Assembly: GCA_000004985.1 (NCBI GenBank) | Contig: GG738856.1 | Reading direction: 5' to 3' (one strand) | Source of the DNA: Naegleria gruberi | Taxonomy: Eukaryota | DNA: 64,000 nt | Shown: positions 1 to 64,000 of the stretch, piece after piece | How positions within the stretch are numbered: position 1 is the stretch's first letter | Layout of the letters: each line of letters starts with the position of its first letter | Notes under the pieces: model-generated | Databases searched by the model: none | Seen by the model: the letters and a program-made list of their open reading frames with translations, nothing else | What the model was told of the DNA's origin: nothing | Made by a program: the position numbers and the translations under genes

Positions 1-477
1 CCAAACCCAAACCCAAACCCAAACCCAAACCCAAACCCAAACCCAAACCCAAACCCAAACCCAAACCCAAACCCAAACCCAAACCCAAACCCAAACCCAA
101 ACCCAAACCCAAACCCAAACCCAAACCCAAACCCAAACCCAAACCCAAACCCAAACCCAAACCCAAACCCAAACCCAAACCCAAACCCAAACCCAAACCC
201 AAACCCAAACCCAAACCCAAACCCAAACCCAAACCCAAACCCAAACCCAAACCCAAACCCAAACCCAAACCCAAACCCAAACCCAAACCCAAACCCAAAC
301 CCAAACCCAAACCCAAACCCAAACCCAAACCCAAACCCAAACCCAAACCCAAACCCAAACCCAACCCAAACCCAAACCCAAACCCAAACCCAAACCCAAA
401 CCCAAACCCAAACCCAAACCCAAACCCAAACCCAAACCCAAACCCAAACCCAAACCCAAACCCAAACCCAAACCCAA
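1..477. repeat. Telomeric repeat array (CCCAAA)n, about 79 units, TTTGGG on the G-strand, with one degenerate unit near 361-366; this is the chromosome terminus
   Basis: A perfect 6-nt periodicity runs from base 1 and ends abruptly at about 477, where unique sequence begins. One unit near 361 lacks an A. Confidence 0.95.
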
Positions 478-925
478 TTGGTGAATATTTTAAAACAATT
501 GTATTTTGAAGATACACTAATTACTGTAGATGGCATGAAAGAGTTCATTCACCAAGCTGAATCACATAAGAAAGTGGTATGGCTTTATTCGATTGGATAT
601 TTTTTAAGTATGGAAGGGAATAATGAAGAAAGTTTGGAATATTATAAAATGGCAGCCGAGTTGGGAGATGTAGATTCATTCTATGAACTGGGCGTAGCGT
701 ATAGCATGCAAGATATTGAGCAGAGTAAATATTGGCATGAGAAAGCTGTTAAACAAGGACATCAAAATGCTACAGCTTCTCTTGCAGAGATTTATCTTAA
801 AAAGGGAGATTATAAGCAAGCTTTTGAGTTTTTTTCACAAGCAGCTGAAAAAGGATGTGCTTATTCAATGAAAAATATTGCGTTCATGTATGAAAATGGA
901 CAATATGTAGATCAAGATTATTCAA
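476..925 (+). pseudogene. Truncated, telomere-capped duplicate of an internal segment of the F-box-like/Sel1-repeat gene, about 99% identical to about 1656-2105
   Basis: 478-925 aligns base for base with 1658-2105 with about 4 substitutions. It has no start codon and no upstream part of the gene. The telomere array joins directly at a shared aattggtg. The track ORF 478..1068 reads through the N gap. Confidence 0.85.
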
Positions 926-975
926 NNNNNNNNNNNNNNNNNNNNNNNNNNNNNNNNNNNNNNNNNNNNNNNNNN
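926..975. other. Assembly gap of 50 N
   Basis: A run of n characters. Confidence 0.99.
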
Positions 976-1211
976 AGATCAGTCCCTGAAACACATCAAC
1001 AAACGAAATTAAAGGAACAGGAGCCAAGTAATAGCTTTTCTATAAACAACGGTAATAAATATTTTTAAAAAATAAGCTGTGGTTGCTGAGTTTTTTAAAC
1101 CATAATTTATTTTATTTTATTTTTTCAGTAACGCTCGGACATCAACATTGGTCCCCCCTGGAAGAATGTTGTTCAAATAACCAAGAAAAAGCGGAAACAA
1201 TATTGTAAAAA

Positions 1212-3134
1212 ATGTTCCAACAAGTTCTTGTTAAAGGTCATCAACTGTTCGGGAACATTAAAAAAAATACCTCTAATTACATGATGAGCCATTTCACACA
1301 ACTGCCAGAAGAAATTATTGTGGAAATTTATAAATATGTATCCCATTCGGATATCATCCACAAAATGTCAAAAGTAGCTTCTGAGTGGAGAAGTGCTGTT
1401 TTTAAAGTAAAATCATTGGAACTTTTAGTTTCCGATAGAAAATTCACAACCGAAACATTACATTCTATATTTTACAGTCCACTTTTAAGTAATGTAGTTC
1501 TACTCTCTTTGGAAAATTGTGGATTGACTGATTCTGATATTAAAATGCTATGTGAAAGTTGTAATGACGGAAATTTTAGAAATTTAAAAGATTTATTGAT
1601 TGGAAGCAATCCTATTTCAATCAATTCGGTTATTGCCATTCATAATAGTGAATTGGTGAATATTTTAAAACAATTGTATTTTGAAGATACACTAATTACT
1701 GTAGATGGCATGAAAGAGTTCATTCATCAAGCTGAATCACATAAGAAAGTGGTATGGCTTTATTCGATTGGATATTTTTTAAGTATGGAAGGGAATAATG
1801 AAGAAAGTTTGGAATATTATAAAATGGCAGCCGAGTTGGGAGATGTAGATTCATTCTATGAACTGGGCGTAGCGTATAGCATGCAAGATATTGAGCAGAG
1901 TAAATATTGGCATGAAAAAGCTGTTAAACAAGGACATCAAAATGCTACAGCTTCTCTTGCAGAGATTTATCTTAAAAAGGGAGATTATAAGCAAGCTTTT
2001 GAGTTTTTTTCACAAGCAGGTGAAAAAGGATGTGCTTATTCAATGAAAAATATTGCGTTCATGTATGAAAATGGACAATATGTAGAACAAGATTATTCAA
2101 AATCAAAGAAATGGCTTCTGAAATCAACTGCATTTGGAGATATAGCTTTACACGAGTTGGGAATGAGATATTTGAATGGTAGCTTTGGATTTGAAAAAAA
2201 TTTGCAGAAAGCCATTAGATACTTTCAATCCCAATACCATCCAAGTGAGTCAAGCTATCAACTGGCACTCATGTATTTGGAAGGTAATGAATATATTCAA
2301 AAAGATGCTTTGAAAGCAATTGAAATATTGGAAAAAGCTTATGATACGAATGCAGCATTGCTACTAGGATCAATATATGCTAAGGGAGTCGAAGGAGTAG
2401 TTCCAAAAGATATTAAAAAGGCAATTGAAGCCTATTACAGAGCCTATAATAATCCAGAAGGAGCCCTACAGATTGGAATATTATATTTGGAAAAGTTCAA
2501 AACAGAGGAATCATATTTCCATTATATGGCTAAAGGAAAATTTGAAGAAGCAGCCAATGCAGGATCGGTAGAAGCCATGTTTAGGTTAGCAGAGCTTTTG
2601 AAAACAACTTTCAAAGATTTAGATGAATCAGACCGAAATTACTCTATGGCAGCTAGTAACAATCATGTTATAGCTCAATATCAACTAGCTCTGTATCACA
2701 AAGAGGGTATTAGAAATTTTGAGAAGAATCCTGAAAAGGCTAAATATTATTTTGAACAAGCAGCTAATCAAGGACATTCTGGAGCACAATATGAGTTGGC
2801 TGTAATATTATCCCCAGAAAATTACGAACAATCTTTAAAACTATTGAATTTGTCAATTGAGCAAGGCAACAGTTTTGCAATGGACATGTTGGCAAAATGG
2901 TACTTAAAAGGCACTGGTGTGGGAAAAGATGAAAAGAGAGCTGTCGAATTATTAGAAAAGTCATGTGAAATTGGAGGTTGCTCCAATAGCTATTATGAAC
3001 TCTCCTTACTTTATGAAGCTGGATTAGGTTGTGAGGTCAATAAGGAAAGAGCTGCAGAATTGAAAGGAAAGGCAATTGAATTGGGAGAAGCGAGATCTCT
3101 AATTGATCAATTCTTCTTTTTCGAAGATGCTTAA
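1212..3134 (+). CDS. F-box-like, LRR and Sel1-like repeat (SLR) protein, 640 aa
   Basis: The N-terminus LPEEIIVEIYKYV...WRSAV is F-box-like. There are at least 10 Sel1-type repeats of the form A..Y..AA..G...A...LG..Y..G. The ORF is continuous. Confidence 0.8.
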   Translation: MFQQVLVKGHQLFGNIKKNTSNYMMSHFTQLPEEIIVEIYKYVSHSDIIHKMSKVASEWRSAVFKVKSLELLVSDRKFTTETLHSIFYSPLLSNVVLLSLENCGLTDSDIKMLCESCNDGNFRNLKDLLIGSNPISINSVIAIHNSELVNILKQLYFEDTLITVDGMKEFIHQAESHKKVVWLYSIGYFLSMEGNNEESLEYYKMAAELGDVDSFYELGVAYSMQDIEQSKYWHEKAVKQGHQNATASLAEIYLKKGDYKQAFEFFSQAGEKGCAYSMKNIAFMYENGQYVEQDYSKSKKWLLKSTAFGDIALHELGMRYLNGSFGFEKNLQKAIRYFQSQYHPSESSYQLALMYLEGNEYIQKDALKAIEILEKAYDTNAALLLGSIYAKGVEGVVPKDIKKAIEAYYRAYNNPEGALQIGILYLEKFKTEESYFHYMAKGKFEEAANAGSVEAMFRLAELLKTTFKDLDESDRNYSMAASNNHVIAQYQLALYHKEGIRNFEKNPEKAKYYFEQAANQGHSGAQYELAVILSPENYEQSLKLLNLSIEQGNSFAMDMLAKWYLKGTGVGKDEKRAVELLEKSCEIGGCSNSYYELSLLYEAGLGCEVNKERAAELKGKAIELGEARSLIDQFFFFEDA

Positions 3135-3627
3135 TGAATTACGATCATTTTTTATTCCTTTCATTAGAACGAACACATTAAACCAATAATGTTGTCCAAA
3201 TATTCCTTTCGTCATTCTTAAAGAAAGTTGCACTACTTCATTATTGTATTAATATTCGAAAGTGTATTATGCAAGCATGTCACGAAGAAATATTCCCAAA
3301 TAAAGTTTCGAGTTTGTTTGGACAAGGAAGCCAGAACCACGATCTGCACCAAAAACACCCAGATTACCCTTTGCAGATTTTAAATCATAACAACTACAAA
3401 TTCTAGGATATGTTGTTAATCGGAAGGGATTGAGGCAACCTGTTAAATCCTCAAAACATTTCTTGATTTGTTTTTAAATCGTTGATTCGTCAAAGGCAAT
3501 TTTGCCATCAGCATCATGATGATTGTTAGCAGAAACAGCAAAGATTGGATTTTTGACGAATTGAAATATGTCATTATCAATCGACATTAGATTTATGACA
3601 TTATGTGTTAATCCATACTTATTTTGA

Positions 3628-5427
3628 TTATTCCTTTTCAAAATATTGAGGATAGGTTTTACGCAACGCTTCAACAAGAGGGTACTTGTTTGCATCTTTC
3701 TGTTCCGTTGCTTCCTTAATTCCTCTCTCAAAATATTGGTTTGCTCTTTCTAAATCTCCTAAATGGCAATAAGCTGCTCCCATATTGAAATAGGCAACAC
3801 AAAAACTTGGATCAATTTCAAGAATTTTCTCACACTCTCTAATGCCGCTCTCATAATCTTTTTCTACAAAGAAACAATCAGCCAAGTTACTTAAATTCTC
3901 TAAATCTTTGGTTTCATTGTAGCTTTCCAAGTAGTATTGTCTTGCCATTTGATAATTTCCATTTTGAAAATAATATTCTGCAACAAATCTCAAAACTGCA
4001 GGATAATACTTTTTAGCTTCTTTTGCCAATTCCATTATGAGATGGTCATTTCCCTTCTTCATATGTGAATAAGTGAGAATAATGTAATAGATTCCAAGTA
4101 AATGCTCTTTTGGAAAAGTGTTTTGTGGCTTCTCTAGTAATTCCTTCAATTTTTCACATTCCTTAATGGCATCATCCAATCGATTGACATATGAATATAT
4201 AGTACACCAAGTGGCAGAATATTGCAAAATACGTTGGATTGGTGATTCTGTTGGTGGTGGATTGTTTTCAATCATCTCAATACCATTCTTTTCATATAAT
4301 TCCAATGTAGTAATATAAAATCGTGTACAATCTATAAACTCTGCATAATCTCCAACAATTAGGCATAAATATCTATACATTCCATGATTTTGAAACATTA
4401 AAATGGGATCTTTTTGATAATATTGCTTCATGCATTGCATTGCTTGTTTGTATTCCTTTCTTTTCAAATAGTATTCTTTCATCATTTCGTGTAGTTTTTG
4501 ATATTCTGATAAAATTTTCTCATCCGTTCTAGTTTCCTTCTTTTCGAGCTCTTTCACCAAATTGTACGTCTCGATAACTAGGTCGTGGTTCTTTAAATAT
4601 ATGAAAGAATCTAACATGAGAACTAGAGATTCGTATTTTGAGGAAGCTAATGAGAGAGCTCGTTCGAAATCTTGTCTTCCACATTCAATCATTTTATACT
4701 TTATAATCAATACACTTCCTCTTCTACATAACAATGAAGCCAAATCATCAGCTTCCTTACTTCCAATTTCAATTGGTCCAATTGACTCAATTGATTTAAT
4801 TCCCTTTGTGGCATAAGAAATAGCCTTTTCAAACTGTTCCAATTCATAACACATGGAATAAAGTGAACTATAATATGAAAATGGCACTTGAACTGCATTA
4901 TTCGAAACAATTTCAAATGCTCTTTCCAAATAATTATTAGCCAATTGAACATTGTAATTCTCCTTTTGTATATAAAACCAATACAATTGTTCCAAAAGTG
5001 AAACCATATCATCTCTATTTGGTTCAATCTCTAAAACCTTCTCTAGATCAGCACATGCAAGTTTCCATTCACTCAATCCTTCATAACATTTTGATCTTTC
5101 AATCAAGGCATCTGTGAAATTTGGATTAAATTCCAACAGTTCATTCAATTCTCCAATTCTTTTCTTGTTCCTCACCTTGTTATCATTATTTTCAGCATCA
5201 TTTTCATCACCTCCGAAATTATCTAAATTATTATTGTTGGAGGAACGAAGAGGTGAAAACAAGTTGTTGTGAAATTTGCGTTCGTTTGTAGGTGATGATG
5301 TGAATTCTTTTCTTAAAGTGGAAATTAATGATCGGTGATGAGGAACCTTGCAAGTTGATTTTTTGAATGTTGTGGAGAGAAATCCTTTGGGGAGACGACT
5401 GGAGAGTTTGATCATTTTTTTTAACAT
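3628..5427 (-). CDS. TPR-repeat protein, 599 aa, with a low-complexity basic N-terminus
   Basis: Multiple 34-residue TPR-like units, for example AYFNMGAAYCHLGDLERANQYFERGIKEA. The ORF is continuous. Confidence 0.65.
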   Translation of the reverse strand: MLKKMIKLSSRLPKGFLSTTFKKSTCKVPHHRSLISTLRKEFTSSPTNERKFHNNLFSPLRSSNNNNLDNFGGDENDAENNDNKVRNKKRIGELNELLEFNPNFTDALIERSKCYEGLSEWKLACADLEKVLEIEPNRDDMVSLLEQLYWFYIQKENYNVQLANNYLERAFEIVSNNAVQVPFSYYSSLYSMCYELEQFEKAISYATKGIKSIESIGPIEIGSKEADDLASLLCRRGSVLIIKYKMIECGRQDFERALSLASSKYESLVLMLDSFIYLKNHDLVIETYNLVKELEKKETRTDEKILSEYQKLHEMMKEYYLKRKEYKQAMQCMKQYYQKDPILMFQNHGMYRYLCLIVGDYAEFIDCTRFYITTLELYEKNGIEMIENNPPPTESPIQRILQYSATWCTIYSYVNRLDDAIKECEKLKELLEKPQNTFPKEHLLGIYYIILTYSHMKKGNDHLIMELAKEAKKYYPAVLRFVAEYYFQNGNYQMARQYYLESYNETKDLENLSNLADCFFVEKDYESGIRECEKILEIDPSFCVAYFNMGAAYCHLGDLERANQYFERGIKEATEQKDANKYPLVEALRKTYPQYFEKE

Positions 5428-5593
5428 GTTATTTTGAAATTTGATTGATCCAAGTCAATCAGGTCTGTCTGTCCAGAATTTTAAAGATTTGATAATTAAA
5501 AACAGATAAAAACATATATTGATTGAGAATGATTTGTTTATTTACAGAAATTCGTGATTGGTAGCCAAAAGAAAATTGTGAAACTTAAATTGA

Positions 5594-7477
5594 CTACAAG
5601 ATGAACAACTTGATCAACAATAGAGTCAATGAAAGAATCCACATATTTCCACCTCTGACAATTGAGAATGCTCCATTGACAACACCACTTGTTCCAGCAC
5701 CTCCCTTAGTTGTCTTTGGAACAATATCAAACAAACGATAAGTCTTTGAAACAACTGCATTAGCTACAGGATTAGCTGCCAAACTTCTAGTGTCTACATT
5801 TTCTTCCTTGAATAGACTTCTAACAGAGGTAGTATTTGTAGGTAAATAGGCAGATTCAATGGTAAGGAAACATCTTCTGTCGAGACCATCTCTGATTGCG
5901 AAGGGAAGATCGAATTGGAAAGCATAACTGGAAGTGGATGGAGGAGGAAGGGTAGCAGCATTTAAACCACCAGTGCTTTGAGGAACTCCATTGATATAGA
6001 TTTGAGTACTGAAATCAGAGTTGGAAGCGTTACGACAGTCGACATTGACAGGAATGGTTGTGAAATCAAGGAAACAACACATAATGACATTGTATGGGGA
6101 AATGGTCATGTAAGGAACACTAGGAGCACCTGGAACATCAACTCTGACATAGATAGTGTCAGTTGCCGCGAATTGAGTTTGAGCAACTGTCAAGGCAGCA
6201 TTTCCATAAGTTTGAGCTGTGGTATTATATTGTAAAACTTGAGTAATAGGAGGGTAAGGAACCACATATTGTAAAGAATATGAAATTGTACAACCAGTTC
6301 CATCAGGTGATAAGTAGGTCAGTACGTAATCACCATAAAAGTCAATTGGACCATTAATGACATTTGACTGCATTACAATTGTATATTGATAATAACCATT
6401 TGAAGTACCAGTGAATATAGCATCAGTAACATTAAAGAAATATGGTCCAGTAACTGTCCATGATGTGACAGGTGGTGCCAAAAGTGTCCAAACAATCATT
6501 CTAATTTCCAATTTACCCAAATCATTAACGAAAATTCTCTTTGGTTGAATAAAAGCAGTACAGTTATTACCTCCAGAACTAGATCCATCAGTAGTATTAA
6601 AACTGACACGTGTCACTTGAAGAACCAATGTCAAAATATAACGTTGTTGATAAATGACTTTGTAACAAGTTCCAGAAATTGGTGGAGCAACGTAAACATC
6701 ACCTCCTGTTGAAGTGGATGGCAATGGTGAATAAGTAGTAATCATATATTCAGCATACATCAATGCAACCAAATCAATGACACCTCCAGTTGAAATTTGT
6801 TGGACATTTGGATTTGACAAGTAACTTGACAATGGCAATGACAGGACATAATCACTATACCAGTAAGTGGAAGTTCCTGCATTATAGACAAATCCATCTC
6901 TGATTAAATCAGTTTGTTGACAAGCTGTCACTGCAGAAAGTCCAATGTTGAATTTGACTTCCGGAGTTGTGAAAACTCTTAAATACATTCTGATACGGAG
7001 TGTGACAATTAAGGTACTTGGATCGACACTGGCAAAGAAACCTGGACGTGGAGCACCAATGGTTCCTCTTCTGAAGGCTGTGAAAACAATATTTCCAATG
7101 GCGGTTGTACTAATATTGAATAATGGATCATAGACATTTAAGGTAAAAGTTGGGAGTTCTTGATTACCAAAATGGGAGAATAAAACAAGTCCGTTAGTGA
7201 CATCGGCAACTGTGAAAGTGTTGGTATCGAGATAGAAACCGAAGGTAGTGTTATAACGGAGGAAACGAGCATTGGTGACTGAAGTAACTGTGTAAATGAC
7301 ACGAGGTTCAACAATTCCATTGACAGTTGACTGTAAATTGGTTGTGGTAATGGTAACATTGTCGCCATTATAAACTTGCAATGAGTTGTTGATCACTGCT
7401 ATGGTTTGACATTGAACTGGCTTGTAAAAAACAAATAGAATAGCCAGAAGAAACAAATACGAAATGAAACGATTCAT
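5594..7477 (-). CDS. Secreted or surface glycoprotein, 627 aa, with an N-terminal signal peptide and a C-terminal hydrophobic tail that may be a GPI signal
   Basis: Signal peptide MNRFISYLFLLAILFVFYKPVQCQ. Many N-x-S/T sites. The C-terminus MWILSLTLLLIKLFIL is hydrophobic. No recognisable domain. Confidence 0.6.
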   Translation of the reverse strand: MNRFISYLFLLAILFVFYKPVQCQTIAVINNSLQVYNGDNVTITTTNLQSTVNGIVEPRVIYTVTSVTNARFLRYNTTFGFYLDTNTFTVADVTNGLVLFSHFGNQELPTFTLNVYDPLFNISTTAIGNIVFTAFRRGTIGAPRPGFFASVDPSTLIVTLRIRMYLRVFTTPEVKFNIGLSAVTACQQTDLIRDGFVYNAGTSTYWYSDYVLSLPLSSYLSNPNVQQISTGGVIDLVALMYAEYMITTYSPLPSTSTGGDVYVAPPISGTCYKVIYQQRYILTLVLQVTRVSFNTTDGSSSGGNNCTAFIQPKRIFVNDLGKLEIRMIVWTLLAPPVTSWTVTGPYFFNVTDAIFTGTSNGYYQYTIVMQSNVINGPIDFYGDYVLTYLSPDGTGCTISYSLQYVVPYPPITQVLQYNTTAQTYGNAALTVAQTQFAATDTIYVRVDVPGAPSVPYMTISPYNVIMCCFLDFTTIPVNVDCRNASNSDFSTQIYINGVPQSTGGLNAATLPPPSTSSYAFQFDLPFAIRDGLDRRCFLTIESAYLPTNTTSVRSLFKEENVDTRSLAANPVANAVVSKTYRLFDIVPKTTKGGAGTSGVVNGAFSIVRGGNMWILSLTLLLIKLFIL

Positions 7478-7723
7478 TTTTTTGATTTTGATATTGAAAC
7501 TGAACCAGAGAATGGATTAGGTTTTAAGTTGAAAAGAATATTTGTCATTTGTAAAGCTAAAACAATGAATTGTCCAAAAATATTTTGATGGCATTCCTAA
7601 AATGGAACGAGGAATGACGAAAAGGGTTTTTCATATTCGATAGCAAAAAGTACAATTTCTAATACGAAACTTTGAAATCTTGAAAGTTGCGTAATCTGAA
7701 ATGAAGTTTGTTTTTTGATTTAT

Positions 7724-8773
7724 TTAAAGACCTAGAATAGTATTAACTAGTTTCGAATGGAGCTGTTTAGAGATTTCCTTTAGATTATTCTCTGTTTCGT
7801 AAATAGTATTAGAAGCGTAAGGAGTTTTTTCTAGTTGTGGTGTTGGACCCTGATTGATAATTCCAGCAAGTCTTTGTTGAATATCAGACATGATCGATTG
7901 TCTTTGATCATTTACAACATTAGAAATTGGAGAAAATTGGTAAGTTTCGAATGGAGTTTCTTTTAAGATTTCTCCTCTTAGCAATAGCTTCTTGTCAATT
8001 CTGGCAAACCATTCACGAGTTTCTACTCCAATATCTGTGAAATATAACTTGTGTTCATGTTGATCAGATTCATGGAAAGATTGAATGCCTACAGGAATTA
8101 ATTCCTTCTTTCTTTCGAATACTAGAATTGAATCGTCTAAGGAATCAGCTTCTCCAGAATAGGTAACTTGCTTACAAATGGTTCTTCGCCACTGAGTTAC
8201 GTGATCTTTCAAACAATCAGAGCTTTTCAATTGTTCCCTATTCGAAAGTAAAATCAAATTTGCATCAAACTCTTCAGCTCTCTTCTTTTCCAAATCTTGC
8301 ATAACATTTTGTAATTCCCTGCGAATTATCTGTTGACTACTTTCATTTCCAACTTGCTCTTCACTTCCAGTTGATAACATGAGCAATGCCAAATTGCTTT
8401 CTAATGTGAAAAGATTGAAACGATCGTGTAATTCGACGTGTTGGACTTTTCTTGTTTTTCCCAATTCAACTTGAACTGAGAGTAGGGATGAATGAATCAT
8501 GGGTGGGACAATCACTGAGGATTCCTTTAAAAGTGGATTGAAACCAAAGTTTTGAGAGAGAATTACAAGACAGTTGGCACGAGCGAGAATCAAATTTGGT
8601 GAGAGCACTAAACCAGTGCAAAGTGAAAGAGAATCAGAAAGTGGATTGACTCGTAATTGAATGGTAGCTAGTTTGGGAGCAGTCAATTCAGTTTCTGCTG
8701 AATTAGCACACCAACAGGTGGAAATGAAAAGAAGGACAAGAAGGCAGGACAGTAAAAGTGTGGTTGCTTTCAT
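7724..8773 (-). CDS. Secreted protein, 349 aa, function unknown
   Basis: Signal peptide MKATTLLLSCLLVLLFISTCWC. The ORF is continuous. Confidence 0.55.
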   Translation of the reverse strand: MKATTLLLSCLLVLLFISTCWCANSAETELTAPKLATIQLRVNPLSDSLSLCTGLVLSPNLILARANCLVILSQNFGFNPLLKESSVIVPPMIHSSLLSVQVELGKTRKVQHVELHDRFNLFTLESNLALLMLSTGSEEQVGNESSQQIIRRELQNVMQDLEKKRAEEFDANLILLSNREQLKSSDCLKDHVTQWRRTICKQVTYSGEADSLDDSILVFERKKELIPVGIQSFHESDQHEHKLYFTDIGVETREWFARIDKKLLLRGEILKETPFETYQFSPISNVVNDQRQSIMSDIQQRLAGIINQGPTPQLEKTPYASNTIYETENNLKEISKQLHSKLVNTILGL

Positions 8774-9168
8774 TTTCTTTTTAAGATATTAAATAATATT
8801 ATTATTCAATCAGTTAATAAGTGGTTTTGTTAATATAAAGATGTAGGATTGTGCAGATGATTGGATATCTAAATTCTTGAAAAGGAAAAGTTCTCGTATT
8901 GTGATTGGATAACTTGGCTTCAACAATTGAATTGAAGGCTTACACCAACTCAATTGACTCAATTGCATATAAGTTTTTGTAAAAGATTGAAAATAAATAT
9001 CGATGAACGAAAATTTATTTACAATTCTTTTTAGATATTGAAATAATTCCCTAAAAAGATGTGTGATCCTAGTGAACGAAGCTGTTGATAGCATTGTTAT
9101 GGTGAAAATTGCAGTGGTCGTACTAACCATGTCTTTTAATATTCTCAAGAGACATGCTGCTTGACAGT

Positions 9169-11412
9169 CTATGGTGTATATTCAAAGAGAAGAGGAGAGG
9201 TAATCGGAATAAAGTTCTTCATCAAAACTATGAGAACATTACTTGGTTCTTCTTGTGGTGGAAGAGTAACCAATAGAGGACTGGAGTGAACAAACTTGGA
9301 TAATTCTTCATCAAGATTTGGAATATTTCCATTGGCACCAACAAGAGTTACTCTATTGCTGAGATCATTGAGGGCAACAAGAGTATCATTGTCATAGGAA
9401 ATAACTGGATTAACACAGAATGCTTTCAAATTTTGTCCATCCTTAACTTGAATGATGAGGAATTGGAGCATATCTGTTGGCCTCAGTTCAAAATTATGAT
9501 TGAAGGAAACAATGGCTGGTTGGGAGTATGGACCATATGATGGTGTGATATTGTATTGATAATTGTTGGCAATATTGAGAAGGTTGAGATCATACTTGGA
9601 GGAAGGAATAGGAAAGCTACTCATTGGTCTTCTATTTTGTTGGTTCAACAATTCCATCAATTGTTGATTCACTAATTGTTGTCGTTGTTGAATATGATTC
9701 AAGACAATTTGCTTTTTAAGTTGTGAATTTGCATCGTTAACATCACTAGCAAACAATTGATTCATATTTCCCATATTATTGCCGAGACCAATGTTACCAT
9801 TGCTAGGTATTCTCCTCATGGAATTCATCGAATGATGAAGACCATTAGCACCCGAGCCCATCATGGAACCTCCATCATTACCACCACCAATATTTGCAGA
9901 ACCATTACCAAACAAATTAAATTGTGATTGTTGAGCCAATTTTTCCATCGTTGTTGTTGTATTGTTATTGTTGTTATTATTATTGTTATTAACACTATTA
10001 CTATTAATATTTGACGAAGACGATGCACGAGTTAAATTTGGTTGAGAAGAGGTGGCCGAACTTGAATTATTGGCGTTACGGTTAGAGGAAGTAGTTGTGG
10101 TGGTTGCTGAGGAGAGCTGTTGGCTTTGATTTGATGTAGAGACGTTTTTTTGACTCAAAAAAGGGTGGCTTAGGAGTAATTCTTTCACTTCTGCTGACAT
10201 TACTGCAGCAACTGAATTATTTTGATGGTGAGGTGGTGAGGTGTTGTTATTGGTAGCAGAAGCGGAGGAAGTATGGAATGCGTTTTGTGTTCTGGAAGAT
10301 AATTTGTTTGATGGTTCAGATTGCAAAGTTTGAGGTATTTGATTGGATGAGGAGGAGAAGGGATTCTTTTCCGAATTGTCTTCATCATCCATCATGGTGG
10401 CTTCATTATCAAATGTTAAGGATGCAGCAGAAGGATTTGAGAATTTGGAATCAAGGGAAGAAAGTAATGAGGTAAGGTGTTGAGACAATTGAATGCTACT
10501 TGAGGAGGTTTTCGTAGATTTGGTAATGCCATGATAATGTCCATTTGTGTTATTTAAAAATCCGTTAGGAACATTTCCGTTTTGTGTGTGGTGATGGCCA
10601 AATCTAGAAGTCATTAAAGAGTTATTAAGCGAACCGTTTTGTGCTGGATTGGTGCCATTCGTAGGAATTTCCATATTATTATTATTGTTAGAACTACCCA
10701 TTAGGTTATTTAAGAGATTTAAATTGTTATTACTCTTTGATGAAGTCATGTTATTATTAACAATGTTATTATGACCATTATGACTATTATGGCTATTATT
10801 ACCAGTGGCACCAAGATTAGATGTAGTAGAAGGTGCATTTAGTGGAGGAGGAGATGATTTCTCACTCGATTCAAATGTTCTTTCACCAGCTTCAATGTTA
10901 TTTTCCTTCATGAGTAACCATTCCAATACCCAATACTTTTCATCACTGAGCATGTAGACAACACATTTAGGAATACGTTCCTTCTCATGTAATGAAGAAG
11001 CCTTCTTGTGATATACAAAACCAATTTGATCAACTGTTTGAGATCTTTCTCTGAACATGACAATATCACCAATATTATAGAATGGTTTCACTGTAATATC
11101 ATGATGAGAACCAGCAGATTCTGAATGTCCATTCGATGATGCATGTCCATTAGAGTTTGTATTTTGATGGTGGTTTGTAGATGATGTTGCATTATTAGCA
11201 GTGTTTGTAGTTGTTGCATCCATCAAGAGAGCTGAAAATGAATCAGAAGCACCAATATTATTAGACGAATCAAAATGATGAGTATTAGCATTATGAGGAT
11301 TCATTTCAGGGTCAGTACTAGTAAAGATCTTTCTCAACTTTTTCTTATAAACACCTCCAGCATCCTTATCATAAATCACTGACTTTTTTTTAAGGATATT
11401 GTTGGCAGACAT
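9169..11412 (-). CDS. Low-complexity N/S/T/Q-rich nuclear-type protein, 747 aa, function unknown
   Basis: Long continuous ORF. Globular N-terminal and C-terminal segments flank poly-N and poly-S tracts. Confidence 0.55.
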   Translation of the reverse strand: MSANNILKKKSVIYDKDAGGVYKKKLRKIFTSTDPEMNPHNANTHHFDSSNNIGASDSFSALLMDATTTNTANNATSSTNHHQNTNSNGHASSNGHSESAGSHHDITVKPFYNIGDIVMFRERSQTVDQIGFVYHKKASSLHEKERIPKCVVYMLSDEKYWVLEWLLMKENNIEAGERTFESSEKSSPPPLNAPSTTSNLGATGNNSHNSHNGHNNIVNNNMTSSKSNNNLNLLNNLMGSSNNNNNMEIPTNGTNPAQNGSLNNSLMTSRFGHHHTQNGNVPNGFLNNTNGHYHGITKSTKTSSSSIQLSQHLTSLLSSLDSKFSNPSAASLTFDNEATMMDDEDNSEKNPFSSSSNQIPQTLQSEPSNKLSSRTQNAFHTSSASATNNNTSPPHHQNNSVAAVMSAEVKELLLSHPFLSQKNVSTSNQSQQLSSATTTTTSSNRNANNSSSATSSQPNLTRASSSSNINSNSVNNNNNNNNNNTTTTMEKLAQQSQFNLFGNGSANIGGGNDGGSMMGSGANGLHHSMNSMRRIPSNGNIGLGNNMGNMNQLFASDVNDANSQLKKQIVLNHIQQRQQLVNQQLMELLNQQNRRPMSSFPIPSSKYDLNLLNIANNYQYNITPSYGPYSQPAIVSFNHNFELRPTDMLQFLIIQVKDGQNLKAFCVNPVISYDNDTLVALNDLSNRVTLVGANGNIPNLDEELSKFVHSSPLLVTLPPQEEPSNVLIVLMKNFIPITSPLLFEYTP

Positions 11413-12003
11413 GATGTTGTTGAATAATACTTTGAAATTGTAGAGTTTGTTTTTGATTCTAATCGGAATACATTCAATATTCGGCTACTATGAGAATTTA
11501 AGTGTAGACTTATGAAGGTCGTTCTTATTGGACCAATTCGTTGTTTTTTTTAAATTGATAAAACAACCAAGGCTTGGAAAAAATAGCCTTTATGCCATAG
11601 TAGTTCGGTCTGTTTGCACAATTTCGGGAATTGAGTTTCGGGGAATTTTTCTTCCAAAGTTTGGAGGGAATATTCAAACATTTATTTATCAATTCAAATT
11701 GAATAATTAATGCGAAGATAATGATATTATCATTGAATATTACATTGAGAATTGATATCAAGTGAATGATAATATCATTATCGTATGGAATCGTTTTTAT
11801 AAAGATGGGCACCTGTGTCACTAAGTATTATGTTGAGAAAGATTCTCAGAGAGAGAGAAACTATGGACCTTCCATAGTCAGTGTGAGGTGTTATGACCAA
11901 ATTTCCAAGGCAATTTTCCAAATGTTGAGATAAGAGAACCATGTTAAAGGACGACTCGTATTTTCCTCAATTCGTATTCGAATTTCCATTAGAAACTTTC
12001 AAA

Positions 12004-13650
12004 CTAAATACGGTTCTTTTTGAATATCTGCGTGAGTGGACTCAATTCAGAGAAGTCGCCAGTATTTTGACCGGATGATGGGATGTGATCTGAAAATAGA
12101 GAGGGAGACAAACTTGTATTTTCACTAGGGAAAGAATTGTTACCATTAATCATATTTGCACCGAAACTTGTTGCACTATTGGCATTGGTGCTGATATTAT
12201 TATGAATAGTGTTGGAAGATGATGTTCCATTCATTGTGGTATTGATAGATCTGAAAAGGAATCGTGGAGCTTCATCATCCTCATCCTCATCACAATTATT
12301 AGGCACATTAAGCATGTGAAAATCCCTTTTGAGGGAATTTTGAGAGAAAGATCCATTGTAAAAACTACTTCTCTGGTGAGAGGTACAAGATCCCTTGTGA
12401 TGTTGGCTGTGTTGATGGTGATGATGATTTGAGGATCTTGTAGTACTATTTGTAGAGTTGTATGAATGAGGATGATTAGGGTAGGATAATTGTTGAGTTG
12501 TTACACTTCCAGATAAAAGTGCATTTGCAAACGAATAATCTGTTGGAAGTGAAGAAAAATCAAATGGACCACTAATTGTTGTATTTGGTAAATTGGAGAG
12601 GGGATTAAATTGAAATGGGAAAGCAAATGGATTTGGAGGTACTTGTTGTTGCTGATTTGATATTGTCGTATTATTATTATTATTCATGAGAGGAGCAATT
12701 CCTTGTGATGTGTTAATATTATTATTCAATAATGAGTTTGATGAAGAAAGATTTGAGGATTCAATACTTTGTTGTGATTCATTACTCATAGTTGCAATTG
12801 TACAGTTATTATTATTGTTATTATTGGAAGTCAATGGTGAATCGGAATTCAACATGGTTACATTATTGATTGGAGAGGAAGGCATGGCATCATCATTCTT
12901 ATTCGTCTGTTGTGGTGAGTTACCATTCGAAGATATGGAATTATGTACAGAGAGTGAAGACATTGGAGAGGTAGTGGAGGCTCTATTAGGAGGTGAATTT
13001 TCTCCATTATTCATTATTGATGAAGACATTGGCTCGGAATTCATAGTTGTTGTTGCATGATTATTACTATTATTACTATTATTATTATTAGCATTATTTG
13101 TATTGTTATTGGTAGTGTTAGTAGTATTGGCAGCCAACTCTTCCTGAAGTACTTGATTCATCATGGTCAATACTAAATTGATGGGAATTTGTGCATTTTG
13201 TGTTTGTTGTTGGTTAGAGTATTGCAATAATAGTGAGGAGAGTCTTCTGAATGATTTCTTGACTCCTTGTTGATAGGATTTTCTGTAGGCTAGAAGAGAA
13301 CTCGTATAGAATTGAGCAATTAAATTGGCTGATTGAACAAATTGTCGGTTGAGTTGATTTTCATCTCCACTCGGATCTATAGTTCCAATATTTGCTGTCT
13401 GGGTAAATACAGAAGTAAACAATCCCTCCGTTGAGCTATTATTTTGTTGATTTGTTGTCGAATAATTTCTATTGTTGGTAGGTGTTGTTTGATTGGCTTG
13501 CCAATTACTACTTGTTGATCGATTCCCAGAAGAAGAATTGATAGAATTAAATGATGAGGTTCCGAATCTTTGATTTGTATTATTATTATTATTACTATTG
13601 ACTCCTCCTGTTCGATTATTGCTGTTGTTCATCTCTGAATTTGCAAACAT
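12004..13650 (-). CDS. Low-complexity N/S/Q-rich protein, 548 aa, function unknown
   Basis: Continuous ORF with codon bias like its neighbours and poly-N and poly-H runs. Confidence 0.5.
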   Translation of the reverse strand: MFANSEMNNSNNRTGGVNSNNNNNTNQRFGTSSFNSINSSSGNRSTSSNWQANQTTPTNNRNYSTTNQQNNSSTEGLFTSVFTQTANIGTIDPSGDENQLNRQFVQSANLIAQFYTSSLLAYRKSYQQGVKKSFRRLSSLLLQYSNQQQTQNAQIPINLVLTMMNQVLQEELAANTTNTTNNNTNNANNNNSNNSNNHATTTMNSEPMSSSIMNNGENSPPNRASTTSPMSSLSVHNSISSNGNSPQQTNKNDDAMPSSPINNVTMLNSDSPLTSNNNNNNNCTIATMSNESQQSIESSNLSSSNSLLNNNINTSQGIAPLMNNNNNTTISNQQQQVPPNPFAFPFQFNPLSNLPNTTISGPFDFSSLPTDYSFANALLSGSVTTQQLSYPNHPHSYNSTNSTTRSSNHHHHQHSQHHKGSCTSHQRSSFYNGSFSQNSLKRDFHMLNVPNNCDEDEDDEAPRFLFRSINTTMNGTSSSNTIHNNISTNANSATSFGANMINGNNSFPSENTSLSPSLFSDHIPSSGQNTGDFSELSPLTQIFKKNRI

Positions 13651-14291
13651 TTTTTCAAAATAATTATTTGATTTCTTGTTCTATAATTAAAACGTGTTGA
13701 TAGGATGCTTGGAGAGTAGATTTGCTGGATTATCAGATTTCACAACTAGAGTTCTTGTCGTGTTATTGATGTGAAGAAATATATATGATAAATTCTTCTT
13801 TTTTTGATCGGAATTGAAGTATTTGCAAACCTGAAATATAAAGCGAGAGCGAGTGAAGGCTTTTTTTTTGATGTTGAACACTAAATTATTTGTCTTCCTC
13901 AAAATGATGGAAAATTCGAATTATTTGAAACAAAATATTCAGTTCTACAAGACAAATTAAACATCAAGATTTAATTTTGTTCAAACAATTGTATCCAATA
14001 AAGCTATCTTTCGATTTTTTATTTTAAATAATTTAAAAGCTTGAGGAAGAGAAAACCTTTTGTGAATTAGATTCGAGAAAGATTCACAGTTCTTTATTCA
14101 AATATAAATAATTAATTAAATTTAACTCAATTTACTGTAATAAAACAAATTAACAATTTTTGTATGCTTTAGTCCAAAACAGTTCGTTTCAGTGTTTCGA
14201 CACCTGACAGAAAAGCTCAAAAATATTAACGTTAAAAAAAGTCAACAATCTTCTCTTTGAACCACTTCAAAAGAGGTTTCTTCCACCACAA

Positions 14292-17200
14292 GTGAACCAA
14301 TTCTTGGTTGTCTTCCAAACGCAAACAAGTCAACAACCACCAACAAGTGCACTCTACACTAACTCAAAGATTTCTTCATCAATTTTCATTATCCAATCTT
14401 TCATGATGTTATCATCATTATTCACCATCAATTTTAATAGGAAAACAATTCCTTCCAATCATCATCATCACCATGTAACTCTGCAGAGTGTGTTGAAAAG
14501 GTTTGGCTTTGCGTTGCTTGTTGTTGTACTTTTAATGATAATAACTCCCGCCTTTTCAACTTACACAACCGAAAAAACAAAACAAGAACATGATACGAAG
14601 GCTTTGCATAGGCTGGAAAAGTTTCATCAGCATCATCACGATGATTTAAATAACAATAATATTCTGCGAGTGGGAAGGAAAGGAAAGAATAGACTTTACC
14701 ATCATGATGAACGAAAGAAGAATCATCAAGGAAGAGGAGAAAAAGTTTTAAAACAACAACTTAGAAGTGTTTCCACTTCACAGGCTAGTGTTGTACCAAC
14801 ATTTTCATTACCTTCGGTGGTGAATTTATATGCCAATACGCCTCTGTATATTCCTATCATTTTGACTAACCAAGTAACATCAGGAACAACATTTGAATAT
14901 AGTTGGAAAGTTTACAACTCTACAAATGATATTACTTTAGCATCTGGAACTACACCAACAGTTTATATTGGAGAATATGATTTGGATCTTTTGAAAACAG
15001 TAACTTATTATCAGAATATTGTTGGATCAATATCATCACCTGTTTCTTCTTGGAATATTTATGTGGAGGTCACATCACGAGGAGATTATGGAATCATCAT
15101 TGCCCAATACAAAAAGACAATACCATTCAATTTGTACTTGTTGGGTGTACTTGCAACTATTGTGGGAGAGAATCAGGACCTGACCTTGATAACAGATCTG
15201 AAAACAAATCAAGTATTGAATGTTTCCATGTCGAAAATAACACCAAAAATTGAATATTATGATTCAGCAGTGAGTAAGATGGTAAAATCCAATGGACAAT
15301 GCTCGTGGACTTGTACCTACACTTTGATTTCTGGTTCAGTGAAGAATTGTTCCAACTTTGAAACATTTAGAACATTATCGAATAATAACAATTACTTACA
15401 AGTACTCATCCTTCTACTATGTCGAATCGGAAAAGTTTGAAATTCTTATACATAGCATACGTGTCAATGATTCAGTTCCAATCTTCCAAACAATTACATC
15501 CAACACTACCATGCAACAATATCATCCACCCAATCTTCCAATTACACTCACTCCAAATTTTGTCAATTACAACAATACTGTCAGAGTGGTGTTTTATTGG
15601 GAAGTTAATGGTTCACCATACCTCAAGCAAAACCTTACACTTGATTCCCTCTCTCCAAATAGCAAGTATGTGGCCAAGTGTGAAATTTACTTTCTGGGTA
15701 ATGTTCAGAGATACACATCAATGAGCTATACATTTTTCACAGCAAACAATATTACCAAGCCAAAATTCAATATTGTGACCAGTTCTGCTCTTGCATTTCA
15801 AACAAGAGTTCAAGTATCTGGCTATATTGGAGAATCAAGCAGAGGTCCACTTTGCATGACTGAAATCTTTGCAGAAACCACAAATTTTGGCAAAATCAGC
15901 TTGACCAATGGAAGACCTGTTTGCCTTCAATCGCTATTGCAAACCAGTACGGATGCAATTGCATTCCTTAGAATGCCACTCAGGAAAATCACTCTCTACG
16001 ATAATATCAAGCTCTCTTTTGTGGTAACAGATGGTATTGCACAGGAAACGTACTCTCTTACCACTTCTTCAAATCCTTCCACTATTTTGGATTACTTTTC
16101 ATCGTCCAATATTGTCAAATTAACAAGTAGTGTTTTAGACACGACATCAACTCTGTACGAAAACGATAGAACCTTGCTTCCTTCTCACATTGTTGTGGCT
16201 GCATCATTAATTATGAACTTTAAATCTTCTGCAGAAGAATCCAATTCAATGAATGTAGACTATTCAACACTGGCCTCTGGTTTAGGATCTTATCTATCGA
16301 GAATTTGTCCTTCTTCTTCAAACTATTCTCCATTGGAACAAAATTTGAATTGTATTGAAATAATTGGAAAATATGTATCAATTTCAGGTCTCACTACAAC
16401 ATTTGCTAGTACAACTCTCTCTCAGAGTATTAGTTCCAATATTGTTACATCTATATTTTATCAATTGAATCAACTCGTTTTCAATTCAATGAATGGACAA
16501 GGCACATTGCAAAATGGTGTGCTATTCCAAAAATTCTCCAGTGAAGGAGGTGAAACCTATGTCAGTCTCTTGATGGACATGCTACAAACAGCTTCCAGTT
16601 ATATTGCTCAAGATTATACTACAGTTCCAATCAATGGTACCTACGTTTCCATCAATAGTAATACTATAACTAGTACTATTTATGCAGTCTCCAAGATATT
16701 CCTCTCCAGTAGCTCCACTTCAACATTTAAATCATCAAGCTCACTCATTACCAAATTGGATTTATCTTCATTTCAATCAACAACATTATACTCACTCTCT
16801 TTGAATGGAGATGTTACTGTGCAGGTGCCACCTCTTTCATCTCTTCTTGGTAGTTTGACATCAAGCAGCTCAGTGGTCTTGTCACTTCAACTTTCACCTC
16901 AAAACAATGTCACAGATGCTGTCAATAGTACAATTATTTCTAGTAGAAAGGTTCAATTCCAGCTTTTGGATCCAAACACTGATAAGAAAATAGAGTTGAA
17001 AGATCTGAGTCAACCAATTACTCTTAAACTTCCAATCACCTATTCTTCCTTGTCAAATTCATCTCGTGACAGCTCCAAGTGTGTATTTTGGAGCGATTCT
17101 ACCAATGCATGGTCCAACACTGGTTGCGTTTTAAAACAAGCTACACAAAGTTATTTCTATTGTGAATGTAATCATACAACAACCTTTGCTGTGCTTTCTA

Positions 17201-19851
17201 CTACTCTCACAACTAGCTCAAATAATACTCAAATTCAAACAGCAGCATTCGATATGGTTCCACTTATTGTCATTTCCTCTGTAACTGGTGGTGTTATTCT
17301 AATCACTTTGGTTTTTTCTGGTGTTGTTCAAGCTTTTATTCATGTTTTGAAGAATGTTGACTCTGCTGAGTCAGGAGATTTATTCCTTCCAGCAGAATTC
17401 TTCCCAGTCAATGCCCAAATAGAAAAACCAAAAGAACCAGAAACAACAATAGAAGAGACAGAAAAGAAAGAAGAAAAAGAACCAAAGGTGAAGAAACGAT
17501 ACAAGGATCTTTCATTTGGTCTGAAAATTTTTGAATGTCTCAAAGAGTTTCACCCTGTTCTTGGTATTGTTTTTCCAAAGAAGTATTTCAAGAGTATTCA
17601 TATTAAGAGATTGGATCGTTTAATTATCCTAATGGATATTTTCATTACCACTAGTACTGTTAACGTTATTTTATTGTCAGTGAGCACTATTTCAAAAAAT
17701 TGGATATTCGTAATACCATCACTCATTTCGTTTGGCTGCTCTGTTATCAATCAAATACCAATTACATTATTATTTTGTAGGAAGCAAGCTATTTGGAAAG
17801 TTTGTGCCTATGGTTATAGCTGCGTGTTTGCGTTTGTTTGTTTGGTAATTTCTATTATTGCTAGTGCTGGAGTTTTTGTTTCCAATCAGTGGAATATGAA
17901 TATTTTGGACTGGCTGTATGCCACTATTCTAGGTGTTGCTTGGGACTTGATTGTTTTTAGAATTGTTTTGGCTTCCATTATTGCATTTTTGATTGAAGTT
18001 AAGGTTACTATTGACATGGGTATTGCAACATTCAGAAAAACTGATGAGGCAGAAAAAGAAGATCAACCATTACAAACAAAACGTATGGTAACTGTGCAAA
18101 ATAATGTAAGAATACCTATGCTATTTTCACAAAAGGAAAAGCCAAACATTCCTAAATTGAATCTCAAAGCAGTTGAAGGTGTTGCCACTCCAAAAGAAAA
18201 TCCTGTTAATGAGCTATCTTCAATGCATGCTTCGCCTACAGCAAGTGATACCACTTCCAGTAGTTCAGGTCTTGATTCCTATTTTTCACCACACAAAGCT
18301 AATCAACCAGCTGTGGAAGAAGCAAAAGAAACTTCTGCCAATGAGGAAGCCAAGACATCAAGTTCTGGTATGGAGCACTCGTCTGATAATTCAACTAGTA
18401 AGGAGGCAGAACAACAATGCATTACACCAGGATGTATTGTCGTTTTGGATTCTCCTGGCATTTCTCCAATATCTCCACTAATTCCAAAACAAGATCATGA
18501 TATGTCCTTTGTGGAGAAAGTCCAATTGAGAGATGAACTGAATATGAGCGAGGGTAAGGTTGATGAAGCCATCATCCCACCAGTGTTGGAGGATACCATG
18601 ATTATTGATGGAACTGAAAAGCAAGATAATGTGGAGGAAAGTACCAATGAACCTGTTCAAGATTCAGTTCCACAACAAGAAGAGGAAAAGCTAATAGAAC
18701 AAGCAGAGGATATCAATGAAGATTTGGAAATTGTGGAGCCAGCAATAGTTGAAACAGAACAAGTTCAACAACCTGTTGCTGAGGAAGTTTCTACAGAAGA
18801 GGTTCCAGAGGAAACAAGAGTATCTGATGAAGAAATTACCACCCCACATGAAGAGCCAGCAGTGGTCATTGTTGATGAAGTCACAAAGGAAGAAGTTGCA
18901 AATGTTGAACCAATTGTAACTGAATCTGTCCAAGAAACTACTCAATTGCCTGAAGTTGAACAAGTCACCGAAGCAACAATCGAACCAATAGAGCCAGTTA
19001 AGGAAGAATTACCAGAAATTGATACTACCAAGAAGAATCCTATCAAGATTTTGAAAGAAATTCTCAAAGAAAAGGATGTTCCTCCACCTGCTGCTGAAAG
19101 CCAAGAGCCAAAAGACAAATCAGAAAAGAATATTTTGGATTATATTGAACAAGTGACTGAACATGAAAAGAAGATTACATCTGAAAATTTGGAAAGTTTC
19201 ACATCAGAAATTCTTGAAAGATTATCTGGAAAATCAATTAGTGAAATTTTATTAATCTTGTCGGAGACTAAAGATCAACAATCAAGCAGCCAACAACAAT
19301 ACTCATCCCCACTTCGTACCAACTCACCAGTTGCAAGAAATGCTCTCCAAAAGAATACTCCAGGAAACAAATCAGCCAGAATGCTCAAGAGTGGTGGTAT
19401 TGAAATTGATAGATCAAGAAAACGTTCTCTCAGTTTCAACAAGTTGTATGGTATTGAAGAGGCTATGATCAAACCTCAAACAGATTTCTTTGATCAACTT
19501 CGTTTATATGTCAATCAAAATTATTCTGAAGAAGCCAAGGTTAAGGCATTGAATGAATTACTCTTCTTACAATGTATCTACCTCCACTATAAGATTATTT
19601 CAGTAACTCCTGAGGCAAGAAAGGAAATGGCAGAGCAAGTTGTTGCCACCTTTTTGAATGAAAAGGAACAATATCACATTAATATTGGTTTCTACAAGAG
19701 GGTACTTGCCTCATGTATTAGTGATGAAAATTTGAATGCCAACACATTTGAAAGAGCTTGTGAAATTATTGAAATTGCTTTAAAGCCTGTTATCAGCAAC
19801 TTTTTGAAGCATATTCAAGAAAAGCAAGCAAATGTAATGACAAGTGTTTAG
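14292..19851 (+). CDS. Large GPS/GAIN-motif multi-pass membrane receptor-like protein, which resembles adhesion-GPCR or polycystin. It is split into two overlapping ORFs by a frame break near 15343-15440.
   Basis: ORF 14292..15440 (signal or TM helix FGFALLVVVLLMIITPAFS, His-rich) and ORF 15358..19851 overlap in different frames. The extracellular S/T-rich N-glycosylated region ends in the GPS motif CVFWSDSTNAWSNTGCVLKQATQSYFYCECNHTTTFAVL. At least 5 TM helices follow, then an acidic E/P/V-rich tail. Confidence 0.7.
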
Positions 19852-19948
19852 GACTTTCAATAAACAAAACTAATGTTTAACAAGTTGAAATTTACCAAAT
19901 AGTTTTTCAAAGTTCATTAAAGCTTAATTATCAAATCCTAAATAAAAT

Positions 19949-22153
19949 TCAAACAAATTTATTGTAAAGATTGGATCTTTCAATTGTTTGTGCAGCCAAT
20001 TTCCAATCACTCAAGTCCAACGATAGGGCAACCTTACAATTGTTAACCATTTCACCTTTGTCCACAACGCCATCAACACTCTTTGTCAATACAATGGAAT
20101 ATAACAACTTTTGAATCTTTACACAACTCCAACCAAATAAATAGAACCACTTGTATGAGCACTTCCAATCAGAAATATAGTTATCCGAATCAGTTTCTTC
20201 CAATGGTGGTTCCCATTCTTGATAATATTGAATGAATTGTTTAAATCCTTCCGTTTGTAAAAAATTGGCTCCATCTCCACAAATTGTAATTGCAGTATCA
20301 ATGCCAAACGATGATTTGACAGCAGGTTGCCAATAATAATCTTCAGAAGTTAATTGATGAAGTGGTTTGCACGTTTCTGATAATTTGATTAATTCTCTCG
20401 GTTGTAAAAATTGAGAAATAACTCTCCAATCATAATACGAAAGTTTCACATTCTCATTAATCCTCAAAGATTTCTTAATTTCAACTGGAGGAGGTTCAAT
20501 AAACAGTTGCATTTCACTTCTTTCCTTTTCAAGTTTCATTTCAAATTCCTCTTTCGGATAACCAACAATAAATGCAAAATATTTCAACTTGTTCAAAACT
20601 TCCTTAACAGGAATCAAACTCGAAAAGATAAAATCCATAACATTAGATCTCCTTGAATTGTGAAGTTTTGCAATTTCTTCACACATTGGAATCCAAACAT
20701 TTGCTGAATTTGGCACATTTCCATAATAAATTTGTCTCATCAATTGATCTAAGTGTGTGAAAACTGGAATGACACTCATATTTCCATATTTCTTACAATC
20801 TTGACAGCAATATTCGTGAGCCATGTAGATTGTATCTCTAAATCTAGTAATTGTATCATTTTCGTACAAGTTTCTATTATATTCTGATAAATTCATGCAG
20901 AAAATGACATATTCGAAACCTTGTTCCATATATCGAGGATATTTCTTTCGTTCTGCTCTCTGACCAGCAACTAGACAGAAAGAAAGTTTGTGAGGTCCTA
21001 ATTGAAGTGTAAATTGTGAACATCCTGTCAATTTCTGTCTAGAAATGAAGAATAATCTCAAAATCAACTCTTCTTCCTCTTTCGTAAAACTATTCGAAGG
21101 TTTCTCCAATATTTCACACAAAGTTTCATGTGAAACTGATTTTAAAATTTCAATTCTATCAAAAATTGTTCCATGTTGTTGAGTTTGCAGCAGGTCATGA
21201 TATTTCCTGATTAATAATTTAACATCTTGCCTTTCAAAGAATAAAATTAAATTATTGTAAACTTGTTTTGTGATTAGTTTGAGAACAACTTTGCAATTCG
21301 AAGCCATTGGAATGTTATTCGAAAGTTTGTTCACTTGATCCACTGAAAATTCTCTATCCATTGGAATATCCTCAATTTCCTTTAAATCTTTCAAAATTTC
21401 CTGAATTATTTGTGGTTCAACATTGGCCAAAATTGGTGGAAGTTCATTAATGCACTGATTTGGAAATTTCAATTCGAATAACATTTGGTAGAATTGTTCT
21501 AACAAAATTATTGTATTGCTGAAAAAGAAATATAATGTAGAATAACTTTGATTTAAATCAAATGCTTGTTTTTCAATAACTTCAGGCTCCAAATTGTATC
21601 GAATAAGTTTCGACAAGGTCTTTCGTCCAGATTCTCCACTAGCAAGGAAAATAAATCTAATATGACTCTGATACACTTGCAATGCACTCGATTGCACTGA
21701 AAGTCTAGGTGAAGGAATCCCCGTAGAAAATCTTGGAGAAAGTGTTGGCGAAAGTTGACCAAGAAACCTTGGACTCATTGGCATTAATTGAACAGGAGAA
21801 AGGTTTCCAATACTACTATGTGAATTTCCACTACAACAATCACCAGATGCAACACTTCCTTCAACGCTGTTGAATGATTCGGCCGAGTGTAAAGTTGTTA
21901 AATTATTATTCGAAATTTCTCTTCTTCGGGGAGACCGCTGGTTTCGAATTTGATAAAAAGTTTCATGATCACTTCCACTGGCATTACTCTCTTGAATGGA
22001 TCTCAATTTAAGTAGTGCAACCTTCTTTTTAATGGAAGAAATCATGATTGACTTTTTTTTTGAAGATTTTCTCATACTTTCAATACGAAACTCTTCCAAA
22101 TTAGTTTCCATTCCATTCCTGAGGATTACACATATTGGCGGCATTTTCTTCAA
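19949..22153 (-). CDS. Heterotrimeric G-protein alpha-subunit homolog with degenerate nucleotide-binding motifs and a C-terminal extension bearing an F-box-like motif, 734 aa
   Basis: G-alpha signature blocks: FLASGESGRKT aligns with GAGESGKST; LTGCSQFTLQLGPHKLSFCLVAGQRAERKKY with TTGI...FDVGGQRSERKKW; VIFCMNLSEYNRNLYEND with IIFCVALSDYD; VIPVFTHLDQL with ILFLNKKDLF. The C-terminus contains LSYYDWRVISQFLQPRELIKLSETCKPL. Confidence 0.7.
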   Translation of the reverse strand: MKKMPPICVILRNGMETNLEEFRIESMRKSSKKKSIMISSIKKKVALLKLRSIQESNASGSDHETFYQIRNQRSPRRREISNNNLTTLHSAESFNSVEGSVASGDCCSGNSHSSIGNLSPVQLMPMSPRFLGQLSPTLSPRFSTGIPSPRLSVQSSALQVYQSHIRFIFLASGESGRKTLSKLIRYNLEPEVIEKQAFDLNQSYSTLYFFFSNTIILLEQFYQMLFELKFPNQCINELPPILANVEPQIIQEILKDLKEIEDIPMDREFSVDQVNKLSNNIPMASNCKVVLKLITKQVYNNLILFFERQDVKLLIRKYHDLLQTQQHGTIFDRIEILKSVSHETLCEILEKPSNSFTKEEEELILRLFFISRQKLTGCSQFTLQLGPHKLSFCLVAGQRAERKKYPRYMEQGFEYVIFCMNLSEYNRNLYENDTITRFRDTIYMAHEYCCQDCKKYGNMSVIPVFTHLDQLMRQIYYGNVPNSANVWIPMCEEIAKLHNSRRSNVMDFIFSSLIPVKEVLNKLKYFAFIVGYPKEEFEMKLEKERSEMQLFIEPPPVEIKKSLRINENVKLSYYDWRVISQFLQPRELIKLSETCKPLHQLTSEDYYWQPAVKSSFGIDTAITICGDGANFLQTEGFKQFIQYYQEWEPPLEETDSDNYISDWKCSYKWFYLFGWSCVKIQKLLYSIVLTKSVDGVVDKGEMVNNCKVALSLDLSDWKLAAQTIERSNLYNKFV

Positions 22154-22458
22154 GCCCCTTCAGTTTCTCTCCCAATACTGCATAATACTTACAAAAATGG
22201 AATTTAATGAAGGGTTGCTGAATTGCAAATTAATATTTCTCGTGTTGAAATGTGATAATTGTGAGAATATTTGAGAATAATAATTCCTCCACTTGCCATG
22301 TGAGATTTAAAAATTCTGAAATGGAAGAATTGAATAGTAGAGGCAGTTTTCGTGTATTGTTCAATAATAATCTCTCATATTTTATTATTGACCTAGAAAT
22401 TTAGAAGTGATGACATTCATACTAGGTAGTAGTAGTATGAATTGCATTAGTTTACATG

Positions 22459-23535
22459 TTATCCAATAATCTTGTCTTTCAAAGCGAGTCCTCCAATGAA
22501 GCCAACTCCATAGAATAAGAAGAGTGGATTGAATGCACCTAGGTTAGTAACAAATGGACCTGGACAAACACCAACAAGTCCCCAACCAATACCAAAGAGA
22601 GCTGCACCAGTAACAAGTTTCCAATCAACAACAGTAGATGTTGGGATATGTTGCTTACAACCCATACAAGTGAGTTCAGAACGAGAGGCACTTGGTACAA
22701 CGTACATGTTGAATACATACAGGTTTGGAAGAATAGCTCCCAAAGCAACACAAACAAGTGAAGGATCATAATTGTTTCCACCAAAATCAAAGAATCCAAG
22801 AACTTTCAATGGATTAGTCATTCCACTAAGTGCCAATCCAAGTCCAAATACAAATCCGTGCATAAATGGAAGATAATAGTCCAATTTTTGTTTGGTTGGT
22901 TCACTTAAATTCCAAATATTCATAATTATCAAAGCATAGGCAGAGAGAATCATAGCCAACAAGGACAATAAAGTCAAAGCATGTGAAGTTGTTGGATATT
23001 GAACGAATGGCAATAATGATGTATCCACTCCAACATTGACAATATTTCTAGAAACATAATCGGCACTTCCACCAAACAAAACCATCATCATGGTCACACC
23101 ACAGAAAACCATTGTGGCCACAAAACTTCTCTTGGACAAACGAGCCAAACCACAAATCATGTGTCCAGATGTGCAACCAGAACCAAGTTGTGTTCCAAAT
23201 CCAACAAACAATCCAGCCAATAAATAGAGTCCAACAGTTGATGGTGATGATAACAAGGAGAAGGCACTCGAAATTTTCATGAAATTATTAGGAGCTAAAT
23301 TCAAGGAGAAGGCAAACAATCCGGCCACTATCAGACCACAAAGATACAAAATCTTGTGAATCCATTCGGTATGATGATGAGTTGTAGCTTTGGCTGTTCC
23401 ATCAAAACATCCTCTCACAACACCACCAACAATACCCGACATGCCTGATATTCTTCCTTGAAGATAGGCATAGGCTCCAACAGATGCACCAATTAATAAG
23501 CCTCCAATAAGTGATTCAAATGGAGTAAATACCAT
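22459..23535 (-). CDS. YeeE/YedE-family putative thiosulfate or sulfur-compound transporter (TsuA-like), 358 aa, multi-pass membrane protein
   Basis: Two repeated sulfur-transport motifs: [27 protein letters not shown] and [20 protein letters not shown]. About 9 hydrophobic helices. The ORF is continuous. Confidence 0.75.
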
Positions 23536-24408
23536 TTTCTTATATTTAATATTTATACTATATTGATATATTATTTAAATAAATATTTAATGATGATGAT
23601 GACAATCAAAGGGTAAATAGAATTTGATATTAATATAACACTAGAAAAAACCCTTCTCTTAATATTGTTGTTGTTGTTGTATTTTTTTCTTGAAGAGTTT
23701 CAAGTCCCGAGAGAATTTTCCTTCATCAAAAAGAAAATCTTCATTCAAATAAGAGAAATTCACAATAACAACAAGTAATATAACAAACACGGCTAAGGAG
23801 TTGTTAATATATGAAGATGGGAATGAGAAATGATGCTTTCAATAGAGAGATTCATGAAATAATTGGCGCCGAATTGTTGAGGAAGAATCGTTTGAACAGA
23901 AAAGAAGAACCATTGATGAAAATAAGTAAGATATTGATTGGGGGATTCTTATTCAGTAAATTGGTGGTTATCAAAGAGTGGTTTTTGGTGGCTATATTGA
24001 GATGGAATGGATCGGAGGGTTAGTTGAGGATAATAATAATTGAAAAAATTGGATTGGTTGAGAATATAAGAATGAGTAGTGGCGAAATGGTTTGGAGGGA
24101 ATGTTAGATTTCCATCTTCTTGCTTGTTTTGAACAGATAATATATTGCATGAATTGAAATATTAAAAAGAATATTAAAACAGTATTGAATTGGCGGGAAA
24201 CCAATTCGGAATTTATTAAAACAAATTGAAAAAAATTACTCCAGAACGTCTTCATGAAAAATCCTCACACACGAAAATCAAACCGAACAATAACAGCAAC
24301 ATCAATAACCAACACACTAACGAGAGGATTTTTCTTATTTTTCATATATAGGAATTAACCATCATCACAGAAATTATTGTTAATTATTATTATTATTTTG
24401 ATCGGAGT

Positions 24409-27400
24409 ATGATGAGGAAACAAGAAAGTTTGATTAAAAAAACAGGGAATTTTGGTGATTTTTCTAATGCTGCCACAGCATCTATATCGGAAAATTCGGG
24501 ACAGAGGATGACACCTAGCCAATCGAAGGTTTATCCAAGTTTAATGGCAAGGAGTTCACCATTATCTTCATCTCCATACTGTTCTTCCAAATCATCAACA
24601 TCTGCATCCTGTAAATTATCCAATCAAATCACCAACACAAACAAGAATGTAAATAATCAAGATTCTGAAAATCAACAACAAAAAAGTATTGAAAGTGTAA
24701 AAAGTTCTTTTCACACTAGAACTCATTCAATACTTTCCCCTCAATGTAAAAACATTCAACCATCACAGTCAACTAGCTCATCAAAAACAAATGAAGGAAC
24801 AGTAACAAAACATGTAAAGTTTGTTATTCCAGAACGTAAAATTCCAAAACCAGAAACAAAAAAGGATATAACAACTACAGTTCCAAAGTTGGCAAGGGAA
24901 AAACAAAATCATCGTTACAATATTAATTTTTTTAATAGACCAACAATAACTCGAGATGGTCAAACAGTTCAACCTCCCCAAACCACTCAACCTTCTCCTT
25001 CATCTTTACAAAATAAGAGAAGTTTTGAAAATTTCAAATCTAGCTCTTCAAAATACGAGACATCAAAAAAACAAAAGAAAGACATCAATATGATAAACTT
25101 TCAAAAGAATTTATTTGAAATTCAGAAAGAGTTGTCAGAACAACCTTTCATCTCAAATGCCAACCCACTGACACCATCTCCAGAAAGCAATGGTCACTCA
25201 TCAGTATTTAACAACAACAATACTGTTCAGAAGGAGGAAAATCTCAAAATGCAAACCCCTCAATACTCTAACACCAATTTCATGATACTATCAGACTCTC
25301 TAGAAAGTATTACTATAGCAGAGGATTTATTAACTATCGACGATTCAATAGTGGAAGAAGCTATAAGCAAGGTCTTTAATTCAAAGCTTGGAAGATCTTT
25401 TTCATCAAGTACCAAAGAGAAGTACCTTCGTCATCTAATCAATCCCGAGGAAATTTCAAGGCTGGGAATTAAAGATTTATTTGGAGAATATTACCCCTCA
25501 GTGGGATATTTTACATTGAAAGATTCCAAGCCAATTTTCAAGCAAGTCAGCGATGGTTCTTTGACAAACATTACTGAAGGAACAGGGAAATCAATATATT
25601 ACTCCTACTCTAGATTAGCAAGATTGTTAATGAGTTTGGATTTAGGACGAGCCATGATGTTTGTCATCTTTTCTGAAGATGATTGGGATCATGAGGAAAA
25701 ACGAGTTTTAATTGAAAAAGCTTCTATAGATGGATTTAAGCATTCCTCTATCGAGTACAAATTCTTTGGTACAAGTAATTCTGGTATTAATGGGCATACA
25801 GCTCTGTTCATTGACACTCGATTGAATTTTGCTAAAATACATGACCTGCTGGGAGATTTTAGTGAGTGTGCCAAAGCTGGACCAAGGAAAGCTTTCAGTC
25901 GTATTGCTCTTGCATTAGGAAAAAGTTTTCAGAGTTTAGTCGAGTTGAAAAAGGAAGAATTATGGGTTCTGTACGATGAAGAGGATTATCCAGGTGTTGG
26001 TATGTTTTTTATTTCATGAAATTCAATAATTCTTACTTGAAAAGATGGTGCAGGCTTCATGCATGAGGATTACTTTCAAGATATTTTGAGAAATACAATT
26101 TGCACACCTTATTTTGAAACAAGGAAAAACACAACTGAAGCAGTATTTATGGATTGTAAAATTGAGGAAATTGTTGCAATGCAATTCAGAGCATTGGGAA
26201 TGAAGGGCGTCTTTCAGTCTATTCCCGATGAATATTGGAAGGAACTTCAAACGAGGCATGGCTTTCCAGATACTGTAAAATGCGTGGCAAGACCTTCAAT
26301 GATCAAATTTATGGGAAATTCGGAAGTTTATAGACATTTTGATGTTTTAAATGTTTCTAGAATTCAAGGAGGATCCATTAATAGAACATTCATGTCATGT
26401 ATGCTTAGAAGAACAACTAATAAGGAGGCCATGCAACAACTTTTCGTTAAAATGTTGGATGAGTACATCAAGAGTGAATCCAATATTCTAGATACAAAAT
26501 TCCTCTACAACTCTCTCCTTTCGAATGAAGTTTTCGATAATGGAGATTCCGTTTATAGGACAATCAAGAATTTACTCTTGGCAGGATTTGGAATGGAAAA
26601 TCCATTTGTTTACAAGTACATTAAGAAGAGAATCAAGGCAAGATTTCAATCCATGATTGATAACAAGCTGTGTCTCAAGATGAAATCAAAATTCTCAGTA
26701 ACTCTGATGGGAGTCATAGATGAGAGTGGTGAGCTAAATGCGGATGAGGTTTATATTCCCTGCCTCAAATTGCAAGAGCAATTAATGAGGGATTATTACA
26801 AATTGAAAGAGGTGATTGTCTATAGACATCCACTTGCTTACGAAGGAGATATTGCCAAGTTGAAATTGAGAAAAGATCCATGTAATGAATTTCTAGCATC
26901 TAGATCTAATGTCATTGTATTCCCAAAGGTTTTCAAAGAGAAATCTCCTCATCAATATCTAGCAGGAGGTGATTTAGGTATGTTTTTATTTTGAATTTTT
27001 CAAATTGACTCAATTCTTTAGATGGTGATGCTTATGAAGTTGTTTTTGATATGGAAATTTTGAAATTATTCGATAAGCATCCAAAACCAATTGATTACGA
27101 TGAAGGGAAGCAATCCAGTGGAGCAACCTCACAATCTATTCAACCTGTTACCAAGTTACAACCTTGTGATATTATCAGGGAACATGTAAAATGTTTTATT
27201 CAAAAACATACTCATACAGGTCTCCTTTTCTACTTTAATACTATTGCCAGAGACTCTGACGATATCAAATTAAAGGTTGATCTAGCCAAAGCATATTCCC
27301 ATTCTATAGATGCTATGAAGGGCTTTGAGCAGGATTTTAACAAACTCATTGAAAGAGCACGAGCTTTACCAGTTCCATACTGGTATCAACAATGGAAGTC

Positions 27401-27887
27401 GGTAAAGGTTTCAAAATGGGCACCAACTGATGCAAACATTACAATATTTGAAAATTTAATGTTAAATAAGGTTGTACATGCCTATCAGAAAATTGAATTT
27501 AAAAAGCCAGTAGAGATTGATCCTGAATTAATTGTTGAAACGCCAAAGGACACAGTCATGTGGAAGCTTGATTTTGATAACACGTATCAAAAATGGAACG
27601 AGTATTGGAAATCTAAAAAGAGAGTATTCGAGTCAACAACACAAGTAGAATTTACATTCAATGATAGATTCTTCAATGAACGGCTCAATTCAATTATGGC
27701 CAACACGATCTCTCACCAAAAGAACAAGTACCATAGCGATGAACCAGATTGGCACCAATTATTTTGTGGAAGTACTGTTGGAAAACAACTCGTAGCAAAA
27801 GCAAGTTATTGGATGCAACTTGCCTACGAGAAGGAAAAGGAACTTGCACAAAAGAAAAGAAGGGAGAGTTCAAGAAATCAATTCTAA
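24409..27887 (+). CDS. RNA-dependent RNA polymerase (eukaryotic RDR/QDE-1 family) with three exons and a low-complexity N-terminal region
   Basis: ORFs 24409..26019, 26059..26994 and 27051..27887 are colinear. They are separated by GTATGT...AG introns of about 45-50 nt near 26000-26044 and 26978-27021. Splicing the second intron reconstitutes the catalytic motif YLAGGDL|DGDAYEVVF (DLDGD). Confidence 0.85.
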
Positions 27888-28389
27888 AAAGTCCCTTTCT
27901 CTATACATGTGCCTTGCACTATTTGCAAATGCTTAAAAGTAATGAGTACAAATATCTTTTTCATCCGCACGTTAGAGTAAAGATTTGTTAGAGTGGTAAT
28001 ATTCGAGTTAAAATGGAAACTCTCAATTCGTCATTAGCCATACTTGCCTCACAAACTGATAAGTCCTTGATGAGCTTTTTCTAATTGACAAAGTTTCAAT
28101 TATATCTTTTAAATATGGAAAATTTTCAAATCGGGTCTCTTCATAGAATTTAATTAAGAACCCGTTCCAATATAGTATGACCTGTATTAGGAATTCTTAT
28201 CAAAATATTGTCATTGGATTTGTATTTATTACCTTTAAACAAACATGTTTACTTCAATCATTCTTGAAGAAATGAAACAACAAACCAATAAAACTAAACC
28301 TTGCAACAACTCCAAGCAGCACCAGCACGCACGAACCAGTTGCAACAGTTGTTGGAATCAAGAAGAAAAGGAAACAAAAACTTGATTTT

Positions 28390-28962
28390 GTGAATGTTTC
28401 CTTCTACTCATCTTCTGTTCCCAATTGTCCCACTGATAGAGTTTTCAAAATGGAATACAGACAACCAGGCACTGTTCATTCCTCATCCAACAATTATTCG
28501 AATCCTTTCGAAACAACACCTTCCGAGAAGAATTTTCCAATCTTTCATTGGAATATCGAAAAAGAGCAACAAACAACACAAATACATCAACAACCATTCT
28601 CCAATTCTCCCCATAGTTCGAGTTCTTACTCCTCTCTCAAAACCACCAATCAACTTCTCAAATTCAACAAGACATCACCTCCAACATCATCAACTCCACC
28701 AACACCAAAATTACCTTCTCCTAAAATTCTATCAAGTGCTGCAGAATTGAGAGCTGTCAGCATTCATGTGGAATCTGAAAAGCCAAAACTTCAATCATTT
28801 GATCAAACTCAACATTATCATAATGAAACAGCAATTTTTGAGTGCGCAAATAGTCGAGTGAGATTAGCAAAGGAAGATACACCACCAAGTATCAAGATTC
28901 CTAACAACAAGAAAATTCAGAGAACAAGAGTTTTTACCATTAGCGAGTTATTACAACAATAA
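28390..28962 (+). CDS. Hypothetical S/T/P-rich protein, 190 aa
   Basis: ORF only and low complexity. A same-strand overlapping alternative frame exists, so coding status is uncertain. Confidence 0.3.
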   Translation: MNVSFYSSSVPNCPTDRVFKMEYRQPGTVHSSSNNYSNPFETTPSEKNFPIFHWNIEKEQQTTQIHQQPFSNSPHSSSSYSSLKTTNQLLKFNKTSPPTSSTPPTPKLPSPKILSSAAELRAVSIHVESEKPKLQSFDQTQHYHNETAIFECANSRVRLAKEDTPPSIKIPNNKKIQRTRVFTISELLQQ

Positions 28963-29101
28963 ATTTCAATACATCTTTTATGATTTCTTCCTTTCCAACT
29001 CTTCACCAATTATTCGAAACTAAACGAAACTGATACTATCCAGTACCAAGTTACAAAAAGAAAACTCTTGTTTATAAAAATCAAATTTCATCTAGATTTA
29101 T

Positions 29102-29599
29102 TTACAATACAGAATTGAATATTGACAATTCATTAATTAACAAGTCAATCTTTTCCTTTCCCTTATCAACATCCTTTCCCAAATTATCAACTCGATGCAC
29201 AAGTTGTTTCAAATCCATCAAATTCAAATCAGCAACCACTTGTTTAATCATATTGAAATTTGCCTTTCCACTAATTACCTTATTCGAATGTATTTCTTCC
29301 TGACTCAACACATATTCGAATACTTCATCTAGAATCGAAGCCAAATATTCACATTTGAGAACTTCCTTCTCAACAACCTTTCTGTGATGCTCTTCTAATG
29401 TGGAATTGAAATGTTGGACGAAAGATTGTACCTCACTCCATAATTCTAATAGTTTCATCAAGATTCGGTCATTGATGGAATGTTGATGGTTGGCAGAGAA
29501 GGGTTGTGGGATAAACTTTTCACTGCTTACACCTTGTTCGTATTTGACGTGGTTGAGACCTGATTTGGTGGTGTTGATTGCTCTGTGAAGATCGACCAT
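29102..29599 (-). CDS. Hypothetical small coiled-coil protein, 165 aa
   Basis: Continuous ORF in a gene-sized gap. No domain recognised. Confidence 0.4.
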   Translation of the reverse strand: MVDLHRAINTTKSGLNHVKYEQGVSSEKFIPQPFSANHQHSINDRILMKLLELWSEVQSFVQHFNSTLEEHHRKVVEKEVLKCEYLASILDEVFEYVLSQEEIHSNKVISGKANFNMIKQVVADLNLMDLKQLVHRVDNLGKDVDKGKEKIDLLINELSIFNSVL

Positions 29600-30330
29600 T
29601 TTTGAATTTTTTTTAGTTTAGTTTAGTTTTGGAATAATTTCAAATTTTTATTGGAAAGTTGAAAAAAATTGGGAATGGAAAATTAACATTTATAGAAATG
29701 ATAAATTTTAAGAATTTTCTAACCAGTCAATTAACCAAAAATGTCTGGATAATATATTCAATTGTGAAATTTAACATTTTTAAAAGATTAGAATTAAGGA
29801 AATTAAAAATTTTCAAAAAAACAATTCGAATCCTTATTAATAATAAATTTTACAAAATTTAATTTCTCACTATTTCATTCAACCAGTAGCCGTTAAAAAA
29901 TATATAATTTCGAATAAAAATTTATTCACACAAATTATCCTAAACTTCAGAATTCAATGAAGGTAAATGATAGGACGAAGAAGAGTGCATTGAAGATCGT
30001 TTGATGTTAATTCTGTTGATAATCTTTAAATAACAAAGTTATTGGAAAGTAACTTTGTGAAAGTAAGAGCAATGAAATAATTGGAGTGTTATTAATCAGA
30101 GACCAACTTTCCTAATTTCTTCGGTTGACATTTGATCTCTTTTAGTATGACCCGAGTCAACTCTATCCGAAACTAGTGACTTGTAACTGAAACAGAAAAT
30201 AATCATTTTTAAAAAAAGTTTCATCACAACGAACGTTATATCTTGCTACTGTGGCTAGTGCGAGTTTCTTCTTTGAAATATAATAGTTTACTTTCGGATA
30301 AGAGGAAGAAGAAATATTATTCGAAACAAC

Positions 30331-31026
30331 ATGACTTCTCTATTTCGTCATTCTGATGGCAGTAATTCTGCCACGACATTATCAACTTTATACGAACCTT
30401 TAATTTCAACTTCAAACTCTTACTATGAACCACTTTCTAAATCACTTTCGTCTAAATCTTCATCATCATCATCAACAACAACAGAGAAATTATCAGAAAG
30501 GGATCACATAGCTTCCTATCAATGCGCCTCCAAACTAAACGAATGTTGCAAACGTCATGATTGGATAGGTTTCGGCTCCCTTCTTTCTCCTCACGAAATT
30601 GAAAAAGGAATCAATGAATTACAATCCAAATACGACAAGGAAATCACTCCACAAACATATATTAGCATATTCATTCCTCGATTAATGAAAAGCAATCGAG
30701 GAAAGTATAATAATTTGGTGGATTTTGAATTTAGAAGAGAATTTATCTTTTCCAACTTGGAAGTTGCCTTTGTTTTCAATTATATTTACAAAAATAATGT
30801 GGAAAATGGTTATTTGATGAATCAGAATGGGAGAAGGGAGGGTTGTCTTGAGAATTGTGGAAAGAGTGGACGAAATCAAGTGTTGGAAAGTGAAGATGTG
30901 AAAATGTTTGAGGAGGAGGAAGTTTTGTGGGTTAGGAGAGAAAGCCCAAATCATTGTTGGAAGGTGCAATTTAGTGGCACGCCCATTCAGCAGTCGATGG
31001 CTCCACAGTGTTGCATTATACTGTGA
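30331..31026 (+). CDS. Hypothetical protein with a C-terminal CaaX-type prenylation box (CCIIL), 231 aa
   Basis: ORF with an S-rich N-terminus that ends ...QCCIIL-stop. Confidence 0.4.
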   Translation: MTSLFRHSDGSNSATTLSTLYEPLISTSNSYYEPLSKSLSSKSSSSSSTTTEKLSERDHIASYQCASKLNECCKRHDWIGFGSLLSPHEIEKGINELQSKYDKEITPQTYISIFIPRLMKSNRGKYNNLVDFEFRREFIFSNLEVAFVFNYIYKNNVENGYLMNQNGRREGCLENCGKSGRNQVLESEDVKMFEEEEVLWVRRESPNHCWKVQFSGTPIQQSMAPQCCIIL

Positions 31027-31624
31027 GTTGGTTGCTTCTTATGTTGATTAGTTGAGTTTCCATTATGTGATTGTAATGGATTTTTAGAAACGATTCGTCC
31101 GCTTTCTCTTTTACTGTAAATATTTAGAGAGTCACTTCCCTACCTTCCCTTCCTACCTTTTCCTGTCGTCAATTTTGAAGATGATGATTATCATCCACTT
31201 TAGACAAAATTTTTCACAACTTTTGTAACGGTTTTTAATTTCCTTTTTGAGAGAAACCATGTAATTTTAAAGAGATTAATACAATATTAAACTATAATAT
31301 TATATTTACTAAGTGTTCTACCATATCAACTAATACATTCAGTCACATATGATTGCTCCTTCAAGACAAAAATCATTATTTGTTTTAGAACAACTCATTC
31401 TCGATAATTACTAGGAGAAAATAAGGTAGTATTTCAGCTGTAGGTAGCACGATAAGTGAATGTGAATATGTATCAAGATGAAAGATCGAAAAAGTGGAAT
31501 GGTGGAGAAAACAGCAAAACAGTAAACTAACCATTAAACAATGGTGAGCTTTACTTTGCACTACAAGATGTGAAAGTTTGCTTGGGAGAGTTTGAAAATT
31601 TTTGGATTTATCACAATTCGAATC

Positions 31625-32305
31625 TTAAATAATATTACATGATTTTCCATTGATTTCTTCTTTTGGAATTTTCACATTCGAATCCGTATTTAATGAATTA
31701 AATCTCGCCAATAACTTCAATAATTCATAAAACATTTCATTGACATTTTCACCTGTTTTGGAAGAAGTTTCGAAAAAGAGTTTCAGTTCATGTTTCGTCG
31801 ATAATTCCAGACCTTCTTCGTACGAAACTTGACGTGAAGGCGAATCTGATTTGGTTCCAACTAGAATTATTTCACATTCCACTTTTGGATTTAATTTCGA
31901 AATTTCAATCCACCTTTCCACATTCTCAAAACTTGATCTATTCGAAATGTCATAACAAATAATTATTCCTCTAACTTTTTTAAAATAAACATCTGGAATA
32001 TTAGAAGGTCCATAAAAGGAGCTCCTGAACTCGAATTCTACTAACACTGATTCAAATCTATTCGAAACTTACACTTTCGTCAGAATACCACAAACGAAAT
32101 CATGCTTGTAAAAAATTGTTTTACTGGTCATGGGCAATGGATTATCGTATTTCGTATCAGGTGTCATATATCGATTCGTGTTTAATCTTTCAAGTAGTCT
32201 TATCTTGCCACTTTTTTTATCTCCGACCAAAATTACTGTTTCGAATAATTTAATTAATTAATTTTCGAATAAATAGATGAAATTCAAACACTAACTTTGA
32301 TGCAT
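31625..32305 (-). CDS. Divergent Ras-superfamily small GTPase-like protein, multi-exon, with degenerate G1 and G3 motifs and a C-terminal CaaX box (CNII)
   Basis: The 3' exon 31625..32047 encodes EFRSSFYG...IIICYDISNRSSFENVERWI...ILVGTKSD...ETSSKTGENV...CNII, a Rab/Ras-like core. Upstream, the ATG at about 32305 and a 60-nt intron give MHQIILVGDKKSGKIRLL, a P-loop-like GDKKSGKI. The exon 2 to exon 3 junction near 32046-32092 is unresolved. Confidence 0.55.
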
Positions 32306-32555
32306 TTCACTACAAAAAGAATTGCTAACAAATAATTTCAATTTTTCATTCAATTTCCTGTTAAGTCCACAAATTAGTCCACTTTCGTCCACTTTATCAT
32401 CAAGAATAATCACAACATGTTCTTTCATTTTTTTTAAAATATTAAATAAATTAAAATCAAAATTAGATCTTTTCTGAATATTGTAATCTAGTTCCCAGTG
32501 AATAGATTCTTATATTGGAAAGAACATGGAAATTGCTTTCGAATAATTAAAAAAA

Positions 32556-33710
32556 ATGACAACTTTGCTTTCGGATTTTTATGAATGGATTTCAAAACTT
32601 TCAACACCTAAACAATTAGCTTCTTCTGTCTTGGCACTGTTTCTTCTCGGATCAGGTTTCAGGTTGTGGAAACATTTTACTCCGAAATCTAGACGAAAGT
32701 CACCTAATTCTGAAGAAAGAAATCAATTATCCACCCATGCAGAATTATTAGAATATTTATCAACAAATATGCCAATGGAATTTAATCATTGCATCAAGTT
32801 TCTATTCGAAACTGTCGATCGTAAGAAATATGCAACAGATTCGAAACTTTCCAATGAAGATTTTCAATTATTGAAACCATATGCAGATTCTGCCATGCCT
32901 CTTCGTTGTAATGCCACAATTTCAGCACCTCACATGCATGTCACTTGTTTAAATGCTTTGAAAGATTCGATTAGTTTGGAAAATTCGAAAGCAGACGAAA
33001 TTTCATGTTTGGATATTGGAAGTGGAAGTGGATTTATCAGTGCAGCTCTTTGTCATTTATTGGAATATCATGGAAAGAAGGGAAGGATTTTAGCAATTGA
33101 TCATATTTCAGATTTGGTTGAATTGGGAAGAGAAAATGTTGAACGAGACGAAAGTTCAAAGAAATTTTTGGACGAAACTTATCCAATTCGATTGATTTTT
33201 AAGGTTGGAAATGGATATGATCAAGATTCCATTAGAAATCTCTTTAATGAAAGTTTCCATTTGGAGGATCAACTTTCGAATAATGAAAATATTCCACTTT
33301 TCGATTTAATTCACATGGGAGCTGCTTGTCCAATTCTTCCACAACACTTGTACAAATTATTGAAACCGAATGGTAGATTAGTTTGTCCAGTAGGTCCCTC
33401 AGTTGGTATTCAAGAATTACTTTGCATTGAAAAGCAACTGAAACTCATTTCTCCAACAAGTCTCGAAACGAATCAATTATTCGAAAGTGGAAATCAATTT
33501 AGAGAAATCCAACTCGTCCAATCGATTGCCAAGGTCCATTTCGTCCCATTATTCATCAACACTGAAGAACAGGAGAGACATTTCAATAGATCGAATCCTC
33601 GTCTCATTCAAGTAAATGAGAATGAGAAAGTTGTCGTCCTACCTTACTTGCATTTAATTGATAATTCGATAACTTGTTTGGAAGACATTAAATGGGAGGG
33701 TGATGAATAA
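32556..33710 (+). CDS. Protein-L-isoaspartate (D-aspartate) O-methyltransferase domain protein, PCMT/PCMTD-like, 384 aa
   Basis: ISAPHMHVTCLNAL, SAM motif I CLDIGSGSGFISAALCHLL, ILAIDHISDLVE, GAACPILPQHLYKLLKPNGRLVCPVGP. Colinear with PCMT1. Confidence 0.85.
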   Translation: MTTLLSDFYEWISKLSTPKQLASSVLALFLLGSGFRLWKHFTPKSRRKSPNSEERNQLSTHAELLEYLSTNMPMEFNHCIKFLFETVDRKKYATDSKLSNEDFQLLKPYADSAMPLRCNATISAPHMHVTCLNALKDSISLENSKADEISCLDIGSGSGFISAALCHLLEYHGKKGRILAIDHISDLVELGRENVERDESSKKFLDETYPIRLIFKVGNGYDQDSIRNLFNESFHLEDQLSNNENIPLFDLIHMGAACPILPQHLYKLLKPNGRLVCPVGPSVGIQELLCIEKQLKLISPTSLETNQLFESGNQFREIQLVQSIAKVHFVPLFINTEEQERHFNRSNPRLIQVNENEKVVVLPYLHLIDNSITCLEDIKWEGDE

Positions 33711-33850
33711 TTAATTAATAACATTAAGTATTGAATTAAATATTTATAATATTTCTATATTTGGTCTTGTTAAATTTTTTGTAATAAATTGAATAAAGGA
33801 ACATTGAACAATAGACAAGTTTCCATTACAAATCATGAGTTTCAAAAAAA

Positions 33851-34867
33851 ATGGGTAAACATGAAAGCAAGGAATATTCACATTTTTCAAATGACGTTTT
33901 ATGGGAAATTTTATCATTTCTCGAGAAGGATTACAAATTTCAAATATTTTCGTTCGGTTTAGTTTCGAAACAGTGGTATGCTTTCATAAAAGAACGACTG
34001 AAATTTTCAGTGACATGTGGAAATGATAAGAAATTGAAAGGTGACTTTCTACAAAATATTACAAGTTGTAAAGTGATGAGAAAAAGTGAAAAAGTGAAAC
34101 TGAGGATTGAAAAGTTGAAGAATTTGACATATTTGGATATTAGTGAGAATTATATTTTTGATAAATTGGTCAATTGGGGAAAATCTTTTGGAAAATTGGA
34201 CAAATTGACCCATCTCAATATTTCAAAGAATCGAATTGAAAGAAAAGGAATCAAATATCTTACCCGAATGAAACAATTAAGAATTTTGGATATTAGTTGT
34301 AATAATATCGATTATTGTGGTCTTTTCCTTATTTGTAACATGAACCAATTGACCAATCTAAATATCAGTCGGAATTTTATCAAAGAGAAATCTATTTATC
34401 TTGTTGATTTGAATCAATTAACAACTCTCATTGTGAGACAGAATGATATTACACAAGTTTCATTTCTTTCAAACTTTACAAAATTGACTAATTTGGATGT
34501 CAGTCAAAATCTTATTGGAAATGAAGGAATTAAATTTGTGGGAGAAATGAAACATTTAACATGTCTTAGGGCTTGTTCGACTGGATTTGATGAAGAAGGA
34601 GCAAAATGCATTGGTCAATTGAGCCAGTTGACTTGTTTGGACGTTAGTCATAATAGTATTAAGAATCAGGGAGTTGAATTTATTAGTCAACTGAGCTACT
34701 TGACAGATCTTACCGTTATTCATTGTCATATAGATCTTGAAGGTGTCGAATTTATTACTAAAATGAATCAGTTGACCAGATTAGACATTAGTCTCAATCT
34801 TTTTGGAACACCTAAAAAGATAGCTACGGAACTATTGAGTGCAAATAAGGAATATTTCAATATATAA
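33851..34867 (+). CDS. Protein with an F-box-like N-terminus and leucine-rich repeats of the 24-residue ribonuclease-inhibitor-like type, 338 aa
   Basis: The N-terminus VLWEILSFLEK...LVSKQWYAFI is F-box-like. About 10 tandem 24-aa LRRs follow: L.QLT.LDIS.N.I...G.KFI..M. It is a paralog of 62109..63310. Confidence 0.75.
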   Translation: MGKHESKEYSHFSNDVLWEILSFLEKDYKFQIFSFGLVSKQWYAFIKERLKFSVTCGNDKKLKGDFLQNITSCKVMRKSEKVKLRIEKLKNLTYLDISENYIFDKLVNWGKSFGKLDKLTHLNISKNRIERKGIKYLTRMKQLRILDISCNNIDYCGLFLICNMNQLTNLNISRNFIKEKSIYLVDLNQLTTLIVRQNDITQVSFLSNFTKLTNLDVSQNLIGNEGIKFVGEMKHLTCLRACSTGFDEEGAKCIGQLSQLTCLDVSHNSIKNQGVEFISQLSYLTDLTVIHCHIDLEGVEFITKMNQLTRLDISLNLFGTPKKIATELLSANKEYFNI

Positions 34868-35002
34868 ATATCAAATAGATATTTTTCACATCCCAACAAA
34901 GTTATCCTAATTATTAGCACTTTACAACTTGTAATATTTTGTATAATTGCCACTATTTCCATATCTGAATAGTTTTATATTTGAGATTTAAGGACATTGA
35001 AT

Positions 35003-35122
35003 GGCTACGGCCATATCACGATGAATGCACCTCATCCCGTCCGATTTGAGAAGTTAAGCATCGTCGAGCCACATCAGTACTGAGGTTGGAGACAACTTGG
35101 GAACCTGTGGTGCTGTAGTCTT
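35003..35122 (+). rRNA. 5S ribosomal RNA gene
   Basis: GGCTACGGCCATATCACG...GTCCGATTTGAGAAGTTAAGCATCGTCGAGCC...GGGAACCTGTGGTGCTGTAGTC is colinear with the eukaryotic 5S consensus over about 120 nt. TTTTTT follows immediately, a Pol III terminator. Confidence 0.9.
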
Positions 35123-35128
35123 TTTTCA
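35123..35128 (+). terminator. Oligo-T Pol III terminator of the 5S gene
   Basis: A tttttt run directly after the 5S 3' end. Confidence 0.7.
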
Positions 35129-35526
35129 GTTTTGATTCTTGTCCATACTATGCAAGAGATTGGATATCGAGCTGTATTTCTTAGGTGAAGGATGAGTTAA
35201 CAATAACTATCTTTCGAATTGGTTCCAAATAAGATGATAAAGTTCACAACAAGTTCATACTATTGTAACAGTGATAGTTCCATGAATCGGTAATATTTTA
35301 TCGGAAAGCTTTACAATAGTTCATGAACCTTTATGAACTTTCAACGATCGTAGTGAAAATCACCACAAAAAAAAATGGCACAACATCAATACCACTACAT
35401 TCTCAACACACAAAACGAACATCATTCCTATTATATGAGGAATAATTCTCGTCCAGAGACTAAACTGCAAGAAATTAAGAAAATTTTCAAGGATAATTTT
35501 ACAAATGAGAGTTAATTGTTGAGTGT

Positions 35527-37566
35527 TTGAAGGGATTTGATGAGAAAATTTATGCCAACTTGTGTTATACAGAGGTGAAGGAGTTGAATTTCCTATCGAG
35601 AATTTCTAAATGGTTATTATTGGGATTCGGAAGAGAAGAACAATCAGAAGGAGTTTTAAATAGTGTAAAATATGATGCAAGAATTGTTGGGGAGTATTTT
35701 AGAATTTTGGATATGGCAATTATACGTGAGCTTCATTACAGTAATATGAACAGTTCTTATTTCTTATTCCCTTCAAAGAATGAACAAGTGTGGAAAGAAA
35801 TTATTAATTATTGTCTTAGTTTGATAGATTTGGCTGATTCTACAGATAGAGGTTTGATAATTTCGTATGCTCTTAAAAGATTTATTCAGAGAGACAATAG
35901 AATTAAAGGTATTGTTGCAGAAAAGAGAGAAAACTTGATTCAAATGATGATTAGATTGACCAGATTTCCAACCAATCAAACATTATTGACAAATAATCAT
36001 TCTCTGATGGTTTATTGGACTCTCAAGTTGCTCAACTTGAGTGGTGCAGAGAAATGGGACGGATTAATTGAACACAAAACAACTTGGGAGAAAATTCAGG
36101 GATTTTACTTGAAAGCATTAGTTGACACTCTTCCTGAAAACTTGCTTGATAGACATTACACTCAAACTCATATTGAACCAAATGAAATTGTAACAGAGGT
36201 GTTTAATCTGGTCAATTCTTGCTATTTGAAGAATGGTGACTCTGTTTCTTGTCTATTTGATGATCAATTGACTTGTACAGGAAATATTTTGAAAAAATGT
36301 ACAATAGTTTCTATGGCAAATACTATCATGAATAGATCAGAGATTGAAATCGATGGTTTGATGCTTAATTCCTTAGCTAGAGCTCTCAAGTTGAAAAATG
36401 ACAATAATGTGTGTAAGCTTTTCAGCTCGAAGATTTCTTCCTTCTTTGAGCAAAATCCAAAACAACCAATTTCCGAGCTCTATTACTCCATAATTAAGCT
36501 ATACAAAAGCAAATATTCTACCTTCAAAGATTATTGTGAAATATTCGACAGTAATGAACAAAGAGAATTTATTTCCAATACTATTATGGATCCTTTTCTC
36601 GACCATTATATGGAAATAAGGAAAGGAACAGACAAAACTTATTTGCAGAATATTGTAGACGGTTTTGAAGCATTTGGGAAAAGTAGCTCGGTTCTTGATG
36701 AGAGAATGGTGACCCTGCTTGTGGATTTTGGTGACAACTCACTCCTATATGCTTATTTACATGAAGGAGGATACTGTCAAATTTATAGTGTCTTTGAGAC
36801 GTTTGCATCTATTATTCAAAACAGAGGAGCTGAGCTGATGAACATTATGGATGGAGCAATGTGCAATCGTTTAGAAAAACAATTAGAATTAAGTATTTCA
36901 AGCTATAATAGTGACGATGGTTGGTTTGCTGTTTTATGTTCAGCACTGGAAAGTGGATTATTTTGGAACATTATTGAAAAATCGAGGCAATTAACTGAGC
37001 CAACCTTTACAATAACTGAGAAATTCAAACAAGGCTACACTTTAGAACTTGTGAAAAAGGTGAGACAAGAACGTGAAGGTAGTACTCAGGATCCTTCTTT
37101 CTACACTCTCTACTGTTTGTGGTTCCTCTTAATGGAGAATATTGAAAAATCTAACAAGGTTAGAAGAGGAAAGAAAACTGAAACATACAGAGCTCTCGTT
37201 AATCTATCTTTGATTCCAAGAGATTATGACTGTGGCAATCCTCGTGATTCTGTGTTTGCCTTTTTACTACTTGCAGAACTTGAGGAAAATGTGGAAGAAA
37301 ACATGAGTATTATTTTGCAAAACATGGATCACATCATTAATAGTATGTATGAACAATCACACAGAAGCACAAGCTTTTTAAGCTTTGCAATAAGTAGACT
37401 ATTGGAAAACATTGAAAGATTTCTCTATCACTACAGTGGAAGAAATGAATTGCATTCAATTCGATCTAATTTAAAACAGGCATTAATTTACTTGCCAACT
37501 TATGAACATCCAAAACTTTTAGAAAATATTCATAATCTTCTTGATGATAATGAAGTTGATCATTAA
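35527..37566 (+). CDS. Hypothetical protein, 679 aa, no recognisable domain
   Basis: Long continuous ORF of normal composition. Confidence 0.55.
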   Translation: MKGFDEKIYANLCYTEVKELNFLSRISKWLLLGFGREEQSEGVLNSVKYDARIVGEYFRILDMAIIRELHYSNMNSSYFLFPSKNEQVWKEIINYCLSLIDLADSTDRGLIISYALKRFIQRDNRIKGIVAEKRENLIQMMIRLTRFPTNQTLLTNNHSLMVYWTLKLLNLSGAEKWDGLIEHKTTWEKIQGFYLKALVDTLPENLLDRHYTQTHIEPNEIVTEVFNLVNSCYLKNGDSVSCLFDDQLTCTGNILKKCTIVSMANTIMNRSEIEIDGLMLNSLARALKLKNDNNVCKLFSSKISSFFEQNPKQPISELYYSIIKLYKSKYSTFKDYCEIFDSNEQREFISNTIMDPFLDHYMEIRKGTDKTYLQNIVDGFEAFGKSSSVLDERMVTLLVDFGDNSLLYAYLHEGGYCQIYSVFETFASIIQNRGAELMNIMDGAMCNRLEKQLELSISSYNSDDGWFAVLCSALESGLFWNIIEKSRQLTEPTFTITEKFKQGYTLELVKKVRQEREGSTQDPSFYTLYCLWFLLMENIEKSNKVRRGKKTETYRALVNLSLIPRDYDCGNPRDSVFAFLLLAELEENVEENMSIILQNMDHIINSMYEQSHRSTSFLSFAISRLLENIERFLYHYSGRNELHSIRSNLKQALIYLPTYEHPKLLENIHNLLDDNEVDH

Positions 37567-38497
37567 TCTGTAAATTGTCCATCAGAAATTATTAAAGTAA
37601 TATTGATCATTAATGAGTAAAATATTTACCACCTTATATTAATTCCAACTGTTTCTATTTTCGAACTGAAAACTTTGCAAATCTTTCAAAATCTAGATTT
37701 TGATGAAATTCTTCGAGAAGGAGAAAATTCAATTATGAAAATGGTGCACAACATGTTGTGGGTGAACAGAAACAATTAAGCCACTAATGAAAATAGTATC
37801 GGGATAAAAAAGAGAATTAATCTTCATTTAAGAGTGGATCAGTAGAGGTGAATGAAGTCATGCTAGGAGGAACAGAGCCAGGTGGTTCCCTTACAAGAGA
37901 CAAGTCTCCCATAGCTTCCCCACGAGTCAATCCATTCCAGGCGATCTTATAAAAACTTTCTTCCTTTCCACACGAGTTTGAATGGATGAAGATTTTACTC
38001 TCCAAAATTGTTCCCTCACAAAAATAGGGCATTGTTGTGGTTGTGAATATTTTTAAATAATTTTCTTCCTCATCTCATGGAATTTAATTTTCGGGTGTGA
38101 TGAGAATAAATCAAAGGTTTCAAGCAGATAGTAATATTCAATTTGTTGGTGAAAGGCAAAATTATCCTTGTAGAGTGTTATATTCAGAGACCGAAACTTA
38201 AATAATAATTATCATCAAAGTAGTTATGGAACACTTGTAAATCATCATCAAACAGAGAATACGAGTACAACATCCTTCTCAGTTCCTTGAGAAAATGTTG
38301 TGCATTTTTTATTGTGGTTTTAATTTTTCAATTTAAATTACATTTACGACAATTATTTAAATATTAATTATTGCCAAGGTTTTATCTGAGGTTTAGGGTA
38401 GTGGTTGTTTAGCATTATTATGTGAAGTTCACAGCAAACAAAATTCAAAAAAATTGAACCAACATCCACCACGTGCCACTGTTCTCTCCTGCCGAGT

Positions 38498-39436
38498 ATG
38501 AATATCTTGTCGCGCATCACATCCCCTCTCAGTATTGCAATTTCTTCTGGTATTCTTTTACTCATGTCATTCTTTAGCTTTTTCAAGAATAAATCTGCCG
38601 AAACCAAACAAGAAGGCAAACCTACACGTACTACTCAGCAAGGAACCGATTCTACCTATCATGTCAATGATTTACTGATACAGTTTCCAGAGCAGGAAAA
38701 AGATGAACTGTATCACTTGATGAATAGTGAAGAAAATTTAAAATTCCTCCAAGAAAATCCAATTTTGAAAAAGCAGGTTGATGGTGTGGAAGGTTGTTTT
38801 GTATTGGAAAATGTGATAACTCCTCTGGAATGCAAATTGTTTGTGGAAATTTCAGAAAAGATGGGTTATAAACCATCTCCATTGTCTGTTTTAGCAGGAA
38901 AGTTTGACACATCTGTCATTAATAACTCAACAAAGCAAATTAGAGATTCAGAAAGAATTTTGACAGATCTTCCTGAGAAGGTGATTGAAGTTTTGAATAA
39001 GAGAATTGAGCACTTGTTACCTGAGAAGGTAGATATTTATGGAGAGGAATGGACATTGAGAAAGAATACACCAATTAATGAACGTATCAGATTTAACAAG
39101 TACGGTGTCACCCAAAAGTTTGGACCTCATATGGATGCTGGCTATAGGAAGAATGATCATGAAATGACTCAGCTTACTATCATTTTCTATTTGAATGAGG
39201 ATTTCAAGGGTGGGGAGACTACATTCTTCCCAGGTGGAAGGAGACATCTCTTAGAAGAAGCTACTGTGCAAGAGGTCAGAATAGTTCCAAAGATAGGTCT
39301 TGTTAGTGTATTCTTCCAAAATGGTAAATTGAATCATAGGCATGAAGGATCTCCAGTTATTGAAGGTTTCAAGTACATTATTAGAAGTGATATTGCATAC
39401 ATCAAGTCCTCTTGGTTAGAATCTCAAAATCAATAA
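38498..39436 (+). CDS. 2-oxoglutarate/Fe(II)-dependent dioxygenase of the prolyl 4-hydroxylase (P4Hc) type with an N-terminal membrane anchor, 312 aa
   Basis: H-x-D...H facial triad context: FGPHMDAGY...LTIIFYLNEDFKGGETTFFPGG...NHRHEGSPV. N-terminal TM helix ISSGILLLMSFFSFF. Confidence 0.75.
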   Translation: MNILSRITSPLSIAISSGILLLMSFFSFFKNKSAETKQEGKPTRTTQQGTDSTYHVNDLLIQFPEQEKDELYHLMNSEENLKFLQENPILKKQVDGVEGCFVLENVITPLECKLFVEISEKMGYKPSPLSVLAGKFDTSVINNSTKQIRDSERILTDLPEKVIEVLNKRIEHLLPEKVDIYGEEWTLRKNTPINERIRFNKYGVTQKFGPHMDAGYRKNDHEMTQLTIIFYLNEDFKGGETTFFPGGRRHLLEEATVQEVRIVPKIGLVSVFFQNGKLNHRHEGSPVIEGFKYIIRSDIAYIKSSWLESQNQ

Positions 39437-39488
39437 TTAGAAACTTGCATTCCAATGAAAATACTTGAAATGACTTTGTTGTAAATAA

Positions 39489-41003
39489 TTAATTCAATAG
39501 AGATTGGAAACCTTGAGCTGTTCCATTATTTGGTGCAGGAACAATATTCAAAATTTGACAAATTGTAGAATAAATATCCAAATTTCTAACTACTCCATCA
39601 TATAAAAGTCCAGATTTGAAATGTTTTCCTTGAGCCATAAACAAGCTACTCATTTGAGCGGATTCATTATCAAAGCCATGATTTCCTTGCCCATATTTTG
39701 TACTGCTTGGTGTTCTCTTAATTGAGTATTCAACTTTGGCCAAAATCAAAATGTCAGCAATGCGATCTGATTGAGAGTAGTGAAATCTTGGTGGCATATT
39801 CTTCCTCGTGTAAACACCTTGTATAGCACTAGAGAAGGCAATAGAATTCATAATATTAGCAGCCAGTTGACCATAAATTTCATCGACTTGTGACTTGTCC
39901 TTAAAGTAAAAATCAAAAAATGGTCCATCATTCATATTCAAAACATCTGCTCCAATAATATCCTTTCCAAGTATATCAGAAACTGAAACAACTTGAGAGT
40001 CTGGAGTTTTGGCCATACCATGATCGCTCACAATGATCAAATCTACCTTATCCGTTGCATTTCTCTCATTCAAACCTTGAATGATGAGTCCTACTGCTTG
40101 ATCCACTTTTCTAATAGCTTCAGCTAATTCGGTTGTGTATTCTGGACCCAATGCATGTCCAACTGTATCAACAACCTCAAAATAGGTCAATATCAATCGA
40201 GGTCTCTTATCAGAATCAAACCACTCAAAAATTGTCTTGATTCTATCAGCATATGGAATTGATTCGTCATACTTCTTATAATAAGATGGATACATTCCTT
40301 GAATTGCCACATCTGAACCTGGCCAAAAGTAAGAAGCACTCACCAAACCTTGTTTTTCAGCTGTAACCCAAATTGGCTCTCCAAGCCACCACCTAGGATT
40401 GAATGCTTCTTGTGATCCCAATTTGAAAACAGCATCATAATTGGGATCATAAAATCTATTGGAAACAATTCCATGTGATTCAGCATATAAACCAGTGACC
40501 AAAGTATAATGATTAGGGAAGGTTTTGGAAGGAAAGATTGGTCTCATACTTTTTGCCTTGACTCCCTTCTGATAGATGGAACGTAAATTGATGCAATTAT
40601 CAGTACACATGGACAAGTATTCAGGTTTAAAACCATCCAATGAAACCATAATTACCGTCGAATTGATTTGATGATCAATTATTGGAACCTCCTTTCTATT
40701 CATTGCATTCACAATAATTAATCCAGCAATCACAGCGTTAGCCAATACTATAAACGAGATGATTATGAAAATACCAATCATGATAATACCCAAAGTACGA
40801 ACAGATTTCCGTGAAGGTGATAATACTTGTCTTGATTCATCATCCATGTATTCGGAATCATCAAAACTTGGACCATTTTCACCATCATATCGACTCGCCT
40901 CAATATTGGAGTGAATGAGATTTCGTTCCTGTTCATGTTCTCTACTTGGAGAGGAAGCTTGATAGAGAATTCGTTCATGCTCTCTGAGGTGATGATGATT
41001 CAT
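39489..41003 (-). CDS. Ectonucleotide pyrophosphatase/phosphodiesterase (ENPP, alkaline-phosphatase superfamily), type II membrane protein, 504 aa
   Basis: IMVSLDGFKPEYL, FPSKTFPNHYTLVTGLYAESHGIVSNRFYDP, VSDHGM. N-terminal TM helix IIMIGIFIIISFIVLANAVIAGLII. Confidence 0.85.
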   Translation of the reverse strand: MNHHHLREHERILYQASSPSREHEQERNLIHSNIEASRYDGENGPSFDDSEYMDDESRQVLSPSRKSVRTLGIIMIGIFIIISFIVLANAVIAGLIIVNAMNRKEVPIIDHQINSTVIMVSLDGFKPEYLSMCTDNCINLRSIYQKGVKAKSMRPIFPSKTFPNHYTLVTGLYAESHGIVSNRFYDPNYDAVFKLGSQEAFNPRWWLGEPIWVTAEKQGLVSASYFWPGSDVAIQGMYPSYYKKYDESIPYADRIKTIFEWFDSDKRPRLILTYFEVVDTVGHALGPEYTTELAEAIRKVDQAVGLIIQGLNERNATDKVDLIIVSDHGMAKTPDSQVVSVSDILGKDIIGADVLNMNDGPFFDFYFKDKSQVDEIYGQLAANIMNSIAFSSAIQGVYTRKNMPPRFHYSQSDRIADILILAKVEYSIKRTPSSTKYGQGNHGFDNESAQMSSLFMAQGKHFKSGLLYDGVVRNLDIYSTICQILNIVPAPNNGTAQGFQSLLN

Positions 41004-41205
41004 GTTGTTGCATTTTTTTTTAATTAAGAAATAAAAATTGAATATTTAAGTGTGAGTGGAGTGATCTTAATAAGGCAAATTTAATGAATGTGTGTGAATA
41101 TGGATTGAAATTTTGTGTAAAAAATCAATGCATTCATTTCATATTTCATTACATTATTGGATTGTAAACTGTGAATTTTTGAAAATGGATGAATTTTTTA
41201 TGTAA

Positions 41206-43101
41206 TTAGGGTGTGTTGGTGAGGAAGATTTTACCAACGAGGAGGTGCATGGTTTTCATCTTTTTAAAGTAATTTTCATTGAGGTGGGATGGAAGGGCTA
41301 GTTGGATTTGATTCGAGTCTATTTGAATGTCATTGATGGCCACAAAGTGGTTGACCTGATCTCTGAGCTGTTCTCGAAGAGAATGTACTGAGCAGATGGA
41401 TTTGGAAAGAGTTACAATCATGTGTTCCTTGACAGAGTCTATCGAATTGAATTGTTGAGTTCTTTCATCGAATTGGTAGAGTTTGACATCATCGAGTGAA
41501 CGAGTAACAATAATTGGATTCGGTCCAAAATATTCATTCACTGATTGGGTTCTGTTTCTTCTCCGTTTCGGTCTGGATTTATGAGTGACGAATTGGCTTG
41601 GTTCGACATTAATTACTTTACAGGTCTTCTTTCGGAGAGTGTTTTCTAATGGAGCTATCAATTTTTCATCCAAACACAAAAGATGTGTAATTTTGAATTG
41701 CTCCACCATGGCACTTAGTGTGATTAGCCCTGTATGGTCAACTCTTCCAGGTGTATTAATCATCCAAAATGTCTTCTTTCCACCAGTATTAATTTTAGTA
41801 TTAATGTTTTTGTAATTTTTGAAAATATTCTTGAAAATTCTCAAATGATCTGCAATAGTTGTACCAGTTGTATCTCCAAAGTTGTAAATATACTTGTTTG
41901 GTGAGTTGTGGACGAGTTCTTTCAGTTTGGAATTGATAGTATTGCACTTGGTGGATAATTTTCCTTGCAACTCGGAGAAGATAAAGTTATTGGAACTGTA
42001 TGTGAAAGCTACACTTCCTGGTAGTGTCATATTATTTTGTCCCATATCCATATCGGAATAGAAACACAATCTCTGATTTTCACTCAGAGCAAAATGCAAA
42101 AAGTAATTGGTTATTGTGGATTTTCCCCTGTCAACTCCTCCAACTACCATAATTCTTGGATTTTCATCCTCCTCAGTAATGGATTGATACAATTTGAATC
42201 TATCCATAAATAATTTACCATCTCCATATGGAATATTTGTACAATCGCCAGTCAACTCTTGCAACTTGTCAATGGTAAATTTGAAATTGTGAAATGCATC
42301 CATATTTGAGGCATTGAAATTAATAGAGTATGAAAAGTCTTCGAGAGCACTTCTATAATCCCCAGTCATGTAAAATGAAACTCCTCTATAAAAGTGAAAC
42401 TCTCCCAACAAGACTCTATCTCCCTCAGTCATGATTAATTTCGAATAATCACCAATTGCATTGCCATACATTTGTCTCTGATAGTAAATCTGAGCTCTCA
42501 AACTCAGTGCTCTATTATTATTTGGGTCAATATCCAACATCCAATTCAACGATTCAAGAGCTTCTTGGCTTTGATCCATCCTCAACAAACAATCAACCTT
42601 ACAATTCATCACATCCAACATGAGCTCTCTAGTAATCATTGGACTCACTTCCAACTCATCCTTACTCAAAAGGAAAAAATCATCAATAGCCCTCAAACAA
42701 TTCTCATTCTCCCTGTTCAAATTATATCTTTGAATAATTTCCAAAATATTTTCAATTCTTTCCATTAAATTATTTTCCATTTCCAAAATTGCAAAATTAT
42801 TATCAGTATGGTCTTGATTTTCCATCACATCACCACCACCAATACTACTACTAGCAGCCATTGAAATGGAGGAATTTAATATTTTACCATTCAGAGTTGA
42901 ATAATTAAAGTCCGATGATGAAGACAATCCAACAATATTATTCAAGTAATTATTATTATTGCAATTGTTGATGAGTAATAATTTCCTCATTGAATGCTTC
43001 AAAAAACTCCTTTTAAAACCATCACCACCACCAGCACCACCAATACGACTACGGATTAAAACATTCATCACGTTCATTCTCTTCTTCATATTTTTTTGCA
43101 T
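41206..43101 (-). CDS. Polynucleotide 5'-kinase of the Clp1/Grc3/NOL9 family, Grc3/NOL9-like, with an N-terminal TPR-like region, 631 aa
   Basis: P-loop RIMVVGGVDRGKSTITNYFLHFAL, DMDMGQNNMTLPGSVAF, and FWMINTPGRVDHTGL...ITHLLCLDEK, the INTPG motif typical of Grc3/NOL9. Confidence 0.65.
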   Translation of the reverse strand: MQKNMKKRMNVMNVLIRSRIGGAGGGDGFKRSFLKHSMRKLLLINNCNNNNYLNNIVGLSSSSDFNYSTLNGKILNSSISMAASSSIGGGDVMENQDHTDNNFAILEMENNLMERIENILEIIQRYNLNRENENCLRAIDDFFLLSKDELEVSPMITRELMLDVMNCKVDCLLRMDQSQEALESLNWMLDIDPNNNRALSLRAQIYYQRQMYGNAIGDYSKLIMTEGDRVLLGEFHFYRGVSFYMTGDYRSALEDFSYSINFNASNMDAFHNFKFTIDKLQELTGDCTNIPYGDGKLFMDRFKLYQSITEEDENPRIMVVGGVDRGKSTITNYFLHFALSENQRLCFYSDMDMGQNNMTLPGSVAFTYSSNNFIFSELQGKLSTKCNTINSKLKELVHNSPNKYIYNFGDTTGTTIADHLRIFKNIFKNYKNINTKINTGGKKTFWMINTPGRVDHTGLITLSAMVEQFKITHLLCLDEKLIAPLENTLRKKTCKVINVEPSQFVTHKSRPKRRRNRTQSVNEYFGPNPIIVTRSLDDVKLYQFDERTQQFNSIDSVKEHMIVTLSKSICSVHSLREQLRDQVNHFVAINDIQIDSNQIQLALPSHLNENYFKKMKTMHLLVGKIFLTNTP

Positions 43102-43284
43102 TCGATAAATTGATGAACATTTTGTCCGTCATCAAATTCCGATCATCAAATGAATATTTAAATTATTTAAATTCAATATGATTAATAATATTCTCATGGA
43201 TGAAGAAAATCTAACGTGGATTAGTTAAAAATCTCAGAAAGTTTTCTTCTTATCGGAGTAAAAGTTTGTCAAACTCCTTAAAAA

Positions 43285-44943
43285 ATGTCTCAACAACAAG
43301 AAGCATCTTCTGCAGCCTCATCTACTGCAACAATTGTTGAAGAGAAAATCACAAATAATAACAAGGCTTCTTCATCATCGGCATCTGAACAACAGCAAAG
43401 AGATGTTCCCAAGCTGAAATCACAAGTAAATAAGCAAAAACTTCAAAAGGCTATCAAGGAACATCTTCCTCCTAATCATACATTGTGGAGGGAGGTTTTT
43501 TCATTTCTGGAGAGTGATGATTTGTTCTTTGGTGTTGGATGTGTTTGCAAATGTTGGAAATCTTCATATTTGGATGGAATGACGAGGAATTTATTGATCA
43601 TGTTTAATAGGAATTTACAAACATATTGTGAAAATAATCAGATTAATGAATCGAGTAGGGAACAATTGGCTCGTAGGACTTTTATTGAAATGTGGAAGGA
43701 ATATATTAAATTATTGATTATTAATGATTTGTCACAGATAATAAGATTGGACACTAGAAAGCTTCTCCTTCTCAATTATAATACAAGTGCAAATGATCAT
43801 CATTCGGAAGAATCGAGGTTATTTGAAAAATTTGCAAATGAATTGTGTGACAAGGAAAGAATGCTTCCTATCACCACTAAGAAAGAGTACACAACCATGT
43901 CGATGGAATTGAGAAATATTCTCGTAGGAAAGGGAGCCAATAATAATAATGTAATTCCAACCATTGATAATTCCATTACCATCAAGCCAGTGACAAGCTC
44001 TACCTCTAGTTATAGTATTAGTATTGATGAAAATCCAAATGAAGAAAAGACAGGCCTTTTGAATTCTTACAAGAAGATCAGAATTTCCAACTTTGACATT
44101 CAAAATAAGACTATGATTGAATTGTTGGAAAATCAATGGAAGCAATACTTTTCCAGATTTGTATGGAATCATCAGAGACCTTCAATGCTTCAAAAGACTG
44201 ATCTCACCTCTGGAGAGGTTGTTCTTGACTCTGAGCAAGGTGAAAAATCTGTTGGCATCATTCAAACCATTCTCAATATGTTTGGTTGTAATTTTGAGAA
44301 TGACTTGTCTGCATCCAATGAAAGTTTCAGCTCTAGTTTGTCACTGGGAGATGGTAATGTCAATGTTTTGAATATTTCCCTCTTTATTAATGGAGAGTTT
44401 GGCAGTTTTATTGCTGATGGATATTCAGAGGTTGGATTTGATTTTATGGAGAGAACTTTCAAAATTGGAAAGCAAGTTTATCAATGTAAATTGAATTTGT
44501 GTGGTAAGTTCCAAAGTTTAAAACCCTTAATTTACAATTAATAATAATATTTTACAATTATTTGTGTGAAATATCTATGTGGAAATTAACAATAATTAGC
44601 TGGATCTAAACGATTCATCAGTGGAGGACTCATTCAAACCAAAAATTCAGACTATGTCATTTTGTGCACAACCAATGCAGATATGACTCAATATGAATAC
44701 TTTGAAGCCTACGATACCAATCCAATGACTGAATATCTCCTTGTTCACTTAAAGACTCCACTCTCAGAAGATCTCAAAACAGAAGAAGTTGAAAGAATGA
44801 GAAACTTTTCCAAAACAATTCTCAAATGTCCATTTATTTCCTTGGATAAGGAAACCTTTGGATCCAACATTCCACTCATGTATTGCATTATTTTGCATCA
44901 CTGTCTCAAAAATCAAACCTTCTCATCTTCTAGAAGAAAATAA
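43285..44943 (+). CDS. Hypothetical protein with an F-box-like N-terminal motif, two exons
   Basis: ORF 43285..44541 ends at a GTAAGT donor near 44505. An AG acceptor near 44599 opens an in-frame exon through 44943. N-terminus LWREVFSFLESDDLFFGVGCVCKCWKSSYL. Confidence 0.5.
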
Positions 44944-45037
44944 ATTGTTATCCTCACCACTTCAATGTAAATAATAATTAAATTAATCTTTGATTCAAAT
45001 AATATCCAATGATTAAAATTGTCATTGTTCAAACTGA

Positions 45038-45307
45038 TTAATGTTGTGATTGATCCTTATTTCCCTTCTTGAAAAGATAGGCAAGAGACAATCCAATAAC
45101 AACACCTCCACCCAATAGTGAATATCCAATACCAGTTGCTCTGGCCATTTGTGTTCGGGTGGCATGAAAAGTCTTTGGATTTTTAACTGTTTCCTTGATC
45201 ACATTTTGTATTTTGATTTCTTCGGGATTAATTTGTTTTCCTTCCTTCTCCAATTTTTGATATTGTTTAACAAACTCCTCACTCATATCTTCACTTTTCT
45301 TTTCCAT
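45038..45307 (-). CDS. Small membrane-anchored protein, 89 aa, single C-terminal TM helix
   Basis: ORF with GIGYSLLGGGVVIGLSLAYLF near the C-terminus. Function unknown. Confidence 0.4.
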   Translation of the reverse strand: MEKKSEDMSEEFVKQYQKLEKEGKQINPEEIKIQNVIKETVKNPKTFHATRTQMARATGIGYSLLGGGVVIGLSLAYLFKKGNKDQSQH

Positions 45308-46145
45308 CTTTTATCAATTCTTTCAATCACTCCTAATTATTCTTCTTATTTTGATACTTGAAAGATTTAGCCCGCCAAACAAGTTTCAATTTTTTTGTAA
45401 AATTAATTTTTTAAAAAAATTCTAAGAACCACAACCAAGCCTCAACACTCTCACTCACAAAGTTGGTCAGAGAATGATAAGCAGCAAAAGATCTTCATGC
45501 CCAGGTCTTAAGATCACTCCGACCCCTCTGCTTGCAGAGACGTAGTTACGATGGAGTTATTGAGTCATAACTGTGCCAAAGTTAAGCGCCACGATTGGTG
45601 GGGTTTCCTGCTGAGAGTGGTGGAGAAGCTAATCAAAGGGTATCATTCGTTGGAAACACTTGTATGGCTGAGAGATTCACCGAGTAGCAATACTCAATGT
45701 AGTCTCAATAATAAGCTGTATAGTGTGGGATGATACTACCTCACATTTTGTTTTGATATTTCTATATTCTCTTATTTTCTAATACAGAAATTTTATGAGT
45801 TTATGAGATTGCACTAATTGACAAGTTCATTGACAAGAAGAAGGACATGTACTCTCTCTATTCCTTAATATTATTTGAATATTAAACTCAATATCTTATT
45901 CTTTAGCTCCCAATGCAAAAGGCATTAGAGCATGAAACCTTCCAATTCAATTTTTTTCAATTAGAACGTTAGACAACTATTTTTAAATTCCTCATCACAG
46001 ACACGTTGAATTTTCTCTAACAAAAAAATCATCAATTATTCATTATTTCTCCTCAGCAGAAAGTTTTGGCAAAGAAGAATTTAATTGATCATCACTATAA
46101 TATATTAAATTTATTAAATAATAATAATAACAACAAAAATACAAA

Positions 46146-46742
46146 ATGCCATCAATGGATGATTTAGTTTTTAATCTTAAATTTACAAGCAAACAATTCC
46201 AAAGAGCTTCTAAAAAAGCTGAAAAGGAAGAAAAGAAGGAAAAGGACAAGGTTAAACAAGCTATGGAAAAGGGTAATCTTGAAGGTGCTCGTATTCACGC
46301 TCAAACAGCCATCAGAAAAAAGAATGAAACTATTAACTTTTTGAGACTTTCATCAAGAATTGATGCAGTTGCTAGTAGAATGGATACAGCCATCAAGATG
46401 AATAGGGTGACATCAACTATGGGTGGTATTGTTAAGGGAATGGATAAAGTTCTCGGAGCAATGGATGCTAGTAAAATTGGAGCAATTTTGGATAAATTTG
46501 AACAACAATTTGAAGATTTGGATGTTACTAGTCAATACATGGAAAGTTCAATGCAACAAACAACAAGTTTGTCAACACCTGAAGATGAAGTCAATCAACT
46601 CATGGCCGAAGTTGCTGATGAAAATGGTTTGAATGTTTCTGAAAAATTGGGAGCAGTCAAAACCAAGAAGGATGATATCCAAAGTGTTCAAGTTGATGAA
46701 TTATCGGAAAGATTATCCAAACTCAAATCCCAAAAATTGTAA
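46146..46742 (+). CDS. CHMP1: ESCRT-III subunit CHMP1 (Did2/Vps46), 198 aa
   Basis: Colinear with CHMP1B: LVFNLKFTSKQFQRASKKAEKEEK...ARIHAQTAIRKKNETINFLRLSSRIDAVASRMDTA...DKFEQQFEDLDV...ELSERLSKLK. Confidence 0.9.
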   Translation: MPSMDDLVFNLKFTSKQFQRASKKAEKEEKKEKDKVKQAMEKGNLEGARIHAQTAIRKKNETINFLRLSSRIDAVASRMDTAIKMNRVTSTMGGIVKGMDKVLGAMDASKIGAILDKFEQQFEDLDVTSQYMESSMQQTTSLSTPEDEVNQLMAEVADENGLNVSEKLGAVKTKKDDIQSVQVDELSERLSKLKSQKL

Positions 46743-46837
46743 ATTAACCCATCTATTGCCAACACCACATTTGATTTTGTAAAATATTGAATATTTAAAA
46801 AAAATATAAAAAAATGATCTTTTCAATTTTAAAAAAA

Positions 46838-47180
46838 ATGGTCAAGATCCATATTGAATATTGTACTGCGTGAGGTTTGTATTTTACGTAACAAAATTAA
46901 CCGACAAATATTAATTTCTTTATCAATACATTTAATAATAATAATAATATCAATAGGATATGCCTCCAAATTTAGAAATGCTAAATTGTTTATTGAAAAG
47001 AATATTGAAGGTGCCACTGTAGAAGGTAATACAAAGTCCAAGCCTAGAGCTGGAGCTTTTGAAATTACTGACGAGAGTGGTAACTGCTATTACTCCAAGT
47101 TGCAAACTGGTACTCATATTACCAATGAACAACTTGAAGAAGTAGTCAAGGCCATTAAAAAGTCAATGGAAGACAAGTAA
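46838..47180 (+). CDS. Selenoprotein W-like (Rdx family) selenoprotein with an in-frame UGA (Sec) in the CxxU motif; join(46838..46874, 46957..47180), about 86 aa
   Basis: Exon 1 atg gtc aag atc cat att gaa tat tgt act gcg TGA g encodes MVKIHIEYCTAU. An 82-nt GT...AG intron follows. Exon 2 encodes GYASKF...KPRAGAFEITDESGNCYYSKLQTGTHITNEQLEEVVKAIKKSM, which matches the SelW pattern CxxUGYxxKY...GxFEV...G.L..SKL. The track ORF 46854..47180 starts at an intronic TTG. Confidence 0.7.
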
Positions 47181-47677
47181 TCTTGTTTTCTTGATTGACT
47201 TTTTGGATCAAGACAATTGTACATTTCGCCGCTATTCTCTCAATGATCCTAACAATGTGTGTTGAGAATTTAGTGGAGTAGTGTAGATATGTTCTTGATC
47301 TGTAGGGCCAAACAGGTTAGATTGTGAGCAAGTAATGAAAATGTTGACCTGGTGAGTGACAACTCTGCAACCTTGAATTACTGGAGTCTGCATCCTTCTA
47401 ATAGATCAACTCTGGGGGGTTCTTTGTTTGAGAAATCAGGCAACATTCTTCTGCGTTTCCTCTCAATCAACCTGCAATAATATTATGTGAAATATATTCA
47501 ACACTAGTAAATTTTTCTTTCACATAAATTGTTGTGATTTATCTTTTTTTCAATGAAATTCAATAAGAAGAAACACTGTTTCATACATTTTCATATCCCT
47601 TCCAACATTTTACCTATTAACATATTAACATTTAATTCAATTTAATAAGAATTTAATATTTAATTTGATATAAAAAA

Positions 47678-48769
47678 ATGCAAAAACGTGAAACCCTCAC
47701 TTCCTTACCTCCAGAGCTTTTCTTCTCCATCCTATCCTACCTCGATAATTGGCAGGAAAAGATACAATTCTGCACCCAATTTACTCGTGCCAAGGAGAGA
47801 AATTGGAGAGAAACATTGAGGGGAATGATTTATGAGAAGAAAACTCATGAATTGGATTTTATTGTTAATGTTTTGCCTCAAAAATTGTTTGTACAGAGGA
47901 GTCGTTGGAATGTCAAAAAAGAACAACCAATGCCTTACTTTGCAAAATTGGTGGACTTGTTGAAATTTGTCAAGAGTAAAAGAAGACATGACATTATGTT
48001 CACAAAAAAGTATGGTAATAGGAAATATAGCTTATTGGGATCTGTTTTGATTTCTTTCAAAAAATACACCAAAAAGGATAACGTTGAGGAGGTCAATGAA
48101 ATTCTCCTTCCTTTTATTAATTACTATTTAGAGGAGGGATTTGAATATTATGGAAATTATTCATTCATAACAAACGAGTCTAATTTTGTAGCCCTACTAA
48201 CTATGGTTGAGTTAGGTTGTTTGGATACTGTTACTGATATTCTTACCAACAAGATTGGTGAATTCAAATTTAATGATAGAAATGCTCAATCATTACTTGT
48301 CAGATTTATGAAATCCCTAGTTCCTCTCGAGGTTTTGAAGAAATGCCTTATTGAAACAAGAATAATAACAGCCTCATTGTTGGTTTCACCTAAAGAACTC
48401 TATCGAAACAGATACATTTCTCATTGCATAGTTTTTATTAATGCAAAGATGGATTACACAAACTGGGAATATTTCAAAAATCTCATTGATCTCATTTCAG
48501 ATCTAATTCTAGAGGCATGCACTAAGGAAGAGTTGGAAAATAATAATCATAGAACTAACATGTTACAATTATTTGGAAAGAAAACGAAAACAGCAGATTC
48601 TAGTTTCGAGTATTCTTCAATTGATTTTCTTGCTGAAACAATAACAAAATCGGAAAAACCAACTTCAAATAAGATGAAGTTTTTATATCATGTGGAGAAT
48701 AGAGTTCGAGTTTCCATTGTACCTCGTTATAAGAATTTAGCTGAATATTATGCAAAGAGATGGATCTAA
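47678..48769 (+). CDS. Hypothetical protein with an F-box-like N-terminus, 363 aa
   Basis: LTSLPPELFFSILSYLDNWQEKIQF. The ORF is continuous. Confidence 0.55.
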   Translation: MQKRETLTSLPPELFFSILSYLDNWQEKIQFCTQFTRAKERNWRETLRGMIYEKKTHELDFIVNVLPQKLFVQRSRWNVKKEQPMPYFAKLVDLLKFVKSKRRHDIMFTKKYGNRKYSLLGSVLISFKKYTKKDNVEEVNEILLPFINYYLEEGFEYYGNYSFITNESNFVALLTMVELGCLDTVTDILTNKIGEFKFNDRNAQSLLVRFMKSLVPLEVLKKCLIETRIITASLLVSPKELYRNRYISHCIVFINAKMDYTNWEYFKNLIDLISDLILEACTKEELENNNHRTNMLQLFGKKTKTADSSFEYSSIDFLAETITKSEKPTSNKMKFLYHVENRVRVSIVPRYKNLAEYYAKRWI

Positions 48770-48791
48770 AAGCTTTAAAACCTATTTGATT

Positions 48792-50666
48792 TTACAATTG
48801 TTTATTGAGCGAGTTCAATAAAGTCGATTCAAGTTTTGAATAAATGGTCAAATCAATTAGTGCATTCGGATGTGAAAATTGTTGAGGTTGACAAACTTGT
48901 TGGAGGGGAGGCAAAATTGGTAAGGTAATTTCATGGAATGATTTCGAATAATTATTCGAATAAGAATAGAAGGCACGAGTTGCTGCACCTAATGTTGTAC
49001 TATCAGCAGCGTTAGGAATAATGTGAACAGTGGAATTAAAGACATTGGACAATTGTTGGAGAAGAGTAAGGGAATTGGAAGCACCACCTGTCAAGACAAT
49101 TCTAGGTGTTTGTTGTGGAGTGAGAAGGCCATTATCTTGGGCATGTTTACGGAGGGACATGAATTGAGAGAGAACGAGTGATTTCAAATCCATGGACTTG
49201 AGAGCATTGGATTGTTCTACTTGTTGCATTGAAAGTAGTTGCTTGAATTGTTCATCATTGAGTAGTTCGTAATTTTCACAATTGTCATATTTGACAAATC
49301 TATAAAATCCATTTTGAATATGTTGGGGAGTATGAGGAGTAATTTCTGGAAATTGGAAATAAAATCCAATCAAATGCTCCACAGTTTTGAAAATTCCTGA
49401 ATCACTTTGAATTTGAATTGGACTTGGATATGGAGAGCCGATGATATTCTCAAATTCCTTCCAATCTCCATTGCAATACATGGAGCAGAATAAATCTCTG
49501 ACCATTCCTCCGTTTTTAAAGCAGAGTAAGTAGAGGTATTTTTCCTCATTCGATGATAAATGATAGCTAGGATTGATGAAAATGTGTCCCTCCAAATTAT
49601 TGCTCACATGAAGTGAATTTTCATTAACGAGTCCAAATATTGTGTGACTGGTACCTAAGGAAATGCAAATATCATGATTACTTCTCAGAAGGAAGGATGA
49701 AGAATTTTGATTATCACCAGAGAAGGAGCAAACTTGACAATCCTTTGAGAATTGGAATTTTTCACACAGCTTTTGATGAACTTTTCCAACAATAGCATTG
49801 GAAGGAGTCAATTTCTTATCTAAAACCTTTTCAAAACCCTCAACACTTTGATTGGTTAATTTTGACATGGTTCGCAAAATATCTTTCGACCATTCCAAAC
49901 TGTGAATGTCCAATAAATTCATTCCTGATCCATCTGAAAAATCAATCGATTGATACTCTCCAACGAAATAACTTGCAAAGAATGAGGAAATTAAACAAAT
50001 TCTTTCACAATTGTCTTCCAATTTCTTTCCAACCTTTTGGGCGAATTTTACAATTTGACTAGCTGTGAATCTTTCATGAGCAGTGCTTCCACTAATTTTC
50101 ATTAATTCTTCTGCACCTCCTACTCCATTTTCCAGTTGTTGACAAATCTCAGTTGTTGAACTATCCATCCAAATAGGACAATTCTTCATTGCAAAATCAC
50201 TTTCCTTCAAATTCCACACACCAACACCACCCTCTTTTCTCCTCTTCCACAATTCCTCCACACCATTCTCAGAATTCAAATAATTTGCAGCAACATAGAC
50301 CGATCCATGCTGCTGAGCAGAGCCTCCAATACACCTAATTCTCCTCCTAATTTCCACAGGAATCTTCTCCAACAATCTTTCCAAAGCCTCAACGAACATT
50401 AAAATCGGAGAAGAAACCTCTCCAAGATCCTGCTTCTCTCCCTCATGAATCAAAACACCACCCTTTGTATGATAGTGAGGACACTCTGAATCATAATGAA
50501 CATGATCCGAGTGTAGAATTTGAAAAGGAGAATCGAGTGATGAGACCACACTAATCACACTCGCTTTCATTGATTGTGTTCCGACATCAATACCAAGAAA
50601 AAAGAATTGTTCTTGTTCATCATCTTCATCATGATTGTGAATAATGCCCTTTGGTGGTTGAGACAT
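48792..50666 (-). CDS. XYLB: Xylulokinase-like FGGY-family carbohydrate kinase, 624 aa
   Basis: FLGIDVGTQSMKASVI, CPIWMDSSTTEICQQLE..GGAEEL, IDFSDGSGMNLLDI, LCFKNGG, VLTGGASNSLTLLQQLSNVFNSTV. Colinear with animal XYLB. Confidence 0.85.
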   Translation of the reverse strand: MSQPPKGIIHNHDEDDEQEQFFFLGIDVGTQSMKASVISVVSSLDSPFQILHSDHVHYDSECPHYHTKGGVLIHEGEKQDLGEVSSPILMFVEALERLLEKIPVEIRRRIRCIGGSAQQHGSVYVAANYLNSENGVEELWKRRKEGGVGVWNLKESDFAMKNCPIWMDSSTTEICQQLENGVGGAEELMKISGSTAHERFTASQIVKFAQKVGKKLEDNCERICLISSFFASYFVGEYQSIDFSDGSGMNLLDIHSLEWSKDILRTMSKLTNQSVEGFEKVLDKKLTPSNAIVGKVHQKLCEKFQFSKDCQVCSFSGDNQNSSSFLLRSNHDICISLGTSHTIFGLVNENSLHVSNNLEGHIFINPSYHLSSNEEKYLYLLCFKNGGMVRDLFCSMYCNGDWKEFENIIGSPYPSPIQIQSDSGIFKTVEHLIGFYFQFPEITPHTPQHIQNGFYRFVKYDNCENYELLNDEQFKQLLSMQQVEQSNALKSMDLKSLVLSQFMSLRKHAQDNGLLTPQQTPRIVLTGGASNSLTLLQQLSNVFNSTVHIIPNAADSTTLGAATRAFYSYSNNYSKSFHEITLPILPPLQQVCQPQQFSHPNALIDLTIYSKLESTLLNSLNKQL

Positions 50667-51077
50667 TTTTTAAAGATAATATTTAAATAATTTACAATGA
50701 TGATGATGAAAAAGCTGTAAAGCATTGTTAAGGAAGATAAAGTAAGGAAGAATAAAACTGTAAATTGATCATGAATGGAGAAGAGTACCAAAAAAGTACT
50801 TTTCCTCATCAATAATTGACCAAACCAAGAATTGATAATTATAATCCGTAATTACAATAAAGCAATATTTAACTCATCATTCCATCTCCAATTACTTCTT
50901 CTCTATCACCAAATATCATCTTGTTCTTCTTATTAAAATTATTTTTCATCAATGAATTGTTTTAAAATTTTGATCATCTTTATTTTTGTAACAATTTCCG
51001 ATCGTACAAGTTTTTAGCTGTTACGAATCTAAGAGTTATAGATGATCATCATTATCTTCATTTACAATATGATACAA

Positions 51078-51539
51078 TTATTGTTCAGAATTCAAAGGAA
51101 CGTGGGTTTCCTTAGTTTCGACGTGCTTCAATTGAACGTTGGCGTTCAACAATTCATCTTGGAGAGTCTTCTTCTTTTCACCAGTTTCCTTCTTGGCTTC
51201 TTGATTGGCTTCGAATTCCTTTTCCTTTTGAATCAATTCATCGAGGACTGAACCTTGCAACTTTTCCTTGGTTTGCTTCTTAGCTTCAACAGTAGCTTCG
51301 AATTGTTTTTCCTTTTCTTTCAATTCATCGAGGACTGAACCTTGCAACAATTCTTTAGTTTGTTTCTTGGCTTCTTGATTGGCTTCGAATTCCTTTTCTT
51401 TTTCCTTCAATTCATCAAGGACAGTTCCTTGCAACTTTTCCTTGGTTTGCTTCTTGGCTTCAATGGTAGCTTCGAATTGTTTTTCCTTTTCCAAGACTTC
51501 TTTCAAGACGGCAGTTGGGACTTGTGGTTGTTCAGACAT
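51078..51539 (-). CDS. Short tandem-repeat protein of about 154 aa ending in a beta-thymosin/actobindin-like motif (LKHVETKE); candidate actin-monomer-binding protein
   Basis: The true start is probably the internal ATG at 51539 (MSEQPQV...). Three to four near-identical repeats of about 36 aa are repeated at nucleotide level. The C-terminal LKHVETKETHVP matches thymosin LKKTETQEKNPLP and actobindin LKHAETVDK. Confidence 0.45.
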   Translation of the reverse strand: MSEQPQVPTAVLKEVLEKEKQFEATIEAKKQTKEKLQGTVLDELKEKEKEFEANQEAKKQTKELLQGSVLDELKEKEKQFEATVEAKKQTKEKLQGSVLDELIQKEKEFEANQEAKKETGEKKKTLQDELLNANVQLKHVETKETHVPLNSEQ

Positions 51540-51864
51540 TTTTTTGTAAGAGTTGATTGGTTTATTGTTGTATGAAGCATCAAGTATATTAAGCTTGATC
51601 TCGTCAACAATGATCAAAGAAAAGGCCTCTTGAGACAGAGGTTGACAGACAAGCAAGAGGTGACGTGCAACTACAATTTGATTGACAAACAACATACCTA
51701 TCAATCATGAAGCAACAATGACATGATGATGTGAAGACTTGTAATGGATAAAACAGTACACCTCTACGATTTTTTTTCACAAACTGTAGAACTATGGAAG
51801 AATATGATGTGAGATAATTAAACATTTTGAAAAAAGATTTTGAAATGGTTAAAGGGTTAATAAT

Positions 51865-53757
51865 TTATTTTTTGAATTCTTCCTTCTTGGTGGTGAGGAC
51901 TGTTGCCAAAAACTTGATATTCTTGTCTGTCTTTTCTTCTTGAATAGCCTTTTCAAATTTGCTGATTTCATTGTAAACTTCTCGTCCATGTTTTGTCTTT
52001 AACAAGGCAGAAATAATGTAGGATGCCTTCTTTTCGAAAATGTATTGTTTGCAATGGCCCTTGACAAGTTTGAAAACACCATCACAGAAACCTCCTTCAC
52101 TCTTCAAAATAATGCTTGACATGGTGGTCTTGACAAATATATTGTGGAAATCAAAATCTTTGGATTGTATCAATTCTAACAGCTTGGCTGAGATTGGTTC
52201 GAAATCTTTGTTTTCTGTTGAGAGGGCGAATGCTTCCTTAACGACAAGGTGGCCATTAGTATCAGCAATAAGGGTTGATAAATTTTCACAAATTCCAGTA
52301 ACAATAGATGGACCGAATGAGAGCAATAATTCTTGTCTAATCTTATCTTGACCCTTCTTGCTCAAAACACCATCTTTCATCATTTCCTTTCTCAATTCCA
52401 ATTCATCAAAGAGTTTTGTAGCTTGACTGTTACCAAAAACTTTAGAACTACCTGTGAGCAAGTAACGAATTGGTTTACAAGCTTGTTGGTGATGTAAGAG
52501 GTCGGATAAAACTTTTCTGAAATGCTTCAAAATCTTTTGATTCAAGAGAACAGTATCGTCAATACACTTGAACAAGTATGAAACGACAACTGAACCGAAA
52601 CAATCTTGAGAGGCCAAAACAGCCAAGTTATTGTGTGGATCACTGTTGGTGAGATCATCTTCCTTTTGCTTTTCTTCAGCACCTTCACCATCAACATTTT
52701 CTTCTGCAGAACCAGCAACATCAACCTTAGATCTAGACAAACTTCTGACAATGAGCTTTCTTTCCTTTTCGTTGGCATATGCAATACAGAGGAGGGAAAT
52801 CTTACAACCGAGGAGAGTATGGAGGATGAGTGGAATAGCACCAGCTTCAATCAAATCGTAGAGTGTGAATTTAACATGTGAACTGTCACCACATTCAAAA
52901 ACGTCAATAATGAGCTTTTGAACAACGGCCAAATCGAAGAGTCTCTTTTGGAGAGCGTTTTGAACAATCTTGGTCAAATCTGAGACAATGGTCAAAACAG
53001 CACCTGTCTTGATATTGTTATCGAGAGAATCCTTAAGAGAGTCATTCATCTTGCTTTCTTCATTAGTCCACAAGAAATCTGAGCCATAGAATTCTTGAAC
53101 GAAGAATCTCTTTTCAGTATAGTTCCACAATTCAGTGTAGCAATAGTCGAGAACTTCTCCTGAAAATCTTTGTTGAATCATTGTCTTCATATTTCCAAAG
53201 AAAACTTCCTTATAAAATTCGAGTCTTTCCTTTTGATCCTTAATCTTAACTACGTGATATTTCATAACCTTCATTACTAATTTGTGTCCATAAATATTTG
53301 AGGATAAAACCTTAAGATCACCCTTGATTTCTTTAATAACAATATTTCTCAATTTTTCATTTCCGTACTTGAGAACAGCTTGTAACAAACGACTCATATC
53401 GGAACGAAGTGATAAACTACTAATAGATCCTTCAATATATTCTAAAGCTGTTTCGAGAATGTCAATCTTTTTACTTCTCTTCTTTTCTCCCAATTGCAAA
53501 AATTCGTCAAGAGCTCTCTTAGCCATTGTTGTACTATCTTCACGCTTCAACTTCTTTTTAAAATCAGAAATACCACCACCATCTTTTCTATTTTCCGATG
53601 ATGTTTCAGAGTGCAATCTCTTTGTTGGGGCATTCTTCTTAAAACCGCCTTCACTCTTATTAAATCCCTTCTTATTATTATTAGATGATGAGAAAGAAGG
53701 CTTCTTAAAATCCTTTTTACCGCCCGATGATGGCTTGCCTGTATTTTTGTTATTCAT
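51865..53757 (-). CDS. Pumilio-repeat protein of the nucleolar PUM3/Puf-A/Puf6 type, 630 aa, with a K/S-rich N-terminus
   Basis: Puf-like units such as DMSRLLQAVLKYGNEKLRNIV and NIYGHKLVMKVMKY. A basic N-terminal tail is typical of nucleolar Puf-A. Confidence 0.55.
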   Translation of the reverse strand: MNNKNTGKPSSGGKKDFKKPSFSSSNNNKKGFNKSEGGFKKNAPTKRLHSETSSENRKDGGGISDFKKKLKREDSTTMAKRALDEFLQLGEKKRSKKIDILETALEYIEGSISSLSLRSDMSRLLQAVLKYGNEKLRNIVIKEIKGDLKVLSSNIYGHKLVMKVMKYHVVKIKDQKERLEFYKEVFFGNMKTMIQQRFSGEVLDYCYTELWNYTEKRFFVQEFYGSDFLWTNEESKMNDSLKDSLDNNIKTGAVLTIVSDLTKIVQNALQKRLFDLAVVQKLIIDVFECGDSSHVKFTLYDLIEAGAIPLILHTLLGCKISLLCIAYANEKERKLIVRSLSRSKVDVAGSAEENVDGEGAEEKQKEDDLTNSDPHNNLAVLASQDCFGSVVVSYLFKCIDDTVLLNQKILKHFRKVLSDLLHHQQACKPIRYLLTGSSKVFGNSQATKLFDELELRKEMMKDGVLSKKGQDKIRQELLLSFGPSIVTGICENLSTLIADTNGHLVVKEAFALSTENKDFEPISAKLLELIQSKDFDFHNIFVKTTMSSIILKSEGGFCDGVFKLVKGHCKQYIFEKKASYIISALLKTKHGREVYNEISKFEKAIQEEKTDKNIKFLATVLTTKKEEFKK

Positions 53758-53986
53758 TTTTTTTTCATCAAATTGTTTGAGTTACCGCTTTTTTCATCAC
53801 CAAATAAAATTTTCATCATTAATTTTCTATTTTTTCAATGTTGATGAATAGTTTCAATACCGTAATTGATAATTTACTTATTTCTGAGAAGGGAATAAAT
53901 TTATTGTTTTCATCATATTGCTTGAGGCTAGAATTTTCTCTGTGTGATGATAATTAAATTGTAAATGCGAAATAAATTGAGAAAAA

Positions 53987-55096
53987 ATGAGTAAGCGAAA
54001 ATTAGTGTGTGATGACGATGAAGACGAAGAGATTGAAGAATTCAAGGCTTCGGTTGTGAATCAAATCATAGAAGTGAGTGATGAGGATAGTTTGGATAGT
54101 CCATTGAAGACTATTACCACTCCGATTAATCCTCCTAAAAAACCTAAAATTCAATCAACCTTGGTAGAAAACAAATCAACTCCAACAAGTAAGAATCATC
54201 AAGCAACAACAACAACTCCAAAGAAGGATCTTAAATTGTCAAAGAAGGGAGAATCTAGTAATAGTAAAACAGCATCAACACCAAAAACTCCAACTACTCT
54301 CAATGTAAATACAAACAAATCAAGCCTAGGAAGTACTAGTAACAATTCATCATCGAAAAAACAAACTCTCTCACCAGAAGAATCAAAGAGCAACAAGGCA
54401 ACTACTCTCGGAGATATACTGGGACCAGAAACTAAGAAGGAAAAGAAGAATGCAAAGAGTAGATTTTGGAATATTGCAAATTGCCAACCTGTAAATTATA
54501 AGGATATCGAAGATTGGGAGGATTTTGTGGATACTGCAGAGGAGAAATATCTCGGACCAAATAGAAATAATATTAATGTTTATATTAGAGAGGAGGAAGT
54601 GAATGTGATTTATCGGTGGATTGAATCTTTTAAATCTGCAAAATCTACATTGGCTGCTAGAGTTGCAAGAAATGTAAAGGAACGAAATGACAATAGTTTT
54701 GATGAAAGAGTTGAGGAAGAGAATTGGAAGAAATTGAATACTCTCACTGCTCGATTGAAAAATCTCTTAATGAATCACGAAAATTTAACAACAGAAGATT
54801 TGGGCAAAATGAAAGAATGTAGTCAAGTTCGAAAGAAACGTATCGAGGAAGAGAAGAGAGAAAATGAACAATCAGAGAGGGAACATCAGGCACTCAAGAA
54901 TCAATCAGATATTGCCCAGATTAAATACTTTGTTTTTAGAGATGGTCCAGTGCGTGGCCAAAAAGAATACTTTGAATGGAAATCCCTCATCAATATGAAG
55001 AATCTCTTCTCTGGAGCTGCAGCTGCTGCACAAAACAACCAACAACCCTCCTTTGAAGACTCTGATGATGAATTACTGAATGGTGATATATTCTAA
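53987..55096 (+). CDS. Hypothetical acidic/basic K/S/T-rich, nucleolar-type protein, 369 aa
   Basis: Continuous ORF. No domain recognised. Confidence 0.45.
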   Translation: MSKRKLVCDDDEDEEIEEFKASVVNQIIEVSDEDSLDSPLKTITTPINPPKKPKIQSTLVENKSTPTSKNHQATTTTPKKDLKLSKKGESSNSKTASTPKTPTTLNVNTNKSSLGSTSNNSSSKKQTLSPEESKSNKATTLGDILGPETKKEKKNAKSRFWNIANCQPVNYKDIEDWEDFVDTAEEKYLGPNRNNINVYIREEEVNVIYRWIESFKSAKSTLAARVARNVKERNDNSFDERVEEENWKKLNTLTARLKNLLMNHENLTTEDLGKMKECSQVRKKRIEEEKRENEQSEREHQALKNQSDIAQIKYFVFRDGPVRGQKEYFEWKSLINMKNLFSGAAAAAQNNQQPSFEDSDDELLNGDIF

Positions 55097-55234
55097 ACCA
55101 AGCAAAAACCAGACCATCAACCAGATCAATTTTACACCTACCAAGAGAAAACTATAGAACCTTATTAAATGTATATCATCGTCATGAAGATCAACAACAT
55201 TACGTGCCCTATTAATCATATCATATGAAATGTT

Positions 55235-56649
55235 TTGAATGTGCAAACTCAGATTTTACAAATTTCCATTACAAAAAAAATGCCACCACACGCAAAGAAG
55301 CCAAAAGAAACACCACTCACCGAATCGGAACATGAAGTTACATTAAAATATGGACAAGCAATAATTATTAAAAATTCCACCATTAAAAAGATACAAATTA
55401 CTGATGGAGTGTTGAATATTTTCGGAACGGAATTTAATGCTAATGGAGAAGAAGGTGGTGTTTTGGATTTTTCTGCAGGTGGTGAATTGATTGAAGTTGT
55501 TGGTATGAATATGAGTCTGGAAAAGAAGGATACTACATTAAAGATGAATATTTTGGGAGAAGCTGAACAAGCATTTACTACTGTGGAAAGTAATCCAAAA
55601 TTTATGGAAAGTGTATTTGAAACTTTTGATAAAATTAAGGGAGGAATGAATCATGTGAGAGTATTGATTGTTGGACAAACTGATAGTGGTAAATCAACTC
55701 TATCAAGAATTTTATTCAATCATGCCTTGTTTTCCAATGAGAGAGATCAAGAGGAAAGAATTTGTGCATTTGCTGATATTGATGTTGGACAAAATCAACT
55801 TTCAATTCCTGGAAGTATGAGTATGGTCTATGAATTGCCATCTCATGAGAGCTATTCGAAAGTTGACTCTGTGATGAAGTCTAATCCACTTGCCACTATT
55901 GTGAATAGTCATGCTTTCAACTTTGGAGATATTTCACCAAAATCCACAATTTATTACGATCATATCTGTAAGCAAATGACAACATACTATGATAATATTA
56001 TCAAAAAGAATGCTGATGTGAAGAAATCAATGTGGATCATTAATACATGTGGATGGGTTGAAGGTCAAGGATATGAACTTATCAAGAATGCCATCTCCTC
56101 ATGCAATATAACTCATGTCATTTCATTCGATCAAAATACTACACGTAACTTGGAAAGAGACACCAAGAATGTTGTAATTATTCCTCTCGAAAAGAGTAGT
56201 CATGTGAAAAAGAGAAGTACCAATTTCAGAAAAGACACCAGAGCTGCCAATTTCAATTCCTACTTTAGTAATAGATTGAATACTCTTACCTTACCATTGG
56301 ATAAGGTGAAATTATGTATGATTGATTACAAGACTCAAAATTCAGCAGTAAGTATAATGTCTGACTGATTTATTGATTTAATAATTGATTTAATATTAAT
56401 GTAAATATTATATTTTAGAGAGCTTTGACTGTGAGTGATAAGTCATTGAATAGAATTAATTCAATTTCTACAGCCGATAATCTTAAAGATGTGGCAAACA
56501 AGGAAGTTCGCATGTTTGTCGTATTGCAAGCATTCAACCCAGAAAAGAATACTATTACATTATTATTGCCTGGAAAGGAAAAGAAGGAATCATTTGAAAA
56601 TCTTGAAAATCCATTACAACTTCTTGGTGGTTCCATAATCTGGAAGTAA
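55235..56649 (+). CDS. CLP1: Clp1, mRNA cleavage/polyadenylation factor polynucleotide kinase; join(55235..56347, 56419..56649)
   Basis: VRVLIVGQTDSGKSTLSRILFNHAL, ADIDVGQNQLSIPGSMS, MWIINTCGWVEGQGYELIKNAISSCNITHVISFDQ. A GTAAGT donor at 56348 and an AG at 56418 link in frame to the Clp1 C-terminal domain in ORF 56425..56649. Confidence 0.85.
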
Positions 56650-56835
56650 TCAACAATAAACTACGTTCAGACTATTGTTTATAGTTGTTCAAAATTCAGG
56701 GCACTAAATATACTGATTAGTCTAAAGGTTCGTTTTTCAAATGGCATCGTGATATTTATATTATATTTGAACCAAATTGACCAAGATAAAGATATTATTC
56801 TTGGTGTGTAGTCGAGAAAGAAAAGCATTGTTTAT

Positions 56836-56954
56836 TGGCCACGTAGCTTAATTGGAAAAGCAGAACAAATGGTTTCAGTACTGAAACTTAACTGCAGTAA
56901 AAAATTCGCATTTCATTCGTAGAAAAAGATGTGGGTTCGAGCCCCACCGTGGTC
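56836..56954 (+). tRNA. tRNA-like gene, probably an intron-containing tRNA; isotype undetermined
   Basis: Acceptor stem GGCCACG/CGTGGTC with one G-U pair. D-arm GCTT-AATTGGAA-AAGC. T-arm GTGGG-TTCGAGC-CCCAC. Discriminator G, then ATTTTTT. The 68 nt between the D and T arms are too long for a mature tRNA and I could not fold a canonical anticodon stem. Confidence 0.5.
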
Positions 56955-57161
56955 GATTTTTTCATTCCACTTTTTCTATATTTCAAATTTCTTTTTCTTC
57001 CAATTTACGTTGTTCTAAATTGAGTTATCGAGAACGAGTTGTGATGTTCTTTTTTACTTTCTCCCTCCATACTTTGTACCATAAATGGTAGCTTGTAGCA
57101 GCAATTATGTGAATTAAAATTGTAATACTCTTGAAAAATAAATAAATTTTTTTGAGGAATA

Positions 57162-59303
57162 TTACATGGAAACTAATTGTTTTCTCAATAGCATTACAAG
57201 GGTTAATGATAAAATAACCATGAATGCACATATACCAAAAAACCAGTACAACGAATCAATGTCCTGACCTGGGACTTTGACATTCATCCCCCAAATGCCT
57301 GACAAGACTGACAATGGACCGAAAATGGAGGCAAAAACTGTTAAACGATTCATAAAGGCATCAGTTTTTTGTGCATTTTGGGCAATTTCAATTTGAACTC
57401 TTGTTAAATAATTAGTATGGGATTGATGAAGTGAATCTCTGGCAATATCCAATCTATCACAACAATAGGTCAAGTGATCCAACACATCTCTCAAATATAA
57501 TTGAATTTCCTTATCAATAAATGGAAGAGGAACTCTGCTCGATACCAAATAGGTTATCATCTTTTGCTTGGGTAAAAGTAATTTTCTCAACACAATAGTT
57601 CTTCTCTTATTGAGAGCAATTCTCCACAATAAATCTTCCTTCTCAGTAGTATTTAGTGAAACAGTAAATTCGTCCAAAGTATCACATTCTCTCGTTAAAC
57701 TGTCAACCTTTGGAATATAGACGTCAATGATGGCATCTAAGTAGGCATAGAAAACCCATGAAGGGCTTGGAATGGTTGTACTTTTTCTTTTACGAACAAC
57801 ATCAGCACTGTCATTCCTTCTTGGTGTTGATTCAGCACGGATCTTTTCAATAATATCTCTCTTTTCTCTAATGGATTTACCATGTTTGAGCTTTTTACGA
57901 TGTTTGGCATCAATTTCAAATTCCTTTTCAATTCTGTTCATGAGTAGATCCATTCCTTCAATTGGCTTATCGTGAACCGTAATGATACAATTTTCAAATA
58001 TCAGTACATTCAAGTGACATGGTAAATAATCATTACTTGCTACCTTATCAGCAATTTGACCTGTAAAAATCATAAACATGTAATTATCGAAAACTTCCCA
58101 CTTTTCACCACTATCATTGTTAATCATATCTTCTGAGGTCAAGGAGTGAATTCCAAAATATTTCTGCAGTGTATGTATATCATCAGCACTGCTTTGTTGA
58201 CAATCAATCCAAAATGATTCTGCATCTTGATTTTCGCCAGTGATGTGATCTAACATGTGTTGGGCTGTGTCAAATCTGTGGCACTCGTATCCCAAACCAA
58301 CAACTATGAATCTCTTTTCTGCCTTTTCAAAACTTGGCATTCCTTTCAATATATCCCTAATATTTCTTCCAATGACATTATCCTTTTCATTTACAGCATT
58401 GGCAAACACATCAGTAGCAGAAGTAGGAGAGCTAGGAGTGGTCAAATCTATACTTGGTCCATTGTTTCCTTCAAAGATATCTGCTTCATCTTTACCGTCT
58501 GTTGACGGAGAGCCAATTGTAGATGGTGTTTCTGAAATACTACTCCTCACATCATCAACAGTTGTTGCATTATGTTGATCCATAATAATTGGTGTTGGTG
58601 CACTCATAAGAAATCCAAAAGCATGCGAAGACATTGGAGAAATCAATGAATGTGGAGTACTGCCACTACTATTCTTCATTTTCAGCTTTCTGTTTTCATC
58701 CAATGAATTAGGATCCACAGATAAATGATTTGGCTTTTTAGAATGTATCTTCTTAGTGTTACTCTGAGTCTTTTTGGATCTTGATTTCCTATCTGGAATT
58801 TTAATCGGTTCTGTTCTCATTACTGATTCATTATTTGTTTCTCCTCCATTATTTGTATTAGTAGATCGATTCTTTCCCTCTTCATCAGTATCAGAATTTG
58901 AAACTCCACTACTTTCATTATCACCAAATGTTACTTTCTTTCCGAATATTTCGGGTGATGAAGATCTTCTCCTTCTTTGTTCATCTCCAAGTGATGTAAT
59001 ATTAACATTATCATTCGATAGCATTGTACCTAGTGTTTCTGATGTATTTGTTGTTGTAGTTGTAGTGGTTGGTTGTGATTCTTGTTCTTCATCGGCAAGG
59101 CTTTCGGATGATGAGGCTACTTCGATTTGAATTTCTACAACCTCCTGGTCGTTAGGATCATTGTTAATAGAAGGACTATCGATGAATACATCATCATCAT
59201 TGGTAGTATTCTCTGGTGGTTGAAGTCTTCCGTTTATATTGTTAGAATTTTGTGATGAGGGTGAAGAGTTTGAGAGAATTTCCTCTTTGTAAAATCGCGA
59301 CAT
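57162..59303 (-). CDS. CorA-family Mg2+ transporter (Alr1/Mnr2-like), 713 aa, with a long S/T/N-rich N-terminal region
   Basis: The C-terminus has two TM helices around the signature GIWGMN (GMN motif): FASIFGPLSVLSGIWGMNVKVPG...FFGICAFMVILSLTLVMLL. Confidence 0.85.
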   Translation of the reverse strand: MSRFYKEEILSNSSPSSQNSNNINGRLQPPENTTNDDDVFIDSPSINNDPNDQEVVEIQIEVASSSESLADEEQESQPTTTTTTTNTSETLGTMLSNDNVNITSLGDEQRRRRSSSPEIFGKKVTFGDNESSGVSNSDTDEEGKNRSTNTNNGGETNNESVMRTEPIKIPDRKSRSKKTQSNTKKIHSKKPNHLSVDPNSLDENRKLKMKNSSGSTPHSLISPMSSHAFGFLMSAPTPIIMDQHNATTVDDVRSSISETPSTIGSPSTDGKDEADIFEGNNGPSIDLTTPSSPTSATDVFANAVNEKDNVIGRNIRDILKGMPSFEKAEKRFIVVGLGYECHRFDTAQHMLDHITGENQDAESFWIDCQQSSADDIHTLQKYFGIHSLTSEDMINNDSGEKWEVFDNYMFMIFTGQIADKVASNDYLPCHLNVLIFENCIITVHDKPIEGMDLLMNRIEKEFEIDAKHRKKLKHGKSIREKRDIIEKIRAESTPRRNDSADVVRKRKSTTIPSPSWVFYAYLDAIIDVYIPKVDSLTRECDTLDEFTVSLNTTEKEDLLWRIALNKRRTIVLRKLLLPKQKMITYLVSSRVPLPFIDKEIQLYLRDVLDHLTYCCDRLDIARDSLHQSHTNYLTRVQIEIAQNAQKTDAFMNRLTVFASIFGPLSVLSGIWGMNVKVPGQDIDSLYWFFGICAFMVILSLTLVMLLRKQLVSM

Positions 59304-59544
59304 TTTTTGATATATAATAATACTAATAATTGTTATTTAAAAAAACAGATTAAACAATTAGTGCAAAAGACCTAATTGAATATTTGCTATTCTTTTTAAG
59401 GTATAAAATATTAAATAATTAATTTGTAATTTTTTTAGAATTTATATTTTAATAATTAAAATCACAAGTTGCTCAGCAACATTCCCTGTGGTTCTTGTGA
59501 CGATGAAAAAGTATTGTTATTGTGTGTAAAAAGCTTGTGAAAAA

Positions 59545-60675
59545 TTAATTCTTATAATTGACATCCATAAAGTAGTCTGCCTTACGTCTCCATCTTGACA
59601 ATGGTTCCAAAGCAGCTTCTTCTAAAATAACAGGTGTCATTCCTAAATCTTCAAATCTCATTACATTTTGTGGCTTTTCCTTTGGAAGAACATGGTCAAA
59701 GCTCATTCTGATTGGCAAGTCAGAAGTCCAACCAGGAGTATGTGTGTATTCGTTAATATAACCAACAAGTTGTCCGACAATTTCAGGTATCATAACCTTA
59801 CCACCTGGCTTTTCATCTATAATTCTAGCAACAGTATCGACAAGTTGAGACCAAGTGAAAACTTCAGGACCAGCCAATTCAACAGTCTTTCCTACAGTTC
59901 TACTATTTAATACAGTTCTGGCAACAGCACGACCAACATCACCAACAAAAACAGGTTGGACTTTAGCTTGACCCTTTTGTGTGAGTGGAATGAGTGGGAA
60001 AATTCTAATTTGTTTAGCAATTAAATTCAAGAAACCATCTTCTGTTCCGTAAGCGTTAGCTGAACGAACAATGGTAGTATTATCAAAATTGCTCAAAGCA
60101 GCTTCTTCAGCCAATCCTTTTTGTTTCCAATATTCGGATTCAGAGTTTTTATCAGCGTTCAACAATGACAATTGAATAAATCTATCAACATTTGTTTCTT
60201 TACAGGCTCTAGAAATAATTTCTGCTGATTCAACATTGGAATTGTAGACTGTAACATTGTCGAAAATTCTCTTATGATCACGACCAATACAGTTAATAAC
60301 AACATTAGAACGAGCACAAATATCGAGTATAGAATCGTATCTCTTCAAGTCAAATCTCATAGCAACAACTTGACCGACGTCTCCCATACTTCTCTGGTTC
60401 ACAATATCGAATTCATTTCTTCTCCAAGGTGTAATAACTTGATAACCAGCATCAGCAAGTGCAGCAACAACATATCTACCAACAAATCCTGTACATCCGA
60501 AAACTGTAGCGACAGGGAAGGTAGTATGGGTGTTAACACCAGCAGCACTTCTGAAAGCGTCAATATCTTGTCTACCAAATCTCTTTGTGATAGTATTTGT
60601 CTTGATATCACTCACTTGATGAAATGATGATGAGACTTTTTTGATAGAATTGGCGAGTCTGCAAGTTTTGTTCAT
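59545..60675 (-). CDS. NDUFA9: NADH dehydrogenase (ubiquinone) 1 alpha subcomplex subunit 9, the complex I 39-kDa subunit, mitochondrial, 376 aa
   Basis: ATVFGCTGFVGRYVVAALADAGYQVITPWRR, MGDVGQVV, NVVINCIGRD, FIQLSLLNAD. Colinear with NDUFA9. Confidence 0.85.
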   Translation of the reverse strand: MNKTCRLANSIKKVSSSFHQVSDIKTNTITKRFGRQDIDAFRSAAGVNTHTTFPVATVFGCTGFVGRYVVAALADAGYQVITPWRRNEFDIVNQRSMGDVGQVVAMRFDLKRYDSILDICARSNVVINCIGRDHKRIFDNVTVYNSNVESAEIISRACKETNVDRFIQLSLLNADKNSESEYWKQKGLAEEAALSNFDNTTIVRSANAYGTEDGFLNLIAKQIRIFPLIPLTQKGQAKVQPVFVGDVGRAVARTVLNSRTVGKTVELAGPEVFTWSQLVDTVARIIDEKPGGKVMIPEIVGQLVGYINEYTHTPGWTSDLPIRMSFDHVLPKEKPQNVMRFEDLGMTPVILEEAALEPLSRWRRKADYFMDVNYKN

Positions 60676-61272
60676 TTTTTAAAAGACTTTAAAAAAATTA
60701 CAAGAAATTATTTTTTAAAAAGATTTAAAAACTACCATGAGAAGCTTATTGTCATCGTGATGAATACATTGATAATTAAATAGTTGATCTTTAATAATCT
60801 TTAATAGTAAAGATAATTCTACTCATCCTTCCGTTCACTCTCCTTTATTTTTCAACATGAATATTATTTGATTGGCTGAAATGCATTTCATCTCTTTTCA
60901 TCCACCTTCACCAATCTCCTTCCGAAATATTTTAAATCAAATCCTCTCTTCCTACACACTAGTAACACAATAACTAATCATCCAATCCAATAATGACAAT
61001 GATTCACTCTCCCAAACATGGTCCTAACATACTATTTTTATAGCCTCAATATTTCCATCCTTAGACTTCCTCAATATGTACAATAGAAAAGAACGCAAAC
61101 ATCTCTCTACCTGCTTAATTCAATAGCTTGGCGAATACTGGAAAGTACTCCACGCACATGATGATGAACATCAATGATGGCAATTTTGACTGTTCCTGAA
61201 CGTTAAAAGTACAAATTTAAAAATCTACAGTTATGCATTAGAGAGAACAAACAACTCTCCAGAGAAAAAAAA

Positions 61273-61995
61273 ATGTACATAGCAACTGGAAGCGGAAGAG
61301 ACTCGTTTATATTCCTTGGTCCTCAGGAAAGGCATGGAAAGTATGGAAAACTCATCAAGAATGTTCATTCAGAACAAAAACAGACAAGAATTAATGAATT
61401 TTGGGATAAGGCAGATAAGAGAGAGGATAAATATACTCTACCATCAGGTAATAGAGAGAAGGAAAATTCGGCAACTACAAGGTTTAAGGTTCAGGGAGCT
61501 CCTTCTGAATTGGACGATAAAAAGTGGTTCTCCACTACCACTAGTGCAAATGGTGGTGTAAAGAATGCTTCCTATAATTCGAGTTCTTTGGCAAGAAAAA
61601 CAGCCCAAGATATAACCCTCTCCGAACCAAGAATTCCAAAATATAGTGGTCATGTACCAGGATTACACAATGTGGTTGGTGCTAGTCCTCACAGCTCAAA
61701 ATTCCAAGAGAGAAGTTATCAATCGATGGACTTTGGAAAGAGCTCTTCTTTGGATGGGTTCAATAATACAGTTTCGTTACCATCTCTTTCCAGATCATCA
61801 ACAGCTAGCTCATCAAACAGGCAACAACCTGAGACTTCATTCAGAGTTTCATCTTCGAGTAGAACTTTTACCAGATTTGTTTCTCCAGTTAGATCGTCCA
61901 TTCAGACACACCATTCTGGTAGCTTTGCTGGTCACGTTCCTTCTTCAGTGTCTGGTTTTTCAAACTATGAATTGTCTACCTCTATGAAATATTAA
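61273..61995 (+). CDS. Hypothetical S-rich protein with repeated S/A-GHVP motifs, 240 aa; possibly a ciliary microtubule-inner-protein-like protein
   Basis: MYIATGSGRDSF..., IPKYSGHVPG, SFAGHVPS. Assignment is by motif resemblance only. Confidence 0.35.
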   Translation: MYIATGSGRDSFIFLGPQERHGKYGKLIKNVHSEQKQTRINEFWDKADKREDKYTLPSGNREKENSATTRFKVQGAPSELDDKKWFSTTTSANGGVKNASYNSSSLARKTAQDITLSEPRIPKYSGHVPGLHNVVGASPHSSKFQERSYQSMDFGKSSSLDGFNNTVSLPSLSRSSTASSSNRQQPETSFRVSSSSRTFTRFVSPVRSSIQTHHSGSFAGHVPSSVSGFSNYELSTSMKY

Positions 61996-62108
61996 TTTAT
62001 TTGACCGTTTGAATGCTATTATCATTAATCTGAATCAATAGAAATATTCATCAAGTCAACCTCAACAAATTAATCACATCAATAAACACGCTTTTTTTCA
62101 GCTCTTCA

Positions 62109-63310
62109 TTAATTGTTATCGTGTGTAATTTGAGTATTCATTTCGTCAATGGTATTTGCGTCCTTTTTTGCTTGGCCTTTTTTACTTGAAGAAACAGAGA
62201 GAATCATTAATTTCATATTACTAACAGCTCTAACTCCTTCATCAGATAAATTGTTCTCACCAATATCAAGATTGGTCAATTTGCTCATCTCACTAACGCA
62301 TTTAGCTCCAATGTCAGAAATATCACAGTTGAAAAGTTCAAGTGTAGTCAATTGTTTCATATCACTAATAAATTTAGCTCCTTCATCACCAAATTGATTC
62401 CAAGCAATGTTAAGGTCAGTTAACTGTTTCATTTCGCTGATTTTTTGAGCTCCAATAGGGTCAATGTTACAACTATTTATATCAAGAATACGTAATTGAT
62501 TCATTCCACTGATATATTCAGATCCTTTGTGACGAATATTATTGTTGCTAATATCGAGATCAGTTAATTGTTTCATTTCAAGAATATGTTTGACACCTTC
62601 ATCACCAATATTATTTTCACCAATATTAAGACGTGTCAATTGTTTCAATTCAGATAAATGTTTTGTTCCAACATCACCAATATTGTTGAAATGAATAGAG
62701 AGTTCAGTTAATTGTTTCAATCCACTAATAAATTTAGCACCTTCTTCTTGAATATTGTTATTGTTAATTTCAAGATTGGTCAATTGTTTCATTTCACTGA
62801 TATATTTAGTCCCTTCTTTACCTAGATTGTTCAATCCAACACTGAGAGTGGTTATTCTTTTCATTTTGCTTATATGATTGGCTCCATTTGCTACAATATC
62901 ATTGCCATGAATATCGAGAATAGTTAAATTATCTAGTTCACTAATATACTTGGCTCCTTCCTCACCAATCCAATTTCTCGAAATATTTAAACTTGTTAAA
63001 TTATGTTTCATTTCTAGAATATCCTGAACTTGTTGTAAATTAATACAACTTTCAACACTGAGAATTCTCAATCCTTTCATCAATCTAAATATTTTACAAT
63101 CAAAATTTTCATCCGGATGAAAAAATTTCTATTCACTTGCAGAGTTTCAATATTTTCCAAAAATTCACCTTTCAATTTCTGGTCATTCTCACAAATAAAT
63201 AAAAGTTTAGATAGTTCCCGCACAACAGCAAACCACTGTTTCGAAACTAATGCACAACTCACCACTGAAAATTTAAACTCATTACAAAAAGATAAAATCT
63301 CCGAAAGCAC
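62109..63310 (-). CDS. Protein with an F-box-like N-terminus and 24-residue LRRs, a paralog of 33851..34867; frame break or micro-intron at about 63080
   Basis: ORF 63080..63310 (LSEILSFCNEF...LVSKQWFAVV) and ORF 62109..63083 (about 12 LRRs, L.QLT.L.I..NNI.DEGAK.IS.MK) are adjacent in different frames. A ttag acceptor sits at the junction. Confidence 0.65.
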
Positions 63311-63519
63311 ATCATTGGAAAATACATCATCCGAAAGTTTCTTTTTTACTAATTCCTCTTTTTCATTATTGATAATTGAAGAATTAATTTTTCCTCCGAA
63401 AGAATTTCAAAATCTTGACGACTTCGTTTGCTCATTTTTTTTTTGTAAAATTCTCAAATGAAATCCTTGTAAGATATCTAGTCTGTTGAATAGATATTTG
63501 TGTTTTACATTGATGTGGG

Positions 63520-64000
63520 TTATTTTTCACTTGCAACATGAACACCAGTCCAATTTTCAGGAGGATTCTGTATGTAATAGTTGCATCTCTCAATCATTGT
63601 TTGAGTGGCCTTATCACCAGCAAACAATTTAGCACATGTATTGAATTCCATGCAAGCTTGTTCAAAGCTTCCAGCAAAATATTGATCCAGAGCTGATTCA
63701 TATTTCTGAATAAAAGCTGCCTTTTCTCCTTTGGCATAAAATGTTGAAGAAAATTCCAAATTTTTAGATTGAAGCTCATAAACAGTGCATCCTACACTCT
63801 TTCCTTTTACACTGACCTTGTCCAACTTTCTCAATGTAAATGTTTCAAATATTTCAGGTTGACCAGCAGTTGACTCACTAATCATCACCTCAGTTCCATA
63901 GACCTTATTTTGTCCTTCCAAACGAGAAGCTAAATTTACAGCATCTCCCATGCATGTATAGTTCAATCTCCAGATACTGCCAATATTTCCAACAACGCAA
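63520..64000 (-). CDS. Class III adenylate/guanylate cyclase catalytic domain, C-terminal part; the gene continues beyond the window end
   Basis: CMGDAVNLASRLEGQNKVYGTEVMISEST matches the CYC-domain signature. The frame is open to position 64000. Confidence 0.75.
   Translation of the reverse strand, partial: CVVGNIGSIWRLNYTCMGDAVNLASRLEGQNKVYGTEVMISESTAGQPEIFETFTLRKLDKVSVKGKSVGCTVYELQSKNLEFSSTFYAKGEKAAFIQKYESALDQYFAGSFEQACMEFNTCAKLFAGDKATQTMIERCNYYIQNPPENWTGVHVASEK

What the first reader, a model, noticed from the sequence alone, without database searches (positions are those of the whole stretch)
24409..27887. RNAi-type RNA-dependent RNA polymerase whose DLDGD catalytic motif is split by an intron
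Three colinear ORFs are separated by GTATGT...AG introns. Only after removing the 44-nt intron at 26978-27021 does the sequence read AGGDL|DGDAYEVVF, the DbDGD active-site loop of eukaryotic RDRs. This shows the organism has an amplifying RNAi pathway and illustrates that key motifs here are interrupted by very short introns that six-frame tracks miss. The first intron's exact donor is ambiguous: GTGTTG at about 25995 or GTATGT at 26000, with the AG at 26044.
Basis: partly seen in the sequence, partly recalled or inferred. Interest (0 to 1): 0.5.

Follow-up and report, generated by a model that had tools for sequence, protein, structure and literature searches.

The report
Naegleria RdRP gene, intron-split catalytic motif
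This is an already catalogued RNA-dependent RNA polymerase gene of the amoeba Naegleria gruberi.

Summary
The window is Naegleria gruberi NEG-M. Three colinear + strand ORFs (24409-25999, 26045-26977, 27022-27887) are joined by two short introns of 45 and 44 nt, both GTATGTTTTT...AG. The join gives a 1129-aa protein with no internal stop that reads LAGGDL|DGDAYEVVF.

It matches Pfam PF05183 (cellular RdRP) at E=1.5e-54. The exon-2 model has the RDR2/QDE-1 fold, with Foldseek E about 1e-10.

The gene is already in the databases as NAEGRDRAFT_47340 (XP_002679650.1, UniProt D2V7P4, 1124 aa). That model uses weaker donors 6 and 9 nt upstream (GTGTTG, GTGATT). It therefore lacks "GV" and "GDL" and reads AGDGD instead of GGDLDGD.

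The N. fowleri ortholog and all heterolobosean paralogs examined have PGVDG-type and GGD(L/F/Y)DGD sequences.

One new caveat: the conserved C-terminal module (KSILKSPFLYTC...) lies in the -1 frame past the annotated stop. The 3' end therefore carries a 1-nt frameshift, either a sequencing error or a real lesion.

That Naegleria has RdRPs and Dicers was already known, and an amplifying RNAi role is inferred, not shown. Interest is low to moderate. The value is a corrected gene model.

The parts
24409..25999 (+). Exon 1. The start is ATG 24409. About the first 290 aa are low-complexity S/T/N/Q-rich, followed by the N-terminal part of the RdRP region. The Pfam match starts at aa 433, which is nt 25705.
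   Evidence: ORF list; spliced translation; Pfam span aa 433-941
26000..26044 (+). Intron 1: 45 nt, GTATGTTTTTTATTT...CTTACTTGAAAAG, phase 1. If retained, it puts an in-frame TGA at 26017-26019. It splits the Asp codon of the conserved (T/V)DGxG motif.
   Evidence: Sequence. The ortholog encodes DYPGVDGCGF with no intron. Family alignment.
25994..25999 (+). Upstream in-frame donor GTGTTG, used by the public model EFC46906.1. It gives a 51-nt intron and deletes Gly-Val. Judged incorrect.
   Evidence: The public protein is reproduced exactly with donors at 25994 and 26969. It lacks the G at +5. No homolog lacks these residues.
26045..26977 (+). Exon 2, the catalytic core. It carries DGAGF (to 26058), QFRALGMKG (26182-26208), MGVIDESGEL (26707-26736), YRHPLAYEGD (26821-26850) and the first part of the catalytic loop, GGDL+G (26965-26977).
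   Evidence: Motif coordinates. AlphaFold2 model of exon 2, pLDDT 80. The top 21 Foldseek PDB hits are all RDR2/QDE-1, E 1e-10 to 7e-8.
26969..26974 (+). Upstream in-frame donor GTGATT, used by the public model. It gives a 53-nt intron and deletes Gly-Asp-Leu, turning GGDLDGD into GDGD. Judged incorrect.
   Evidence: alignment
26978..27021 (+). Intron 2: 44 nt, GTATGTTTTTATTTT...TTGACTCAATTCTTTAG, phase 1. It splits the codon of the second Asp of DLDGD.
   Evidence: Sequence; splicing. It is identical in an independent metagenome contig, L002. Related Naegleria genes carry an intron 4 nt downstream.
26971..27029 (+). The DLDGD catalytic loop codons: GAT TTA G|AT GGT GAT, interrupted by intron 2.
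   Evidence: Ungapped alignment to GGDLDGD of maize and Arabidopsis RDR2.
27022..27887 (+). Exon 3 as read in the reference frame, with stop TAA at 27885-27887. Homology in this frame ends at about 27830 (KASYWMQLAYE). The last ~13-18 codons (...KKRRESSRNQF) are probably out of frame.
   Evidence: tblastn of paralogs and ortholog; C-terminal alignment
27848..27991 (+). Conserved C-terminal module (F)KKSILKSPFLYTCALHYLQMLK...HPHVRVKIC*, encoded in the -1 frame relative to exon 3. Adding one base anywhere from about 27826 (after the conserved AYE) to about 27870 (before the conserved KSIL) joins the frames and keeps both conserved segments.
   Evidence: tblastn; alignment. An HMM of the module built from paralogs has its best six-frame hit in the whole window here, E=4.8e-4. 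Single-base repair test. There is no GT between 27825 and 27867, so an intron does not fit.

Best explanation
The locus is the Naegleria gruberi NEG-M gene NAEGRDRAFT_47340. It encodes a cellular RNA-dependent RNA polymerase of the RDR/QDE-1 family (PF05183) and belongs to a divergent clade seen only in Heterolobosea: Naegleria, Willaertia and Acrasis.

The pre-mRNA carries two very short spliceosomal introns, 26000-26044 and 26978-27021, both GTATGT...AG. The second interrupts the codon for the middle Asp of the DLDGD loop.

After splicing, the protein has every catalytic-core signature of the family: (T/V)DGxG, QFRxxGxKG, the RxPxxxxGD strand and GGDLDGD. By analogy with QDE-1 and RDR2, the three Asp residues would bind the catalytic Mg2+ between two double-psi beta-barrels. 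The enzyme would copy single-stranded RNA into dsRNA or short complementary RNAs, which Dicer-like and Argonaute proteins could then use.

Shown here: the gene structure, the family membership, intact motifs and the fold of exon 2.

Inferred: use of the GTATGT donors in vivo, polymerase activity, and a role in small-RNA amplification.

The public protein model is mis-spliced at both introns. The reference sequence also has a 1-nt frameshift near 27826-27870 that cuts off the conserved C-terminal ~40 residues.
For: - Organism and locus. Two neighbouring ORFs are exact matches to N. gruberi EFC47034 and EFC47035 on a 602-kb scaffold. The public protein EFC46906.1/XP_002679650.1/D2V7P4 maps to this locus and is reproduced exactly with donors at 25994 and 26969.
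- Family. PF05183 matches at E=1.5e-54, 186 bits, over aa 433-941. PDB sequence hits are to maize RDR2 (7w82) and Arabidopsis RDR2 (7roz), with GGDLDGD aligned without gaps. The AlphaFold2 model of exon 2 has pLDDT 80, and its top 21 Foldseek hits are all RDR2 or QDE-1.
- Splice sites. The N. fowleri reciprocal-best-hit ortholog (533 bits each way) encodes DYPGVDGCGF contiguously and reads GGGDLDGDRY. Nine of the ten relatives aligned have (T/V)DGxG preceded by two residues (N. lovaniensis P0017 has VDKS), and all ten have GGD(L/F/Y)DGD. The other ORF-joining introns found in the window with a GT[AG][ATG]GT filter use GTGAGT or GTAAGT, whereas the public donors GTGTTG and GTGATT lack the G at +5.
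- Independent DNA. A metagenome contig is 99.6% identical over 25789-27379, with both introns unchanged.
- Pathway context. Three Dicer-like and ten other RDR genes are reported in N. gruberi (PMC4791657). Dicer and Argonaute homologs are reported in N. fowleri (PMC13315211).
Against: - No transcript evidence could be obtained. No spliced transcript-derived ORF for this gene is in the protein collection, so donor choice rests on homology and consensus.
- The reference has a frameshift before the conserved C-terminal module. The N. lovaniensis ortholog locus is broken into several frames. This lineage of the family may therefore be decaying in some species.
- The RNPCLHPGD strand is diverged to YRHPLAYEGD.
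- A 2026 review (PMC13315211) reports only homologs of RNAi proteins in Naegleria, not a demonstrated pathway.
- With 11 or more RdRP paralogs, the specific role of this one is unknown.
Confidence: 0.85

Rival explanations
1. The public gene model is right. The spliceosome uses GTGTTG (25994) and GTGATT (26969), giving a 1124-aa protein with AGDGD in place of GGDLDGD. This would be a catalytically dead RdRP-like paralog, or one isoform in an alternative 5' splice-site switch.
For: It is the deposited JGI/GenBank model. Both alternative donors are in frame, so either choice gives an open reading frame.
Against: - Every homolog examined keeps the residues that the public model deletes. That includes the N. 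fowleri ortholog, which has no intron at all at site 1.
- Both public donors lack the G at +5 that the other ORF-joining introns in the window have (found with a GT[AG][ATG]GT filter), while a perfect GTATGT lies 6 and 9 nt downstream.
- The public introns are 51 and 53 nt, against 45 and 44 nt. This is what a gene finder with a minimum intron length of about 50 nt would produce (inference).
Confidence: 0.05
2. The locus is a recently inactivated pseudogene, or a C-terminally truncated allele, of an RdRP paralog rather than a working gene.
For: The conserved C-terminal module is out of frame relative to exon 3. The N. lovaniensis ortholog region is fragmented over five or more frames and is annotated as two short genes. 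The family is large (11 or more copies), so redundancy is plausible.
Against: - About 3.4 kb of coding sequence is otherwise open, with all catalytic motifs intact and both introns keeping consensus signals.
- A second environmental isolate has only six substitutions and no disruptions over 1.6 kb.
- A single-base error in an A-rich run of the draft assembly would explain the frameshift equally well. The N. fowleri ortholog itself ends right after SPFLYYC, so much of the module may be dispensable.
Confidence: 0.1
3. It is an active RdRP whose job is not siRNA amplification in a Dicer/Argonaute pathway. It could, for example, act in Dicer-independent small-RNA synthesis, in antiviral or mobile-element defence, or in another RNA-copying task specific to Heterolobosea.
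For: The clade is restricted to Heterolobosea and is strongly diverged. The nearest non-heterolobosean relatives score only about 1e-8, and the NPCLHPGD strand is altered. No functional data were found for any Naegleria RdRP.
Against: All characterised PF05183 enzymes (QDE-1, RDR1/2/6, EGO-1/RRF-1, Rdp1, Tetrahymena Rdr1) act in small-RNA silencing; this is established knowledge. Naegleria also keeps Dicer-like and Argonaute genes (PMC4791657, PMC13315211).
Confidence: 0.15

Closest known systems
N. gruberi NAEGRDRAFT_47340 (EFC46906.1 / XP_002679650.1 / UniProt D2V7P4, named 'RNA-dependent RNA polymerase' in UniRef)
   Same: It is the same gene. It has the same start (24409), the same acceptors (26044, 27021) and the same stop (27887), and is identical over 1124 residues.
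   Different: The public model uses donors at 25994 and 26969 instead of 26000 and 26978. It therefore lacks Gly-Val before DGAGF and Gly-Asp-Leu of GGDLDGD, losing the first catalytic Asp. Neither model includes the out-of-frame C-terminal module.
N. fowleri FDP41_004019 (XP_044561437.1), the reciprocal-best-hit ortholog
   Same: It is 51% identical over exon 2. It has the same motifs (DYPGVDGxGF, QFRxxGxKG, YRNPLAYxGD, GGDLDGD and the C-terminal KSILxSPFLY) and an intron inside the DLDGD codons.
   Different: It has no intron at site 1. Its single intron is 62 nt, begins GTAAGT, and lies 4 nt further 3' (phase 2 of the Gly codon rather than phase 1 of the Asp codon). It also has a roughly 100-aa low-complexity insert before the C-terminal motif.
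NaegRDR4 (EFC46921.1, same scaffold) and NaegRDR5 (EFC40243.1) of Bollmann et al. 2016 (PMC4791657)
   Same: They are paralogs in the same heterolobosean clade, 40-44% identical over exon 2. They share RNPL(A/G)YEGD, GGD(L/F)DGD and the C-terminal SPFVYTC module.
   Different: They are different genes. This gene is not among the ten N. gruberi RDRs in that study's alignment, so it is an eleventh. The intron structure of the paralogs could not be checked, because the N. gruberi genome is not in the contig look-up.
Plant RDR2 (PDB 7w82, 7roz, 7eu0) and Neurospora QDE-1 (PDB 2j7n, 7y7q)
   Same: Same Pfam family. The predicted exon-2 fold matches these structures, which are described in the literature as two double-psi beta-barrels, and the DbDGD catalytic loop aligns residue for residue.
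   Different: Only about 17-20% identity in structural alignment. The N-terminus is different (low-complexity, with no RRM or helicase domain detected by Pfam). The NPCLHPGD strand is altered. Partners and products are unknown.

Membership tests
Eukaryotic cellular RdRP (Pfam PF05183; RDR/QDE-1 family) | Significant match to the PF05183 profile above the curated gathering score | tested here: met
   186.1 bits against a cut-off of 23.8; E=1.5e-54; aa 433-941 matched to profile positions 58-532 of 582
Eukaryotic cellular RdRP (Pfam PF05183; RDR/QDE-1 family) | DbDGD catalytic loop with three Asp residues | tested here: met
   GGDLDGD at aa 838-844 in the GTATGT-spliced model, aligned without gaps to GGDLDGD of RDR2. 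It is not met by the public model, which reads AGDGD. It depends on splice-site choice, which is supported by homology but not by transcripts.
Eukaryotic cellular RdRP (Pfam PF05183; RDR/QDE-1 family) | Other conserved core motifs: (S/T)DGxG, Q(I/F)RxxGxKG, (K/R)NPxxHPGD | tested here: met
   VDGAGF, QFRALGMKG and YRHPLAYEGD are present. The last is a clade-specific variant that keeps P and GD.
Eukaryotic cellular RdRP (Pfam PF05183; RDR/QDE-1 family) | Double-psi beta-barrel polymerase fold as in QDE-1 and RDR2 | tested here: met
   AlphaFold2 model of exon 2 only (310 aa, pLDDT 80.3, pTM 0.75). The Foldseek PDB top 21 hits are all RDR2 or QDE-1 at E 1.3e-10 to 6.7e-8, and the next hits are multisubunit RNAPs at E>=0.1. 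The full-length spliced protein could not be submitted.
Eukaryotic cellular RdRP (Pfam PF05183; RDR/QDE-1 family) | RNA-templated RNA synthesis activity | not testable with these tools
   Needs recombinant protein assays.
Functional RNAi amplification module (RdRP + Dicer + Argonaute) | Dicer-like and Argonaute genes present in the same genome | not tested
   Literature only: three DCR and ten RDR genes in N. gruberi (PMC4791657), and Dicer and Argonaute homologs in N. fowleri (PMC13315211). None was found among the ten ORFs nearest the gene that were scanned against Pfam.
Functional RNAi amplification module (RdRP + Dicer + Argonaute) | RdRP-dependent secondary small RNAs or silencing phenotype | not testable with these tools
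   No Naegleria small-RNA or knock-out data were found.
Spliceosomal GT-AG introns of Naegleria | Canonical GT...AG with an extended 5' consensus, removal restores frame and homology, and spliced transcripts are observed | tested here: inconclusive
   Boundaries, frame restoration and homology are met. The lengths of 44-45 nt are plausible, since a 30-nt minimum was used for N. fowleri read mapping (PMC8296547). Transcript evidence is unavailable.

The most novel reading that the evidence does not exclude
The intron inside the DLDGD codons is an old feature of this heterolobosean RdRP clade. It is present in two N. fowleri paralogs and one N. lovaniensis gene at phase 2 of the Gly codon.

In N. 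gruberi it sits 4 nt upstream, while the spliced mRNA sequence (GATTTAGATGGTGAY) stays the same. That would be an unusually clean case of intron sliding inside an invariant catalytic motif.

In addition, the in-frame weak donor 9 nt upstream could yield a minor isoform lacking the first catalytic Asp. That would be a splicing-level switch between an active and an inactive polymerase.
Probability: 0.2. Interest if true: 0.4.

Novelty: already known. Interest (0 to 1): 0.22.

Why it matters
- **Corrected gene model.** The public protein for this gene (XP_002679650.1 / D2V7P4) lacks five residues, including the first catalytic aspartate, because both short introns were called with the wrong donor. 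Anyone scoring RdRP catalytic competence or building phylogenies from that entry would wrongly class it as inactive.
- **Systematic annotation problem.** Introns shorter than about 50 nt in this genome can be mis-called systematically, and a functional motif can be hidden from six-frame or ORF-based screens.
- **Gene count.** N. gruberi has at least 11 RdRP genes, not the 10 tabulated in a published survey.
- **Biology.** None of this changes what is known. Naegleria was already known to encode RdRP, Dicer-like and Argonaute genes.

Tried and rejected
1. The first homolog search (aa 293-1129) returned only two distant fungal hits. I provisionally concluded that the gene was unannotated. This was wrong, since only the 8000 candidates sharing most words were scored in that search. 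The exhaustive search with exon 2 and the cluster look-up found the public N. gruberi protein and many Naegleria relatives. A shorter query later also recovered them.

2. The spliced protein could not be handed to the search of protein representatives, structure prediction or the look-up of encoding contigs. Exon 2 alone was used instead.

3. Seven exact-product look-ups for N. gruberi ORFs and proteins found nothing, so no genomic DNA for those genes could be retrieved. The intron positions of NaegRDR4 and NaegRDR5, and independent reads over the frameshift, could not be checked.

4. A metagenome scan for the 3' end sequence found nothing. The one independent contig, L002, stops at 27379, short of the frameshift.

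5. A third intron as the explanation for the C-terminal frame change was rejected. There is no GT between 27825 and 27867, and fewer than 47 nt lie between the conserved frame-0 and frame-2 segments.

6. Programmed -1 frameshifting was considered and rejected. There is no X XXY YYZ slippery heptamer in 27826-27870.

7. The Naegleria genome paper is not held. The splice consensus was therefore taken from other ORF-joining introns in the window.

8. Synteny with the N. fowleri locus is weak. A GPS-domain gene lies nearby in both, so orthology rests on reciprocal best hits.
Full report
**Identity of the window**

Two intronless ORFs in the window (9169-11412 and 12004-13650, minus strand) are exact, full-length matches to Naegleria gruberi proteins EFC47034.1 and EFC47035.1, on a 602,266-bp scaffold. 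The window's 33.8% G+C agrees with the 33% reported for N. gruberi NEG-M (PMC8296547).

**Check of the observation**

- The + strand carries three ORFs: 24409-26019, 26059-26994 and 27051-27887.
- GTATGT sits at 26000 and at 26978. AG ends at 26044 and 27021.
- Removing 26000-26044 (45 nt) and 26978-27021 (44 nt) gives a 3390-nt CDS with no internal stop, encoding 1129 aa. It reads ...DYPGV|DGAGFMHEDYF... and ...YLAGGDL|DGDAYEVVF....
- DLDGD is aa 840-844, and the middle Asp codon is split G|AT.
- Both introns start GTATGTTTTT and are T-rich.
- GTATGT occurs only 8 times on the + strand of the window, against about 21 expected. Two of those occurrences are exactly at these ORF ends.

The description is accurate and far beyond chance.

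**What it is**

The spliced protein matches Pfam PF05183 (RNA-dependent RNA polymerase) at E=1.5e-54 and 186 bits, over aa 433-941. That span crosses both junctions. Against PDB sequences it hits maize RDR2 (7w82) and Arabidopsis RDR2 (7roz), with ...AGGDLDGDAYEVVFD aligned without gaps to ...SGGDLDGDLFFITWD.

An AlphaFold2 model of exon 2 alone has pLDDT 80.3 and pTM 0.75. Its top 21 Foldseek PDB matches are all RDR2 or QDE-1 structures, at E 1.3e-10 to 6.7e-8. Next come multisubunit RNA polymerases at E>=0.1.

The core motifs of the family are present: VDGAGF, QFRALGMKG, a variant YRHPLAYEGD strand, and GGDLDGD.

**The gene is already public, but its model is mis-spliced**

An exhaustive search with exon 2 found a 99%-identical 311-aa ORF from a metagenome. 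Through its cluster it led to the N. gruberi protein EFC46906.1 / XP_002679650.1 / UniProt D2V7P4 (NAEGRDRAFT_47340, 1124 aa), which UniRef names 'RNA-dependent RNA polymerase'. My first homolog search had missed it, a false negative that I corrected.

The public sequence reads ...DEEDYPDGAGF... and ...HQYLAGDGDAYEVVF.... It is reproduced exactly by splicing at donors 25994 (GTGTTG) and 26969 (GTGATT), with the same acceptors. The deposited model therefore deletes Gly-Val at site 1 and Gly-Asp-Leu at site 2, and it destroys the first Asp of the catalytic triad.

**Which donors are right?**

- The N. fowleri protein XP_044561437.1 is the reciprocal best hit, at 533 bits in both directions.
- Its genomic locus encodes GAT TAT CCT GGT GTT GAT GGC TGT GGC TTT, that is DYPGVDGCGF, with no intron at site 1. 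It reads GGGDLDGDRY at site 2.
- Ten relatives were aligned: two N. fowleri, two N. gruberi, two N. lovaniensis, Willaertia, Acrasis and two from unnamed sources. Nine have the two residues before (T/V)DGxG (N. lovaniensis P0017 has VDKS at that motif), and all ten have a complete GGD(L/F/Y)DGD.
- The few other ORF-joining introns found in the window with a GT[AG][ATG]GT filter use GTGAGT or GTAAGT. The public donors lack the G at +5.
- The public introns are 51 and 53 nt. The GTATGT introns are 45 and 44 nt. A gene finder with a minimum intron of about 50 nt would produce exactly these two errors. This is my inference.

What is missing is transcript evidence. No spliced transcript-derived ORF exists in the collections searched.

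**Independent DNA**

A metagenome contig (ERZ929261) is 99.6% identical over 25789-27379. It has six substitutions, all exonic, and both introns are unchanged.

**Family context**

The closest relatives are all heterolobosean: Naegleria species, Willaertia magna and Acrasis kona. The next are basidiomycete and green-algal RdRPs, at E of about 1e-8.

Bollmann et al. 2016 list three Dicer-like and ten RDR genes in N. gruberi (PMC4791657). Their NaegRDR4 and NaegRDR5 (EFC46921.1 and EFC40243.1) are the paralogs nearest to this gene. This gene's peptides are absent from their alignment, so it is an eleventh copy.

A 2026 review finds Dicer and Argonaute homologs in N. fowleri but treats RNAi there as still hypothetical (PMC13315211). 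The claim that this gene 'shows an amplifying RNAi pathway' is therefore a reasonable inference from homology, not a demonstration.

**The intron in the catalytic motif across the genus**

- N. fowleri FDP41_004019 carries its only intron at GAT TTA GAT GG|GTAAGT...CAG|T GAC (62 nt).
- The paralog FDP41_003380 has one at the same point (130 nt).
- N. lovaniensis C9374_006078 does too.
- All three are at phase 2 of the Gly codon. The N. gruberi intron lies 4 nt upstream, at phase 1 of the Asp codon, yet the spliced mRNA is the same.
- A metagenomic relative (P0007) has no intron there.

This looks like a displaced homologous intron, but it needs more loci to judge.

**The 3' end**

In tblastn, the N. 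gruberi paralogs P0009 and P0010 align beyond the stop at 27885-27887 in a different frame. That frame (27848-27991) encodes TKEKKGEFKKSILKSPFLYTCALHYLQMLKSNEYKYLFHPHVRVKIC*. It aligns with the C-terminal module of the paralogs (RPFVYTCCYMYLNDLK...HPSISVKV) and with RKSILSSPFLYYC at the end of the N. fowleri ortholog.

An HMM of that module, built without this gene, has its best hit in the whole six-frame translation of the window exactly here (E=4.8e-4).

Adding one base anywhere from 27800 to 27886 makes a single ORF ending at 27991. Keeping both the conserved AYE in frame 0 and KSIL in the other frame narrows the site to about 27826-27870. No intron fits, because there is no GT in 27825-27867, and there is no slippery heptamer.

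So either the reference has a 1-nt error in an A-rich run, or NEG-M carries a real C-terminal truncation. The N. lovaniensis ortholog region is broken over several frames. That keeps a decay scenario alive for this lineage, although long-read indel errors are an equally good explanation.

**Surroundings**

The neighbours are a GPS-motif protein, a G-alpha subunit, a sulphur-transport/DUF6691 protein, a PCMT methyltransferase and an F-box/LRR protein. No Dicer or Argonaute was found among the ten ORFs nearest the gene that were scanned against Pfam. The window also holds a 5S rRNA gene and a probable intron-containing tRNA.

**Verdict**

It is in fact more correct than the public annotation.

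It concerns a gene and a family already known in this organism, so novelty is low. The value is a corrected gene model with the catalytic motif restored, a flagged frameshift at the 3' end, an extra member for the N. gruberi RDR list, and a small curiosity about intron position inside DLDGD.

Noticed in passing
window 27826-27991 (+): The conserved C-terminal module of this RdRP clade (KSILKSPFLYTC...HPHVRVKIC) is encoded in the -1 frame, past the annotated stop at 27885-27887. A single added base in the A-rich run would fuse the frames. This is either an assembly error or a real truncating frameshift.
   Followed up: partly
L001 5127-5188; L003 3304-3433; L004 ~4672-4729; window 26978-27021: An intron interrupts the DLDGD codons in two N. 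fowleri paralogs and one N. lovaniensis gene, at phase 2 of the Gly codon (GTAAGT donors; 62 nt in L001, 130 nt in L003, not measured in L004). The N. gruberi intron is 4 nt upstream with identical spliced mRNA, which looks like intron sliding.
   Followed up: partly
L004 3090-5660: The N. lovaniensis counterpart of this gene is split over at least five reading frames and is annotated as two short genes (236 and 279 aa). It is either a pseudogene or carries long-read indel errors.
   Followed up: no
window 35003-35121 (+): A 5S ribosomal RNA gene (Rfam RF00001, 105 bits, full length) sits between protein-coding genes.
   Followed up: no
window 56837-56955 (+): An Rfam tRNA match spans 119 nt for a 71-position model, suggesting a tRNA gene with an intron of about 45 nt. 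ARAGORN reported no tRNA anywhere in the window.
   Followed up: no
window 15270-15402 (+), 44504-~44599 (+), 63262-63129 (-): Three other candidate spliceosomal introns join large ORFs, with donors GTGAGT, GTAAGT and GTGAGT. GTATGT is under-represented in the window on both strands: 14 occurrences against about 42 expected.
   Followed up: partly
window 24409-27887 versus PMC4791657 supplementary alignment: This RdRP gene is absent from the published set of ten N. gruberi RDR homologs (NaegRDR1a-c, 2a-b, 3-7), so the species has at least eleven PF05183 genes. A paralog, NaegRDR4 (EFC46921.1), lies on the same 602-kb scaffold but outside the window.
   Followed up: yes
window 15358-19851 (+) and L001 6580-9374 (-): A large GPS-motif (PF01825) protein gene lies near the RdRP gene in both N. 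gruberi and N. fowleri. This is the only hint of conserved synteny around the locus.
   Followed up: no
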